57,044 bases of DNA, taken from NCBI GenBank assembly GCA_002491825.1, contig DKWR01000024.1, forward strand, positions 1-57,044, given 5' to 3'. Shown here piece after piece: positions 1 to 57,044 of this stretch. Origin of the DNA: Ruminococcaceae bacterium UBA7147 (lineage in GTDB: Bacteria; Bacillota; Clostridia; Oscillospirales; Acutalibacteraceae). Under the pieces are notes generated by a model. It was not told the DNA's origin. It saw nothing but the letters and a program-made list of their open reading frames with translations, and made no database searches. Within the stretch, counting starts at the first letter, position 1. Every line of letters begins with the position of its first letter. The position numbers were made by a program, and so were the translations under genes.

Positions 1-14
1 CGCCGTGTCCCTAC
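1..14 (-). repeat. Partial GTAG-type REP element (family A), cut by the window edge
   Basis: cgccgtgtccctac is identical to the 3' part of the ggacacggcacgccgtgtccctac copies at 11807, 13663 and 50863. Confidence 0.8.
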
Positions 15-81
15 GTCAACGTTACTATAATTCCAACGCTAAATTATTGTTTAGCTTACTAAAAGGGATAACCTGATTTAA

Positions 82-783
82 TTATTTCACTATTTCGTTT
101 CGAGCTAGGTAGGCTGCTGAAATGTCCATATTACACGTCAGAATATAAAAATCTGTGCAGGAAATCAGGTTTTCAAAATTCGTCAGCATTTTATCAGCGG
201 TATCTCTGCTGACAAAATGAGCTGTGGAAAAATAAAGCCTTTTTATTATTTCAGGCGTTTCAGCTTTTCTGATTGAATTACTCTCTCCTCTTTCAATGAA
301 CACGACTGCGCCGAGCGGAGCTGAAATATTATTCGCTATTCCGCTTCCTCCATCAAACGGTGTTCCGTATACAACAGCTTTTTCGTTAAAAATTCTGACA
401 ACCGGCTTATCATCATTAATCATCTTCACATCATTATCAAAAGCTTTTCGCCAAAGGGAAGTATGTGTGGACTTTCCTACTCCGGAATCTGCCGAAAACA
501 AATAAGCCTTTCCGTTATATTCAATCGCAGATGAATGAATCAGCATTGCATTGTATTTAATTATGCTTTTGCAAAATTTTCCTGCATACGCAAATTCCTC
601 TGCGGCACCGATAGTTGTGCCCGGTACCATTCTCTTAATTAAGGAGTTGATATGCTCATCTGAAACAGACAAAGAAATATCAGTGTTTCTGTCGCCGTAG
701 TATTCAAAAGGCTTTGCAAGATTTCGAAAATGATCATATTTTGGTTCAAACTCTGTTACAAGTTCAGCTATAAGATATTTCAT
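82..783 (-). CDS. HPr-kinase/PEPCK-like P-loop protein (ScmC-like or lasso-peptide-kinase-like)
   Basis: Motifs LIHSSAI, Walker A SADSGVGKST, INDDKP and YGTPF; GGAGG RBS upstream. Confidence 0.7.
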   Translation of the reverse strand: MKYLIAELVTEFEPKYDHFRNLAKPFEYYGDRNTDISLSVSDEHINSLIKRMVPGTTIGAAEEFAYAGKFCKSIIKYNAMLIHSSAIEYNGKAYLFSADSGVGKSTHTSLWRKAFDNDVKMINDDKPVVRIFNEKAVVYGTPFDGGSGIANNISAPLGAVVFIERGESNSIRKAETPEIIKRLYFSTAHFVSRDTADKMLTNFENLISCTDFYILTCNMDISAAYLARNEIVK

Positions 784-800
784 TGTCCCTCCAAATAATA

Positions 801-834
801 TTTTAGGGAACGACTCTAATATCGTTCCCTAAAA
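801..834 (-). other. Intergenic stem-loop
   Basis: Perfect 13-bp inverted repeat ttttagggaacga/tcgttccctaaaa; no clear U-tract on the coding strand. Confidence 0.7.
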
Positions 835-851
835 CAAATACTTAAAATCAA

Positions 852-1712
852 TTATTCAAATCCAACAAGAATACGCTGAATCTGTGTTGCGTCAAGTACA
901 TTAACTACACCGTCTCCGTTTACGTCAGCGAGTGAAAGCTGATAATCGGAGAGATCCTTAATTGAGGAAGCGTAATACTGAATAAGTGTAGCATCGCTTA
1001 CATTGACAATTCCGTTCATATCAACATCACCGATTTTATATTCGGGAATAATCTCAAAATTGATGTTATTTTCTTCAGCATACTGCTGTGCGTACGAATC
1101 TTTATAAACATAAAGTGTAAGATTCGGACAATTTCTGAATGCGTTTGAAGCAATAGAAGTTGTTGCTTTAGGAATTGTGATTGACTTTAGAGATGTACAA
1201 TCAGAAAAAGCAAAGGAGCCTATTGATTCTACCGTTGAAGGTATTTCAATCGTTTCAAGACTACTGCAATTATAAAATACCTGATCTTTAATTTCAGTCA
1301 ACTGCGATTTAATCTCTACGTTTTTTAATGAAGGACAGTTTTGTAAAGCACCAATGCCAACATTAAGACAATTTTCAGGAATTACAACCGACTGAAGATT
1401 GGACGCTTCGTAAAAAGCTGCATCTCCAATAGAGGTCAGTGTATCCGGAAAAGACGCAGAAACAATATAGTCATTTTGATAAAAAGCCATCATTTTAACA
1501 GCAACAACAGTATCTCCGAAAATTTTCTCGGGAACAACCATGTTACCGTCTTTTAATTTGTATTCCGTAATAGTAATTGTACCGTCACCGTTTTTCATAA
1601 ATGTAAAATTGCCGTCACTGAAGTAGGTAGCAGCAAAAGCTGACGATAGACTTGAAAAAATTAATATTACAGGAATTAAAACAGAAGTGAAAATAAATCT
1701 GATTTTCTTCAT
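852..1712 (-). CDS. Secreted BspA-type leucine-rich-repeat protein with C-terminal dockerin
   Basis: Signal peptide ending AFA; LRR_5 repeats (IGxxAFxxCxSLxSIxIP); duplicated GDVDMNG..DATLIQ / DVNGDG..DATQIQ. Confidence 0.9.
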   Translation of the reverse strand: MKKIRFIFTSVLIPVILIFSSLSSAFAATYFSDGNFTFMKNGDGTITITEYKLKDGNMVVPEKIFGDTVVAVKMMAFYQNDYIVSASFPDTLTSIGDAAFYEASNLQSVVIPENCLNVGIGALQNCPSLKNVEIKSQLTEIKDQVFYNCSSLETIEIPSTVESIGSFAFSDCTSLKSITIPKATTSIASNAFRNCPNLTLYVYKDSYAQQYAEENNINFEIIPEYKIGDVDMNGIVNVSDATLIQYYASSIKDLSDYQLSLADVNGDGVVNVLDATQIQRILVGFE

Positions 1713-1730
1713 ATAATCACCTTTTATAGG

Positions 1731-1759
1731 TAGAGGGGCAAATGAGATTTGCCCCTCTA
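1731..1759 (-). other. Intergenic stem-loop
   Basis: Perfect 13-bp inverted repeat tagaggggcaaat/atttgcccctcta; followed by CCTATAAAAGG rather than poly-U on the minus strand. Confidence 0.75.
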
Positions 1760-1778
1760 AATTATTAAGACATTTTAG

Positions 1779-1919
1779 TTAAATCGGACTGCCGCTTACT
1801 TCTTCGCCGGTTTCGTTTCTTGTTTCCTCCGGAGTACTATCGTCCATATAATCGGACAAAATTTCAGAAAAAGAAAACTTTTCTAAATCAAACGAAGGTT
1901 CTTCATATATTCTCTTCAA
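1779..1919 (-). CDS. 46-aa acidic peptide MKRIYEEPSFDLEKFSFSEILSDYMDDSTPEETRNETGEEVSGSPI; RiPP-precursor-like
   Basis: AAGGAGG RBS overlaps the TAA stop of the upstream gene, with TTG start at 1919; N-terminal YxxP motif; stem-loop follows the stop. Confidence 0.7.
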   Translation of the reverse strand: MKRIYEEPSFDLEKFSFSEILSDYMDDSTPEETRNETGEEVSGSPI

Positions 1920-1932
1920 TTCTACGCCCTCC

Positions 1933-4900
1933 TTACTCAGTTGTCTTTGTAGTAACAGCTGATGAATTACCAATGTCAAACAGTGTAAAGTAAACAGGTT
2001 CTGTCATATCATATACCACTTCACCATTATCATTTGTATAATAAACATAGTAATATGCTTTATATACATAGTGTCTGTAATAAGCAGTGTTCGGGAACTT
2101 TACATAATAATCAAGTCTGTTTTTATTGTTGTAATCCTCGTTCTTAATATCAAACTTATACATAGCTTTGCTTTTGCTTTCATCTGCTGTAACTGAACCG
2201 GATGTACTATCAGATGTAGCAAAAGTTTGAATTTCAGATTTTGAAAAGCTTTCTTCTGCTGTATAAGCCGTTTTAAGAGCGCTAAATTCATCAGCGGTAA
2301 GTTTTGCATCAACCGCATCAGGTTTTTCAATCTTATGATTATTACTGAACTCAACAATCAAACCTGTGTGATATTTATCCTTTGCAAGTTCACCATTAAG
2401 GAGAATACCGTTTGAGCTCATATATGCTACGATAAAGTCTGCATAGAGATAGTCTGACTTAACTTCACCTGTTGAATCTGTGTACTGCTCACGAGTAAAT
2501 GTAGGATCGGAAATTGTGAGTGACTGTGACTTTTCATTAGAATAAACAGGATAAATGTAATAATCACCTAAAATTCTTAAATTGAACTTAGTTGAATAAC
2601 ATTTAGCAATTTCCTTATTGATTCCCTTATCATGCTCATTTAAGTCATAAACAATCCAATAAGCAAAGTTTGTATCACCATCAGCACTCTTGGAGTTAGC
2701 TACGAAAAATTCATCGGAACCATCAAGGAGATAATCATTATCTTTAACATTTTTGAAAGCAAAACCTACATTATCAGAAGTTCTATAATATACTGTATGC
2801 ATCAGTTCAGAGTGAGTACCCCAAAGGGTTGCTGTAGTACCCTGTCTAGTAACCTTCTGTTCTGTTATTGTCCATGTGCAATCCTTATGAAGGTCTTCAA
2901 CAGCAGGAGCATTATCGTAAATCAAATCATCAGTAATAAAATAATCCGGATGTTCCTGCAGGTAATCATCCGTAAGCTCTACAACCTTTGTGTAGGTTCT
3001 CTCATCGCCAAAACGGTTGTAGTACTTATAGTTAAGAATTGCATTCTTGGTAACAGGAGCTATGTCAGAATAATACTGTAAAGAGCTAACCTCTAATCTA
3101 TTACCGAAATACAAATCTTCGACATTTAATGTCATTGTCTGTGTTGCAGTACCGGATTTACCAATATAATCATTGCTTGTGTTATCGTCGGAGATAATCA
3201 TATAATCATTTGCATCATATCTGAAGTAATCAACAAATGTATTTTCACCCTTCATAATTGTTTTGAGAGTGATGTCAATAGTATACTTGCCTGAAAGCAT
3301 CTCAGGTGTTAATGCGATGTTGATAGCTGCCTCAGTTTCGGGGAACGACTGAATTTCGCTACCTTGTCTATTCTTAATTACAGCAGAAACAAGATAATAT
3401 CCGCCGCCGCCGAGAGCATCCGGACCGGTATACTTTTCATGAGTAATGCTAAGTACACCTTCCTCAATCTTTTCAAAACGAGCTACAATGTTATAGGATT
3501 TATCAACGAGGAAGTCCATTGAAGACGAGGTAACAGGAAGCGGTGAATAGTTGTTACCTTCATCATCAACTGTTCCCCATCCAACGAACACATAACCACT
3601 CTTTGATGTTGCAGTGATAGCTGCATTAACGTTACGTTCTGTAAAGTCCTTTGATGCGACACCGTTTACCGAAGTAATATCATCAATTTTTACAGTACCT
3701 GCGGTTTCACTTTCATCAAGACTCCACGCTGCAGTTTCATTATCTCTGTACTGAACTTTTACTGTAACGGGTACAGTCTGACCGGTAGACTTTGTGTATA
3801 ACCAACGACCGTCAATACGAACGCCGCTGTTACCGCCAACTCCGGCAGATGAAGTATCGGCATTCATCTCTGATTCGTAAGTAATCTTTACAGGTACACC
3901 TTTATAACTACTATTATCATTAATAGTGGTGTATTGGGTAGTCTGCGACTGTCCTTCGGGACGTGCAATAAAGTCGGAAGGAACACCCTGAGTAATGTAT
4001 TTACCATCATTGTCGTAAACGTACCAAACAGTTGACCACTGACCTTTATCAGCTACGTCCTGGTTACCTGTTGAAACAACATACAAATGAGAACCCTTTG
4101 CATTGTAATCACTGATTACATTTCCGAGGATGTCAACGTGCTCGTCATCGAAGTTGAGCAAATCGTCCCAACCGTTATTATTAGCATAGGTAGTCTTATC
4201 AATTGCACCTGAAACGGTAGGATGATTATAATTATTAGTCAAAAGAGTATACTGGTTTGAAGCTCCTGTTCTGTATTTAATCTCAAACTTAACGGTATCA
4301 TAACCAAGGTCTGCAATGTATTTGAAATCATCGTAGTCGTAGGTCTGATAGTTTTTACCGATTTCGGGATAAAGTGTTCCGTGAAGTTCCTTTTCAATAA
4401 AGCTGTTAAGAGTGATACCGGAAATAGTATAATTTGTTCCGTCGCTCTTTGTTCTTGGCTTACCGTCTGCGTAAGCAATACGAGGAACTCTTGTGTAGTA
4501 CAAGCCGTTTGAAGAAAGAATCATCGGCTGACCGGGATAACCGGTAGTGCTATATGCTTCTTTATTTGAACCGCCTGTGTAATAGTATGAGTAACAGGAA
4601 ATTGTGTTGCCCCAGTGGTCACCAAGCTCCGAAGCGTCAACGTACACTGTGATGTAGTCATTATTCTTTTCTGTATTCTTATTGAAGTACAGCGGAGTGA
4701 TTTCTACAAGGTTGTTTTTCTCGTCGCCCGATACCTTATATGTGGTTTCATATACATTATTTGCATTTGCAGAAGCGGGATAGGAAATACCGTTTACACA
4801 GAAAGCGTAAACATAATAACCGTTAGCAGCAGCTGCAGTAGTCATAGTTGTCTGAATTGTAAGATAATCTCCCGAATTTGCGGTGTAAACATTATATTTT

Positions 4901-7014
4901 TCGTTTTCTGTCAAGAGATTAAGTTCACCACTGCTATTATCTGTGAGTACAGTATCGCCAAGCGGACTTGTACCGCCTTCTACCGTTGTACCGTCCTTTG
5001 TGTAAACATTGATAGATTTCTTACCGTCTGTAGTCTGTGACAGACTGATTACAGGATTAGTATCAGAGGATGTGAAATCAAGCTTAATGTAATATACGTT
5101 GGACTGATTGAAAATGTAGTTTTTGCTGTTAGTGGCAGAGCTGTCGCCCCAAGTAGTGATATTATCAGAAATTGAAGGCGTAAGCGTAAAGTTATCATTG
5201 GTTGTTTGAGAATACTTAACATCATTACTTTCGGTTAAGCTGACTCTTTTAATCTTAAACCAATATTCTTTGTTAAAGCTGATTGAAGAATAAAGAATCT
5301 TTGGATTTGTTTCAGACGGAGTCATTTCGTAAGAAACTTTACCGTTGTCACCGATAAGATAATACTTATAAGCAAGGTTACCTGCTTTTGTAATAGTCTT
5401 TGCATCTGAAAATGCTGACTCATTATAATTATCGGATGAAGATGGACCGGGAACAGCCTTAACCTTGTAAGAGCCTGCTTCGGTAATCTCATAAGTATCA
5501 GTTGTGAATGTCTTATAAAGGTTACCGTCTTTGTAGAGATGATATGTTACATCTGGAGCATTTTCTGAAATTGCGATGTGGTTGGAAACAGTTAATGTAA
5601 CCGATGTTGCGCTTTCAGCAATTTCTTGTGCAGAGAAGGTGAGCGTAGGAGTAGCAAGAACAGGCTTTGAAGTTGCTTCTGTCCATGAAAGAGTCCTTGT
5701 ATCTGCATTCCAAGTGAATGTAACGCTTTGATATGAAGTAGCTGGTACTTTCCACTTATTACCGGTGTTAAAATTCGTATCAGTTGTAGAACCGGCAGAT
5801 GTACCTGAACCGGCGTTATTATCATTTGGGTGGTAAACATTAGTACCATCATTAATTGTAATATACTGATAACCAGCCTCGTCATTTTTGAAAGTATAAT
5901 TTAAAGAATATTCACCACTTGTAGCAGTTTCAGTAAATTTGTATTTATCGTCAGGGTTACATACTTGTCCTTTATCAATCCAACCGCTGATGTACCAGCC
6001 TTCTACTTCATAACCAGGGTTAGGACTTGCAGTAAAGGTTACTTCTGTGCCGGCTGTTACAGTTGAACCAATAGGAGAACCATTTGCTGAAGCAGTAATT
6101 AAACCGTTAGAACCAGCACCAAAGTTTACGGTGTAGTAGGTTGTTGTTCCGGGTAATGTTGTTGTAGCACAAATCAAATTATTATCTGTTGAATTGTATT
6201 TTGTATTTTTATACAACAATAAAATATAAAATTCAACACCGTCTTGATTTGATACATTACAGTTATGGTCATTTCCGCCTTCATCAGATAAAGATACAAT
6301 GTTTGTAATATTAGACGGGTTATTCGTGAAGTTCTGACCGCCGTATATTTCAGAGCAGTTCCAGTTATCTGCTTCATTACAAATCTTAAAAGTACCATTA
6401 CCTGTTACTTTTGTATAAGCAAAAGTATTATCAGAGCTCTGATCCATTTTAATACCGGTTTCCCACTTATTATAAGTGCCACGCAAATAATAGTTTGCTT
6501 TAGTGTCTCCAGAGCCGGTACTGCCACTATAGGTTGACCAAGTACCTTCAGAATAATAAGTACACTCATTTTTAGTATAATTTTGAGAATTGTCTGGAGT
6601 ATATAAGGGATTACTTGTATTAAAATCTCCTCTATATACTACTTCAGTTTTATGAAAGTTTCCATAATTAGATTGAGAAGCTTTAGTAAATGAAATGTAT
6701 TCTGAATAATCACCGGTATAAGTGCATGAATAAATATCATCAGTTCCACTTACTTTATTCATAGTAATAGGACCATCGGCAAAGTTAGAATTATTCGTTT
6801 GTGAACCTGTACCTTTTTCTTCATCCCAATATGCGCCTTTATAAAAATACGCATAAGCTCCGTTCCAGCCAAGAGTATCTTTAAAATATACCGTTATGGT
6901 ACCATTTGCGGCACTGGTAGTAACAATACCGACTACCATTGTTGAAACAACCATCATCAATGCGAGGATGACGGAAAGCGCTGATTTGCTTATGCGCTTA
7001 ATTGAATGTCTCAT
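1933..7014 (-). CDS. Large secreted multimodular protein (CBM26/starch-binding-like modules, YY[LI]xG beta modules, Ig-like repeats); no dockerin or sortase motif seen
   Basis: 1693 aa; signal peptide ending TSAA; TITVYFKDTLGWNGAYAYFY and ITVYVD..WG..GYPGQPM modules; GYxxxGW repeats; GGAGG RBS. Confidence 0.75.
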   Translation of the reverse strand: MRHSIKRISKSALSVILALMMVVSTMVVGIVTTSAANGTITVYFKDTLGWNGAYAYFYKGAYWDEEKGTGSQTNNSNFADGPITMNKVSGTDDIYSCTYTGDYSEYISFTKASQSNYGNFHKTEVVYRGDFNTSNPLYTPDNSQNYTKNECTYYSEGTWSTYSGSTGSGDTKANYYLRGTYNKWETGIKMDQSSDNTFAYTKVTGNGTFKICNEADNWNCSEIYGGQNFTNNPSNITNIVSLSDEGGNDHNCNVSNQDGVEFYILLLYKNTKYNSTDNNLICATTTLPGTTTYYTVNFGAGSNGLITASANGSPIGSTVTAGTEVTFTASPNPGYEVEGWYISGWIDKGQVCNPDDKYKFTETATSGEYSLNYTFKNDEAGYQYITINDGTNVYHPNDNNAGSGTSAGSTTDTNFNTGNKWKVPATSYQSVTFTWNADTRTLSWTEATSKPVLATPTLTFSAQEIAESATSVTLTVSNHIAISENAPDVTYHLYKDGNLYKTFTTDTYEITEAGSYKVKAVPGPSSSDNYNESAFSDAKTITKAGNLAYKYYLIGDNGKVSYEMTPSETNPKILYSSISFNKEYWFKIKRVSLTESNDVKYSQTTNDNFTLTPSISDNITTWGDSSATNSKNYIFNQSNVYYIKLDFTSSDTNPVISLSQTTDGKKSINVYTKDGTTVEGGTSPLGDTVLTDNSSGELNLLTENEKYNVYTANSGDYLTIQTTMTTAAAANGYYVYAFCVNGISYPASANANNVYETTYKVSGDEKNNLVEITPLYFNKNTEKNNDYITVYVDASELGDHWGNTISCYSYYYTGGSNKEAYSTTGYPGQPMILSSNGLYYTRVPRIAYADGKPRTKSDGTNYTISGITLNSFIEKELHGTLYPEIGKNYQTYDYDDFKYIADLGYDTVKFEIKYRTGASNQYTLLTNNYNHPTVSGAIDKTTYANNNGWDDLLNFDDEHVDILGNVISDYNAKGSHLYVVSTGNQDVADKGQWSTVWYVYDNDGKYITQGVPSDFIARPEGQSQTTQYTTINDNSSYKGVPVKITYESEMNADTSSAGVGGNSGVRIDGRWLYTKSTGQTVPVTVKVQYRDNETAAWSLDESETAGTVKIDDITSVNGVASKDFTERNVNAAITATSKSGYVFVGWGTVDDEGNNYSPLPVTSSSMDFLVDKSYNIVARFEKIEEGVLSITHEKYTGPDALGGGGYYLVSAVIKNRQGSEIQSFPETEAAINIALTPEMLSGKYTIDITLKTIMKGENTFVDYFRYDANDYMIISDDNTSNDYIGKSGTATQTMTLNVEDLYFGNRLEVSSLQYYSDIAPVTKNAILNYKYYNRFGDERTYTKVVELTDDYLQEHPDYFITDDLIYDNAPAVEDLHKDCTWTITEQKVTRQGTTATLWGTHSELMHTVYYRTSDNVGFAFKNVKDNDYLLDGSDEFFVANSKSADGDTNFAYWIVYDLNEHDKGINKEIAKCYSTKFNLRILGDYYIYPVYSNEKSQSLTISDPTFTREQYTDSTGEVKSDYLYADFIVAYMSSNGILLNGELAKDKYHTGLIVEFSNNHKIEKPDAVDAKLTADEFSALKTAYTAEESFSKSEIQTFATSDSTSGSVTADESKSKAMYKFDIKNEDYNNKNRLDYYVKFPNTAYYRHYVYKAYYYVYYTNDNGEVVYDMTEPVYFTLFDIGNSSAVTTKTTE

Positions 7015-7055
7015 TTAATATACCTCCATAAATTTTATTTACGGTGCGCCTTTAT

Positions 7056-7146
7056 AATTAACAATTAACAATTTACAATTAACAATTTACAATCAACAAT
7101 TATTTGTCAACTTGCAATTTATAATTAACAATTTACAATTAACAAA
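7056..7146. repeat. Tandem heptamer array (AATTAAC/AATTTAC) in two blocks
   Basis: aattaac aattaac aatttac aattaac aatttac aatcaac aatt, then a second shorter block at about 7116-7146. Confidence 0.85.
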
Positions 7147-7162
7147 TTAAATTGTTTTTTTC

Positions 7163-7196
7163 TTCCATATGGGCGGGATTAGCCGCCCACACGGAA
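7163..7196 (-). other. Intergenic RNA stem-loop
   Basis: Minus strand UUCCGUGUGGGCGG/CCGCCCAUAUGGAA; two G-U pairs form only on the minus strand; followed by an A-run, not U. Confidence 0.7.
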
Positions 7197-7256
7197 AATT
7201 GTTATTCGTAATTAAAGCGCAATTATTTATTTTAACATTGTCTGACCACAATGTTA

Positions 7257-10200
7257 TCAGCTTGCGAGTGCATACTGAATGTATGTTGCGTCCTTGACGT
7301 CAACCTTGCCGTCAAAGTTTACATCGTAAAGCTCACTCTGCAGAGATGAAACTGTAATCATACTTGCATTTAACATCTGGATATATGTTGCAGACTTTAC
7401 AGTAGGTTCTGATACAGCAGTTACAGTTCCGTTTGAATCATTCACTACTGAACCCATCTTTACTCTTTCACCACCAACGAAAGTAAAGCCAAGAGTTTTA
7501 TTCTTTGCGTCAGTACTGTCGTAAACCATATTTGTTGCTGAATAGAAGAAGTTTTTCTCTATATCGCCTTTACCGGTAAGGTCAACTGCTACTGTATCAC
7601 TCATAAGGTTATCTGCTGTAAAGTAGCTGGCTGTTGATGTCAATTTACCGTTCCAGGTTGCATTGAGCTTTGTTCTCTTTGAAGTGAATGTAAGTGCATG
7701 GGTTTTTGTTGTGTCTACGTTTTCGATTGAAACACTATACCACGCAAAGGTCAACGCACCGGAATAATCCTTACCAAGTTCAGAGGATTTTGTCATTGCT
7801 GTTGCGTCGCCGCCGTCAAAGCTTACAGACGGAGCATATGCAGGAGCTGTTGCTGTCTTGAAGTAGATTTTGATTGTCCTAACATCTGTTGACGCTGTGA
7901 CTGTTACATAAACAGTAGAGGTTTCTACCTTGTCGCCATAGGTTGCTTTTACTGTGAAGGTCTTGGCACCAATCATATCAGCAGTTGCAACAACCTTGAT
8001 TTTACCGTTTTCAACGTTATCGCCGACCGGAGTGTCTCCAAGGTAAACGCTGTATGTAACATCATCTTCAACTGTTGTTACATTGATAAGGAAGCTCTCG
8101 CCTACTTCAAATGTATTTTTTGTTGTGCCGTTTACATCTGTAACTGTTGAAGCGGGTGTCGCGGGAGTGAAAGGAGTGTACTCGGAATCTTTTGTGAACT
8201 GTGCATTGAGCCATGTTGCACGATCAGATGTCCAAGTGTTAAGTGAATTAACTGCTTCTTGATGATTTGCACCAGTATTGACTGAACCCCAACTACTGAT
8301 TGGATCTTTATCAATGAAATTCCAACGAGTTTCATTCATATCTACAGATTCTTTAATCTGATTATACCAGGTATTAATCTGTCCATTTGTACCATAATAT
8401 TTCTGAATTGTTGTGTAGAAGCCGTTAGCGCCTTCCCACTGCTTTCTGATTTCAGTTTTGAAAGCTGAATTCTGACTTGCAAGCTGTGATTGAATGCTGT
8501 ATTTTGTGCCATTAGTGCCTTTGCTGTCATCAAAATATTTATACTTTGCTACCCAGTAGTTATTACCATCACTTACTTTGCCGGCATCTTTTGTATTAAG
8601 TATGTATTCAGAATTGCCAACTTTACCTTTTTTAGTAGTATTCTCGTACTGACCATAAGCCCAGTCATAGTCCCAAACAGGATTTGCTACGAATACTGCG
8701 CCATTGCCGTTTGCATCGTTTTTACTGCAGTCAAATGTTAAGTAGTAGCTTGTTGAAGCAGCGTCAAGGTTTGACGAGAATTCCTGAATGAGGTACATCT
8801 TTGCAAAGGATTCAACGTCCATTACTGTTGAAAGTTGTGCTTTTGTTGCACCTGTTGTAAATGCAATATCTTCCATTGCAGCGAACTTCTGTGCAATATA
8901 TGTTACCTGCTCTTTTGTTGCAAATTCAGGACTCTTTACTACAACGTGCTGTCCTCTTGGAGATGTGAACCAAGAAGCTTCGTCAGTATAGCGTTCTGTA
9001 ATTTCAAACTCGAGTAAGTATTTACCGTCAGTTTTTGAAGCAATTGAGGAAGTATTACCATCAGAGGTAACCTTTGCATAGCTCATTGCATAAGTACCGG
9101 TACCGTATGAATACTCTTCATTAGTTACGGTTGTTTCATCAACAGTACCTGCTGCCTTTTCATTAATATCATCAAAGCTTTCACCCTTAACAAGCTTGCT
9201 TGAGCCTACGTCTACCTTTTCTGTAACAAGGTAAGAACCCATATACTCGCCGTTATCGTAGATGTCAACAAATCTAAATTCGGGAGAATATAAAATACCA
9301 ATGTCTTTTGCAAGCTGATATGTAAGAGCGTTGCGGAGCATTGACTCATCTGCGTTGTTTGCAAGCAAGCACCAGCTCTTTGAACCGGTCGACTCGGTTG
9401 TATCCATATCGAAGAGGTTTGTTGCCGATGAAAGTTTCATATTGAAAGCATATTTACCGAAATTCATCGCACTTGCTTTCCAAGAGGAGTTACCTCTACC
9501 CTTTATGCTGGAAAGTCCCATTGCAGATGAGAAAGAAGCTTCAGAGCCGGTATTAGTCATTGTTTTGCAAGATCCGCCCTTATAGTTAACCTTCTCTTTA
9601 TATGCTTTTGCGGCTGCGTCTTCTTCAGCTATGCTACTGCCTGTAACAGCAGGATTATATTGTGTAGGTAGTGCAGTTGATGTTGTAAGGAACATTGCGT
9701 TTGTTGAACCCTGCATTACCTTGACTTTACTGACAGAACCGCCGGTAATTGTGTTATCACCTATTACAAGGTTAACGTTTTCTGCTTTACTTTGGTTTGC
9801 AATGGTTTGTCCGCCAAGTGTAATCTGACTACCTGTTACATTGTAAATTACAGCATTTGAAAGATTAACATTCTTTGGAACGTAGAATGTGTAGGGGTTT
9901 GTTGTGTTGTGATTCTTACCATAATAATTGTTCCACTTTATAAGTGTTGATGTTGAGTCGTTCTGATAAGGAGCAACGTCTATCCACAAACCATCATTCT
10001 GAGCTTTGACGTAATCAAGCTTACCTGTTGAAGTAAGGGTAAATGTACCCTTTACAGTAATTTCCTGACTCTTAACATCGGTTGTAGCAAGACCGTCAGG
10101 AACTGTAAACTTGAATGTATTGTCGGCAGTTTTAGTTGCATTAATATCATGTGCAACCTTATTGTTATCTTTGTAGGATACAGAAATTGATTTGCACTCA

Positions 10201-11225
10201 AAATAACTGCTCGGTGTTGCTGTTACAGTTACTTCGTCGCCTGCATTTGCTGTGCCGGCTGCTTTGTCGGGAGCAGAGAATGTAAGCTTACCGTTTGCAT
10301 CGGTTTTGTCAACGATTTTGAAGTCGCCTTCGGTCGGCTCTATAGGACCGGTTGCTGTTTCGTACCAAACCTTTTTATTTAATGTATCAAGACAAATCTT
10401 TATTGTTTGAGCATCGGTGTTTTTAAATGCAAATTCACCCGAAGAATATAGATTGAGTTTAATCTTATTTGAAGAGTCACCTAAAGCCTGATCGTTACTA
10501 GTTCCGTAATATGTGTTAGTACCGTCAGAAAATCTAAACCAGGTATCTTCAGTAAAAGTAACCGTCTTACAAACAACATTCGAGTCACCTGCATATGTTT
10601 CATCTAATGGAACGGCTGAACCAGAGTTTGCAGCCCATTCATTACCAAAAATACCGCTTCCAACAATAGACCAAGATGTTGTTGGAACAGGAGAAGTCGT
10701 TTCTGTTGCAGGTTGTGTTGTAGTTTCTATTGGTGTTGTACCATCATCTTTTGATAAAGCAATAGTATTGGCTGTCGGGTTGAATGTAACTTTTACTTTA
10801 AAAGATGATTGAACTTGTGATTTGATATAATAGTAATAACCTTGATTATAACTGTTACCAACATTCAACCAATGAAAATTAGTTGAATCAAAAGTACCGG
10901 TAGTCTTTGAATCAAGTGTATTCAAACCAGTCGTAATAGTACTTGAGTCAGTGTTAATATAACAAACAAAAGTAGTATTGGCATTTAACGAAGAATCTTC
11001 AAATGAAGCTACATAGTTAGTACCATCTGCTGTCATTTCAACTTTTTTAGTAAAACTACTATAATCAGTATTAGCGCCAATCGTATACCATAAATAATAA
11101 GTACCTGCTCCGACAGGTTCGCTGTCAATTACAGCAGCGTTAGCCGGTATTGCTACGAGAATCATTGATATTACCATCATTATTGACAAAATAATGGAAA
11201 TCAAGGATTTTGACTTAAATTTCAT
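7257..11225 (-). CDS. Secreted CotH-family protein kinase with accessory beta modules and a degenerate C-terminal dockerin
   Basis: CotH motifs IKGRGNSSW, WCLLAN..D.SMLRN, NGEYMGSYLVTEKV and PVWDYDWAYG; signal peptide; P/T linker; C-terminal DVNFDGKVDVKDATYIQ. Confidence 0.88.
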   Translation of the reverse strand: MKFKSKSLISIILSIMMVISMILVAIPANAAVIDSEPVGAGTYYLWYTIGANTDYSSFTKKVEMTADGTNYVASFEDSSLNANTTFVCYINTDSSTITTGLNTLDSKTTGTFDSTNFHWLNVGNSYNQGYYYYIKSQVQSSFKVKVTFNPTANTIALSKDDGTTPIETTTQPATETTSPVPTTSWSIVGSGIFGNEWAANSGSAVPLDETYAGDSNVVCKTVTFTEDTWFRFSDGTNTYYGTSNDQALGDSSNKIKLNLYSSGEFAFKNTDAQTIKICLDTLNKKVWYETATGPIEPTEGDFKIVDKTDANGKLTFSAPDKAAGTANAGDEVTVTATPSSYFECKSISVSYKDNNKVAHDINATKTADNTFKFTVPDGLATTDVKSQEITVKGTFTLTSTGKLDYVKAQNDGLWIDVAPYQNDSTSTLIKWNNYYGKNHNTTNPYTFYVPKNVNLSNAVIYNVTGSQITLGGQTIANQSKAENVNLVIGDNTITGGSVSKVKVMQGSTNAMFLTTSTALPTQYNPAVTGSSIAEEDAAAKAYKEKVNYKGGSCKTMTNTGSEASFSSAMGLSSIKGRGNSSWKASAMNFGKYAFNMKLSSATNLFDMDTTESTGSKSWCLLANNADESMLRNALTYQLAKDIGILYSPEFRFVDIYDNGEYMGSYLVTEKVDVGSSKLVKGESFDDINEKAAGTVDETTVTNEEYSYGTGTYAMSYAKVTSDGNTSSIASKTDGKYLLEFEITERYTDEASWFTSPRGQHVVVKSPEFATKEQVTYIAQKFAAMEDIAFTTGATKAQLSTVMDVESFAKMYLIQEFSSNLDAASTSYYLTFDCSKNDANGNGAVFVANPVWDYDWAYGQYENTTKKGKVGNSEYILNTKDAGKVSDGNNYWVAKYKYFDDSKGTNGTKYSIQSQLASQNSAFKTEIRKQWEGANGFYTTIQKYYGTNGQINTWYNQIKESVDMNETRWNFIDKDPISSWGSVNTGANHQEAVNSLNTWTSDRATWLNAQFTKDSEYTPFTPATPASTVTDVNGTTKNTFEVGESFLINVTTVEDDVTYSVYLGDTPVGDNVENGKIKVVATADMIGAKTFTVKATYGDKVETSTVYVTVTASTDVRTIKIYFKTATAPAYAPSVSFDGGDATAMTKSSELGKDYSGALTFAWYSVSIENVDTTKTHALTFTSKRTKLNATWNGKLTSTASYFTADNLMSDTVAVDLTGKGDIEKNFFYSATNMVYDSTDAKNKTLGFTFVGGERVKMGSVVNDSNGTVTAVSEPTVKSATYIQMLNASMITVSSLQSELYDVNFDGKVDVKDATYIQYALAS

Positions 11226-11261
11226 TTTTTATTACCTCCATAACCTTTTTATATTGGTAAA

Positions 11262-11367
11262 GCAGAGAACTATATTCTTTGGAAATCAAAAAGATTTGTT
11301 CAGCTTTTACTGCCTGACCTACAGTGAAATCGGGTGACTTCGGCTGAAAAAGGGTATAGTTCCCCAC
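11262..11367 (-). ncRNA. Candidate structured 5' leader RNA of unknown class
   Basis: 13-bp closing stem with 3 G-U pairs valid only on the minus strand, a 6-bp inner stem and three small hairpins, between the promoter and the RBS. Confidence 0.5.
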
Positions 11368-11380
11368 ATTTATTTATGAC

Positions 11381-11409
11381 ACTATAACATTTTAATGAAT
11401 TTATTTCAA
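11381..11409 (-). promoter_or_regulatory. SigmaA promoter of the CotH operon
   Basis: TTGAAA-N17-TATAGT with extended TGn; long AT-rich region upstream. Confidence 0.65.
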
Positions 11410-11720
11410 TAGTTTTAAATACATTTTATTCCATTTGTTATATTTAATGAATTATTGTGTTATAAATAAATTATAGTTGTCATTTTATAAAAATAATTTG
11501 TGATTATTATAATTATTTGTTAAAATATGTCGTTATTTTGGTGTTTTCTACAGCGTTATTATAGCATAATTAATTTATATTTTTATTTGTTTTTATAATA
11601 TTTGTGCATTATTTTTAAATTTCAGCGTTTTATACAACTATTGAAATATGATTTTGTGTAGTATTTTAGTATTTCATTGTGTTTTATGAAGAATTTGTAT
11701 TGATATATTGGTGACGTTTT

Positions 11721-11883
11721 GGGGACGTCAAGGATGCCGTCCCCTACGGAAAGATTGGTTTGTAACGATAATACTGAAATATTCGGTTGCGTTTGATAAT
11801 CACTACGGACACGGCACGCCGTGTCCCTACGGCGTAGGTGACGTTTGCGGAGAGGTGTGATAGACGAGGGCGTTGCTCGCTAC
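11721..11883 (-). repeat. Cluster of three GTAG-type REP elements (families B, A, C)
   Basis: Copies at 11721-11747, 11807-11830 and 11863-11883 each end in CTAC (GTAG on the minus strand) next to a GC-rich imperfect palindrome. Confidence 0.8.
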
Positions 11884-11913
11884 AATATTATGGAAATGTT
11901 TGCATAAGGTCGT

Positions 11914-12035
11914 AGGTCAGATAAAATTGCATATATCAGGAAAAGTTCATCTCCACCCCTCAGTCATTTTGCAGGCAAAATGACAGCTCCCCTCGAAAGG
12001 GGAGCCACGGATAGATAATCAGTATTTTGTTGTTT
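11914..12035. repeat. Truncated copy of the palindromic element inside the MITE at 30840-31119
   Basis: About 90 bp near-identical to 30955-31047 (aaaagttcatctccacccctcagtcattttgcaggcaaaatgacagctcccctc). Confidence 0.85.
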
Positions 12036-12039
12036 ATTT

Positions 12040-13071
12040 CTATTTGTTTTTGCCGAATGAAAGGAGCTGTTTTGACGGAAATGAGAATACCGACAATGAG
12101 CATACAAAGGTGACTGCTACGGCTATCAGTATATATACTCCCGTTGCAATTGTATCGCCTGTGACTGATGAGATGAGTTCGTATACTCCGAAATGCGAGA
12201 GCAATACCAGAAATACCTGATGCCAGAAGTAGATTTGCAGGGTTTTGGAGCCTGTTTTCGATATTATTCCCAGATTTATGTCAGGCACAAGGCTCATTAC
12301 CGACAAGCCGAACAATGTTGAAATTGCATAGCAGAGAAGTCTTATTAATCCACCGAAGGGTTTGCCTTCTTTGAGTACTTCAAATGAATTTCTGCCTGTG
12401 AAAATCGGTCTTAAGTACTGATATATATCGGTGTTTATGAAGAAAAGTGCTAAAAATCCGACTGCTACAAATATTGAAACGACTTTTACCCACTTGTTTG
12501 ACAAAAAAGCGGCAAGGCTTTCGGGCTTTATCATATAGCCTGCTACAAAGAACGGGAGGAATACTACTATTCGCATTAGGGCAAGTTTATCGCCGAGGAA
12601 TTTATCGTAACCTGCCATACAGCCGATCAGAAGTGAAAGCAGGAGTATGATTTTGGTGTTGTACTCCCTGAAAAGCCACATCAACGTTATGAACACTGCC
12701 ATTGCCCACATAAACCATGTGAACGAATCGTACATATCAAGCAGTGAATAGTTCATATTTTTGCCGAGTAACAGGCGGAGAACTGACATCATTACTCGCA
12801 GTACTATTCCGATAAGGACGAATGAAATTACCTTTTGCTTCGGAAATTTTGTTGACTTGTCCATCGGTTTGAGAAAAAGTCCGCTTATGAAAATGAAAAG
12901 CGGCATATGAATTGAATAGATTGTCAGAAACAGGCTCTTTTCAAGCATATTTCCGTCTGTTTCAGTCAGGAAATTAATTGCATGACCGATTACTACAAGC
13001 AGAATTGCAAGAAATTTTATGTTGTCAAAAAGATATATTCTGCCGATTTTGTTTTCTGTGTTTTGTATCAC
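12040..13071 (-). CDS. Acyltransferase family 3 (membrane O-acetyltransferase)
   Basis: R..FDNIK..AILLVVIGH and HMPLFIFISG motifs; about 10 TM segments; GTG start with AAGGAG RBS. Confidence 0.9.
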   Translation of the reverse strand: MIQNTENKIGRIYLFDNIKFLAILLVVIGHAINFLTETDGNMLEKSLFLTIYSIHMPLFIFISGLFLKPMDKSTKFPKQKVISFVLIGIVLRVMMSVLRLLLGKNMNYSLLDMYDSFTWFMWAMAVFITLMWLFREYNTKIILLLSLLIGCMAGYDKFLGDKLALMRIVVFLPFFVAGYMIKPESLAAFLSNKWVKVVSIFVAVGFLALFFINTDIYQYLRPIFTGRNSFEVLKEGKPFGGLIRLLCYAISTLFGLSVMSLVPDINLGIISKTGSKTLQIYFWHQVFLVLLSHFGVYELISSVTGDTIATGVYILIAVAVTFVCSLSVFSFPSKQLLSFGKNK

Positions 13072-13091
13072 TTTTTATGCTCCTTGTTTTT

Positions 13092-13116
13092 GCGCGACGG
13101 GGGCGTCGCTCGCTAC
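13092..13116 (-). repeat. GTAG-type REP (family C)
   Basis: Minus strand GTAGCGAGCGACGCCCCCGTCGCGC; related to 11863-11883. Confidence 0.75.
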
Positions 13117-13123
13117 ATTTTTA

Positions 13124-13615
13124 TTAATGTGTAAAGTATATCTCGTAATCGGTATAGTTGATGATTATTCCGTTTACACTGCCGTTTTTGCGCTCAACTT
13201 TGAATTTAGTGTTCGTGCCGTCATCAAAATACGCTTCAATTTCATCATCTGAATTGACGGTAAAACTGCCTGTGTGCGTTCCGTCGTCGGATGTTCCCGG
13301 TGAGAGCCAGAGGGAAAATCTGCCGTCCTCGTTAAAGGTGAGTGAGCCTTGATAGGAAGTGTAGTTGGTGTTGTAGATTTCCGACATTTCCACCTCGTCG
13401 CCGCTTGCGTTCTTTGCCGTTGACGGAATCCACTGATAGGCGCAAAGCTCGTTGTTGCGTTTTTGCTGTGAAGAACAGCTGACTATTGATAAAGTTGTTG
13501 CCGCTGTTATAATTGCAAGAACGATAATGCTTATGATTATCGGGAACTTTTTTGATTGTTTTTTCTGTGGTTGATTTGATTTTGCAGAGGATTTTTTAGG
13601 TTTCTTTTTAGCCAT
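13124..13615 (-). CDS. Membrane-anchored hypothetical protein, paralog of 13707-14327
   Basis: Basic N-terminus, one TM helix, beta-rich C-terminal domain. Confidence 0.7.
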   Translation of the reverse strand: MAKKKPKKSSAKSNQPQKKQSKKFPIIISIIVLAIITAATTLSIVSCSSQQKRNNELCAYQWIPSTAKNASGDEVEMSEIYNTNYTSYQGSLTFNEDGRFSLWLSPGTSDDGTHTGSFTVNSDDEIEAYFDDGTNTKFKVERKNGSVNGIIINYTDYEIYFTH

Positions 13616-13662
13616 ATTGTCACCGATATACTACAATATATATTACGTTTGATATTGACTGC

Positions 13663-13686
13663 GGACACGGCACGCCGTGTCCCTAC
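13663..13686 (-). repeat. GTAG-type REP (family A)
   Basis: ggacacggcacgccgtgtccctac, identical to the copies at 11807 and 50863. Confidence 0.85.
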
Positions 13687-13706
13687 GAAAAGCAACGTTT
13701 TACAAT

Positions 13707-14327
13707 TTACATATTGAAATAAACGTCATAGCCGCCATAATTTATGATAAGCTCTGCGGGGGTGTCACCCTCCCACGAGGCAACCTTTACGGACATATTC
13801 TTGTCATTTGAATAGGTTGCGACAATCTTGTCACCCTCTACGGCATATGCGCCCGAATTAGCAGAAGATGAAGTTACGGAGTCGGTGAATGTTCCGTCGC
13901 TGTTGAAGGTGATTACGCCCTGTGAAAATGCAGAGCCGAACACCTCACGCAGAGTACACTCTTCGTTTGTCGAGGAATCAACAGCTTTGTAAGGCACGTA
14001 GGTTGCATTGAAGTAGCTTACTTCCTGACCGCCCTGTGTGGGAACTACGACCTTTGAAACCTCCGAGGTTTCGCCTGCAAAGGTTTCGGATTGCGTTGTC
14101 GGCTGTTCAGATTCTGTGGGTTGAAGTGTTGTTTGTGCTGACTCAACCGAGGCTGACTGAACTGTTGAAGTTGTCTGCTGTGAAGTAGTTGAAGTTGTAT
14201 TTGCAGGCTTTGAGCCTGAATTAAAGAATATCACTGCACATATTACACCTATGATTATTACTGCTACAATAATACAGATTATTACAATCGGTTTTTTTGA
14301 GGTTTTCGCACTGTGTCGTCCTGCCAT
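13707..14327 (-). CDS. Membrane-anchored hypothetical protein with S/T-rich linker
   Basis: One TM helix, S/T/Q linker, C-terminal domain shared with the 13124 gene; start overlaps the upstream stop (TAATG). Confidence 0.75.
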   Translation of the reverse strand: MAGRHSAKTSKKPIVIICIIVAVIIIGVICAVIFFNSGSKPANTTSTTSQQTTSTVQSASVESAQTTLQPTESEQPTTQSETFAGETSEVSKVVVPTQGGQEVSYFNATYVPYKAVDSSTNEECTLREVFGSAFSQGVITFNSDGTFTDSVTSSSANSGAYAVEGDKIVATYSNDKNMSVKVASWEGDTPAELIINYGGYDVYFNM

Positions 14328-15289
14328 TATTCCTGAACTCCTTTCGGGTTTTCGTCATTTTTTAGCTTTAAAAGCACGCTTCGCTTCATCATTTTTCCGT
14401 TATAGTAAATGTATTCGTCACCGTCGGCATTTTCGTCAACCTCTATATCCGAAAATCCTTCGGCGATGTTTTTCTTCGGTGTTTCCTCTGTATCGTCAAA
14501 AATTCCGTTCTTTCTGTTCTCAATCTTCTTGTCAATTTCTTTGCTTTTTTTATCGTTGCCGACAATCATATTGTACATTGGTTTATATATCGCAGAATTG
14601 ATTATAAACGACATAATTGAAGGTATAAAGAAAAGTGCAAGCACTACTGTAGCTATTATTACTGCAATCGGCACGTAACAGCACATAAGAATCGTTGCGC
14701 AAAGCAGAGTAAGTACGAACAAACCGAGAGTTGCAATCAGATTGTGCTTGAACTCGCCAAAGGTCATTAATGCGCTGTTTTTGTAGATATTTTTCATTGA
14801 AATATCAAACGTTACCGTCATAGGCGGAATATAATAGAAAGAAAAAAGGAAAAATATGCTTACTATTATGCTGATTGCAAGGAAGATGTAAAATACTCCG
14901 TTGACCTTGCCAAATGAAGTGTACATTGTTATTGAATAGTAGCTGAAAAACATTGCAACATAGAACACAGCACCGTGAACAAGAAATCGCAGGAAGTTTT
15001 CCTTTACGCCTGAAATGAAGTTATGTACAACGTCAACGTTTTCCTCTCCCCTAACCATATGCGAGGTGACCTGAACAACACCTGCGTAAAATGGGAAAAG
15101 CGGAATTGCCGTTAAGAAAAGTATGAAGTTTGAGTTTAAGCCCGTAATCGTATTAATTAACCAGAATATGCCGAAAAATACGGCTGACGGTACTGCAAAA
15201 AGCAAATTTGTCAGCAACAGCTTCGGAAAATTATGAAATAAGCTTGCAATAAAAGATGTCAAAGCAACAGAGCTTTTTTCAGATGACAT
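14327..15289 (-). CDS. DUF624/YesL-like integral membrane protein
   Basis: Multi-TM with F..G.KENF and KN(S)ALM patterns; ATG at 15289 with GGAGG RBS. Confidence 0.65.
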   Translation of the reverse strand: MSSEKSSVALTSFIASLFHNFPKLLLTNLLFAVPSAVFFGIFWLINTITGLNSNFILFLTAIPLFPFYAGVVQVTSHMVRGEENVDVVHNFISGVKENFLRFLVHGAVFYVAMFFSYYSITMYTSFGKVNGVFYIFLAISIIVSIFFLFSFYYIPPMTVTFDISMKNIYKNSALMTFGEFKHNLIATLGLFVLTLLCATILMCCYVPIAVIIATVVLALFFIPSIMSFIINSAIYKPMYNMIVGNDKKSKEIDKKIENRKNGIFDDTEETPKKNIAEGFSDIEVDENADGDEYIYYNGKMMKRSVLLKLKNDENPKGVQE

Positions 15290-15315
15290 TATAAACCTCC
15301 GACTTTTGAAAAAAA

Positions 15316-15987
15316 TCAAAAATTAAACGCTCCTGCAAACAACGTCCATAGTGCTGTATCAATAAGGGACGCACAGAACGTCATTATTAGAGAAGCAATA
15401 AGATGAGAGCAAAGCGTTGTTGCTCCCGAACGCATTGACTGCTTGGGCGGATATTTTGCGAACGTGTAGGCAAACATATCCTTTGAGAACATAAAGGAAT
15501 TTGACGAAAACATTACAAGCGCAATGCAGAACAAAAATGTACCCGGCAACAGCACAAGAAGATAAAAGCCTACTCCGCCGAGCTTTTGTATAGCAAAAAG
15601 ATAACCTGCCGTCAGCCCTGTTCCAAAGCCCTTAAAAAGGACAACAAAGGGCATTACGAACACTCCCCAGGGGGTAATTCCGAGCAAAAATATTGAAAAT
15701 AAAAATATAAAATCTGACGCAAAGCAAGCACAGAAAGTACCTGCTGCATTCTGTGCAAGTCTTGCGTCAAGGTTTGTTGTAAATAGAAAATCGAGAGAAT
15801 TAAGCAGGCTTTCGCCTGAATTTTGTGCGCATATTGAGCCTGTGACAAGTCCGACAAGCAAGACTGCGGTGAACATAACACGCAAGCCGTACCGTTTGAA
15901 AAAATACTGCAAATCGGAAAGAGTTATTCTGCGTATTCCTCTTCTGCCTAATTCTGTCTTCTTAAACGAAAATACCAAGCTTTTCAT
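15316..15987 (-). CDS. spoIIM: Stage II sporulation protein M-like membrane protein
   Basis: TM pattern with LGITPWG..P..LFKGFGTG..G and LLP motifs; sigmaE-like promoter upstream. Confidence 0.65.
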   Translation of the reverse strand: MKSLVFSFKKTELGRRGIRRITLSDLQYFFKRYGLRVMFTAVLLVGLVTGSICAQNSGESLLNSLDFLFTTNLDARLAQNAAGTFCACFASDFIFLFSIFLLGITPWGVFVMPFVVLFKGFGTGLTAGYLFAIQKLGGVGFYLLVLLPGTFLFCIALVMFSSNSFMFSKDMFAYTFAKYPPKQSMRSGATTLCSHLIASLIMTFCASLIDTALWTLFAGAFNF

Positions 15988-16049
15988 AAATACATTCCTT
16001 TCGTTTTATCGGAATTTTACGAGCAATAAGCTCGGGTTGTCCCGTTAAA

Positions 16050-16078
16050 ACTTTATGCGGAATGTTTTTATAATATGA
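16050..16078 (-). promoter_or_regulatory. SigmaE-type promoter
   Basis: TCATATT-N14-CATAAAGT matches the sigmaE consensus; lies upstream of spoIIM, a known sigmaE target in Bacillus. Confidence 0.6.
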
Positions 16079-16081
16079 ATA

Positions 16082-16882
16082 TTACTTACCAAGCTCCTCG
16101 GCACGCTTTGTACAGGCGTCCATTGCATCCTGAACTGCCTCGTAAAAGCCGTGCTCTTTGAGTTTATCGAGTGCGGCTATTGTTGTACCGCCCTTTGAGC
16201 TTACTTTCTGAATAAGAACATCGGCGCTGTCGCCGCTTTCACGCAGCATTGCCGCCGAGCCTTCAAGCGTTGCGCATACAAGATTCATAGCCTTATCGTA
16301 GTCTATTCCCTGCTTTTGCGCATAATCAGCCATTGCCTTTGCAAAAAGGTAGATATATGCCGGACTGCTTCCGTTTACGGCAATAATCTCGTTCATATGC
16401 TCTTCAGTTATGTATTCACACACGCCGCTTCCTGCAAACATATTATATACAACCTGCTTGTCCTCGTCGCTGATGTTATCTGACGGACAGAGTGCAGAGG
16501 CTCCCTTCTTAAGCAACAATGGAGTGTTTGGCATTACACGCACAACGGGGCATTTACAGTCAAGAGCAGACTGAACATAGCCGATTGAAATTCCTGCGGC
16601 AATTGAAACAAAGGTTTTGCTTTCGTTTACGGCAGGCTTGATTGTTTCAAGCACCTCCGGGTAATTCTGAGGCTTTACTGCAAGTACGGTGATGTCGCTG
16701 TTTTCTACAACCTCACAACACGACTTACAGACTGAAACGCCCATTTCAGCCATCAAAGCACACTTATTATTATCGGTATCAAAAACATTGATAAAATCAG
16801 CATTGCCGTTGTTTTGGGACATAAGTCCCTTGATTATGGCGGTAGCCATATTGCCTGCACCGATAAATCCTATTTTTTTCAT
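16082..16882 (-). CDS. proC: Pyrroline-5-carboxylate reductase
   Basis: IGFIGAGNMA, LAVKPQ, RVMPNTP, GSSPAY and SKGGTT motifs; start placed at MKKIGF. Confidence 0.97.
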   Translation of the reverse strand: MKKIGFIGAGNMATAIIKGLMSQNNGNADFINVFDTDNNKCALMAEMGVSVCKSCCEVVENSDITVLAVKPQNYPEVLETIKPAVNESKTFVSIAAGISIGYVQSALDCKCPVVRVMPNTPLLLKKGASALCPSDNISDEDKQVVYNMFAGSGVCEYITEEHMNEIIAVNGSSPAYIYLFAKAMADYAQKQGIDYDKAMNLVCATLEGSAAMLRESGDSADVLIQKVSSKGGTTIAALDKLKEHGFYEAVQDAMDACTKRAEELGK

Positions 16883-16934
16883 CTTATTACCTTCTTCATT
16901 TTCACTTAAACAACACTTTATTATTACCAAGCAA

Positions 16935-19229
16935 TCAGCCTATACCAAAGGAAGGTCTTACGCCGCAATTGAATTTGAAGCCTTTTTTGTTGTATTCGCC
17001 GTCACGCTGATAGTCAGCGTAGAAGAATATTTCTGCTTCGTCTACTCGTCTGTATAAGAGTCCCCAGTAGCAGGAGCCTGCCGCATGGTGATACTGCAAA
17101 AAGTTGTCTAAAAAGTTTTGCTTATTTACATTGTTCAAATCTCTTGAGCCGCCTGAAACGGATGCATATGACTTATAGATATAGCCTGTTGTGCCGTTTG
17201 ACAGCTTGATTTTGTACCAGTCAGAATTATAAACCTTGCCGTCAACAAATGTAAACTTTGTGTTTTGTGACATACAGGTCAGAACCGAATAGTTTGTTCC
17301 TGCACCACTGCGAAGGTTCACTTCTGAAGCATTTACATATCCTCTTGCACCTGCCTTGATTGTTGAACTGCCCGAACCTGTGTTGAGCAGAACAGACTGT
17401 AAATCGGAATCATTGTAGATTGCGCTTGCACCTACGTTATATGTAAAGCAGACAAGTGAATCGAATTGCTGTTGATTGAACTTAATTCCGTTATTAATGA
17501 GGAATGAATTTGTTTTTTTTGTGTAACCGCCCTTGTTGACAGTCTGGCAAAGGTACGCATATGCTTCGTTCTTGGTGAGGTTATTGTAGAACTGTTCATT
17601 TGTAAGAACTACCTTGCCGTAGCCGAGCGTCGGATCGGATGTTATACTGTCGGCAGTAACGCAGGTTAAGAAACCTTCGTAGTTTGCAATAAGGTTGATT
17701 ACTTCGTCACTTGCACGTCTTTCGGCACAGACAGTTGTGGTCTTGTCGGTTGAAGAAGTTACAAATACCTCTCCCTCGCCGTTTCCGGGAGTTGTAAGAT
17801 ATGCAGTTGAGGTTTTATATTTTGCATAAGCCTTGACGGTCCATTTTCCTGATTTGCTGAGCTGTTTTGAACCGGACCATATGTAGTTATCGCCGTCTTT
17901 GACCTTGCTTGTGGCATTTACAGTATAAGACGTACTGCCGTTTGATACAACAAAACGAACTGCAACTCTGTCTGTATCGGTAATTGCCTTGAATGTTACA
18001 GTTGAATTTTTAGGTGCAGAGTTAGGTGATGCGTATACAAATCTGATATTATCTCTGCCGATTACATTTATAAGGCAGGTTGCCGCACCACTTGATGTGT
18101 AGGCGGTAATTGTTACGTATCCGTTTGATTTTGTATCTACAATTCCGTTGTTTACAGTAGCAATTGCAGTGTTTGATGATTTCCACTTTACAGAGCCTGT
18201 AGTAGATTTCAGCAGTACGGATTTTCCTCTGCGCATATTGCTGATTGAAGTTGTAGAAATATTCACTGTACTGCCCGACTTAACGGTAATTTTGCAAGTT
18301 GCGGATTTTGTGCCTGACGTAGCTTTAATATCGGCAGAACCTCTTTTCTTTGCCGAAACAACACCGTGTGAGTCAACGGTTGCAACAGAAGTGTTTGAAC
18401 TTGTCCACTTAACAGAGCTTGCTCCCGTTGCAGTTATTGCAAATTTGTTTCCGACGTAAATCGTTTCGCTCGTTGAGGAAAGCTTGATTGAGCCTGACGG
18501 AGTTGTGGGAGCAGTCGGTGCTGTCGGCGTTGACGGATTGGAAGAGGAGCTGTTTTTAGTTGCATAGGGTTTGCAAATATAGCCCTTTTTACCGTCCGAA
18601 AGCTGAATATTATACCAATTTGAATTATAAAGCGTTGTTCTTATAAACGTAAACTGTGTATTCTTACGCATACAGGTTACTACAGAATAGTTCGTTCCTG
18701 CTCCGCTGCGAAGATTTACATAATCGTCGTTTACATAACCCGTTACTTTCTCTGTTGAAGGAGTATCGGTTGATGTCTGCGAAAGAGTAGCAAAATCCTG
18801 TCGTATATAGCCTGTTTTTGAATTTGAGGTAAGCTTGATTTTATACCATTGTGAATTATATAGTTTGCCGTCTACATATGTAAACTTTGTATTTTTTCGC
18901 ATACAGGTTACTACAGAATAATTTGTGCCTGCGCCGCTTCGAAGATTTACATAATCATCATTTACATATCCACTTGCTCCCTTTGACGGAGAAGAATAGG
19001 CTGTCTTTAAAAGATTTGTACTGACTGTAGCTACAAAATCACTTTTTAGTGTTTCGGGTGATTGAGTAGCTGTTTCGGAGCTTTCATCAATCTGTGCTGT
19101 TGCGACATCTTCAAGAGATTCTGAAACTGCACCAGCCGAAAGCGAGCTGACAGCAACCAAGAAAACCGAGCCTAAAATTGCAACTGCAAGCGCAATACAG
19201 ACAACTCTGACTAATACTTTTTGTTTCAT
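16935..19229 (-). CDS. Secreted cell-wall hydrolase: 2x SH3b, 2x Big_2, GH24 lysozyme domain containing a third SH3b
   Basis: Three VNLRSGAGTNYSV repeats; WTSSNTSVATV Big_2 motif; YEG..D..TLGYG, QQQFDSLV.F.YNVG and GL..RR..E lysozyme motifs. Confidence 0.85.
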   Translation of the reverse strand: MKQKVLVRVVCIALAVAILGSVFLVAVSSLSAGAVSESLEDVATAQIDESSETATQSPETLKSDFVATVSTNLLKTAYSSPSKGASGYVNDDYVNLRSGAGTNYSVVTCMRKNTKFTYVDGKLYNSQWYKIKLTSNSKTGYIRQDFATLSQTSTDTPSTEKVTGYVNDDYVNLRSGAGTNYSVVTCMRKNTQFTFIRTTLYNSNWYNIQLSDGKKGYICKPYATKNSSSSNPSTPTAPTAPTTPSGSIKLSSTSETIYVGNKFAITATGASSVKWTSSNTSVATVDSHGVVSAKKRGSADIKATSGTKSATCKITVKSGSTVNISTTSISNMRRGKSVLLKSTTGSVKWKSSNTAIATVNNGIVDTKSNGYVTITAYTSSGAATCLINVIGRDNIRFVYASPNSAPKNSTVTFKAITDTDRVAVRFVVSNGSTSYTVNATSKVKDGDNYIWSGSKQLSKSGKWTVKAYAKYKTSTAYLTTPGNGEGEVFVTSSTDKTTTVCAERRASDEVINLIANYEGFLTCVTADSITSDPTLGYGKVVLTNEQFYNNLTKNEAYAYLCQTVNKGGYTKKTNSFLINNGIKFNQQQFDSLVCFTYNVGASAIYNDSDLQSVLLNTGSGSSTIKAGARGYVNASEVNLRSGAGTNYSVLTCMSQNTKFTFVDGKVYNSDWYKIKLSNGTTGYIYKSYASVSGGSRDLNNVNKQNFLDNFLQYHHAAGSCYWGLLYRRVDEAEIFFYADYQRDGEYNKKGFKFNCGVRPSFGIG

Positions 19230-19347
19230 AAATACCACCTTTGTTCCTTTTCAAAACTTAATATAGTGTACTGCGAGAATAATTGTTCGTATTTTCTTTT
19301 ATCTATATTATTATAACATAAAAATTCTTTTTTCGCAAATTAAATAT

Positions 19348-19896
19348 TTATTTTCTTCCAAAAAATTTACTTCTTAATCTGACAACGTACTGACCGACAA
19401 ATACCGTAACAGCAAAGTCATATATAAGGAAAAACACATTTCCGAATGCCAGAAAAGCAAGCGGCATATACACACCGAAAAGCGTATATTCTTCGGGAGA
19501 AATCGAAAGCAGAAAAGCAGCCGCAAAAAAAGAAGCGATTGCCGCAGTGTTAAAAACTGCAAATTTTATAACATACAAAATGATTTTATTTTTAATATGC
19601 TTTTCAAATACTGCCTTAAGAATCGGGTAATAACCGAAAAGTGCGATAAAATAGAGAACAGACTCCTTGTCACCGGCAAGAAACAGCGACAAAACCGTAA
19701 CTACGGCATATACGCCGAGTCCCCATTTCCAGCCGTACTCTATAACTACGGCCGCAATAAATATTCCTGCGAAACATGGAAATGCATATGTTCCGACAGG
19801 AACAAGAGAAGTAAGAAGCATCAACACAAGTCCCAGAGCCGCTATGATACCGCAAAAGGCTACTCTGAAAGTTGAGTTTTTTACACCGTTTTTCAT
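19348..19896 (-). CDS. Conserved integral membrane protein
   Basis: About 6 TM segments, GYYPILK motif; abuts the DnaJ gene. Confidence 0.75.
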   Translation of the reverse strand: MKNGVKNSTFRVAFCGIIAALGLVLMLLTSLVPVGTYAFPCFAGIFIAAVVIEYGWKWGLGVYAVVTVLSLFLAGDKESVLYFIALFGYYPILKAVFEKHIKNKIILYVIKFAVFNTAAIASFFAAAFLLSISPEEYTLFGVYMPLAFLAFGNVFFLIYDFAVTVFVGQYVVRLRSKFFGRK

Positions 19897-19897
19897 A

Positions 19898-20506
19898 TCA
19901 GCAACCTGCTCTGCAGCAATCGCACATACAGTCTGCGCACATCATTGCCGCACAAACATCACAACAGGAACAGCCTGCGCCTGTGTTTTGCATATTCGGC
20001 TGATTGTAGCCGCCGTAATTATATGCACGCTGATTTTGCATATTATTGAGTGCCGCTCGGTACTCCTGATTATTCGGGTCCATATTACAGGCTGTAGTAA
20101 AGTTATTGAAAGCCTGCTCGCTCCAGCCACGTCTGTAGGCACACATTCCTTTGAGATAGTACCACTCGGCTGTACGATTGCCCATAGGAGTAGAGTCGAG
20201 TATCTGTTCAGCCTGGTCAATCATATTGCGCTGAATGTAAATTCTTACGTTGTAAAACTGCGAATTTGCAGAGCTTGAATAAGATGAAGAGCCTGTTGAG
20301 CCTGTACCCTTACCCTTCTGACGCATCTGATTTATTGCGTCGTAAGCCTCGTTAATCTCTTTCATCTTCTGTTCGGCTACGTCTGCAAGAGGACTGTCAG
20401 CGTAGTTATCGGGATGATACTTTTTAGCAAGCTTTCTGTAAGCCGCTTTGATTTCCTCATCGGTAGCTGTTTCGGAAACTCCGAGAACCTCGTATGGATT
20501 ATTCAT
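19898..20506 (-). CDS. J-domain protein with TPR and Cys-rich C-terminal tail
   Basis: PYEVLGV..KKYHPD..KEINEAY; [17 protein letters not shown]; tail [25 protein letters not shown]. Confidence 0.9.
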
Positions 20507-21353
20507 TATTACCTCCGACTATATTGCCTGTTACTTTGTTTTGAACAGAGGGCAAACCGAGCAAAAGCATATTGTCAAGAATCCCTCTGAAATCCTTTAT
20601 GTCAATTAAATTATAAGCGTCATACGCTCTTGCAAGCGATTGATTGAGCGCAGATACAATACGTTCTTTTGTGTATTCTTCTTTTAAGGAATTAAACGGA
20701 TTGAAATTGTGTTTCTTTTTATCCTTTTGAATATCATCGGCGGCGTCAACCAAATATATCCACCTGCCGAGATGATAGCCAAATTCATAAAAAACACGTC
20801 TGTCTGTGTCGTTTTCAGCCTCAAGTGCAAAAACATTTGCAAGCATATGTCCTGTCGGGTGAGCCGCCATATCAACCGAACAGTTTGTATCAGCCTCTGC
20901 TTCCGATTGCATTGAAGTCATTTCGGAAATATATTTGTCTATTTCGGGATATTTTTTTGCGGCTTTCTTTTGCCAATGCGAAAAAAACAAAAGCAGTAAT
21001 CTTGTTAAAATTCTTCTGAAAAAGCCTTCGTCTGCCAAATCGTCCTTCAGCTTATAGAAAACAGAAATGACGGAAAAGGCTGACGCTTTGCTGTAGCAAT
21101 CACTTTCGCACAAGGCGAATTTGCACTTTTTCAGCGGATTAAAGGTACACCTTCCGTCCTTAAAGCCCTTGCAGCTTCTTGAAACGGACATAAGAAGCAT
21201 TGCGTAAAATGTGCAGTCATAGCTTAAACTTAAACGGGTTAGGAATGAATAATCCTTTCCCATTTGTTTGCACAAACCGCAATATACGGATTTATATACC
21301 TCGAACTCCCGTACAAGCAGTTCGCTTTTCTGAATTTGCAAATATCCAAACAC
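20499..21353 (-). CDS. DUF5685-family protein
   Basis: [18 protein letters not shown] and GRWIYL.DA.DD..KD..NFNPF motifs; GTG start at 21353 with AAGGAG RBS. Confidence 0.75.
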
Positions 21354-21486
21354 AATTTGCTCCTTATTGTAAACCATAGTAATATATACTCATAATATAT
21401 CATACTACATAATGGCTGAAATTGCAATAAAAATGTAAAACTTGAAAATTTCACATTTTATATTTTAATTGAAGAGTTAAACAAAA

Positions 21487-21522
21487 TATAAAAGGAGCAG
21501 ACTTTTAAATCGGTCTGCTCCT
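21487..21522 (-). terminator. Rho-independent terminator
   Basis: aggagcagac/gtctgctcct stem followed by a U-run on the minus strand. Confidence 0.8.
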
Positions 21523-21555
21523 CAAATTATTATATTTTATCCAACCGGTCTGATT

Positions 21556-22866
21556 TTACTGTACGGCTATTTTCTGAATTGCTGTAACATCCTTTATGTT
21601 TACTTCGCCGTCACCGTTTACGTCTGCAAGGGTATTCTGATTATCGGTAAGCTCTGTAATTTCAGAGAGTGACTTCTGAAGCTCTGTGGCGTCGGTTACG
21701 GAGATTTTTCCGTCACCGCAGACATCACCGATTAAATCAATTCTGTAGCTTGCGTTCTGCTTTGAAATGTAATCAAAATTCGTAAGGTCAAAGGTAATCA
21801 GCACGCTTGCATTATCATACGGTACGCTGAAATAACCTCTCTGGAAACAAGCCCCATAATCACTAAAAATTGAATATGCCGGAGTTTCTGTTCCAAAATC
21901 ATAATTGCTGTCATAATTAGCACCGTACCACATATCGTTATAGTTTTCCTGAACATTATAAAACTGGAAACCATAATTCTTATCGGTTGTCAGCTTATCG
22001 GCACGATAAGTAAAAACATAATCGTTTGTCTGCGTCATTTTATTGCTTTCTGTGGGATCATAATCAGTGAAACCACCTACAAGGTGTATTTCTCCGATTT
22101 CTGGTTTTGTTTTCATTACAACACCGTCACCCTCTGCCCATATTTGGGCGTCCTCGCTATATGCATATCCTAAAAAATACACAGTAACATCACAGGGTTT
22201 TGTCACATCAATTGCGCAGTAATTATATCCCGTAAATCCTACAATGTGTTCAGCTACCTCCGCTGAAATATTTATAAGAATATTTTTTTGCGGCTGTACA
22301 TCCCTAAACGTTACGGAATAAATACCGTTTCCATCTTCAGTCATTTCGTTTTCTAAAGGATACGGATTGGTTTCTGTATCAATACCAAAAGTATCACAAT
22401 TCATACTATAGGCATATAATCTGTATGTATCATCTTTGATTTCCCTTACACCGTCACCGAGAACCTTTATTTCGTATGTTTCGGGATTAAAGGTAATAGT
22501 AACGTCACAGGCTTTTGCTACTCTGAATTCGGAATAAATATCAAAATTACCGGGATAATGGGGACCGTTACCGTATTCTCTGGTTGTACCGTCAGGTTTA
22601 TGCTCTACAATCGAAAATTTAATACCTGTCTGCACCTGAACGTCCTTCAGTTCATATACATAGACATCACCCGACTTTTGCATTGTGTTATCCTTGGTGA
22701 TGTATTTGTACCAGATAAGACCGAAAAGTTCTTCATTATTGCCCGCAATGGTATAAACACTTTCTTCGGTTGTTTCTTCAGCATAGGCGCTGAATGAAGT
22801 GATTGAAGCAAGACAGGAAAACACCATTGCTATAGATAAAAAAATTGACAATGCTCTTATTTTCAT
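21556..22866 (-). CDS. Secreted dockerin protein with three tandem X25-like beta modules
   Basis: Signal peptide ending AYA; repeats N.M..Y...DVQ..CDVT..F..GDGV; dockerin GDVCGDG..DATELQK / DVNGDG..DVTAIQK. Confidence 0.8.
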   Translation of the reverse strand: MKIRALSIFLSIAMVFSCLASITSFSAYAEETTEESVYTIAGNNEELFGLIWYKYITKDNTMQKSGDVYVYELKDVQVQTGIKFSIVEHKPDGTTREYGNGPHYPGNFDIYSEFRVAKACDVTITFNPETYEIKVLGDGVREIKDDTYRLYAYSMNCDTFGIDTETNPYPLENEMTEDGNGIYSVTFRDVQPQKNILINISAEVAEHIVGFTGYNYCAIDVTKPCDVTVYFLGYAYSEDAQIWAEGDGVVMKTKPEIGEIHLVGGFTDYDPTESNKMTQTNDYVFTYRADKLTTDKNYGFQFYNVQENYNDMWYGANYDSNYDFGTETPAYSIFSDYGACFQRGYFSVPYDNASVLITFDLTNFDYISKQNASYRIDLIGDVCGDGKISVTDATELQKSLSEITELTDNQNTLADVNGDGEVNIKDVTAIQKIAVQ

Positions 22867-23033
22867 AATTATTCCTCCGTTTATTGTCGAAATTTTCTTT
22901 TTACATATAATATTATACAATGCATATCAAAATATAACAATAACCAAAGTGTACAAATCTTGTATATTTCTTTTGTCCAAAGTAGATAAATAATTTTCTG
23001 AATTGTTAATAATCAACAAAGCAGTTTTTCTTT

Positions 23034-23249
23034 TTAGTCAAAAAGTGAATCCATAAGGCTTTTTATTTTCTGACGGCGCTTTTCGGTTTCTTCTTTGTCA
23101 AGAAAATAACTGTTTTCTTCAAAGCACAGAACGTCGCCCTCTTTTATATTTTTTGGAAGTGATTTCAATTCAAGCGTTACGCAATCACCGTTTTCACATT
23201 CAAGAACGGCTTTATCCTCTTCTATTCTGTCTACTGTAAATCTTTTCAT
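23034..23249 (-). CDS. DUF3006-family protein
   Basis: VDRIEE..AVLE, LP...KEGDVL and EET..RR motifs; usual neighbour of the ComEC-like MBL gene. Confidence 0.85.
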   Translation of the reverse strand: MKRFTVDRIEEDKAVLECENGDCVTLELKSLPKNIKEGDVLCFEENSYFLDKEETEKRRQKIKSLMDSLFD

Positions 23250-23252
23250 ATT

Positions 23253-24158
23253 TTAACCTGCTTTCTTTATTGACTGTTCTCCGCTTTTTACCGATATTAT
23301 TTTTCCGTCGGAGGAGAATACTACTGTTTTGTCTTTATCGGTTCTGTAAACCTCACAGTTGAATTTCTCAAGCAACTTGAGTGTTTCTTTGTGAGGATGA
23401 CCGTAGTCATTGCCCTTACCGACAGAAATTACCGCATAAGTCGGATTTACCGCTTTGAGAAATTCTTCGGTTGTTGAGGTATTGCTTCCGTGATGCCCGA
23501 CCTTCAGAACATCTGCGCTGATGTCGTCGGTAATAGTTTCAAGCTCCTTTTTCTCTGCATCTCCCGTAAAAAGGAATGTGTTGTCTTTATAGCTAAGCTT
23601 TATGACAGCCGAGCTGTTATTAAGATTATCTTCATCAATTATTACAGGTGCAACAACGTTGATTGTGTAGTCGCTTCCCTCGGCAATCGTAAGCCCTGCC
23701 TTTGCAGAAGTTACTTTCAATCCTTTCTTGGAAATTGATTCAAGAAGATTTTCGTAGGTCTTTGTATTTGCCGCTGCCTTTGGCATACAGACAGAGCCTA
23801 TATCCATATTCCTTACGATATAACCCATTGAGCCGATATGGTCAGCGTGAGGGTGAGTTGCAACGAGATAATCAATTTTTGAGTATCCGCAGTCGCCTAT
23901 GTAATTTTTTATTCCCTCTCCGTGATAGTTTTCGCCTGCGTCTATTAGCATTGTTTTTTCGTCGGGAAGCTCGATAAAAATTGAATCTCCCTGCCCTACG
24001 TCAAGGAAATGTACATTGAGTGCATTTTTAGTTGCAGTTTTTTCAGGCTCATCAGGTTTGAAATTAACATCAAAAGAGCAGGAACAAAGAATCGCTAATG
24101 AAATTAATAACGAAATTACGGCTAAAATACGAATTTTAATACTATGATTTTGTTTCAT
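23253..24158 (-). CDS. ComEC/Rec2-like metallo-beta-lactamase-fold lipoprotein
   Basis: LDVGQGDS, THPHADHIG, TGDAE, KVGHHGS and YGHPH motifs; lipobox-like LCSC. Confidence 0.9.
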   Translation of the reverse strand: MKQNHSIKIRILAVISLLISLAILCSCSFDVNFKPDEPEKTATKNALNVHFLDVGQGDSIFIELPDEKTMLIDAGENYHGEGIKNYIGDCGYSKIDYLVATHPHADHIGSMGYIVRNMDIGSVCMPKAAANTKTYENLLESISKKGLKVTSAKAGLTIAEGSDYTINVVAPVIIDEDNLNNSSAVIKLSYKDNTFLFTGDAEKKELETITDDISADVLKVGHHGSNTSTTEEFLKAVNPTYAVISVGKGNDYGHPHKETLKLLEKFNCEVYRTDKDKTVVFSSDGKIISVKSGEQSIKKAG

Positions 24159-24264
24159 AACTTAACTCCATTCAGAATATTGTATTTACATTTTACCACA
24201 TCAGACTGAATTTTTAAAGTATGTTTTGTAATATGAAACTTGTGTGAAAACTTCTTACTTCCGC

Positions 24265-24322
24265 TTGACTTAAAAACTCGGAATGGTATAATATACTATA
24301 AGATAGTTTTATATCAAACTGT
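24265..24322 (+). promoter_or_regulatory. SigmaA promoter plus palindromic putative MarR operator
   Basis: TTGACT-N16-TATAAT with extended TGn (24265-24292); palindrome AGTTTtATATcAAACT at 24305-24320. Confidence 0.65.
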
Positions 24323-24350
24323 TTTATTTAAAACAAACGGAGGTGATTCT

Positions 24351-24800
24351 ATGCAAGGCAATTCGATTGCCGAATCTATCGGTCACGAAATTAAAGCGAT
24401 TGACCATCTTATGCAAAGAAAGATGATTATGACTGCTTCAAAGTCGGGACTTGACAAGGTTACCGTTATGCACGGCTGGATTATAGGTTATCTTATTCTG
24501 AATCTTGACAGGGACATATACCAGAAGGATATTGAAAGCGAGTTTGCTATTTCACGCTCAACCGTTACAAATATTCTTAAGCTTATGGAGAAAAAGGGAT
24601 ATATTACAAGAGAGTCTGTAGAAAGTGACGCAAGGCTGAAAAAAATTACTCTGACTGATAAAGGTGTACAAACGGCAGTAATTCTTAAAAAGGCTGTTGA
24701 AGAAAACGAGAAAAGCTTTGACAGACTTCTTGATAACGATGAAAAAGATACCTTTTTGCGCCTTGTGAAAAAGCTGAGATACGGTCTTGAAAACAACTGA
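24351..24800 (+). CDS. MarR-family transcriptional regulator
   Basis: QKDIE..F.ISRSTVT.IL..MEKKGYI.R...DARLKKI.LT motif; GGAGG RBS. Confidence 0.93.
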   Translation: MQGNSIAESIGHEIKAIDHLMQRKMIMTASKSGLDKVTVMHGWIIGYLILNLDRDIYQKDIESEFAISRSTVTNILKLMEKKGYITRESVESDARLKKITLTDKGVQTAVILKKAVEENEKSFDRLLDNDEKDTFLRLVKKLRYGLENN

Positions 24801-24852
24801 CTTTATATCATATAAATTTATGTCATATAAAAGGAAGGAGTATGTATATTAT

Positions 24853-26601
24853 ATGATAAAAACTCTGACAAAACACATTAAGGGCTTTGTTAAAGAGTCT
24901 GTTATGACGCCTTTATTTATGATTCTTGAGGTCGTAGCGGAAATGCTTATTCCGCTTATTATGTCTTCTATGATTGACGAAGGAATCAACGAAGGCAATA
25001 TGCAACACATAATTACAACAGGTCTTTTGATGGGTGCCTGTGCGCTTATCGGACTGTTCGGAGGAATTATGGGCGGCATTTACGGTGCAAAAGCGTCGGC
25101 AGGCTTTGCAAGAAATCTGCGTATGGCTATGTTTGAGAATATACAGTCATATTCATTTGCAAACATTGACAAATTCTCAACCGCAGGTCTTGTCACACGT
25201 CTTACCACCGATGTAACAAACATTCAGAACGCTTATCAGATGATACTCAGAATGTGCTTCAGAGCGCCTTTCAGCCTGATTATTGCTATGACAATGACAT
25301 TTATTATCAACGCAAAGCTCGCTTGTATCTATCTTATTGCAATCGTATTTCTCGGGGTTGTGCTTGGATTCCTGCTTAAGGTTACTTATAAATATTTCAG
25401 TCAGGTGTTTGAAAAGTACGATGAACTCAACGCAAGCATTCAGGAAAATGTATCGGCAATCAGAGTTGTAAAATCCTTTGTAAGAGAAGACCACGAGGTA
25501 AAGAAATTCAACAGAGCCACAAATAATCTTTACAGGCTTTTTGTAAAGGCTGAAAACGCTATGGTATCTGTTTCACCGCTTATGATGATAACTGTTTATG
25601 GTTGTATCATAGCAATAAGCTGGTTCGGCGCTAATATGATTGTCGGCAGTGAGATGACTACAGGCGAGCTTACAAGTATGCTTACATACTGTATGAACAT
25701 TCTTATGAGCCTGCTTATGGTTGCAATGGTGTTTGTTATGATTACTATGAGCCTTGCAAGCGCAAGACGTATTACCGAGGTTTTAAACGAAGAATCAACG
25801 CTTAAGAATCCCGAAAATCCCGATTACAATGTTGAAAACGGAAGTATTGAGTTTGAAAATGTTTCTTTCAGCTACAACACATCAAGTGAAAAGCCGATAC
25901 TTAATAACATCAACGTATCTATCAAGTCGGGTGAAACAGTCGGTATTATCGGAGGAACGGGCAGTTCAAAGACGAGCCTTGTAAACCTTATCGGCAGACT
26001 TTACGATGTTACAGACGGAGTTGTCAAGGTAGGCGGCAAGGATGTTCGCTCATACGACCTTGAAACACTGCGTGACGAGGTATCGGTTGTGTTGCAGTCA
26101 AACGTGCTTTTCAGCGGAACTATTCTTGACAATCTGCGCTGGGGCAACGAAAACGCAACCGAGGAAGAATGTATCAACGCCTGCAAGCTTGCCTGCGCCG
26201 ACGACTTTATTCAGTCCTTCCCCGACAAGTATAACACCCATATCGAACAGGGTGGTACTAATGTTTCGGGCGGACAGAAGCAAAGGCTCTGCATTGCAAG
26301 AGCTTTGCTTAAAAAGCCTAAAATACTTATTCTTGACGACTCGACAAGTGCCGTTGATACTGCAACCGACGCAAGAATCAGAAAGGCTTTCCGTGACGAA
26401 ATTCCCGACACGACTAAAATTATTATTTCTCAAAGAATTTCAAGCGTTGAAAATGCAGACAAAATCATCGTTATGGACGACGGCGAAATAAGCGCTGTAG
26501 GAACGCACGAGGAGCTTGTAAATTCAAGTCCGATTTACAGCGAAATCTACTCCGCACAAACAGGCGGAAGCGGCGACTTTGACAAGAAAGGAGAGCTGTA
26601 A
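24853..26601 (+). CDS. Multidrug-type ABC exporter, TMD-NBD half with degenerate site
   Basis: GGTGSSKT, VSGGQKQR, ILDDSTS and ISQR motifs. Confidence 0.93.
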   Translation: MIKTLTKHIKGFVKESVMTPLFMILEVVAEMLIPLIMSSMIDEGINEGNMQHIITTGLLMGACALIGLFGGIMGGIYGAKASAGFARNLRMAMFENIQSYSFANIDKFSTAGLVTRLTTDVTNIQNAYQMILRMCFRAPFSLIIAMTMTFIINAKLACIYLIAIVFLGVVLGFLLKVTYKYFSQVFEKYDELNASIQENVSAIRVVKSFVREDHEVKKFNRATNNLYRLFVKAENAMVSVSPLMMITVYGCIIAISWFGANMIVGSEMTTGELTSMLTYCMNILMSLLMVAMVFVMITMSLASARRITEVLNEESTLKNPENPDYNVENGSIEFENVSFSYNTSSEKPILNNINVSIKSGETVGIIGGTGSSKTSLVNLIGRLYDVTDGVVKVGGKDVRSYDLETLRDEVSVVLQSNVLFSGTILDNLRWGNENATEEECINACKLACADDFIQSFPDKYNTHIEQGGTNVSGGQKQRLCIARALLKKPKILILDDSTSAVDTATDARIRKAFRDEIPDTTKIIISQRISSVENADKIIVMDDGEISAVGTHEELVNSSPIYSEIYSAQTGGSGDFDKKGEL

Positions 26602-26602
26602 T

Positions 26603-28510
26603 ATGAGAGGACCGAAACCACCCGTTAATAAACACAACGAGGCAGCAGGTGCAAAGGTTAAAAATCCGATGAAAACGCTGAAACGACTAATCGGAATAAT
26701 TATGAAAAAGTACAAATTTCATATGATTTTTGTATTCATTTTCATGCTGATGAGTGTTTTTGCAAATGTTCAGGGAACGCTGTTTATTCAAACGCTTATT
26801 GACGATTACATCACTCCTATGATAGGTCAGCCGAATCCCGACTTTACTCCGCTGCTTATGGCTATTGCTAAAGTTGCAGTATTCTATATACTCGGAGCAG
26901 CAGCGACATTTGCTTATTCAAAAATTATGGTGTACGTTACGCAGGGTACTATGCGTGACATAAGATGCGACATATTCTCGCATATGGAAAGTCTGCCGAT
27001 TAAGTATTTTGATACACACAAGCACGGCGATATTATGAGCGTTTACACTAATGACGTTGATACTCTTCGTCAGATGATAAGTCAGAGCCTTGTGCAGATT
27101 TTTTCAAGCGTAATTACTATTATTTCCGTTCTGGCAAGTATGATTGTTTTAAGCATTCCTCTTACTCTGCTCACACTTTTTATGGTATTTGTTATGCTGT
27201 TTGTGGTAAAAAATCTTGCGGGCAAGAGCGGAAAATACTTCCTTGCACAGCAGACTGACCTCGGTAAGGAAAACGGTTACATTGAGGAAATGATGAACGG
27301 TCAGAAGGTCGTTAAGGTATTCAATCACGAGAAAAAGAGCATTGAGGAATTCAAAGAGCTTAACGACAAGCTGTTTGACAGTGCATACAATGCAAATAAA
27401 TTTGCGAACATCATTATGCCGATTAATGCACAGTTAAGTAATTTCAGCTATGTTCTCTGTGCTATTCTCGGCGGTGTGCTTGCTCTGACAGGATATGCAG
27501 GATTTACACTCGGAAAGCTTGTGAGCTTTCTGACCTTTAACAAGAATTTCAGCCAGCCTATCAATCAGGTAAGTCAGCAGTTAAACAGTATTATTATGGC
27601 TCTTGCAGGTGCAGAGCGTATATTTGATTTGCTTGATGAGAAGAGTGAGGATGACAAAGGCTATGTTACACTTGTAAATGTAAAGAAAGAAAACGGAAAA
27701 CTCACTGAAACTAACGAACGCACAGGTCTTTGGGCGTGGAAACACATTCATCAGGAAACAGGTGAAATTGAGTACAAGGAGCTTCAGGGTGCGCTTGTTA
27801 TGGATGACGTTGATTTCGGATATAACGACGACAAAATGGTACTCCATAACATTGACATTTATGCCGACCCCGGTGAGAAAATTGCGTTTGTCGGCTCTAC
27901 AGGTGCAGGCAAAACTACAATTACTAACCTTATTAATCGTTTCTATGATATTCAGGACGGCAAAATCAGATATGATGGTATTAACATCAACAAAATCAAA
28001 AAGTCTGATTTAAGACGTTCACTCGGTGTTGTTTTACAAGATACTCACCTGTTTACCGATACGGTAATGGAAAATATCCGCTACGGCAGGCTTGACGCTA
28101 CCGACGAAGAAGTTATTGCCGCCGCAAAGCTTGCAAATGCAGATTCGTTTATCCGCAAGCTCCCCGACGGCTACAACACAGTTTTAAAAGGTGACGGCGG
28201 AAATTTAAGTCAGGGACAAAGACAGATGCTTGCAATAGCAAGAGCTGCTGTTGCCGACCCGCCTGCGCTTATTCTTGACGAGGCTACAAGCTCGATTGAT
28301 ACGAGAACAGAAAAGATGGTTCAGGACAGTATGGATAAGCTTATGAAGGGCAGGACAACTTTTGTTATCGCCCACAGGCTGTCAACCGTTAAAAATTCCG
28401 ACTGCATTATGGTACTTGAACAGGGACGAATCATTGAGCGCGGCACACACAACCAGCTCATTGAGCAGAAAGGCAAGTATTATCAGCTTTACACTGGAAA
28501 AACCGCATAA
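26603..28510 (+). CDS. Multidrug-type ABC exporter, TMD-NBD half with consensus site
   Basis: GSTGAGKTT, LSQGQRQ, ILDEATS and IAHRL motifs. Confidence 0.93.
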   Translation: MRGPKPPVNKHNEAAGAKVKNPMKTLKRLIGIIMKKYKFHMIFVFIFMLMSVFANVQGTLFIQTLIDDYITPMIGQPNPDFTPLLMAIAKVAVFYILGAAATFAYSKIMVYVTQGTMRDIRCDIFSHMESLPIKYFDTHKHGDIMSVYTNDVDTLRQMISQSLVQIFSSVITIISVLASMIVLSIPLTLLTLFMVFVMLFVVKNLAGKSGKYFLAQQTDLGKENGYIEEMMNGQKVVKVFNHEKKSIEEFKELNDKLFDSAYNANKFANIIMPINAQLSNFSYVLCAILGGVLALTGYAGFTLGKLVSFLTFNKNFSQPINQVSQQLNSIIMALAGAERIFDLLDEKSEDDKGYVTLVNVKKENGKLTETNERTGLWAWKHIHQETGEIEYKELQGALVMDDVDFGYNDDKMVLHNIDIYADPGEKIAFVGSTGAGKTTITNLINRFYDIQDGKIRYDGININKIKKSDLRRSLGVVLQDTHLFTDTVMENIRYGRLDATDEEVIAAAKLANADSFIRKLPDGYNTVLKGDGGNLSQGQRQMLAIARAAVADPPALILDEATSSIDTRTEKMVQDSMDKLMKGRTTFVIAHRLSTVKNSDCIMVLEQGRIIERGTHNQLIEQKGKYYQLYTGKTA

Positions 28511-28516
28511 AAAATT

Positions 28517-28560
28517 AACAGGATATGCCCGAAACGATTATTCAGGTATATCCTGTTTTT
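28517..28560 (+). terminator. Rho-independent terminator
   Basis: aacaggatatgcc/ggtatatcctgtt stem plus T-run. Confidence 0.8.
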
Positions 28561-28671
28561 AGTTTGGAGTGTGGAGAGTGGAATTAAAGGTCGCTCCACT
28601 CCGGATTTTTAATAGTGTGTATTATTTGTAAAGTTTTTTTCTGAACATATATAGATTGTAACATTTTTTTA

Positions 28672-28998
28672 TTACCAATAAAAGATTGTAACAGAAACAA
28701 AAAGCGATATAATTGTAAAAATAAAAATTTCTATTCTGACGCCGCAAAACCTGTCGTCAAATGAATTTCTGTCATATGTTTTAATTGTAAAGATAATAAC
28801 AGCTATACTGTCTGTCAACATAAGAGCAGACAATATTATTTTTAAAACGAGGCTGAAACAATCATTAAATAACGTACCGAATAAGACTAACGTTATAAAA
28901 AGAACAATCTGAACAGAAAGCAACACAAGAAGAATTTTATTATCTTTGTTCCACGATGGTTTTGTTTTTGAATATCTGTACCTTGAATTTCCTGACAT
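28672..28998 (-). CDS. Small hypothetical membrane protein (3 TM)
   Basis: Hydrophobic ORF directly downstream of pgeF; AGGTG RBS. Confidence 0.55.
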   Translation of the reverse strand: MSGNSRYRYSKTKPSWNKDNKILLVLLSVQIVLFITLVLFGTLFNDCFSLVLKIILSALMLTDSIAVIIFTIKTYDRNSFDDRFCGVRIEIFIFTIISLFVSVTIFYW

Positions 28999-29012
28999 TT
29001 TACACCTGCAAT

Positions 29013-29846
29013 TTAATCAACTATGCACATAAATGCGCTCATTGTTCCTCGCTTGCCCTTTGTTGCACGGTGGCTCCACAACAGCTCGCTGTTGCAATTG
29101 GTGCATACATCACTTACCGTTATATTCTCGTTCTTTACGCCTGCGGCAACGAGGATTTGTCTGTTGGTTTCAAGCAAATCTATCATATATTTTCCGTTTT
29201 CTTTAGGGAATACAAAACGACTGCTGTCAAGGTCAGAGAGTGCATAGAAATTATCTGCACAGGGTTTATCAACCTCGTAACAGCATACGGAAATAGCCGG
29301 GCCGATTGCGGCAACTATGTCGGCAGGGTTTGTGCCGTAAAGCTCGGTCATCTTATTTACAACCTTTTCCCCTATTCTGCCAACCGTCCCCCTCCAGCCG
29401 GCATGAGCAAGACCGATTGCCTTTTGCTTGGTATCGACAAAAAACAGCGGTGTGCAGTCTGCATAGTACGTAACAAGCGTTACACCCTTTTCATTTGTAA
29501 TGAGTGCGTCAACGCTCTGCAAATCACGGGGCTTGTAAATTCCTACGCCCTTGTTTTCAGAGGTTACGGCACGAACAAATGTGTTATGATCCTGAGCCGA
29601 CGCTGTCAGAGAGTCGAAATCAAAGCCTGCACTCTTGCAGATACGCTTATAATTTTCGGTCACGTTTTCGGGATTATCTCCCCTGTTGAACGCCATATTC
29701 ATTGAAGTAAACTCGCCTGCTGACACTCCGCCCAGACGGGTTGAAAAAGCGTGATTAATGAACTTTATTTCTGATAAAGAATTATATGTAAGATACGGTA
29801 CTGTATCAGGGCTATTGAGAGTCATTGTTTTTGATTGAAGATTCAT
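29013..29846 (-). CDS. pgeF: Peptidoglycan editing factor / YfiH-LACC1 family protein
   Basis: HAFSTRLGGVS, Q.H, ADCTP, AHAGWRG, IGPAI..CCYEV and SHR motifs. Confidence 0.92.
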   Translation of the reverse strand: MNLQSKTMTLNSPDTVPYLTYNSLSEIKFINHAFSTRLGGVSAGEFTSMNMAFNRGDNPENVTENYKRICKSAGFDFDSLTASAQDHNTFVRAVTSENKGVGIYKPRDLQSVDALITNEKGVTLVTYYADCTPLFFVDTKQKAIGLAHAGWRGTVGRIGEKVVNKMTELYGTNPADIVAAIGPAISVCCYEVDKPCADNFYALSDLDSSRFVFPKENGKYMIDLLETNRQILVAAGVKNENITVSDVCTNCNSELLWSHRATKGKRGTMSAFMCIVD

Positions 29847-29884
29847 AAAAATTTACCTCCGTAAATCAAGAAAAAATATACCCC

Positions 29885-29913
29885 TTGAAACTGATGTAAG
29901 TTAATGTTATAAT
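29885..29913 (+). promoter_or_regulatory. SigmaA promoter
   Basis: TTGAAA-N17-TATAAT with extended TGn. Confidence 0.7.
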
Positions 29914-29935
29914 AAAGGAACACGGGGTGATTATA

Positions 29936-30142
29936 ATGAAGAAAAAGCTATTCGGTCAGAACATCAGACCTGACTGTTCATACTGCGAAAACGCCGTAAT
30001 TGAAAAAGAAATGGCTTACTGCAAAAAAGGAAAGCGTATTCAGAACAACAAATGCAGAGCCTTTAAATATGACCCGCTTATGAGAGTTCCGAAAACTTCA
30101 ACTTTCAATAAAAAATACAGTGCAGATGATTTTAAAATCTGA
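29936..30142 (+). CDS. Small Cys-rich (possible Zn-binding) hypothetical protein
   Basis: CSYC..C..C..F.YDPL.R.P motif; own promoter, RBS and terminator. Confidence 0.75.
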   Translation: MKKKLFGQNIRPDCSYCENAVIEKEMAYCKKGKRIQNNKCRAFKYDPLMRVPKTSTFNKKYSADDFKI

Positions 30143-30163
30143 TGATAATTTAATATGCTGTTT

Positions 30164-30196
30164 AAAAAGCTTTATCAGAAATGATAAAGCTTTTTT
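30164..30196. terminator. Bidirectional terminator
   Basis: aaaaagctttatca/tgataaagcttttt between convergent genes. Confidence 0.85.
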
Positions 30197-30208
30197 GTAT
30201 ATACTCTA

Positions 30209-30745
30209 TTATGCAAGCTGGAAATCCTTTATGTAGCTGTCAATTGACTTTTTGATAATTTCCTTTGCCTTTTTTACTCCGCTGATTTCAGTTACGGAAG
30301 TTGTCTTGCCTGCCTCAAGCGACTTGTAAACCTGAAAGAAATGCTGGATTTCCTCAAAGTAATGCTTTGGAAGTTCCTTTATATCGCTGTAGCAATTGTA
30401 GTTCGGGTCATTTACGGGAACTGCAATAATCTTTTCGTCACAGCTGTTGTTGTCAATCATATTGAGCACACCGATTGGCTTACACTCAACGAGCGTCATA
30501 GGCTGGATAGTTTCACTGCAAAGCACAAGAACGTCAAGCGGGTCACCGTCTTCGGCAAAGGTTCTCGGAATAAAGCCGTAGTTTGCAGGATAGTGAGTTG
30601 AAGTAAACAGAACTCTGTCAAGCTTTAACAGTCCTGTTTCCTTGTCAAGCTCATATTTATTCTTGCCGCCCTTTGAAATCTCGATAACAGAGTAAAATTT
30701 ATCGGTTGTGATTCTCTTTGGAGAAATGTCATGCCATATGTTCAT
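30209..30745 (-). CDS. ppa: Inorganic pyrophosphatase (family I)
   Basis: KYELDKE, YPANYGFIPRT and DGDPLDVLVL motifs. Confidence 0.95.
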   Translation of the reverse strand: MNIWHDISPKRITTDKFYSVIEISKGGKNKYELDKETGLLKLDRVLFTSTHYPANYGFIPRTFAEDGDPLDVLVLCSETIQPMTLVECKPIGVLNMIDNNSCDEKIIAVPVNDPNYNCYSDIKELPKHYFEEIQHFFQVYKSLEAGKTTSVTEISGVKKAKEIIKKSIDSYIKDFQLA

Positions 30746-30839
30746 AATCTTCTTCACCCTTCTTAAATACAATAATTTATAATACCCATTAGCATTATTA
30801 TAAATTAAGCAACACAGGTTGTCAAGGCAACCTGTGTTT

Positions 30840-31119
30840 CAGATTGTCGAAAAAGAATATACTTAAAATCCGTAATAGTCAACTTTTGCGATATAGCCAA
30901 GCCTTCCCTTGAGGGAAGGTGGTGCAGCGATTTATCGCTGTGACGGAAGGGTGGTAGGTCAGATGAACTTGTATATATCAGTAAAAGTTCATCTCCACCC
31001 CTCAGTCATTTTGCAGGCAAAATGACAGCTCCCCTCAAAGGGGAGTCTAAGATATAATGGCAAAGTTTTGTTGTTGTAAATTTTGCGTTTGTTTAAAATA
31101 TAACTTTTTATACAACCTG
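30840..31119. mobile_element. Non-autonomous MITE with IS1182-like terminal inverted repeats and an internal palindrome pair
   Basis: TIRs cagattgtcgaaaaag / ctttttatacaacctg (13/16 match); TGTTT direct repeat on both flanks; next to the hairpin at 30811-30838; no ORF. Confidence 0.6.
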
Positions 31120-31132
31120 TGTTTTATTATTA

Positions 31133-32257
31133 TTACTTATTATCCTTATTCTTTCTGTTTTTCTTCAGCAGAGGGTTTATGTCGGAAAAATTATTCTTAG
31201 CGCATCTTATAAGATTAAGCAGAGTTGAAATAATCAGCGACCTTGTTTTGTTGTCCATATTTTTAAGCGACTTGAAAATTTTGCCTGAATTTGTCTTCCA
31301 GTTCTCTGCTATCTCGTTAAATGTTTTATCCTCTGTATTTTCAAGGAGTGAAAACACTCCCTCAATGAATGCCTTTCTCTGCTGTTCGTCCATATCCGAC
31401 ACAAGCTCTGTCAGAGTATGGTCGAAAAATGCGCTTGTGTTTGTCATGGTATTGAACGTTTCAAAGTGATTTCGCTTTATCTCCCACGAATAAATATCGT
31501 GCTGTAAAAATCCTTTTTGCGTGCTTTTTACAATTGTATATTCTTCTGCGTGTTCAAACATCATTCCGAAAACTGACGACTGCGGTACATAGGTATGGAT
31601 TTTACTTATCATCGACTTGTAGCTGTTCTGTTCAATCACTTCTTTGTCAAATCCCGGTCCATCGTGGTTATACACTCCGTCAATCCTTTTTCGTATTTCG
31701 GGATTGCAGAAAATTGATGCATAAACTGCAAGGTTTCCTCCCTTTGAGTGACCGCCGAGGATAAATGTGCCGTTCAGGCTTTTTGCCGCCTGTTCAAGAT
31801 ATTTAAGCGCTGTCAGCTGTGACGGCAGAGGAAACATATAATACATATTAAAATCCTCCTGCCAGCCGACAAGAGTATTATCAGTTCCACGGTAAGAAAT
31901 ATAGCGGCAATTGTCGGTTATTTCAATGACAACAGCCGAAAACTGCATTTGCTTTTCCCTCTCGACTATGTTCACATAGCCGGAAAGCTTCATATTTTTA
32001 AAACGTTCTGACTTTTCACAGGCTTTCAAAAGCTCTGCGTCACCCTCCCAGAGGATTTTATCGTTATTTAAATCTGTCGCAAAAAATTTATCACTTGCGT
32101 TTTTAATTGTGATTTTATCGTTTATATCGGCAGATACAATATCATCAAAGGGAAAATACGAGAGGCGGGATAATATAAGTGCATCAACGTCGTTGAAAAC
32201 ATCGTTTTTAATACTCAAATCTCCACGCCAGTCTAAATAATCAAACACATTTGGCAT
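31133..32257 (-). CDS. DUF2974/Mbeg1-like alpha/beta hydrolase
   Basis: DYL.WRGD, RGTDNTLVGW.ED, GHSKGGNLA and DGPGF motifs. Confidence 0.9.
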   Translation of the reverse strand: MPNVFDYLDWRGDLSIKNDVFNDVDALILSRLSYFPFDDIVSADINDKITIKNASDKFFATDLNNDKILWEGDAELLKACEKSERFKNMKLSGYVNIVEREKQMQFSAVVIEITDNCRYISYRGTDNTLVGWQEDFNMYYMFPLPSQLTALKYLEQAAKSLNGTFILGGHSKGGNLAVYASIFCNPEIRKRIDGVYNHDGPGFDKEVIEQNSYKSMISKIHTYVPQSSVFGMMFEHAEEYTIVKSTQKGFLQHDIYSWEIKRNHFETFNTMTNTSAFFDHTLTELVSDMDEQQRKAFIEGVFSLLENTEDKTFNEIAENWKTNSGKIFKSLKNMDNKTRSLIISTLLNLIRCAKNNFSDINPLLKKNRKNKDNK

Positions 32258-32401
32258 AAAAACACCTCCGTCTATATTAGTATATTACAACATTCTGATA
32301 TTGTTTTCAAGTCGAGTGGCTCGAAACGCAAATCGGGCAGACAAGGTAGTATAATTAAACCTATTTGCCCGACTGTTTCGGCGCAATTTTCTGCAAAGTT
32401 A

Positions 32402-32423
32402 AACGGACGCCGAAGCGTCCGTT
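32402..32423 (-). terminator. Terminator hairpin with C(UUCG)G loop
   Basis: Minus strand aacggacgc-ttcg-gcgtccgtt then taacttt. Confidence 0.75.
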
Positions 32424-32428
32424 ATTTA

Positions 32429-33544
32429 TCATTCATTTTGCATTTCAAGCTCTTTTAATTTTTTCTCTTCCGCTTTTTTGTCTTTTGTGTAATAAGAGAA
32501 CGGAGCGGAAATTACGATTGCACCGTAGTAGGTAACGAGTCGCCACAACAGAATTGCAGGCTTGATTTTGTTTACTCTGCCAAGCACAAAGAACTGACCG
32601 AAGTACATAGTAAACGCAAGCTCTGCACCGCCCGAAGCACCGGGTAACGGCACGAGATTTGATGTAAACAGAACAAACGACTGAATACAGATAAAGTCAA
32701 GAAGATTCGGAACTGCCGCTCCGCTTGATACTGCAATCTCTGGCATACCGAATGAAATGTAGATGAAATACGGAACCGAAAGAATTGCCAGAACCTGTAC
32801 CATAACAAGCAGATATGTACTTACAAGCAACTTGGGATTTTTGAACAAATCCTTGTTTGCCTGATGGAACATTGAAACCTCGTTGTAAAGTCGCTCAATT
32901 TTCTTTTCGGGATTCTTTACAAACTTGAACTTTACCATTATTTTATAAATCAGCTTTATGATCTTATTTGTTATTCCCCGACAGAATGATACTACAAGGA
33001 ACAGAGCTGTAACAATAAGTTGAACGGAAAAACCGAAAACAATAAATAAGGTTGACCATATGCTGGTAAACGCACTCTGGAAATACTCAAATTTGAATAT
33101 TACCGCAAACACACTGAAGAGCGTTGTGACAATCTGATAGACAATGAACTTCTGCGTCATACAGGCAGAGCCAAAGCCTACTCCGATGTTCTTTTTTGAC
33201 ATAAGATAAAGCTGCATAGGTTGTCCGCCTGTGTTTGACGGAGTTATTGCTCCGAAAAATACACCGACAAAGGAAACCTTGAGTGCATCAATAAACCGAA
33301 AGTCCTTGTATTGCGACCTCACGAAAATCAGCGTGACAAACGTATCAATTAAGATATTGAAATCGTAAACAAGGAAAGCTATCAATATCCAGCCGAGGTT
33401 AAAGCTGTTCGGCGTTGAAAGGAGGTCAATAAGTCCGTCCTCCGAAACAAAAAAGAACACACCCAGATATACCGTTATGCCAAAAACAATAAGATTAAAA
33501 ATAAGCTTTCCGCTTATCCTGAATTTTTTCTTCTTTTTTTCCAA
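32429..33544 (-). CDS. Lysylphosphatidylglycerol synthase TM-domain (UPF0104/flippase-like) protein
   Basis: ITPS.TGGQP and P.PGASGGAE..LLWR..TYY motifs; probable TTG start at 33544 after GGAG. Confidence 0.88.
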   Translation of the reverse strand: MEKKKKKFRISGKLIFNLIVFGITVYLGVFFFVSEDGLIDLLSTPNSFNLGWILIAFLVYDFNILIDTFVTLIFVRSQYKDFRFIDALKVSFVGVFFGAITPSNTGGQPMQLYLMSKKNIGVGFGSACMTQKFIVYQIVTTLFSVFAVIFKFEYFQSAFTSIWSTLFIVFGFSVQLIVTALFLVVSFCRGITNKIIKLIYKIMVKFKFVKNPEKKIERLYNEVSMFHQANKDLFKNPKLLVSTYLLVMVQVLAILSVPYFIYISFGMPEIAVSSGAAVPNLLDFICIQSFVLFTSNLVPLPGASGGAELAFTMYFGQFFVLGRVNKIKPAILLWRLVTYYGAIVISAPFSYYTKDKKAEEKKLKELEMQNE

Positions 33545-33817
33545 AATAATCTTCTCCAAAACAGAATAACTATGAAATTGCAGAGAGTGCATATATTTAA
33601 AATTAAGAGTTTTCACCTTAACATTAATATGATACAAAGTTTTGGTAAAAAAAGCAAGAAAAAAATAGCAACAGTATTGTAATACTCTACGTACATTTTT
33701 GTAAAAAAGTACATTTTTCTTATATACAGATATGTAAAATCAAAAATTAAGATTTTAATTGTTGTAAACACAGGCGCAATATGGTATAATTAAAGAAGAA
33801 TTTTGTAAGGTGATTCA

Positions 33818-34267
33818 ATGGGATTTTTTGATGTTGTAAATGTTTACGGACTGCTGTTTGCAGTTATTCTTGCAGTTCCTCACGTTGTTTATGCAAGAAC
33901 TCATAATTACGACTTGAAAGCAATTAACAACCGTGCTATGCTCTATATTGAGCGAACAGGAAAATATTGCAGTCTTTTTCTTATGGGAATAAACCTCGGC
34001 ATACTTGAAAAGGGATTTCCTGAACCTGTCGAGCTTATGCAGACATACTGGCTTATTTCAACAGCTGTGCTGACGGTAATATACGTTGTGCTGTGGATAG
34101 TTTTCTTAAAAAAGGAAACGAAGGGCTTTGCTTATCTGCTGACAATTACCGCCGCATTAATTGTGATTCAAAGCGGTCTTTTGCAGGTCAAGACACTGCT
34201 TCTGACGGCAGGAATTGTGTATCTTATCGGTGAGCTGTATGTGACCTCACAGGCATTTAAAGATTAA
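33818..34267 (+). CDS. Hypothetical membrane protein
   Basis: Multi-TM ORF; TTGTAA-N17-TATAAT promoter at 33762-33790. Confidence 0.7.
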   Translation: MGFFDVVNVYGLLFAVILAVPHVVYARTHNYDLKAINNRAMLYIERTGKYCSLFLMGINLGILEKGFPEPVELMQTYWLISTAVLTVIYVVLWIVFLKKETKGFAYLLTITAALIVIQSGLLQVKTLLLTAGIVYLIGELYVTSQAFKD

Positions 34268-34279
34268 AGGAATGATAAA

Positions 34280-34687
34280 ATGAACGTAATAATGCTCCTT
34301 AAACCAAAGGACACTGTAAAATATATCTATGAAAACTACACGTTAAGACAGGGACTTGAAAAGATGCGTGCCCACGGATACACTGCGATTCCCGTAATCA
34401 ACGCTGACGGTGAATATGTGGGAACAGTAAGTGAGGGCGATTTTCTTTACAATATTATTGACAAGGGAAATCAAAGGATAAAAGACCTTGAAAAATTTTA
34501 TGTACGTGACATAATTCGAAAGGATTTTAACCCTGCCGTTAAGATTAACGTGAGTATGGATGAGCTTCTGCAAAGGGCGATGAAGCAGAACTTCATTCCC
34601 GTTACAGATGCAAGAGGAAGCTTTATCGGTATTGTGACAAGACAGGATATAATTAAATACTTTACAGAAATGCCGCATTCACAGTGA
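34280..34687 (+). CDS. CBS-domain pair protein (YkuL-like)
   Basis: GYTAIPV...G.YVGTV.EGD and FIPV.D.RG.FIGIVTR.DI motifs. Confidence 0.88.
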   Translation: MNVIMLLKPKDTVKYIYENYTLRQGLEKMRAHGYTAIPVINADGEYVGTVSEGDFLYNIIDKGNQRIKDLEKFYVRDIIRKDFNPAVKINVSMDELLQRAMKQNFIPVTDARGSFIGIVTRQDIIKYFTEMPHSQ

Positions 34688-34708
34688 ATGCGGCATTGTT
34701 ATTTTTTA
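34669..34708. terminator. Bidirectional terminator overlapping the CBS gene stop
   Basis: aatgccgcattc/gaatgcggcatt between convergent genes. Confidence 0.8.
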
Positions 34709-35974
34709 TTATTTTGTTTTACCGATATCGTGTCTGAAGTGTGCACCCTCAAACTTGATTTTGTCAGCTGCGGCATATGCTTTTTCAAGTGCTTCATCAA
34801 GAGTTTCTGCCCTTGCTGTTACGCCGAGAACACGTCCGCCGTTTGTGTAGAACTTTCCGTTTTCGTACTTTGTTCCTGCGTGGTAAACTGTTGCGCCCTC
34901 TACCTGACCGTTATCATCAAGACCGAACATCTCTATTCCCTTTTTGTAGGAAACAGGATAGCCGCCGCTTGCCATAACTACGCAAGCCGCCGCACCTTCA
35001 TACCACTCAATGTCTATGTCAGCGAGCTTTTCATCAATGACTGCTTCGCAGATGTCAACAAGATCGGTTTTGAGTCTGGGAAGAACAACCTGTGCTTCAG
35101 GGTCGCCAAAACGTGCGTTGTACTCGATAACCTTGGGACCGTTCGGCGTAATCATCAAGCCGAAGTACAGGCAACCCTTGAAAGGTCTGCCCTCTTTGTT
35201 CATTGCCTCAATTGTGGGTTTGAATATTGTTTCCATACATACATCGGCAATTTCGTCAGTGTAGTACGGATTAGGGCTGATTGTGCCCATTCCGCCTGTG
35301 TTAAGTCCCTCGTCATTGTCGTAAGCACGCTTATGATCCTTGGAGCTTACCATAGGCTTTACACACTTGCCGTCTGTAAAGGCGAGAACTGAAACCTCGG
35401 GTCCTGTTAAAAACTCCTCGATAACGATATTGTTGCCCGAGTCGCCGAACTGCTTGTCCTCCATAATCGACTTGATTGCAGAAACAGCCTCGTCAATTGT
35501 CTGTGCAATAATAACGCCCTTACCGAGTGCAAGACCGTCAGCCTTGACAACAACGGGAGCTGTATTTTCAGTTTTTACATAATCAATAGCCTTGTCGGCA
35601 TTATCGAAAACCTCGTATTTTGCTGTGGGAATGTTGTATTTTTTCATAAGGTTCTTTGAGAAAACCTTTGAAGCCTCAATAATTGCGGCGTTTGCGTTAG
35701 GGCCGAATGCACGGATTCCTGCATCTTCAAATGCATCAACCATACCTGCGGCAAGCGGGTCGTCGGGAGCAACAAATGCAAGGTCGATTGCGTTTTCCTT
35801 TGCAAACTTAACCATTGCTTCCTTATCCATTACACCGATATTTACGGTTTCGGCATCTCTTGAGATACCGCCGTTACCGGGTGCGCAGTAAAGCTTTGTG
35901 CATTTCGGACTTTCAAGAAGCTTTCTGATAAGAGCGTGTTCTCTGCCGCCCGAGCCAATCATTAATATATTCAT
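34709..35974 (-). CDS. purD: Phosphoribosylamine-glycine ligase
   Basis: GSGGREHA, KADGLALGKGV, NTGGMG and RFGDPE motifs. Confidence 0.98.
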   Translation of the reverse strand: MNILMIGSGGREHALIRKLLESPKCTKLYCAPGNGGISRDAETVNIGVMDKEAMVKFAKENAIDLAFVAPDDPLAAGMVDAFEDAGIRAFGPNANAAIIEASKVFSKNLMKKYNIPTAKYEVFDNADKAIDYVKTENTAPVVVKADGLALGKGVIIAQTIDEAVSAIKSIMEDKQFGDSGNNIVIEEFLTGPEVSVLAFTDGKCVKPMVSSKDHKRAYDNDEGLNTGGMGTISPNPYYTDEIADVCMETIFKPTIEAMNKEGRPFKGCLYFGLMITPNGPKVIEYNARFGDPEAQVVLPRLKTDLVDICEAVIDEKLADIDIEWYEGAAACVVMASGGYPVSYKKGIEMFGLDDNGQVEGATVYHAGTKYENGKFYTNGGRVLGVTARAETLDEALEKAYAAADKIKFEGAHFRHDIGKTK

Positions 35975-35988
35975 AGTAGCACCCCGTA

Positions 35989-37167
35989 TCAGTGATGGAA
36001 AAGTCTGATTCCTGTAAAGGACATTGTCATATTGTACTTGTTGCAGGTTTCAATTACGTTGTCGTCACGGATTGAGCCGCCCGGCTGTGCAACGTACTGA
36101 ACTCCTGAACGCTTTGCTCTTTCTATATTGTCACCGAACGGGAAGAAAGCGTCAGAGCCGAGTGAAACGCCGCTGAAATTAGCAAGCCATTCCTTCTTTT
36201 CCTCTTTTGTAAGGGGTTCGGGCTTTGTTGTGAAGAACTGCTGCCATACGCCGTCAGCGAGAACGTCCTCGTAATCGTCTGAAATATATACGTCGATTGT
36301 GTTATCTCTGTCGGGACGTCTGATGTTCTCAACAAACGGGAGGTTCATTACCTTCGGATGCTGTCTTAAGAACCAGATGTCAGCCTTGTTGCCTGCAAGG
36401 CGTGTGCAGTGGATTCTTGACTGCTGTCCTGCGCCTACGCCGATAGCCTGACCGCCCTTTGCGTAGCAAACGGAGTTTGACTGTGTGTACTTAAGTGTGA
36501 TAAGGGCGATAAGAAGGTCACGCTTTGCCTCCTCGGGAAGCTCCTTGTTATCGGTTACGATATTCTGCATAAGCATTGCTTCGTCGATTTTAAGCTCGTT
36601 TCTGCCCTGCTCGAATGTTATGCCGAAAACGTCCTTGTGCTCAATCGGAGCAGGAACGTAATTCGGGTCAATTTTTACTACGTTGTATGTTCCCTTTCTC
36701 TTTGTCTTTAAAACCTCAAGAGCCTCGGGAGTGTAGTCGGGAGCGATGATTCCGTCGGAAACCTCTCTCTGCAAAAGGCGTGCTGTCTGAACATCGCAGG
36801 TATCGGAAAGAGCTACCCAGTCGCCGTAGGAGGACATTCTGTCAGCACCTCTTGCCATTGCATAAGCAGATGCAATCGGAGAAAGCTCTAAATCATCTAC
36901 AAAATAAATCTTCTTTAATGTGTCGGAAAGCTCTGTTGCGACTGCGGCACCTGCGGGGCTTACGTGCTTGAATGAAGCTGCGGCAGGAAGTCCTGTTGCA
37001 GCCTTGAGTTCTCTTACAAGCTGCCACGAATTGAATGCGTCGAGAAAGTTAATGTAGCCCGGCTTGCCGTTTAAAACCTCAACGGGTAAGTCCTTGCCGT
37101 CCTGCATAAAAATTCTTGACGGCTTCTGATTGGGATTACAGCCGTATTTTAAGGCGAGTTCGTTCAT
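35989..37167 (-). CDS. purH: AICAR formyltransferase (stand-alone, lacks the IMP cyclohydrolase domain)
   Basis: Starts at LKYGCNPNQ; KHVSPAG, GAGQQSR, SDAFFPF and QPGGSIRD motifs. Confidence 0.92.
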   Translation of the reverse strand: MNELALKYGCNPNQKPSRIFMQDGKDLPVEVLNGKPGYINFLDAFNSWQLVRELKAATGLPAAASFKHVSPAGAAVATELSDTLKKIYFVDDLELSPIASAYAMARGADRMSSYGDWVALSDTCDVQTARLLQREVSDGIIAPDYTPEALEVLKTKRKGTYNVVKIDPNYVPAPIEHKDVFGITFEQGRNELKIDEAMLMQNIVTDNKELPEEAKRDLLIALITLKYTQSNSVCYAKGGQAIGVGAGQQSRIHCTRLAGNKADIWFLRQHPKVMNLPFVENIRRPDRDNTIDVYISDDYEDVLADGVWQQFFTTKPEPLTKEEKKEWLANFSGVSLGSDAFFPFGDNIERAKRSGVQYVAQPGGSIRDDNVIETCNKYNMTMSFTGIRLFHH

Positions 37168-37193
37168 TTTTATCGTCCTTTCTGATTACATAA

Positions 37194-37910
37194 TTATTTA
37201 TTCTTATTGATTATTCTTGACTCGGAAGTATTTGTTGCTATGTCAATATAGCGCACAAAAAGAGAAACCTTGTTGTCCTCGTTAAGAGCATTCCAGATTT
37301 TCTCTGCAAATGTGTCAATATCGTCATTGCCGATTTCAACCAAAGTAGGCTCGCCCTCAAAGCTCGGGAGCGGATTGCCGTCGCTCATATAGGTGTGGAT
37401 AAATCTGCCCAGACCTGCAATTGGTGAATCGTAGGTAAAGGTATATCTTTCGCAACAGTCGGGATTGCCGTCTGCACTCTTGAGGATTGACATTGCGTAG
37501 TTCATCTTGCCGTCAGTGCACTTTACGATACCGGAAATTCGAGGTGTGTAGTTCGGACCGTCAGGCTCAAATTCACGTGTGCGCAGTGACTGCTCAAACG
37601 TCATCTGCTGATTCATAAGGTCATAGATTGTGTCGGTCTGGTCGCCGTTTGTAACGATTGTCTTATTGCCGAGCACTCTTACGGGTGAATAGATGATAAG
37701 CGAGGGGTCAACAAGCTTTGACGGATCAAAAGCCTGCGTTTTGATTCCGTCGTCGGTTTCAACAAAAACTCTGTTTCTGCTGTTTTCACTTCTGCCCATA
37801 ATGAAGTATGCAATTACAGCCTTTGTGCCGTCAGCACTTCTGCCGATTACTATACCTCTGCCGGGGTATGTAGTTGAAGAAATGTCGTTATAAAGAGATA
37901 CGGGTTTCAT
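37194..37910 (-). CDS. IMP cyclohydrolase (PurO-like)
   Basis: YPGRGI, YFIMGRS.NSRNR, TNGDQTD and EPD.PNYTPRISG motifs. Confidence 0.88.
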   Translation of the reverse strand: MKPVSLYNDISSTTYPGRGIVIGRSADGTKAVIAYFIMGRSENSRNRVFVETDDGIKTQAFDPSKLVDPSLIIYSPVRVLGNKTIVTNGDQTDTIYDLMNQQMTFEQSLRTREFEPDGPNYTPRISGIVKCTDGKMNYAMSILKSADGNPDCCERYTFTYDSPIAGLGRFIHTYMSDGNPLPSFEGEPTLVEIGNDDIDTFAEKIWNALNEDNKVSLFVRYIDIATNTSESRIINKNK

Positions 37911-37923
37911 AATTTACCTCCGA

Positions 37924-38550
37924 TTAGTCAAGAATTTCGGTTTTGTTATCTTTTACGATAATTTTATCTTCGCAGAAAAGTGAAACAGCCTTGGGAAGAA
38001 TTTTCCATTCAGCCTGTTCCATAACTCTTTTCTGTAAAATTTCGGGAGTGTCGCCATTCTGAATTTCAACAGCCTTCTGAATTATAATAGGACCGCCGTC
38101 GCAGACCTCGTTCACAAAATGAGCCGTTGCACCTGTTACCTTAACGCCCTTTTTGAGAGCCGCCTCGTGAACGTGAAGTCCGTAATAACCCTCTCCGCAG
38201 AAGGACGGAATAAGCGAGGGGTGAATATTGATAATTTTGTTTTCAAATGCAGAAATAACCTTACTGCCGAGAATTGTCATAAAGCCTGCAAGCACGACAA
38301 CATCAGCATTTTTGCTCTTTAAAAGCTCGGTTAATGCATTGTCGTATTCGTCAAATTCTGCAAAGTCCTTACGTCTTATGACTTCTGTAGAAATTTTATT
38401 ATTCTGCGCACGGGTAAGGGCATAAGCATTGGGGTTTGAGGAGATTACACAGGTGATTTTTCCGTTTTTTATCTCTCCCCTGTTTTGTGCATCTATGAGA
38501 GCCTGCAAGTTTGTGCCGCCGCCCGACACTAAAACTACGATATTTTTCAT
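37924..38550 (-). CDS. purN: GAR transformylase
   Basis: SGGGTNLQA, LAGF, NIHPSL and G.TAHFV..D.GPII motifs. Confidence 0.97.
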   Translation of the reverse strand: MKNIVVLVSGGGTNLQALIDAQNRGEIKNGKITCVISSNPNAYALTRAQNNKISTEVIRRKDFAEFDEYDNALTELLKSKNADVVVLAGFMTILGSKVISAFENKIINIHPSLIPSFCGEGYYGLHVHEAALKKGVKVTGATAHFVNEVCDGGPIIIQKAVEIQNGDTPEILQKRVMEQAEWKILPKAVSLFCEDKIIVKDNKTEILD

Positions 38551-39584
38551 TATTCAAACACAACTCCGTCACTGCCCTCAACAACTTCGCCGAGGATTAC
38601 TGCGTCTTCGCCGTTTGCCTTTAAAACTTCAAGAGCCTTATCAGCGTCTTCCTTTGCAACGGCTGTAATCATTCCGACACCCATATTGAATGTATTGAAC
38701 ATATCGTGCTCGGAAATGTTACCTACCCTCTGCATAAGCTTGAAGATAGGAAGTACAGGAATGCTGTCCTTTTTGATTTTAGCGGTGAGTCCGTCTGTGA
38801 GCATACGGGGAATATTCTCGTAGAAACCGCCGCCTGTGATATGAGAAATTGCCTTCACCTTGACTTCATTTATGAGTGCAAGGATAGGCTTAACATAGAT
38901 TTTTGTGGGAGTAAGCAGAGTTTCGCCGAGCGGTTTGTCAAGCTCCGGGTACTCTGCGTTGATTGTTGTTTCGTCTATGCCAAAGATTTTTCTTACAAGT
39001 GAAAAACCGTTTGAGTGAACACCGGAGGAACGAAGTCCGATAAGCACGTCGCCCGGTTTGAGGTCTGAACCGTCAATAAGCTTTGGCTTGTCGGCAATAC
39101 CTACGCTGAAGCCTGCAACGTCGTACTCGTCAAGCGGCATAAGTCCGGGATGCTCGGCTGTTTCGCCGCCGATAAGGGCACAACCTGACTGAACACAGCC
39201 TTCGGCGATACCCGATACGATTTCTGCAACCTTTTCGGGGATATTCTTTCCGATTGCAATGTAGTCAAGGAAAAATAAGGGCTGTGCGCCGCAGCAGATA
39301 ATATCGTTTACACACATTGCAACGGCGTCAATTCCGATTGTGTCGTGCTTGTCAAGCAGAAAAGCAAGCTTGATTTTTGTGCCGACACCGTCTGTACCGC
39401 TTACTAAAACAGGCTCCTCCATTCCCTTGAAATTGGGAGCAAACAATCCGCCGAAGCCGCCGATACCCGAAACAACACCGTCAATCTTGGTGCGGGCAAC
39501 GTGTTTTTTCATAAGCTCGACTGATTTGTAACCTGCGGTTACGTCAACGCCTGCTGCCTTGTAACTTTCTGAAAAGCTGTTCAT
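38550..39584 (-). CDS. purM: AIR synthetase
   Basis: [23 protein letters not shown] and HITGGG motifs. Confidence 0.98.
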
Positions 39585-39596
39585 TGTAATCCTCCG

Positions 39597-41051
39597 TTAT
39601 TTTTTATTTATTTTTTTAGCGTATTTATCAACAAAAATTGTTCGCGGAATTTCAGCATTATAACTGCCGCTGAAACAGCCGTCGCAAAGGTCAATGTTTG
39701 CATTCTCTGCGATTTTCCTGAGACTGTCAAGGCTTAAATATCCGAGTGAATCAGCGCCAATTTGTTCTCTGATTTCTTCAATTGACAGTTTATTTGCAAT
39801 CAGACTGTCTTTGTCACGAATATCAATTCCGAAGTAGCAGGGGCAGATAAAGGGCGGTGAGCTAATAAGCATATGAACCTCTTTTGCTCCTGCGTCACGC
39901 ATAAGCTTTACAATATGCTTTGACGTTTCACCTCTGACAATTGAATCATCAATTATGACAACTCTTTTTCCCTCTACGTTAGCTTTCAGAGCGGTAAGAC
40001 GAGTCTGCAAAAGCCGCTTTTTCTTGTCCTTGCCTGTTCCTACCGTTCTGCCTATGTATTTATTCTTTACAAATCCCATTCCGAACGGGATTCCCGATGC
40101 TTTTGCATAGCCCTCGGCGGCAACAATTCCCGAATCGGGAACGCCGCATACCATATCGGCTTTAATCGGAAATTCCTTGTAAAGCAACTCGCCTGCCTTA
40201 AAACGTGCATTGTGAACGCTTACGCCGTCAATCACGCTGTCGGGACGGGCGACGTAAACGTATTCAAAAAGACAAAGCGAAGTCTTTTCGGCAGTCATTC
40301 TTGCCTTATAGCTGTGGAAGCCTTCTTCGTCAATTACAATCATTTCACCGGGTTCTACGTCACGGATAAACTCTGCGCCAATGCTGTCGAACACACAGCT
40401 TTCAGATGAAATCACGTAGCTGTTCTTAAGCTTTCCCACACAAAGCGGACGGAATCCGTACATATCACGAAAACCGATAAGACGTGTTGGAGCACAGATT
40501 ACTGTTGAATATGCGCCCTTGAGCCTGTCCATTGAACGAAGAACAGCGTTCTCCAGATTACCGGTGAAGCATCTTTCGTAGGCGATTACATAAGCCATAA
40601 GCTCTGCGTTGGAGTTTGACTGAAATATTGCGCCGCCACGTTCAAGCTCTATTCGGATTTCGAGGAAGTTGGTGATTGAGCCGTTGCTTGCAATTCCGAT
40701 TGAGCCTTCTTTATATCTTAAAACAAGAGGCTGATTTGACGCACGGTCAAGGCTTTCGTTAGCAGTGTAACGAACGTGACCTATAGCTATCTTGCCGTTT
40801 TTGAGGTTGGAAAGCGTTTTTGCGGTAAACACCTCGGAAACCATACCAAGCTCCTTGACCGTTGAAAACTCGCACTCAAAATTAACTGTAATTCCTGCGC
40901 TTTCCTGTCCCCTGTGCTGTAGACCGAAAAGAGCGTCGTGAGTGATTGCAACGCTGTCGAGGTCATCGTCATTTCTGTAGATGCCGAAAACGCCGCATTC
41001 ATCGTTAAACTTATCAAGTTTTGTATCTATATCAACAAAATTCTTAATCAA
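39597..41051 (-). CDS. purF: Amidophosphoribosyltransferase homolog (divergent)
   Basis: [25 protein letters not shown] and Fe-S cysteines; several active-site loops deviate from the usual sequence. Confidence 0.85.
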
Positions 41052-41545
41052 AGCTCTGCCACCTTAAGCTGCATTGCCTTGTCCTTTTCGGCAACGCCGT
41101 CTTCCATTTCTTTTTTCATATTTTCGAGCTTTTCTGCAAGAGTATCATCAGAAAGCGCAAGCATTTCTACAGCTAGAATTGCCGCATTAGCCGCACCGTC
41201 AACAGCAACGGTTGCTACGGGGATTCCTGTTGGCATCATAACTGTTGCAAGAAGTGCGTCCATACCGTCAAGCTGTGCTGATTTGCAGGGGATTCCGATT
41301 ACGGGAAGAGTGGTTTTTGCGGCAAGCACGCCTGCAAGATGAGCGGCCATTCCTGCGGCTGCAATGATTACTCCAAAGCCGTTTTTCTTTGCGTTAGCCG
41401 AAAACTCAATTGCCGCATCGGGCGTTCTGTGGGCGCTCATAACGTGAACTTCGTACTCAACGCCGAATTCCTTTAACTTTTTGACAGCCTTTGATACTAC
41501 GGGGAAATCACTGTCTGAACCCATTATGATTGCAACTTTCTTCAT
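41048..41545 (-). CDS. purE: N5-CAIR mutase / AIR carboxylase
   Basis: IMGSDSD, SAHRTP, AGMAAHL and [10 protein letters not shown] motifs. Confidence 0.97.
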
Positions 41546-41611
41546 AATATGCTCCTTTGTCGTGTATTTTATAATCTGACAAGCTAAAAACCTGCCGAAG
41601 ATAACTATTAT

Positions 41612-41640
41612 ATTATATTAAAAAATCGTCGGAATTTCAA
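41612..41640 (-). promoter_or_regulatory. SigmaA promoter of the pur operon
   Basis: TTGAAA-N17-TATAAT. Confidence 0.7.
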
Positions 41641-41705
41641 TAGAATATGCCAATTATTTTAACAAACGACAGTAAATCGGGAAATTTTATCATAATAAGT
41701 AAAAT

Positions 41706-43193
41706 CTATTCTTTAGGATAAGTTGTCAGCGTATATTCGGATGGACTCGTTTCATAAGGTCTTTCCGATGAAATCACTCCCGAAGTTGTGATTCCTGTTT
41801 CGTCAACGTCTTTCATATGAGGAAACAGAAAATTCATTTTATCGTCGTCAAAGTGCTTGTCGAGGTATCTGTCGAAGCTGTTTGATGCAGGTACTCCGTC
41901 TGTTCTTTGCGTCCAGCGGTAGGTTGCAGACACCGACATAAAAGCGTTGATCAGCATAAAGACAATCAGAAATGTTGTAATTATTGAGCCTGCCTTCTTC
42001 GGGATTTTTTCGATAAGCATTGACGCCCAGGGATAGAGATAACGAACCCAGACAAGACCGAGAAAGCCCCATATCAGAGCGTACATAAGGTTTGTTCTGC
42101 CGTCAAGGTTAAAGGCTGTGTTGCTGTAGTCCCACGAAACAGTGCCGAAAAGCGTTTCCTGAAACCACGAACAGAAGTACTCAAAGCCTGCGCCGACTAC
42201 TGCACTGATTACAAAAATAAGCGTATCGCTCAGCTTATACAGCTTGTACAGAACAGCAGTCAAAAAACAAGCTCCGCCGCCGTAAACGGGGATAAACGGA
42301 CCGTAAACCATTCCGACACGCACTTCAAAATGTCCCTCGGCAAAAAGCGCCCAGATTGTTTCAAACAGAGTTCCGAGCATTGAGCCGAAAAGGAAAAGAT
42401 AAAACAGCTTTGTAAAGCAAAATCCGAATGCAAAAGGCTCTTCGTCTTTGTTTTCGTAAACCTGTGTATACTCCTTCATATTATCGGTTTTGATTTCATC
42501 AAGCTTTGCGGCAATCTGCTTTACATACGCAGTGTTTTTCAGCTCCGGGAATGCCGAAACAAGCCTTCGGCGCAAAATATTTTCGGTAAAAAGCTTGTTG
42601 TAATTGCTTTCAAGCTCGTCGATTTTCTCCTGCGGAACGTCGCTTCCGAGCAGGCTTGAAACACCGTTGAGCTTCTTGATTCTGTGCTGTAATCTCAAGG
42701 TTGTGATTATCGCAAAAACATAGTCAATCAGAATGAGCAGACAGATTGAAAGAACGACTATAAGGCTTACGAGGAACGGAATAAGCTCTATTACGGAATT
42801 GAGAACAGGGATTAGCACTCCTACAAGAACTGTACCCATTATTCCAAGCAAAAGCGTGTATGGCAAGGTTATATAGCTGCCGATATTGAGCTTCATTTTG
42901 CTGAAATTCCAAGGCTTGAAGCCAAGTACTTTTTCGGTAAAAAAGCCGATAAGGATAACGACAAGCGACAAAATTACACAACTGCCGAAAAACAGAAAAA
43001 ATCTATTGGATTGAAAGTGATTTAATGCAAGATAGCAAATTACCGCTCCTACTCCGTAGGACGGACAAAACGGAGAAGCAAGAAAGCCCTTGTTGTAAAA
43101 TCTTTTTTCTTCAAAGAGGGTTCTTATTCCATTTATAAGCCAGCCGCAGAATGAAAAAATCACAAAATACCACAGAAGATTTATAATTAACAT
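41706..43193 (-). CDS. Putative ABC transporter permease (DUF1113/CmpB-like), two tandem domains
   Basis: Two copies of the G...P..P.YG.G / W[ND][FY]S....N..G pattern joined by a coiled linker. Confidence 0.8.
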   Translation of the reverse strand: MLIINLLWYFVIFSFCGWLINGIRTLFEEKRFYNKGFLASPFCPSYGVGAVICYLALNHFQSNRFFLFFGSCVILSLVVILIGFFTEKVLGFKPWNFSKMKLNIGSYITLPYTLLLGIMGTVLVGVLIPVLNSVIELIPFLVSLIVVLSICLLILIDYVFAIITTLRLQHRIKKLNGVSSLLGSDVPQEKIDELESNYNKLFTENILRRRLVSAFPELKNTAYVKQIAAKLDEIKTDNMKEYTQVYENKDEEPFAFGFCFTKLFYLFLFGSMLGTLFETIWALFAEGHFEVRVGMVYGPFIPVYGGGACFLTAVLYKLYKLSDTLIFVISAVVGAGFEYFCSWFQETLFGTVSWDYSNTAFNLDGRTNLMYALIWGFLGLVWVRYLYPWASMLIEKIPKKAGSIITTFLIVFMLINAFMSVSATYRWTQRTDGVPASNSFDRYLDKHFDDDKMNFLFPHMKDVDETGITTSGVISSERPYETSPSEYTLTTYPKE

Positions 43194-43230
43194 ACCCTAC
43201 CCCTTTATTTTGATGATATTTTTAAGTTGA

Positions 43231-43602
43231 ATAAACGATATTTTAATGCGTAATTCGGAATGCGGAATTAGGAATTGTGGTCGAGTGGATAGGTTCGAAT
43301 AATTCAAAAGTTTGGTGCCCGAATTATTAATATGCGGCGTTGCCGCAAGTGTGATTTTTAGTATTTTTTACAAATGTAGGGAACGGTCTTGACCGTTCCG
43401 ATTACCTAAAAGTCAGATGTATTCCTGCGGAACAGTCAAGACTGTTCCCTACACTTTAAAACTAAACGTTATCAATATATCAAAACTTGTTCAACAAACA
43501 AACGTATCCTAACAACAAGCATTATTACAAATTCGGAGCGTAGTGACCATTAATTACGCATTACGAATTACGCATTCCGAATTGAAATATATTATCGTTT
43601 AT
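43231..43602. repeat. Nested foldback element: outer inverted repeats, inverted heptamer arrays, central REPIN
   Basis: ataaacgata/tatcgtttat; AAT(G/T)CG(G/T) arrays at 43245-43276 and 43551-43583 in opposite orientation; GTAG REP pair at 43376-43400 and 43428-43452. Confidence 0.8.
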
Positions 43603-43606
43603 ATTT

Positions 43607-43636
43607 AAAAGTCAAGCGCAGTCAAAAGACTGCGCT
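43607..43636 (-). terminator. Rho-independent terminator
   Basis: agcgcagtc/gactgcgct stem followed by tgactttt on the minus strand. Confidence 0.7.
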
Positions 43637-43653
43637 GTGAGCTGTATTCTGAT

Positions 43654-44568
43654 TTACTGCTTTGGTGTTTCGCTGTCCCAAAGCTCTTTTATTGCTGTTA
43701 CGTTGCCTGCAAGGCTCTGTATATCTGACGGAATGATGATTTTTGTAGCCTTGCCGTCGGCAGCCTTTGCAAATGCTTCGAGAGATTTAAGCTGAATTAT
43801 GCGCTCTGTCGGAGCGGCTTCGTTTAACATACGGAGTGCGTCTGCGTTAGCCTTCTGCACTGTGAGGATCGCCTCAGCTTCACCCTGAGCCTCACGGATT
43901 TTCTGCTCCTTAACGGCGTCTGCCTTGAGGATTGCAGACTCTTTCATACCCTCGGCAACGAGAATCTGACTGCGCTTTTCACCCTCTGCATCAAGGATTC
44001 TTGCACGGCGTTCACGCTCTGCCTTCATCTGCTTTTCCATTGCGTCCTGAATTTCACGGGGCGGAAGAATGTTTTTAAGCTCAACACGAATAACCTTGAT
44101 ACCCCAAGCGTCTGTTGCTTCGTCAAGGATAATTCTGATTTTATCGTTGATTGTGTCACGTGAGGTAAGCGTATTATCCAGCTCCAGGTCACCGATGATG
44201 TTACGCAGAGTTGTTGCTGTGAGGTTTTCGATTGCGCTTAACGGACGCTCAACACCGTAGCAGTAAAGCTTCGGGTCTGTGATTTCAAAATACACTACCG
44301 TATCAATCTGCATTGTTACGTTATCTCTTGTGATTACGGGCTGGGGCGGGAAGTCAACAACCTGTTCTTTAAGCGAAACCTTCTTTGAGATTTTGTCAAG
44401 AAACGGAATTTTTACGTGAAGTCCTGTATCCCATGTTGCATAATACGCACCAAGACGCTCAATAACATAAGCGTGTGCCTGCGGTACGATTTTAATGTTG
44501 CTTATTACAACAAGAAGCACGATAAAAACAATGATGCCGATAATAATTAAACCTATAAATCCTTGCAT
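43654..44568 (-). CDS. SPFH/band-7 (stomatin-like) protein
   Basis: IERLG, ITRDNV, LTSRD.IN and AMEKQMKAER motifs. Confidence 0.95.
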   Translation of the reverse strand: MQGFIGLIIIGIIVFIVLLVVISNIKIVPQAHAYVIERLGAYYATWDTGLHVKIPFLDKISKKVSLKEQVVDFPPQPVITRDNVTMQIDTVVYFEITDPKLYCYGVERPLSAIENLTATTLRNIIGDLELDNTLTSRDTINDKIRIILDEATDAWGIKVIRVELKNILPPREIQDAMEKQMKAERERRARILDAEGEKRSQILVAEGMKESAILKADAVKEQKIREAQGEAEAILTVQKANADALRMLNEAAPTERIIQLKSLEAFAKAADGKATKIIIPSDIQSLAGNVTAIKELWDSETPKQ

Positions 44569-44571
44569 AAT

Positions 44572-45021
44572 TTACTCCTCTATGTTTTCTGTCGGCTCAA
44601 CAATGAGCTTTACTCCCTCAATTGAGAGCACTTTTACTTTACTGTCTTTTGAAATCGGTGCATACTGTGACTTTGCAGTCCAGATTTCACCCTCTACCTT
44701 TACCTGTCCGACCTTTTGAACGTCCTCAATATCAGCAAGGACGATTCCGATTTTACCGATAAGTCTGTCTGCGTTTGTGCTTGTTACACCCTTTTTTTGT
44801 TTCCACTTGTTGATAAGCGGTCGTGTGACAAGAAGTGAAACAAGAGTAACAACAAGAAATACCGAAGTCTGAATCGGAATTGAGTCTGTAAAAATTGAAG
44901 TAATTGCGGCGCACACCGAGCCGAGCACAAACCAGATTGACACGAGCTGCGACGTAAACGCTTCGCATACAGCCATTAATACTGCAAATCCTATCCATAT
45001 GAAAGGCATATATTGTTCCAT
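44572..45021 (-). CDS. NfeD-family protein
   Basis: N-terminal TM segments plus OB-fold G.VKV.GE.W.A; paired with the SPFH gene. Confidence 0.92.
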   Translation of the reverse strand: MEQYMPFIWIGFAVLMAVCEAFTSQLVSIWFVLGSVCAAITSIFTDSIPIQTSVFLVVTLVSLLVTRPLINKWKQKKGVTSTNADRLIGKIGIVLADIEDVQKVGQVKVEGEIWTAKSQYAPISKDSKVKVLSIEGVKLIVEPTENIEE

Positions 45022-45150
45022 AAGATTACTCCTTTCTTGCTATAATTCTATCATAACAAACACGGATAGTCAAATTATTTGAATAAAAATATACACTTTT
45101 AATTTATTATATGTTATAATTAAGATAAATATTAAAATACGGGTGATTAT

Positions 45151-45753
45151 ATGGCTTTTGATACATTTGACGAGGGCGTAACATTAGGCGGTGTTAGAAG
45201 TAAAAACGAAATCAGAATTCTTATCTGCTATCTTCTTAACTGCGTTAAGGAAAATATGGATAAAGAGCTTGTTGTACAGGCAATTACAATAGAAGAGCTT
45301 GCAAATTATTTTGAAGTCAGCGCCGCTTTTGACGATTTGATTAAAAACGGCAATATAAAGGAAAGCGAAAATGTTGACGGATTGCAGACGTATGAGCTTA
45401 CCGACAACGGAATAATGATTGCTAATCAGCTTGAAAGCGTACTTTCCTACACAGTTAAGGAAAAAGCGTATGTGAGCGCAATAAAACTGCTTGGCGAAAA
45501 GAAAAAGCGCCGTGAAAATTCGGTTGAAATCAAGAAAACCGAAAACGGCTTTGATGTTATCTGCAAAATTTCGGGCGGTGATATGGATTTGCTGTCCTTT
45601 ACACTTTACGCTCCGAACTATGAACAAGCTATGGTTATGAAAAAGAACTTCTACGACAGTCCTTCTACCGTTTACAAGGTTATGCTTGCGCTTATGACAA
45701 AGGACAAGGAAAACGTCGGCGAGGCTCTTGAAGATCTTTACGGCGTTCTGTAA
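45151..45753 (+). CDS. DUF4364-family winged-helix protein
   Basis: ILICYLL..NYF..Y.LT..G and L..AP..EQA motifs. Confidence 0.75.
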   Translation: MAFDTFDEGVTLGGVRSKNEIRILICYLLNCVKENMDKELVVQAITIEELANYFEVSAAFDDLIKNGNIKESENVDGLQTYELTDNGIMIANQLESVLSYTVKEKAYVSAIKLLGEKKKRRENSVEIKKTENGFDVICKISGGDMDLLSFTLYAPNYEQAMVMKKNFYDSPSTVYKVMLALMTKDKENVGEALEDLYGVL

Positions 45754-45755
45754 AC

Positions 45756-46016
45756 TTAAAAGAACAGATTAAGTGAAAGAAGCAAGGTTACTCCGGGTAC
45801 TCCGCCTGCAACCGAAACGATTATTGAAAGCAGGCTGACAGGCAGAAAAACGCCTGTTATTCCCGAGGTTAAATTCACTGCCGTCAGCGTTGCCGCACCG
45901 ATAAGCATTGACAAAAGCGACCTTTTAAGAGGGTGCTTGCTTTTTGATATGTAATGTATAATTGCAAAAATCAAGAATATTGACACAAAAACGATTGATA
46001 GTCCCCACAGCGGCAT
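45756..46016 (-). CDS. bofA: Pro-sigmaK processing inhibitor BofA family
   Basis: Small TM protein ending G.PGV.LLL; ATG at 46016 after GGAG. Confidence 0.75.
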   Translation of the reverse strand: MPLWGLSIVFVSIFLIFAIIHYISKSKHPLKRSLLSMLIGAATLTAVNLTSGITGVFLPVSLLSIIVSVAGGVPGVTLLLSLNLFF

Positions 46017-46040
46017 AAATAACATCTCCATAAATTCACA

Positions 46041-46077
46041 AAATAAAACAGACCGTCGGACATACATCCGACGGTCT
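46041..46077 (-). terminator. secG terminator
   Basis: agaccgtcgga/tccgacggtct stem plus gttttatttt. Confidence 0.75.
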
Positions 46078-46078
46078 A

Positions 46079-46107
46079 TAATTATGCTCTGATTTTTAAA
46101 GATATTA
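46079..46107 (-). promoter_or_regulatory. Possible sigmaE promoter for bofA
   Basis: TAATATC-N14-CATAATTA. Confidence 0.4.
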
Positions 46108-46359
46108 CTTTATTACTCCGAAATAGGAAAGTACATTAAGCGCAATTACGAAGAGAACGAATACTGCGGCAAATACCTTTGTCCAACGTGAAAGAAACGC
46201 ATCAATTGAACGAGCCTTATTCTTTGAGAAATAAGAGTCAGCCGCACCTGTTACAACGCCAAGTCCCTGCTGGTTGCCTTCCTGAAGAATAATTACAACG
46301 ATAATTGCTATTGAAACGATGCCGAGAACAACACCGAGAACAATACCTAAAACGCCCAT
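46105..46359 (-). CDS. secG: Preprotein translocase subunit SecG
   Basis: Two TM segments, ILQEG..GLG..G and L.R.T motifs. Confidence 0.9.
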   Translation of the reverse strand: MGVLGIVLGVVLGIVSIAIIVVIILQEGNQQGLGVVTGAADSYFSKNKARSIDAFLSRWTKVFAAVFVLFVIALNVLSYFGVIK

Positions 46360-46494
46360 TTTTCATCTTCCTTTCATTAATATGATATAATACACGATAA
46401 TCTGCATTAATTAACTATTATATAGTATCACATAAATATTATTTTTGCAAGAGAAAATTTATATTTTTCATCATATATTTTTCAATAAAATACC

Positions 46495-48735
46495 TTAAAG
46501 CAGTGAAAGCTGTTCGTCAGACGTGTCTTCGTTTGACGGCAACGCACCTAAAGCAGGCATAGAGCGTGTTCTGTAGCGCTGCGGTTTTGCAAAAGTGCCC
46601 TCTTTGTATTCGGAAATTTCAAAAAGTCTGTGTCCTTTTTTGAGCTTCATTACGGCTACGCCCTGTGTAGAACGTGTCGTCTTGAGCGACAATGCGCCTG
46701 TGTGAACAAGCAACATTCTGCCTGATGAAGCTTTAAACAGCACTTCCCTGTCGTCTTCAAGGAACAACATTCCCGAAAGAGGCGATTTGTCGGAATATGC
46801 ACCCGTCAGCTTTTTGCGGTTAGTCTTTGTGGCGTACGCTTCAAGCGGCACCTTTGCCGCCTTTCCGTTTTCAAAGGCAAAGAGCAAAATTCCCTTGTAG
46901 TCCTTTGTTGCGACCATAAATACTGCGTTTTCTCCCTCGTCCATTGAAAGCTTTGCGGCTACGTAGTCGCCGAGAACGCTTGCCTTTGTGTCGGCAAAGT
47001 CGGAGGCTTTTGCCTTGTAAACCTGACATTTGTCGGTAAAGAACAGCAAGTCGCAGTTGTTTGAAAGCTCAATTTCCTGCACAATTTCATCGCCGTCTTT
47101 GAGCTTATGCGCTCCGCTCATTCGCAGTGACTGTGGTGTAATCTTTTTGAAATAGCCTTCCTTTGTAAAGAAGAACGTTACAGGATAGTCGGGGATTTCC
47201 TCAACCTCTTCCTCGTATTTTGCGTTATCCTCGTAGATTATGATGCTCTTTCTGGGCTGACCGTACTTTTCGGCTATTGCTTTAAGCTCCTTGACGATTA
47301 TCGTCTTGATTCTTGCCTTGCTCTTTAAGATTTCGTCAAGCTCGGCAATTTCCTTTTCAAGCTCCTCAATATCCTTTGTTCGCTTTAAAATATACTCACG
47401 GTTGAGGTGACGGAGCTTGATTTCGGCAACGTATTCAGCCTGAATTTTGTCAATTCCGAAACCAATCATAAGGTTTGGTACAACCTCGACTTCTTCGTCG
47501 GTTTCACGGATAATTTTAATTGCCTTGTCAATATCGAGCAGGATTTTTTCAAGTCCCTTTAAAAGGTGGAGCTTGTCTGCCTTTTTGTTGCGGTCAAAAT
47601 ATGTTCTGCGCCTTACGCACTCGATTCTGAACGCTATCCATTCTTCAAGCAGTGCCTTAACGCCGAGTACCATTGGCACTCCGCCGATAAGCACGTTGAA
47701 GTTGCAGGCATAGGAATCCTCAAGCGTTGTGAAACGGAACAGCTTTGACATAAGCTTTTCGGGATCAACACCACGCTTTAAGTCGATTGTAATTTTAAGA
47801 CCGTCAATACCTGTTTCGTCACGAATATCGGAAATTTCCTTTACCTTGCCCTGCTTTACAAGGTCGATAATCTTCTCAATTATGACCTCGCAGGTGGTTG
47901 TGCTCGGAATTGAAAGCACATCAATGCAGTTTGCGGATTTGTCGTACTCGTATTTTGCACGAAGCTTGATACTGCCCCTGCCCGTTTCGTAAACCTGATT
48001 GATTGTCTTTTCATCATATATTATCTGACAGCCACCTATAAAATCGGGTGCAGGCAGAGTTGACTTTATATCGTGGTCGGGGTCACGTATGAGCGCCGCT
48101 GTAGTTTCGCAGATTTCCTTTAAGTTAAAGGAGCAGATATTTGAAGCCATACCTACCGCAATACCTGTGTTCGCATTTACAAGCACTGATGGAAATGCAA
48201 CGGGAAGAAGTGACGGCTCTTTCATTGTATTGTCGTAGTTATCGACAAAATCTACGGTGTCCTTATCAATATCACGGAAAAGCTCGTTACAGATTGGCGC
48301 AAGCTTTGCTTCGGTGTATCGTGAAGCCGCCCAAGCCATATCTCGGCTGTAGAACTTACCGAAGTTTCCCTTTGAATCGACATACGGGTGCAAAAGTGCC
48401 TCATAGCCTCTTGACAAACGCACCATTGTGTCGTAGATTGCCGAGTCACCGTGAGGGTTTAATTTCATTGTTGCGCCGACAATATTAGCCGACTTTGTTC
48501 TGTTGCCCGTCAGAAGTCCCATTTTGTACATTGTAAAAAGGAGCTTTCGGTGAGAGGGCTTAAAGCCGTCAATTTCGGGAATTGCACGTGACAGAATTAC
48601 GCTCATTGCGTAGGGCATATAGTTTTCACGGATAGTGGAAACTATGGGTTGTTCTACTATATCGCCTGCTCCGTTGATTACGCCGTGAGTTTTTGGCGAG
48701 GTTGATTTATTTAGAGTTTTCTTTTTAGAAGCCAT
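46495..48735 (-). CDS. parC: Type IIA topoisomerase subunit A (ParC-like, no GyrA-box)
   Basis: DGFKPSHR, PHGDS.IY and AASRYTEA motifs; short C-terminal domain. Confidence 0.75.
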   Translation of the reverse strand: MASKKKTLNKSTSPKTHGVINGAGDIVEQPIVSTIRENYMPYAMSVILSRAIPEIDGFKPSHRKLLFTMYKMGLLTGNRTKSANIVGATMKLNPHGDSAIYDTMVRLSRGYEALLHPYVDSKGNFGKFYSRDMAWAASRYTEAKLAPICNELFRDIDKDTVDFVDNYDNTMKEPSLLPVAFPSVLVNANTGIAVGMASNICSFNLKEICETTAALIRDPDHDIKSTLPAPDFIGGCQIIYDEKTINQVYETGRGSIKLRAKYEYDKSANCIDVLSIPSTTTCEVIIEKIIDLVKQGKVKEISDIRDETGIDGLKITIDLKRGVDPEKLMSKLFRFTTLEDSYACNFNVLIGGVPMVLGVKALLEEWIAFRIECVRRRTYFDRNKKADKLHLLKGLEKILLDIDKAIKIIRETDEEVEVVPNLMIGFGIDKIQAEYVAEIKLRHLNREYILKRTKDIEELEKEIAELDEILKSKARIKTIIVKELKAIAEKYGQPRKSIIIYEDNAKYEEEVEEIPDYPVTFFFTKEGYFKKITPQSLRMSGAHKLKDGDEIVQEIELSNNCDLLFFTDKCQVYKAKASDFADTKASVLGDYVAAKLSMDEGENAVFMVATKDYKGILLFAFENGKAAKVPLEAYATKTNRKKLTGAYSDKSPLSGMLFLEDDREVLFKASSGRMLLVHTGALSLKTTRSTQGVAVMKLKKGHRLFEISEYKEGTFAKPQRYRTRSMPALGALPSNEDTSDEQLSLL

Positions 48736-48751
48736 TGTTTTCCACCTCCTG

Positions 48752-50737
48752 TCAGCTTACATCGAGATTATCTATATATTCGCTGCCGTGCTCTACAATG
48801 TAGTCCTTTCTGCCCTGCAAATTATCGCCGAGTAGAATATCAAAGATTTCGGCTGTCTGCGCCGCATCGTCGGGCATAACCTTGATAAGTCGGCGTGTGT
48901 CGGGGTTCATTGTAGTTAAGTTCATCATATCGGGTTCGTTTTCACCAAGACCTTTGCTTCGCTGGATTGTGAACTTTTCGTTGCCGATTTGCTCGATAAA
49001 CTTATCCTTTTCAATTTCATCATACGCAAAGTAAACGTCATTTTTTGAAGTGATTTCATAAAGCGGAGATTCCGCAATGAACACTTTGCCCTCTTCAATA
49101 AGAGTTGGAGTAAGGCGGTAAAGCATTGTAAGTAATAATGTGCGAATCTGAAATCCGTCAACGTCGGCATCGGTACAGAGAATAACCTTGTTCCAGCGCA
49201 GAGCGTCCATATCAAAGCTTGAAAGATTTTTATTAGCTTTTGACTTTACTTCAACGCCGCAGCCGAGCACCTTTAGCAAATCGGTTATGATTTCACTCTT
49301 GAATATTTTATCGTAATCGGCTTTAAGGCAATTAAGAATTTTACCTCTGATTGGCATTATTGCCTGAAAATCGGGGTTTCTTGCCTGCTTGCAGGCACCG
49401 AGAGCAGAGTCACCCTCTACTATAAACAGCTCTCTCTGATCAACGTCCTTGCTTCGGCAATCTACAAATTTTGCTACTCGGTTTGTGATGTCGAGGTTGC
49501 CCGACAGCTTTTTCTTTATATTAAGTCGGGTTTTTTCGGCGTTTTCACGACTACGCTTGTTTACAAGTACCTGTTCTGCAATCTTCTCGGCTTCAAGGGG
49601 ATTTTCAATGAAATACACTTCTAAGCTCTGTCGGAGAAATGCAGTCATTGCATCCTGAATACCCTTGTTGGTTACAGCCTTTTTGGTCTGATTTTCGTAG
49701 GAGGAAACGCTTGAAAATGAGGAAATCACGCACACAAGGCAATCTTCTACGTCATCAAATTTTATTTTGCTTTCGGTTTTGTTGTATTTATTATTCTGCT
49801 TTAAGTAACTGTCAATCTGATAGACAAAGGCGTTTCGCACCGCCTTGTCGGGTGCGCCGCCGTGTTCAAGCCAGCTTGAATTGTGGTAGTATTCGGTAAG
49901 GCTTACTTTGTTTGAAAACGCAACGGCTATGTCCATTTTGCACTTGTATTCGGGTTTGTCGTCACGGTCACGTGTTTTGCACTCGGTTTCCCAGTGCTGA
50001 ACGGTTGTAAGTCCGTCCTCGCCGATTACCTCGGCAACGTGGTCGACTACGCCGTTAATATAATTAAAGGAAGTAGTGTCAAATGAACGTCCGTTCTGAT
50101 TTCTGAAAATAAATTCAACGCCTGCGTTGACAATTGCCTGACGTTTCATTATGTCGAGAAAATAGTCGGGCTGAATGTCAATATCCGTGAAAACCTCAAG
50201 GTCGGGCTTCCAGTGAATTTTTGTTCCCGTATCCTTTTTGCTGTACGGCTCTTTTTTGAGTCCGCCTACGTTCTCGCCCTTTTCAAAATGGAGTGTATAG
50301 CGGTAGCCGTCACGGCGGATATCAACGTCCATATATTCGGAAGCGTACTGAGTTGAGCAAAGTCCCAGGCCGTTCATACCGAGTGAAAACTCGTAGCTTT
50401 CGCCCTCGTTGTTGTTGTACTTGCCGCCCGCGTACATTTCGCAGAACACAAGCTCCCAGTTAAATTTCTGCTCGTTTTCGTTGTAGTCAACAGGGATTCC
50501 TCGACCGTGATCCTCAACCTCGATTGAGCCGTCGGAAAATCGGGTTACGGAAATCTGCTTGCCGTAGCCCTCTCTTGCCTCGTCAATGGAGTTTGAAAGA
50601 ATTTCAAATACCGAATGCTGACAACCGTCAATGCCGTCTGAACCGAAAATAACCGCAGGTCTTTTGCGGACACGGTCGGCACCTTTGAGGGTTGTTATGC
50701 TGGTATTATCGTATTCGTTGGTTTTCTTCCTTGCCAT
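48752..50737 (-). CDS. parE: Type IIA topoisomerase subunit B (ParE-like)
   Basis: VRKRP, EILSNSIDE, D.GRGIP, EGDSA, PIRGKILN, DADVDG and KGLGE motifs. Confidence 0.75.
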   Translation of the reverse strand: MARKKTNEYDNTSITTLKGADRVRKRPAVIFGSDGIDGCQHSVFEILSNSIDEAREGYGKQISVTRFSDGSIEVEDHGRGIPVDYNENEQKFNWELVFCEMYAGGKYNNNEGESYEFSLGMNGLGLCSTQYASEYMDVDIRRDGYRYTLHFEKGENVGGLKKEPYSKKDTGTKIHWKPDLEVFTDIDIQPDYFLDIMKRQAIVNAGVEFIFRNQNGRSFDTTSFNYINGVVDHVAEVIGEDGLTTVQHWETECKTRDRDDKPEYKCKMDIAVAFSNKVSLTEYYHNSSWLEHGGAPDKAVRNAFVYQIDSYLKQNNKYNKTESKIKFDDVEDCLVCVISSFSSVSSYENQTKKAVTNKGIQDAMTAFLRQSLEVYFIENPLEAEKIAEQVLVNKRSRENAEKTRLNIKKKLSGNLDITNRVAKFVDCRSKDVDQRELFIVEGDSALGACKQARNPDFQAIMPIRGKILNCLKADYDKIFKSEIITDLLKVLGCGVEVKSKANKNLSSFDMDALRWNKVILCTDADVDGFQIRTLLLTMLYRLTPTLIEEGKVFIAESPLYEITSKNDVYFAYDEIEKDKFIEQIGNEKFTIQRSKGLGENEPDMMNLTTMNPDTRRLIKVMPDDAAQTAEIFDILLGDNLQGRKDYIVEHGSEYIDNLDVS

Positions 50738-50777
50738 TTCACTCTTCCTTATTATAAATTATTCATATATATTTTTC

Positions 50778-50886
50778 GGGACGTCAGGGATGCCGTCCCC
50801 TACGGAAAGGTTTGTTTTACTCTGTAACTATGTTTTAATCGGTATAGTTTGATTGCCGCTGAGGACACGGCACGCCGTGTCCCTAC
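50778..50886 (-). repeat. REP-B plus REP-A tandem module
   Basis: Same two REPs, order and 85-nt start-to-start offset as 11722-11830. Confidence 0.85.
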
Positions 50887-50919
50887 GTAAACGTTGCAAT
50901 AATTTTTACTAATAAAATT

Positions 50920-52878
50920 TTATTTTTCTCCACGCAATTTCTTGATTTTATCACGCAGATATGCGGCGTGTTCAAATTCAAGCAGCTTTGCCGCTGCCTT
51001 CATTTCCTTTGTAAGGCTTTCGATAAGCTGTTGCTTCTGCACCTTTGACAATTTCTTTGTGCCCTTGAATTCGCTGTCATCATGGGTTGAGATTTCGAGA
51101 ATTTCGCTTACCTTTTTGACAATCGTCTTTGGAATTATACCGTGCTCCTCGTTGTACTTCTGCTGAATTTCACGGCGGCGCTGTGTTTCCTCAATCGCAA
51201 CACGCATTGATTCTGTAACGCTGTCAGCGTACATTATTACCATACCGTCGCTGTTTCGTGCGGCACGTCCGGTAATCTGAATGAGCGAACGTGTGCTTCT
51301 CAAAAAGCCCTCTTTGTCGGCATCCAGCACTGCAACGAGCGAAACCTCGGGAATGTCGAGTCCCTCTCGCAGAAGGTTGATTCCCACAAGCACATCAAAC
51401 TCGCCGAGGCGCAAATCACGCACAATCTCCATTCGCTCAACCGTATCTATATCGTGGTGCATATAGCGCACCTTTATTCCCATTGTTTCAAGGTAAGCCG
51501 TCAAGTCCTCTGCCATTTTCTTTGTCAGCGTTGTAACAAGCGTACGCTGTTTTTTGGCTGTTCTGATATTGATTTCCGAAACAAGGTCGTCAAGCTGACC
51601 TTCTGTCGGTCTTACCGAAATTTCGGGGTCGAGAAGTCCCGTAGGACGGATAATCTGCTCTGCAACGACCTCTGATTTTTCCATTTCAAGGTCGCCCGGA
51701 GTTGCGCTGACAAACACAACCTGATTGATTCTGTCGTAAAATTCGTCAAAATTCAGCGGTCTGTTGTCAAATGCAGACGGCAGTCTGAACCCGAAATCTA
51801 CAAGGCTTTTCTTACGTGCGTGGTCGCCTGCATACATTCCCCTTACCTGCGGCAGGGTGACGTGCGACTCATCAACAAACAGCAGAAAATCCTTCGGAAA
51901 ATAATCAAGCAGAGTGTAAGGCGAAGAGCCGGGAGGTCTGCCCGACAGTATTCTTGAGTAGTTTTCTATACCTGTACAGAATCCGATTTCCTGCAACATT
52001 TCCATATCGTAATGCGTGCGCTGTTCAATTCTCTGCGCTTCAAGGAGCTTTCCGTTTTCTCTGAAATATTCAAGCCTTTCCTGCAATTCACGCTCAATTT
52101 CCGCAAGAGCGACCTGCATTTTGTCCTTTGAAACAATATAGTGTGACGCAGGGTAGATTGCGGCGTGGCGCAGAATTGCCTTAAGCTCTCCCGTAAGCGG
52201 ATTTATCTCGGAAATTCTGTCGATTTCATCACCGAAAAATTCCACACGGATTACGGAGTCGTTTGATGCGGCAGGGAAAATTTCAACTACATCTCCCCTG
52301 ACTCTGAACTTGTTGCGTATGAAGTTTACATCGTTGCGTTCATACTGAAGCTCGACAAGCTTTTTTACCAAATCGTCACGGCTTTTTTCCATTCCCGGAC
52401 GGAGTGAAATCACCATATTTCGGTAATCAATAGGGTTGCCCAAGCTGTAGATGCAGGAAACAGAAGCAACTATAATTACATCATTTCTCTCCGAAAGTGC
52501 AAGCGTTGCGCTGTGGCGGAGCTTGTCGATTTCGTCGTTGATTGAGCTGTCTTTTTCAATGTAGGTATCGGTCTGGGCAACGTATGCCTCGGGCTGATAG
52601 TAATCGTAGTAGGACACGAAATACTCAACGGCGTTGTCGGGAAAGAACTCCTTGAACTCACTGCAAAGCTGTGCCGCAAGGGTTTTGTTGTGGGCAAGCA
52701 CAAGCGTAGGCCGCTGTACACGCTCAATTACGTTTGCCATTGTAAACGTCTTACCCGAGCCTGTTACGCCGAGCAGAGTCTGCTCCTTGTTGCCTGCGTT
52801 TATGCTTTCAACAAGCTTTTCAATTGTCTGTGGTTGGTCGCCCGTAGGCTTGTATTTTGAATGAATCTTAAATTCCAT
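50920..52878 (-). CDS. uvrB: Excinuclease ABC subunit B
   Basis: [22 protein letters not shown] and GRAARN motifs; C-terminal UVR domain. Confidence 0.98.
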
Positions 52879-52903
52879 AAGCTGTCATATTATCCGATAA
52901 ATA

Positions 52904-53611
52904 TTATATATCGTAATAGAAAATTTTTCCTGCCATTCCGCTTTCACGCAGAGATACGTAATCCTCGCTTGTTACAATGAAATGGTCAACAAGCTCAACG
53001 CCTATCGCACCAAGCGTGTCCTTTAAAAGCTCGGTTGCTTCAAGGTCGCCGGGTGACGGCAACGCAGTGCCGCTGGGGTGATTGTGACCTAAAAACGCCG
53101 TTCTTGCATTCTTGCGCAGAGCAAGGTCTACAATCTTCCTTGCAGGCATCTCGGTTGCAGTGAGCGAGCCTTTTGCAATAATATCAAAGTAAATCATCTT
53201 GCCCTTTGCATCTCCGAGCATTAAAGCGGTTTCTTCACTCGTTCTGCCGATAAACTTGGCGGCAAACATATCACCGACTGTTTCAAGGTCGATAGGTTTA
53301 TCATAGGACATTTTTGACTCATTATACAGTCTTGACATCTGCGGAAGAAGCTTTAGTAAAACAGCCGCAGTTTCCGACAGAGCAAACTCCCTTTCAAGCT
53401 CGTCAATCGGAGCGTCACAGACTGCGCCTATTGAGCCGTATTTATCAAGAAGTCTGTGTGCAAGCGGATTTGTATCCTTCCTCGGAATTGCGTAAAAAAG
53501 GTACAATTCAAGCGCCTCGTGAGGCTCGAAAACATCAAGTCCGTTTTCTATGAACTTTTTCTTTAAACGCTTACGGTGTCCCGTATGCTCATTGCCGTTT
53601 GATGAAGCCAT
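52904..53611 (-). CDS. radC: RadC/JAB-domain protein
   Basis: GHRKRL, HhH region and HNHPSG...PS..D..DH motifs. Confidence 0.92.
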   Translation of the reverse strand: MASSNGNEHTGHRKRLKKKFIENGLDVFEPHEALELYLFYAIPRKDTNPLAHRLLDKYGSIGAVCDAPIDELEREFALSETAAVLLKLLPQMSRLYNESKMSYDKPIDLETVGDMFAAKFIGRTSEETALMLGDAKGKMIYFDIIAKGSLTATEMPARKIVDLALRKNARTAFLGHNHPSGTALPSPGDLEATELLKDTLGAIGVELVDHFIVTSEDYVSLRESGMAGKIFYYDI

Positions 53612-53631
53612 AACAAACCTCTGATAGCTGT

Positions 53632-54306
53632 TTATTTTACTCCGTACTGCTCGTAATATGCATCAATTGCCGCTTTGAGCTTGTCGTCAATTACAACCTT
53701 GCCCTTGTATTCCTTATTGTAAAGGTGCTCTACTACCTCTGCCATTGTTACGATTGCGGTAGTCTTTAAGCCGTACTTTTCTTCAATTTCAGAAAGTGCG
53801 CTCTTTTCGCCCTGACCTCTTTCCATTCTGTCAACGGAAACTACAAGGCCGATTGGATTAACGTCACCCTGTGCCTTGATAATGGGAAGTGTTTCTTCAA
53901 TTGAAGTACCTGCGGTTGTAACGTCCTCGATAATAACAACCTTGTCGCCGTCGTTTATTGGACTGCCGAGCAGGATTCCCTTATCGCCGTGGTCCTTTAC
54001 TTCTTTTCTGTTTGAGCAGTAACGGATGTCCTTGCCGTATTTTTCGCTGATTGCGATTGTTGCGGCTACGGAAAGCGGAATACCCTTGTAGGCAGGTCCG
54101 AAAAGCACGTCAAAGTCAAGACCGAATTTGCCGTTGATTGCCTCGGCATAGTACTGACCGAGTCTTCTTAACTGTGCGCCTGTTCTGTAGAATCCGGTGT
54201 TTACAAAGAACGGTGTTTTTCTGCCGCTTTTTGTTACGAAATCGCCGAATTTAAGAACCTGACAGTCTACCATAAATTCAATAAATTCCTTTTTGTAAGC
54301 TTCCAT
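53632..54306 (-). CDS. pyrE: Orotate phosphoribosyltransferase
   Basis: KSGR, GPAYKGIP, NRKEVKDHG and EDVTTAGTS motifs. Confidence 0.97.
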   Translation of the reverse strand: MEAYKKEFIEFMVDCQVLKFGDFVTKSGRKTPFFVNTGFYRTGAQLRRLGQYYAEAINGKFGLDFDVLFGPAYKGIPLSVAATIAISEKYGKDIRYCSNRKEVKDHGDKGILLGSPINDGDKVVIIEDVTTAGTSIEETLPIIKAQGDVNPIGLVVSVDRMERGQGEKSALSEIEEKYGLKTTAIVTMAEVVEHLYNKEYKGKVVIDDKLKAAIDAYYEQYGVK

Positions 54307-54410
54307 TGTGATACCTCCGTTTATTTTTTCACATAATTTAACATTTTAGATTTTAACACAATATCTTGTTTTTGTAAATGGGAATTACAGTTATGTAATC
54401 AATATACAGT

Positions 54411-54448
54411 AAAAGGAAAATCCACCGTCGATTTCACAGCGGTGGATT
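54411..54448 (-). terminator. Rho-independent terminator
   Basis: aatccaccg/cggtggatt stem followed by ttcctttt on the minus strand. Confidence 0.7.
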
Positions 54449-54474
54449 ATAATGAAAATATTAAATATGTAATA

Positions 54475-55236
54475 TTATTTAGAGTTCTTCTTTTTTGCTG
54501 TCAGTAAAATAATTGCACAAGCATCAAAAATCAAAATGCTAAATAAAGCTATGGAATTATTCTGTCCTGTAGGAATACTTCCGTTTGCATTGTTGGGATT
54601 AGTTGTATTTTTGGAATTATTATTTGAAGGTGCGTCGGGAGTTGAAACAGAATTTGTCGCAGGCTGGATTGTTGAAGGTTCGGTTTCCTGCTGTTCGTTT
54701 GGATTTACAAACTTTGCAAATTGGAGAATTTCGGCTGTTTCATCAAGCAAATCTCCAGACAATGCACTTAATCCGATAAATTGATTATCCTTGTAAATCA
54801 AATAACGGCTGTCACTGTTAGTAGTCAAATATTCATCAATTACTACATAATAAAATTCAGTTAAAAATGCAAGATTTTCAGCGCTGACGAGCAACAGTTT
54901 ACTTCCGTCACTTAAAACGCCGTAACATTCAGTACTTACTTTTCCAAGCTCATAGTCAGAATACAATGTTCTGTAATCATCAATAATTTCTTTTTCTTCC
55001 GATTCGGTAAGAGATATGGGAACAGGTTTAATTCTTGCTGAAAGAATCTCGTTAAGAGCAAATATTTCAGAACCATGCCCAACAACATTGTACTGATATT
55101 TACTTAAAACGTCAAAATCGTCATACCGTCCGCTTTCAAGCGGAGGATATTTTTCTTCTGCCGCAAATGCATTTATACTGCCGAATGTGCCAAGCAACAT
55201 AATTATAGTAAGAACGATTGAAATTGTTTTTTTCAT
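54475..55236 (-). CDS. Secreted protein with sortase-type C-terminal anchor
   Basis: Signal peptide ending AFA; P/T/N linker; IPTG plus TM helix plus KKKNSK. Confidence 0.72.
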   Translation of the reverse strand: MKKTISIVLTIIMLLGTFGSINAFAAEEKYPPLESGRYDDFDVLSKYQYNVVGHGSEIFALNEILSARIKPVPISLTESEEKEIIDDYRTLYSDYELGKVSTECYGVLSDGSKLLLVSAENLAFLTEFYYVVIDEYLTTNSDSRYLIYKDNQFIGLSALSGDLLDETAEILQFAKFVNPNEQQETEPSTIQPATNSVSTPDAPSNNNSKNTTNPNNANGSIPTGQNNSIALFSILIFDACAIILLTAKKKNSK

Positions 55237-55383
55237 AAACATCCTCCCTTTTAACACATATTTTTAATACAAGTAACTATTTATTATATAAATTGTACAT
55301 TATTTGTAAATTATTGTCAATATATTTTTAAAAACTTCTCGACTTTTTTTGCTGTGTTTTTATTATATCATAAAAATTTACTG

Positions 55384-55430
55384 TTGACATATTAGAACAG
55401 ATGTTCTATAATATAATAAAACATTTGTTC
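55384..55430 (+). promoter_or_regulatory. Consensus sigmaA promoter with two LexA (SOS) boxes
   Basis: TTGACA-N17-TATAAT; GAAC-AGAT-GTTC at 55395-55406 in the spacer and AAAC-ATTT-GTTC at 55419-55430. Confidence 0.9.
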
Positions 55431-55441
55431 GAGATGATTTT

Positions 55442-56716
55442 ATGGATATTTTAAGTACGGTTGACAGAAATAAATATAAAGAGGACAGGGTTATTCTTCA
55501 CAGCGACTGCAACGGCTTTTACGCAAGCGTTGAATGTCTGCACAATCCGCAATTGAGAAATAAACCTGTTGCAGTAAGCGGCGACGCTGAAAACAGGCAC
55601 GGAATTATCCTTGCCAAAAACGAGATTGCCAAAAAATACAACATCAAAACAGGCGAGGCTATCTGGCAGGCAAAGCAGAAATGTCCCGAGCTTGTCACTC
55701 TCCCGCCCCACTTTGAGCTTTACAAAAGATTTTCAAAAATGGCAAGGCGGATTTACAGCGACTACACAGACAGAATAGAAAACTTCGGACTTGACGAGGC
55801 GTGGCTCGACCTTACAAACAGTATTGAAAGTGACGGATACAAAACTGCTCTTGAAATCAAAAGCAGAATCAAGGAGGAGCTTGGAATTACTGTCAGCATA
55901 GGCGTGAGCTTTAACAAGATTTTTGCAAAATTCGGGAGCGATTACAAAAAGCCCGATGCTGTGACCTGCATTACAAGGGAGAACTACAAGGATATTGTGT
56001 GGAATTCTCCCGCAGGCGATTTGCTTTATGTCGGCAGAGCAACGAGAAATAAGCTCAACCGAATCGGCATATACACTATTGGCGATATTGCAAACACTTC
56101 TACCGATATTTTAAGAAAGCTGCTCGGAAAATGGGGAGATTTGATTTACGGCTTTGCAAACGGTTTTGACTCCTCCCCCGTTGCTCATATGGATTATAAT
56201 ACCGAGGTCAAGTCTATAGGCAACTCAACGACTACTCCGAGGGATATGAAAACCTTTGACGACGTAAAGGTGGTTATGTACGTGCTGTGCGACAGCGTTT
56301 GCAGGCGTATGCGTGAGCAGGGATTTATGGCTAAAACTGTCGGAATAAGTATTCGTGATAACGAGCTTAACAGCTTTACACGTCAGTGCACGCTTGAAAG
56401 CTACACCTGTCTTACGAAAGAGATTACACAGAATGCATTTTCACTTTTTGAAAAAAGTTATAAAATGCAACGTCCTTTGCGGAGTATCGGTGTTTCGGTG
56501 ACAGATTTTGTCCACGACAACGTTCCGCATCAGATAAGCTTTTTGCAAGACGAGGAAAGGCTTATGCAGAATGAAAAGCTTGATAAGACGCTTGACGTGC
56601 TGAAAAAAAGATTCGGCAACTATATTGTGCGACCAGCCGTACTGCTCAACGACAGAGGTCTTTCGTCGTTCAATCCAAAAGACGACCACGTTATTCATCC
56701 CGTAGGATATTTATAA
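55442..56716 (+). CDS. dinB: Y-family DNA polymerase IV
   Basis: LHSDCNGFYASVE, GLDEAWLD and AK..SDYKKPD motifs. Confidence 0.92.
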   Translation: MDILSTVDRNKYKEDRVILHSDCNGFYASVECLHNPQLRNKPVAVSGDAENRHGIILAKNEIAKKYNIKTGEAIWQAKQKCPELVTLPPHFELYKRFSKMARRIYSDYTDRIENFGLDEAWLDLTNSIESDGYKTALEIKSRIKEELGITVSIGVSFNKIFAKFGSDYKKPDAVTCITRENYKDIVWNSPAGDLLYVGRATRNKLNRIGIYTIGDIANTSTDILRKLLGKWGDLIYGFANGFDSSPVAHMDYNTEVKSIGNSTTTPRDMKTFDDVKVVMYVLCDSVCRRMREQGFMAKTVGISIRDNELNSFTRQCTLESYTCLTKEITQNAFSLFEKSYKMQRPLRSIGVSVTDFVHDNVPHQISFLQDEERLMQNEKLDKTLDVLKKRFGNYIVRPAVLLNDRGLSSFNPKDDHVIHPVGYL

Positions 56717-56729
56717 GAGGTGTTTGGTG

Positions 56730-56969
56730 ATGAAAAAATACATTAAGGTAAACGCAACCTTTGACTGCGACGGTAATTTACTGCCCGAATATATTTACTG
56801 GGAAGAGGACAAAAAGTACCCGATTGATAAAATTACAGATATAAGATATGCCGCATCGCTGAAAGCAGGCGGTGCAGGAATAAGATACACCTGTATGATA
56901 CTTGGCAAGGAGCGGTTTTTGTTTCTTGAAGAAAACAGGTGGTTTGTAGACACGAGGGAGAACAAATAA
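56730..56969 (+). CDS. Small dinB-associated hypothetical protein
   Basis: GAGG RBS just after the dinB stop; AASLKAGG.G.RY motif. Confidence 0.8.
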   Translation: MKKYIKVNATFDCDGNLLPEYIYWEEDKKYPIDKITDIRYAASLKAGGAGIRYTCMILGKERFLFLEENRWFVDTRENK

Positions 56970-57044
56970 AGCGCTCTGTGTGTGTTTATTACTCTTATAA
57001 GATTTCAAAGTTATTTAGTTAATAAACGATAATTTAGCGTTGGA

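Follow-up and report, generated by a model that had tools for sequence, protein, structure and literature searches.

In gut Ruminococcus, a gene for a short acidic putative precursor peptide lies almost always right after the gene for a giant secreted protein that lacks an anchor and carries a conserved C-terminal module, and usually right before an LRR(-dockerin) gene; no description of this cassette was found in the open-access literature searched. In the window, i.e. the whole stretch of 57,044 nucleotides analysed here, these genes belong to a block of five co-oriented ORFs on the minus strand, each with a ribosome-binding site, as the initial annotation had listed them (Table 1). We read the block as one half, with precursor and kinase, of a split pathway similar to that of the linear polyphosphorylated peptides (LPPs), joined to a conserved cassette for surface proteins where the peptide would partner the giant protein, a reading that we regard as evenly balanced between right and wrong. 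Its established part comprises the genes, their motifs and order, the co-duplication of the big gene and the peptide, and the presence of RRE, SipW-like peptidase and NTase genes in the genus.

Table 1. Features of the block and its flanks, in window coordinates
Feature	Position	Strand	Basis or remark
REP-like repeat	1..32		Repeat search; the contig end falls inside
Cytoplasmic HprK-like kinase, P-loop	82..783	-	His, Walker A (ADSGVGKS) and DD motifs all intact
16-pair stem-loop, LRR gene/kinase gene	799..836	-	Terminator-like or processing signal
Secreted BspA-type LRR protein, C-terminal dockerin	852..1712	-	PF13306 E 2.7e-35, PF00404 E 3.5e-10
Stem-loop between peptide and LRR genes	1732..1758	-	Unique in genome
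LPP-like precursor, 46 aa, TTG start	1779..1919	-	Y5-x-x-P8 leader motif, Ser28, acidic tail
Big protein, 1693 aa, secreted, beta-sandwich	1933..7014	-	Domain and fold searches
Conserved C-terminal module of big protein	1936..3057	-	About aa 1320-1693
Intergenic region, CotH gene/big gene	7015..7256	-	G+C hairpin and AT-rich 14-nt repeat
Secreted CotH-kinase-domain protein, 1322 aa, accessory gene	7257..11225	-	PF08757 E 2e-29, domain aa 575-1006
Candidate sigmaA promoter TTGAAA-17-TG-TATAGT	11381..11409	-	10/12 match, with TG
Two REP-like repeats upstream of block	11717..12001		Copies at 11717-11831 and 11908-12001

The peptide gene begins 13 nt past the stop codon of the big gene. Across the loci compared, the peptide directly follows a big gene in 30 of 31 cases, while the same adjacency was seen for 2 of 493 other genes; by this control, the proposed link between a modified peptide and dockerin-bearing surface proteins goes far beyond what chance would give. 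In the reverse test, on further peptide loci that were picked by score and are kin, the module was directly upstream at 26/29 and 17/20 loci (43/49 together) and an LRR gene was downstream at 27/28 and 18/20 (45/48) of those with a downstream gene; the six loci without an upstream profile match include one with no upstream gene in view. Thus, gene order is conserved, which had been put forward for a synteny comparison in Ruminococcus. The pairing also occurs in three other genera, and there are two exceptions: in G036 the peptide precedes the big gene, while L136 shows no peptide between the big and LRR genes.

Shared regulation alone might produce such linkage: an LPP-like peptide would be processed, have a role of its own (e.g. 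joined to surface glycans) and simply be co-expressed with surface proteins. This seems rather unlikely to us, although LPP clusters of Bacilli are located in capsule loci (PMC13381572) and NTase paralogues sit in polysaccharide loci. Where the big gene is duplicated (in G008, G016, G024 and G026), every copy comes with its own peptide, and the peptide follows big proteins, in other genera too, that are alike only in their C-terminal 330-420 aa (G008, G035). On co-regulation alone, one would not expect the peptide to track one domain.

That C-terminal module, for which 680 representatives were counted at 50% identity, is the part common to the most divergent big homologues preceding a peptide. 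The big protein combines variable N-terminal repeats with a CBM26/25-like domain, B-repeat/pilin-like domains and, at the C-terminus, an FN3-like domain. Neither dockerin, sortase motif nor C-terminal helix was found in any of the 31 big homologues, and the protein of the window has no membrane anchor. Structure models cover aa 730-1693. Wide structural searches with them gave Z scores below 8 throughout (7.4-7.9 for CBM26/25, up to 7.5 for FN3 and 5-7 for pilin/B-repeat folds), and Foldseek returned for both models low-TM matches only, to pilins and other beta-sandwich chains. Cohesin was absent from the Pfam matches of the protein and from the top 50 of either wide structural search (aa 730-1693 only).

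The peptide resembles the precursors of LPP clusters of Bacillota, which were described as lppA-K-B-S-D-N in Paenibacillus alginolyticus and whose precursors have the form YxxP...xxS with S3 phosphorylated and the consensus YxxPxVLxHQxIxFETxxS (Popov et al. 2026, PMC13381572). In an alignment of 31 peptides, Y5 and P8 are invariant, the Ser column that contains Ser28 of the window is conserved in 29, and core sequences are highly variable, so that YxxP leader, Ser near the cut site and variable tail are all shared with LPPs. The full leader consensus was not matched in this alignment, with neither HQ nor FET; Leu/Ile occupies the T-1 position and Asp the F-3 position. The distance from Y to S is 19-23 residues (23 in the window) compared with 18 in the LPP consensus, i.e. 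the leader is 1-5 residues longer. Among 151 sampled genomes from a dockerin-bearing gut Ruminococcus group, 123 have this precursor family. When the first 21 codons of the peptide were compared with two relatives, 11/19 and 11/23 changes fell at third positions, yet 10 codons were non-synonymous in each comparison. The YxxP leader and the conserved Ser support the initial suggestion of a RiPP-precursor-like peptide.

Of an LPP-type set, the window carries the precursor and the kinase alone. The analysis supports the latter as an HprK-type RiPP kinase, in line with its first assignment as an HPr-kinase-like P-loop protein. Its clade of 21 rows (support 96/86) includes kinases directly before RRE-S26-ABC-NTase genes in G036 and L136, and most of its homologues are annotated with PF27840. 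TIGR04352 and TIGR04249 were the best NCBIfam matches at 18 bits, far under cut-off, and for TIGR04352, the family of LppK, it scored 18.2 bits against a cut-off of 200; among PDB sequences, the match to HPr kinase 1ko7 reached no better than E 0.31. In nine kinases of the cassette, Walker A and DD are both missing, so the cassette can be retained even where its kinase is dead.

In G000, the genome of this window, we found no RRE, peptidase, NTase or exporter; its assembly is 72% complete, and groEL is absent from it as well. Six relatives that share the gene order of the window have RRE-S26-NTase genes behind groEL at a second locus, and this groEL-adjacent region is missing from the G000 assembly. 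It had been suggested to look for such genes beyond position 1; in close relatives they are not there, and the kinase is instead followed by genes which, named from sequence, we take to be rex, murC or cas3-like. All five LPP enzymes are linked to the cassette in G036 and L136, and four of five in G033, G014 and G024. Moreover, PqqD and PF14907 occur in 36/36 other genomes of the genus. Next to the split RRE loci of the closest relatives, we came upon no exporter.

The RREs of relatives (n = 13), aligned with 9x8z (LppB) as reference, have an invariant Asp and an Asn in at least 90%, at the positions of LppB D70 and N33. Their peptidases (n = 13) are SipW-like and match TIGR02228, as LppS does; Ser32 and His71 are invariant with the spacing of 39 seen in LppS, and an invariant Asp87 is off the spacing of LppS D93. 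The enzymes correspond to those of LPP clusters, with an HprK-like kinase, a discrete RRE of LppB-type Asn/Asp, a SipW-like peptidase, a PF14907 NTase and an MsbA-like exporter, and as in LPP clusters there is no cyclase among the genes at the cassette or RRE loci. In contrast to LPP clusters, the pathway here is split over loci, and instead of lying in a capsule locus it is associated with a giant secreted protein and an LRR-dockerin. The words 'Ruminococcus' and 'dockerin' do not occur in the main text of Popov et al., and their dataset holds one Ruminococcus peptidase, outside the LPP cluster and with no precursor assigned (PMC13381572). Of the combination first noted as undescribed, the linkage of precursor and giant protein was not found described in the open-access literature searched, but the enzyme logic is already that of LPPs (PMC13381572).

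By analogy with LPP biochemistry, an RRE encoded elsewhere would bind the YxxP leader, and the kinase would phosphorylate Ser28 (or alternatively Ser22) with one or more phosphates. A SipW-like peptidase would then cut two residues before the Ser, so that an acidic core of some 21 aa remains. Its phosphate may be decorated by the NTase, and an ABC exporter would secrete the trimmed peptide. Taken jointly, these steps from leader binding through export are probable.

The initial annotation pointed instead to a lasso-type pathway with a PadeK/ThcoK kinase, in which case the peptide would be the precursor of a paeninodin-type phosphorylated lasso peptide with its cyclase elsewhere. Clusters of the paeninodin/pseudomycoidin type, including those of the rumen, do share an HprK kinase, RRE, NTase, ABC exporter and [YW]xxP precursor (PMC7533575), the leader here reads YxxPxF with a lasso-like RRE in the genus, and asparagine-synthase genes exist in G000. 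However, neither a macrolactam cyclase nor a B2 peptidase is linked here, and the conserved Ser is internal, not C-terminal. PF13471 exceeded its cut-off in 1 of 37 genomes, inside a 727-aa frame; both asparagine-synthase genes of G000 start with an intact N-terminal Cys-Gly-Ile and have unrelated neighbours; the leader peptidase of the genus is SipW-like; and the leader has Y, not W. This pathway is thus unsupported, and we consider a lasso peptide extremely improbable. The SynChlorMet cassette (TIGR04248-04251), with its HprK-like protein, PqqD-like protein and peptidase, was rejected as well: the big-protein loci contain no radical SAM enzymes, and ScmC scored 18 against a cut-off of 125.

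The LRR protein would connect the cassette to amylosome-type complexes by its dockerin, and G000 also contains a cohesin gene and a gene for a pullulanase-like dockerin protein, so that both the dockerin and a genomic cohesin expected of an amylosome or cellulosome are present. In the parts of the Ruminococcus bromii amylosome reports that we consulted (PMC4611034, PMC9112005), accessory LRR-dockerins bind cohesins and come off the surface with EDTA, and dockerin-bearing accessory proteins and CBM26-type modules are found as here, whereas the peptide, the kinase and a giant anchorless protein are absent from those descriptions. In the text of an R. bromii strain paper (PMC5814915), CotH, LRR, PqqD and kinase do not occur. 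Once exported, the core could bind to the giant protein at its C-terminal module, to the LRR domain or to both, and the LRR protein could by its dockerin tie this complex to amylosome-type cohesin scaffolds; for this joint claim, which follows from linkage, the chances appear slightly below even.

Alternatively, the peptide may be a secreted signal or checkpoint that is sensed at the surface by the LRR-dockerin or the big protein and tunes adhesion or the assembly of the amylosome, while playing no structural part. LRR domains serve as protein-binding modules, the LRR gene follows the peptide at the 45 further loci counted above, and variable cores would suit such a role. No sensor kinase or regulator was linked in the loci read, though, and neither partner has a membrane-spanning part for passing a signal, which makes this improbable in our judgement.

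The gene at the head of the block had been described as a secreted CotH kinase with a dockerin. The CotH domain (103.6 bits against a PF08757 cut-off of 23.8) and a hydrophobic N-terminus bear this out, but the C-terminal dockerin is degenerate, with no Pfam match at E<=0.05 and a tblastn E of 0.001 to the LRR dockerin; the orthologue in G031 does match Dockerin_1. Bacillus CotH is an atypical protein kinase with the catalytic Asp pair D228 and D251 (10.1101/469122). The NxD and WDYD motifs are retained here, NLD and WDYD being invariant in 9 aligned CotH proteins, and both Asp align with those of Bacillus CotH, over a stretch of just 0.9 bits to 5jd9. The window's protein differs from characterized CotH kinases (10.1101/469122) in being secreted and multidomain, with a degenerate dockerin and, as in 9/9 aligned sequences, Ser instead of Asn after the first Asp.

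It was first thought that two kinases define the system, with phosphorylation by the secreted CotH, acting on the big protein, the LRR protein or the peptide after its export, as an integral part. The full five-gene order does recur in G031, G029 and G014 and at 5/9 of a further locus set with CotH confirmed, and CotH genes also neighbour NTase paralogues. Yet of the 24 loci whose upstream gene could be read, only 5 have CotH directly upstream of the big gene, and two kinases are therefore not the core. In G012, a related dockerin protein without a CotH domain occupies this position, and 36 of 37 genus genomes have CotH genes, mostly away from the cassette. With the Ser substitution added, an integral CotH step has a low probability, and CotH-dockerin is best read as a lineage-specific, accessory passenger.

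Within the reading of a split LPP-like pathway joined to the cassette, a bolder and unlikely proposal is that the phosphorylated, NTase-decorated ribosomal peptide serves giant adhesins that lack a sortase motif, dockerin and membrane helix as their dedicated anchor or linker, binding their conserved C-terminal module and connecting them by way of an LRR-dockerin to the amylosome. If true, this would be a new route of protein display on the Gram-positive surface. According to the Discussion of Popov et al., it is not yet established what LPPs do and what their final structure is (PMC13381572); helping to build the cell surface would, if our reading is right, be the first candidate role for the family, and the question is directly testable since the cassette names two partners, the C-terminal module and the LRR-dockerin. 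Should the peptide anchor or activate giant proteins, a RiPP would be a structural part of the cell surface and of an unrecognised amylosome layer.

As for the block itself, its G+C content of 37.4%, compared with 42.3% for the genome, is matched or undercut in 1.1% of 353 genome windows of the same size, and each of the five genes ranks by GC3 within the bottom 2-5% of 832 genes, so the AT-richness noted at first sight is real. The REP elements said to bound the block are also present on both sides, and a contig from a DNA run stops at the repeat at 1-32, as does the contig of the window. The initial claim of one sigmaA promoter fared less well: the candidate site is there, but a scan gave 60 sites against 42.9+-6.4 in shuffled sequences, and it is therefore not established as the only promoter of the block. 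The three proteins encoded by the CotH, big and LRR genes have signal-peptide-like hydrophobic N-termini, and in the same check none was seen on the kinase or the peptide. The terminator-like hairpin before the kinase gene counts against our preferred explanation. RNA-library contigs from relatives span three gene junctions, which is weak evidence. The AT-rich 14-nt repeat between the CotH and big genes occurs at 22 places in the genome, and the position of the block behind an acyltransferase gene is kept in G012, G029 and several further loci.

The five co-oriented genes proposed in the initial annotation all lie on the minus strand, each with a ribosome-binding site, and the block is indeed AT-rich (G+C 37.4% versus 42.3% for the genome, as low in 1.1% of 353 same-size windows) with REP-like repeats on both sides. 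Pfam assigned the 1322-aa protein to CotH, the 1693-aa protein (the big protein) to InlB-type B repeats and the 286-aa protein to LRR plus dockerin; the dockerin of the CotH protein is degenerate. Neither peptide nor kinase had a Pfam match, and against NCBIfam the kinase weakly matched TIGR04352 and TIGR04249 (E 0.001, 18 bits). The window's position 1 coincides with the end of contig C15, which belongs to an assembly 72% complete.

Features of the block and of loci discussed in the text (window positions unless a contig, C, or fetched locus, L, is named; G000 is the window's own assembly)
Feature	Coordinates	Remark
Kinase (HprK-like)	82-783	
LRR-dockerin protein	852-1712	286 aa
Acidic YxxP peptide	1779-1919	46 aa
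Big protein	1933-7014	1693 aa
AT-rich 14-nt repeat	7041-7159	between CotH and big gene; 22 places in genome
Acyltransferase_3 gene	12040-13071	upstream of block; same position in several close relatives
Pseudokinase clade members	L093:6555-7226, L095:15179-15859, L106:11476-12159	plus six more; Walker A and DD lost
Second HprK-like kinase	G000:C73:3138-3878	36% identical; no RRE or peptide beside
LPP-like set of G003	L088:7121-11739	includes a radical SAM/SPASM gene; two ORFs resemble precursors
Second CotH-dockerin gene	G000:C63:12598-15695	adjoins sole cohesin gene detected in G000
Secreted-protein variant	L045:8226-10748, L046, L123, L125	secreted proteins precede kinase-RRE-peptidase

One promoter for the whole block is plausible. 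RNA-library contigs of relatives (X) cover all five genes and bridge the junctions big/peptide (X2, X4), peptide/LRR (X3, X5, X6) and LRR/kinase (X5), the CotH/big junction not being bridged in the pieces listed; as DNA may be present and such contigs cannot prove a single transcript, they give a weak hint of co-transcription. Stem-loops lie between genes of the block, and in cellulosome operons intergenic stem-loops are reported to set stoichiometry (PMC4423207).

The core of the block recurs in relatives. Among 31 big-gene loci fetched, an acidic YxxP peptide was found directly 3′ of the big gene by script in 28, and by eye, below the acidity cut, in two more (genomes G029 and G008); in the exception, G036, the peptide is upstream. 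Gene order is conserved across relatives, with the peptide behind the big gene in 30/31 loci and the LRR gene usually next. As a control, the same rule held behind 2 of 493 other G000 genes. Each copy of the duplicated big genes in G008, G016, G024 and G026 keeps its own peptide, and the peptide profile matches 123/151 genus genomes. In the reverse direction, peptide loci outside the alignments had the conserved C-terminal module directly upstream in 26/29 high-scoring and 17/20 lower-scoring cases, with LRR motifs downstream in 27/28 and 18/20, respectively; these 49 loci were hand-picked among the matches listed, leaving out the 78 weakest, and come from kin genomes, so that the counts are descriptive. 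Outside the genus the module matches 14/298 genomes, mostly weakly. When a wider stretch was read in four of these, the four-gene order was present in G293, and big gene plus peptide in G110 (two loci) and G107; no peptide was seen in the short contig of G356 or at six other weak module loci. Searches of the open-access literature turned up no account of a cassette combining big protein, peptide and LRR protein. In the variant of G016, G005, G030 and G024, the secreted proteins have Ser/Thr-rich linkers and acidic C-terminal tails, and no short precursor was seen.

Complete big proteins range from 1364 to 4037 aa. Their N-termini vary (CBM26, B repeats, X25), and a C-terminal region is common to them, limited to the final 330-420 aa in the most distant ones. 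Clustering at 50% identity gives 680 representatives of the module, which is C-terminal in the proteins listed. Predicted models of aa 730-1693 (pLDDT 84) and aa 1169-1499 give a chain of beta domains, namely CBM26/25-like with insertions, B-repeat, pilin-like and C-terminal FN3-like, all structural matches having Z < 8 and none of those listed being a cohesin. Dockerin or sortase motifs, or a helix at the C-terminus, occur in 0/31 homologues. Arg1508 (28/32) and Arg1633 (30/32) are kept alongside conserved acidic and aromatic residues and, conjecturally, could bind phosphate. G000 carries a cohesin gene and a pullulanase-like dockerin gene. The LRR-dockerins of R. bromii are cohesin-binding and are released from the surface by EDTA (PMC4611034, PMC9112005), and the supernatant proteomics table for this species includes an abundant 1,495-aa hypothetical protein, CBL15066.1 (PMC4611034); scaffoldins listed in the supplements of 10.64898/2026.02.05.704116 may bear on the cohesin question.

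Kinase relatives, PqqD (the RRE) and PF14907 (the NTase) each occur in 36/36 other genus genomes, and close kinase homologues are recorded from Ruminococcus sp. PqqD and PF14907 were not found in the 72%-complete G000; because neither groEL, groES nor these genes gave a match, the region with RRE, peptidase and NTase is taken as unassembled. Relatives with the window's gene order (G012, G031, G029, G015, G027, G007) have RRE-peptidase-NTase after groEL, G002 has RRE-peptidase there and G001 at another place; none of these split loci showed an exporter. The names groEL, rex, murC, cas3 and DegV for neighbouring genes are provisional, given from their sequences. Kinase, RRE, S26 peptidase, ABC and NTase genes all adjoin the cassette in G036 and locus L136; these genes also adjoin it in G033 and G014, with no peptidase called, and in G024, with no kinase beside it, and RRE, peptidase and kinase do so in G023, G018, G021, G025 and G013. 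In the tree the kinases of the window, G036 and L136 group together with support, and nine cassette kinases form a separate pseudokinase clade; several genomes with a cassette pseudokinase also encode an intact paralogue elsewhere, at a locus unrelated to the cassette. The gene beside the second G000 kinase is presumably YjeF-like. No lasso B2 peptidase is linked to the cassette, and both asparagine-synthase genes of G000 are unlinked to it.

Clusters for linear polyphosphorylated peptides (LPP) comprise genes for an SpI peptidase, an RRE, an HprK kinase, an NTase and an MsbA-like exporter; core Ser3 is phosphorylated by LppK, and LppS cuts after T-1 with the RRE (Popov et al. 2026, PMC13381572). 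Like LPP, the system here has YxxP and Ser in the peptide, the LppB-type Asn/Asp in the RRE and Ser/His in the peptidase; unlike LPP, and hence outside strict membership, are its leader consensus, kinase score and clustering. On sequence likeness, the pathway probably works as in LPP. The text of PMC13381572 mentions neither Ruminococcus nor dockerins, and in its tables 2 of the 126 core peptidases have Dockerin_1 in their neighbourhood and 1 has CotH. Gene anatomy, motifs and linkage are direct observations; by homology, the peptide would undergo RRE-guided phosphorylation at Ser28 (or Ser22), cleavage before Asp26 and export of the core, which, judging by linkage, may act with the C-terminal module and LRR-dockerin at the cell surface. 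A bolder reading, in which the peptide serves as an anchor for giant adhesins, we consider unlikely. For LPP-like peptides, the cassette suggests a role that is open to experiment.

G031, G029 and G014 retain all five genes in order, as do, with CotH confirmed, 5/9 loci of a second set, which may overlap the first and is not additive. CotH lies directly upstream of the big gene in 5/24 loci with a readable upstream gene (G012 has a related dockerin protein without a CotH domain), and CotH genes occur in 36/37 genus genomes, often several each; therefore, CotH counts as accessory to the block, belonging to it in one lineage plus a few others. Motifs matching its two catalytic aspartates are kept, in a weak alignment (compared with 10.1101/469122). 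PF14907 NTase paralogues adjoin CotH-dockerin genes in polysaccharide-type loci of G017, G033 and G014 (L115, L116, L117, L119).
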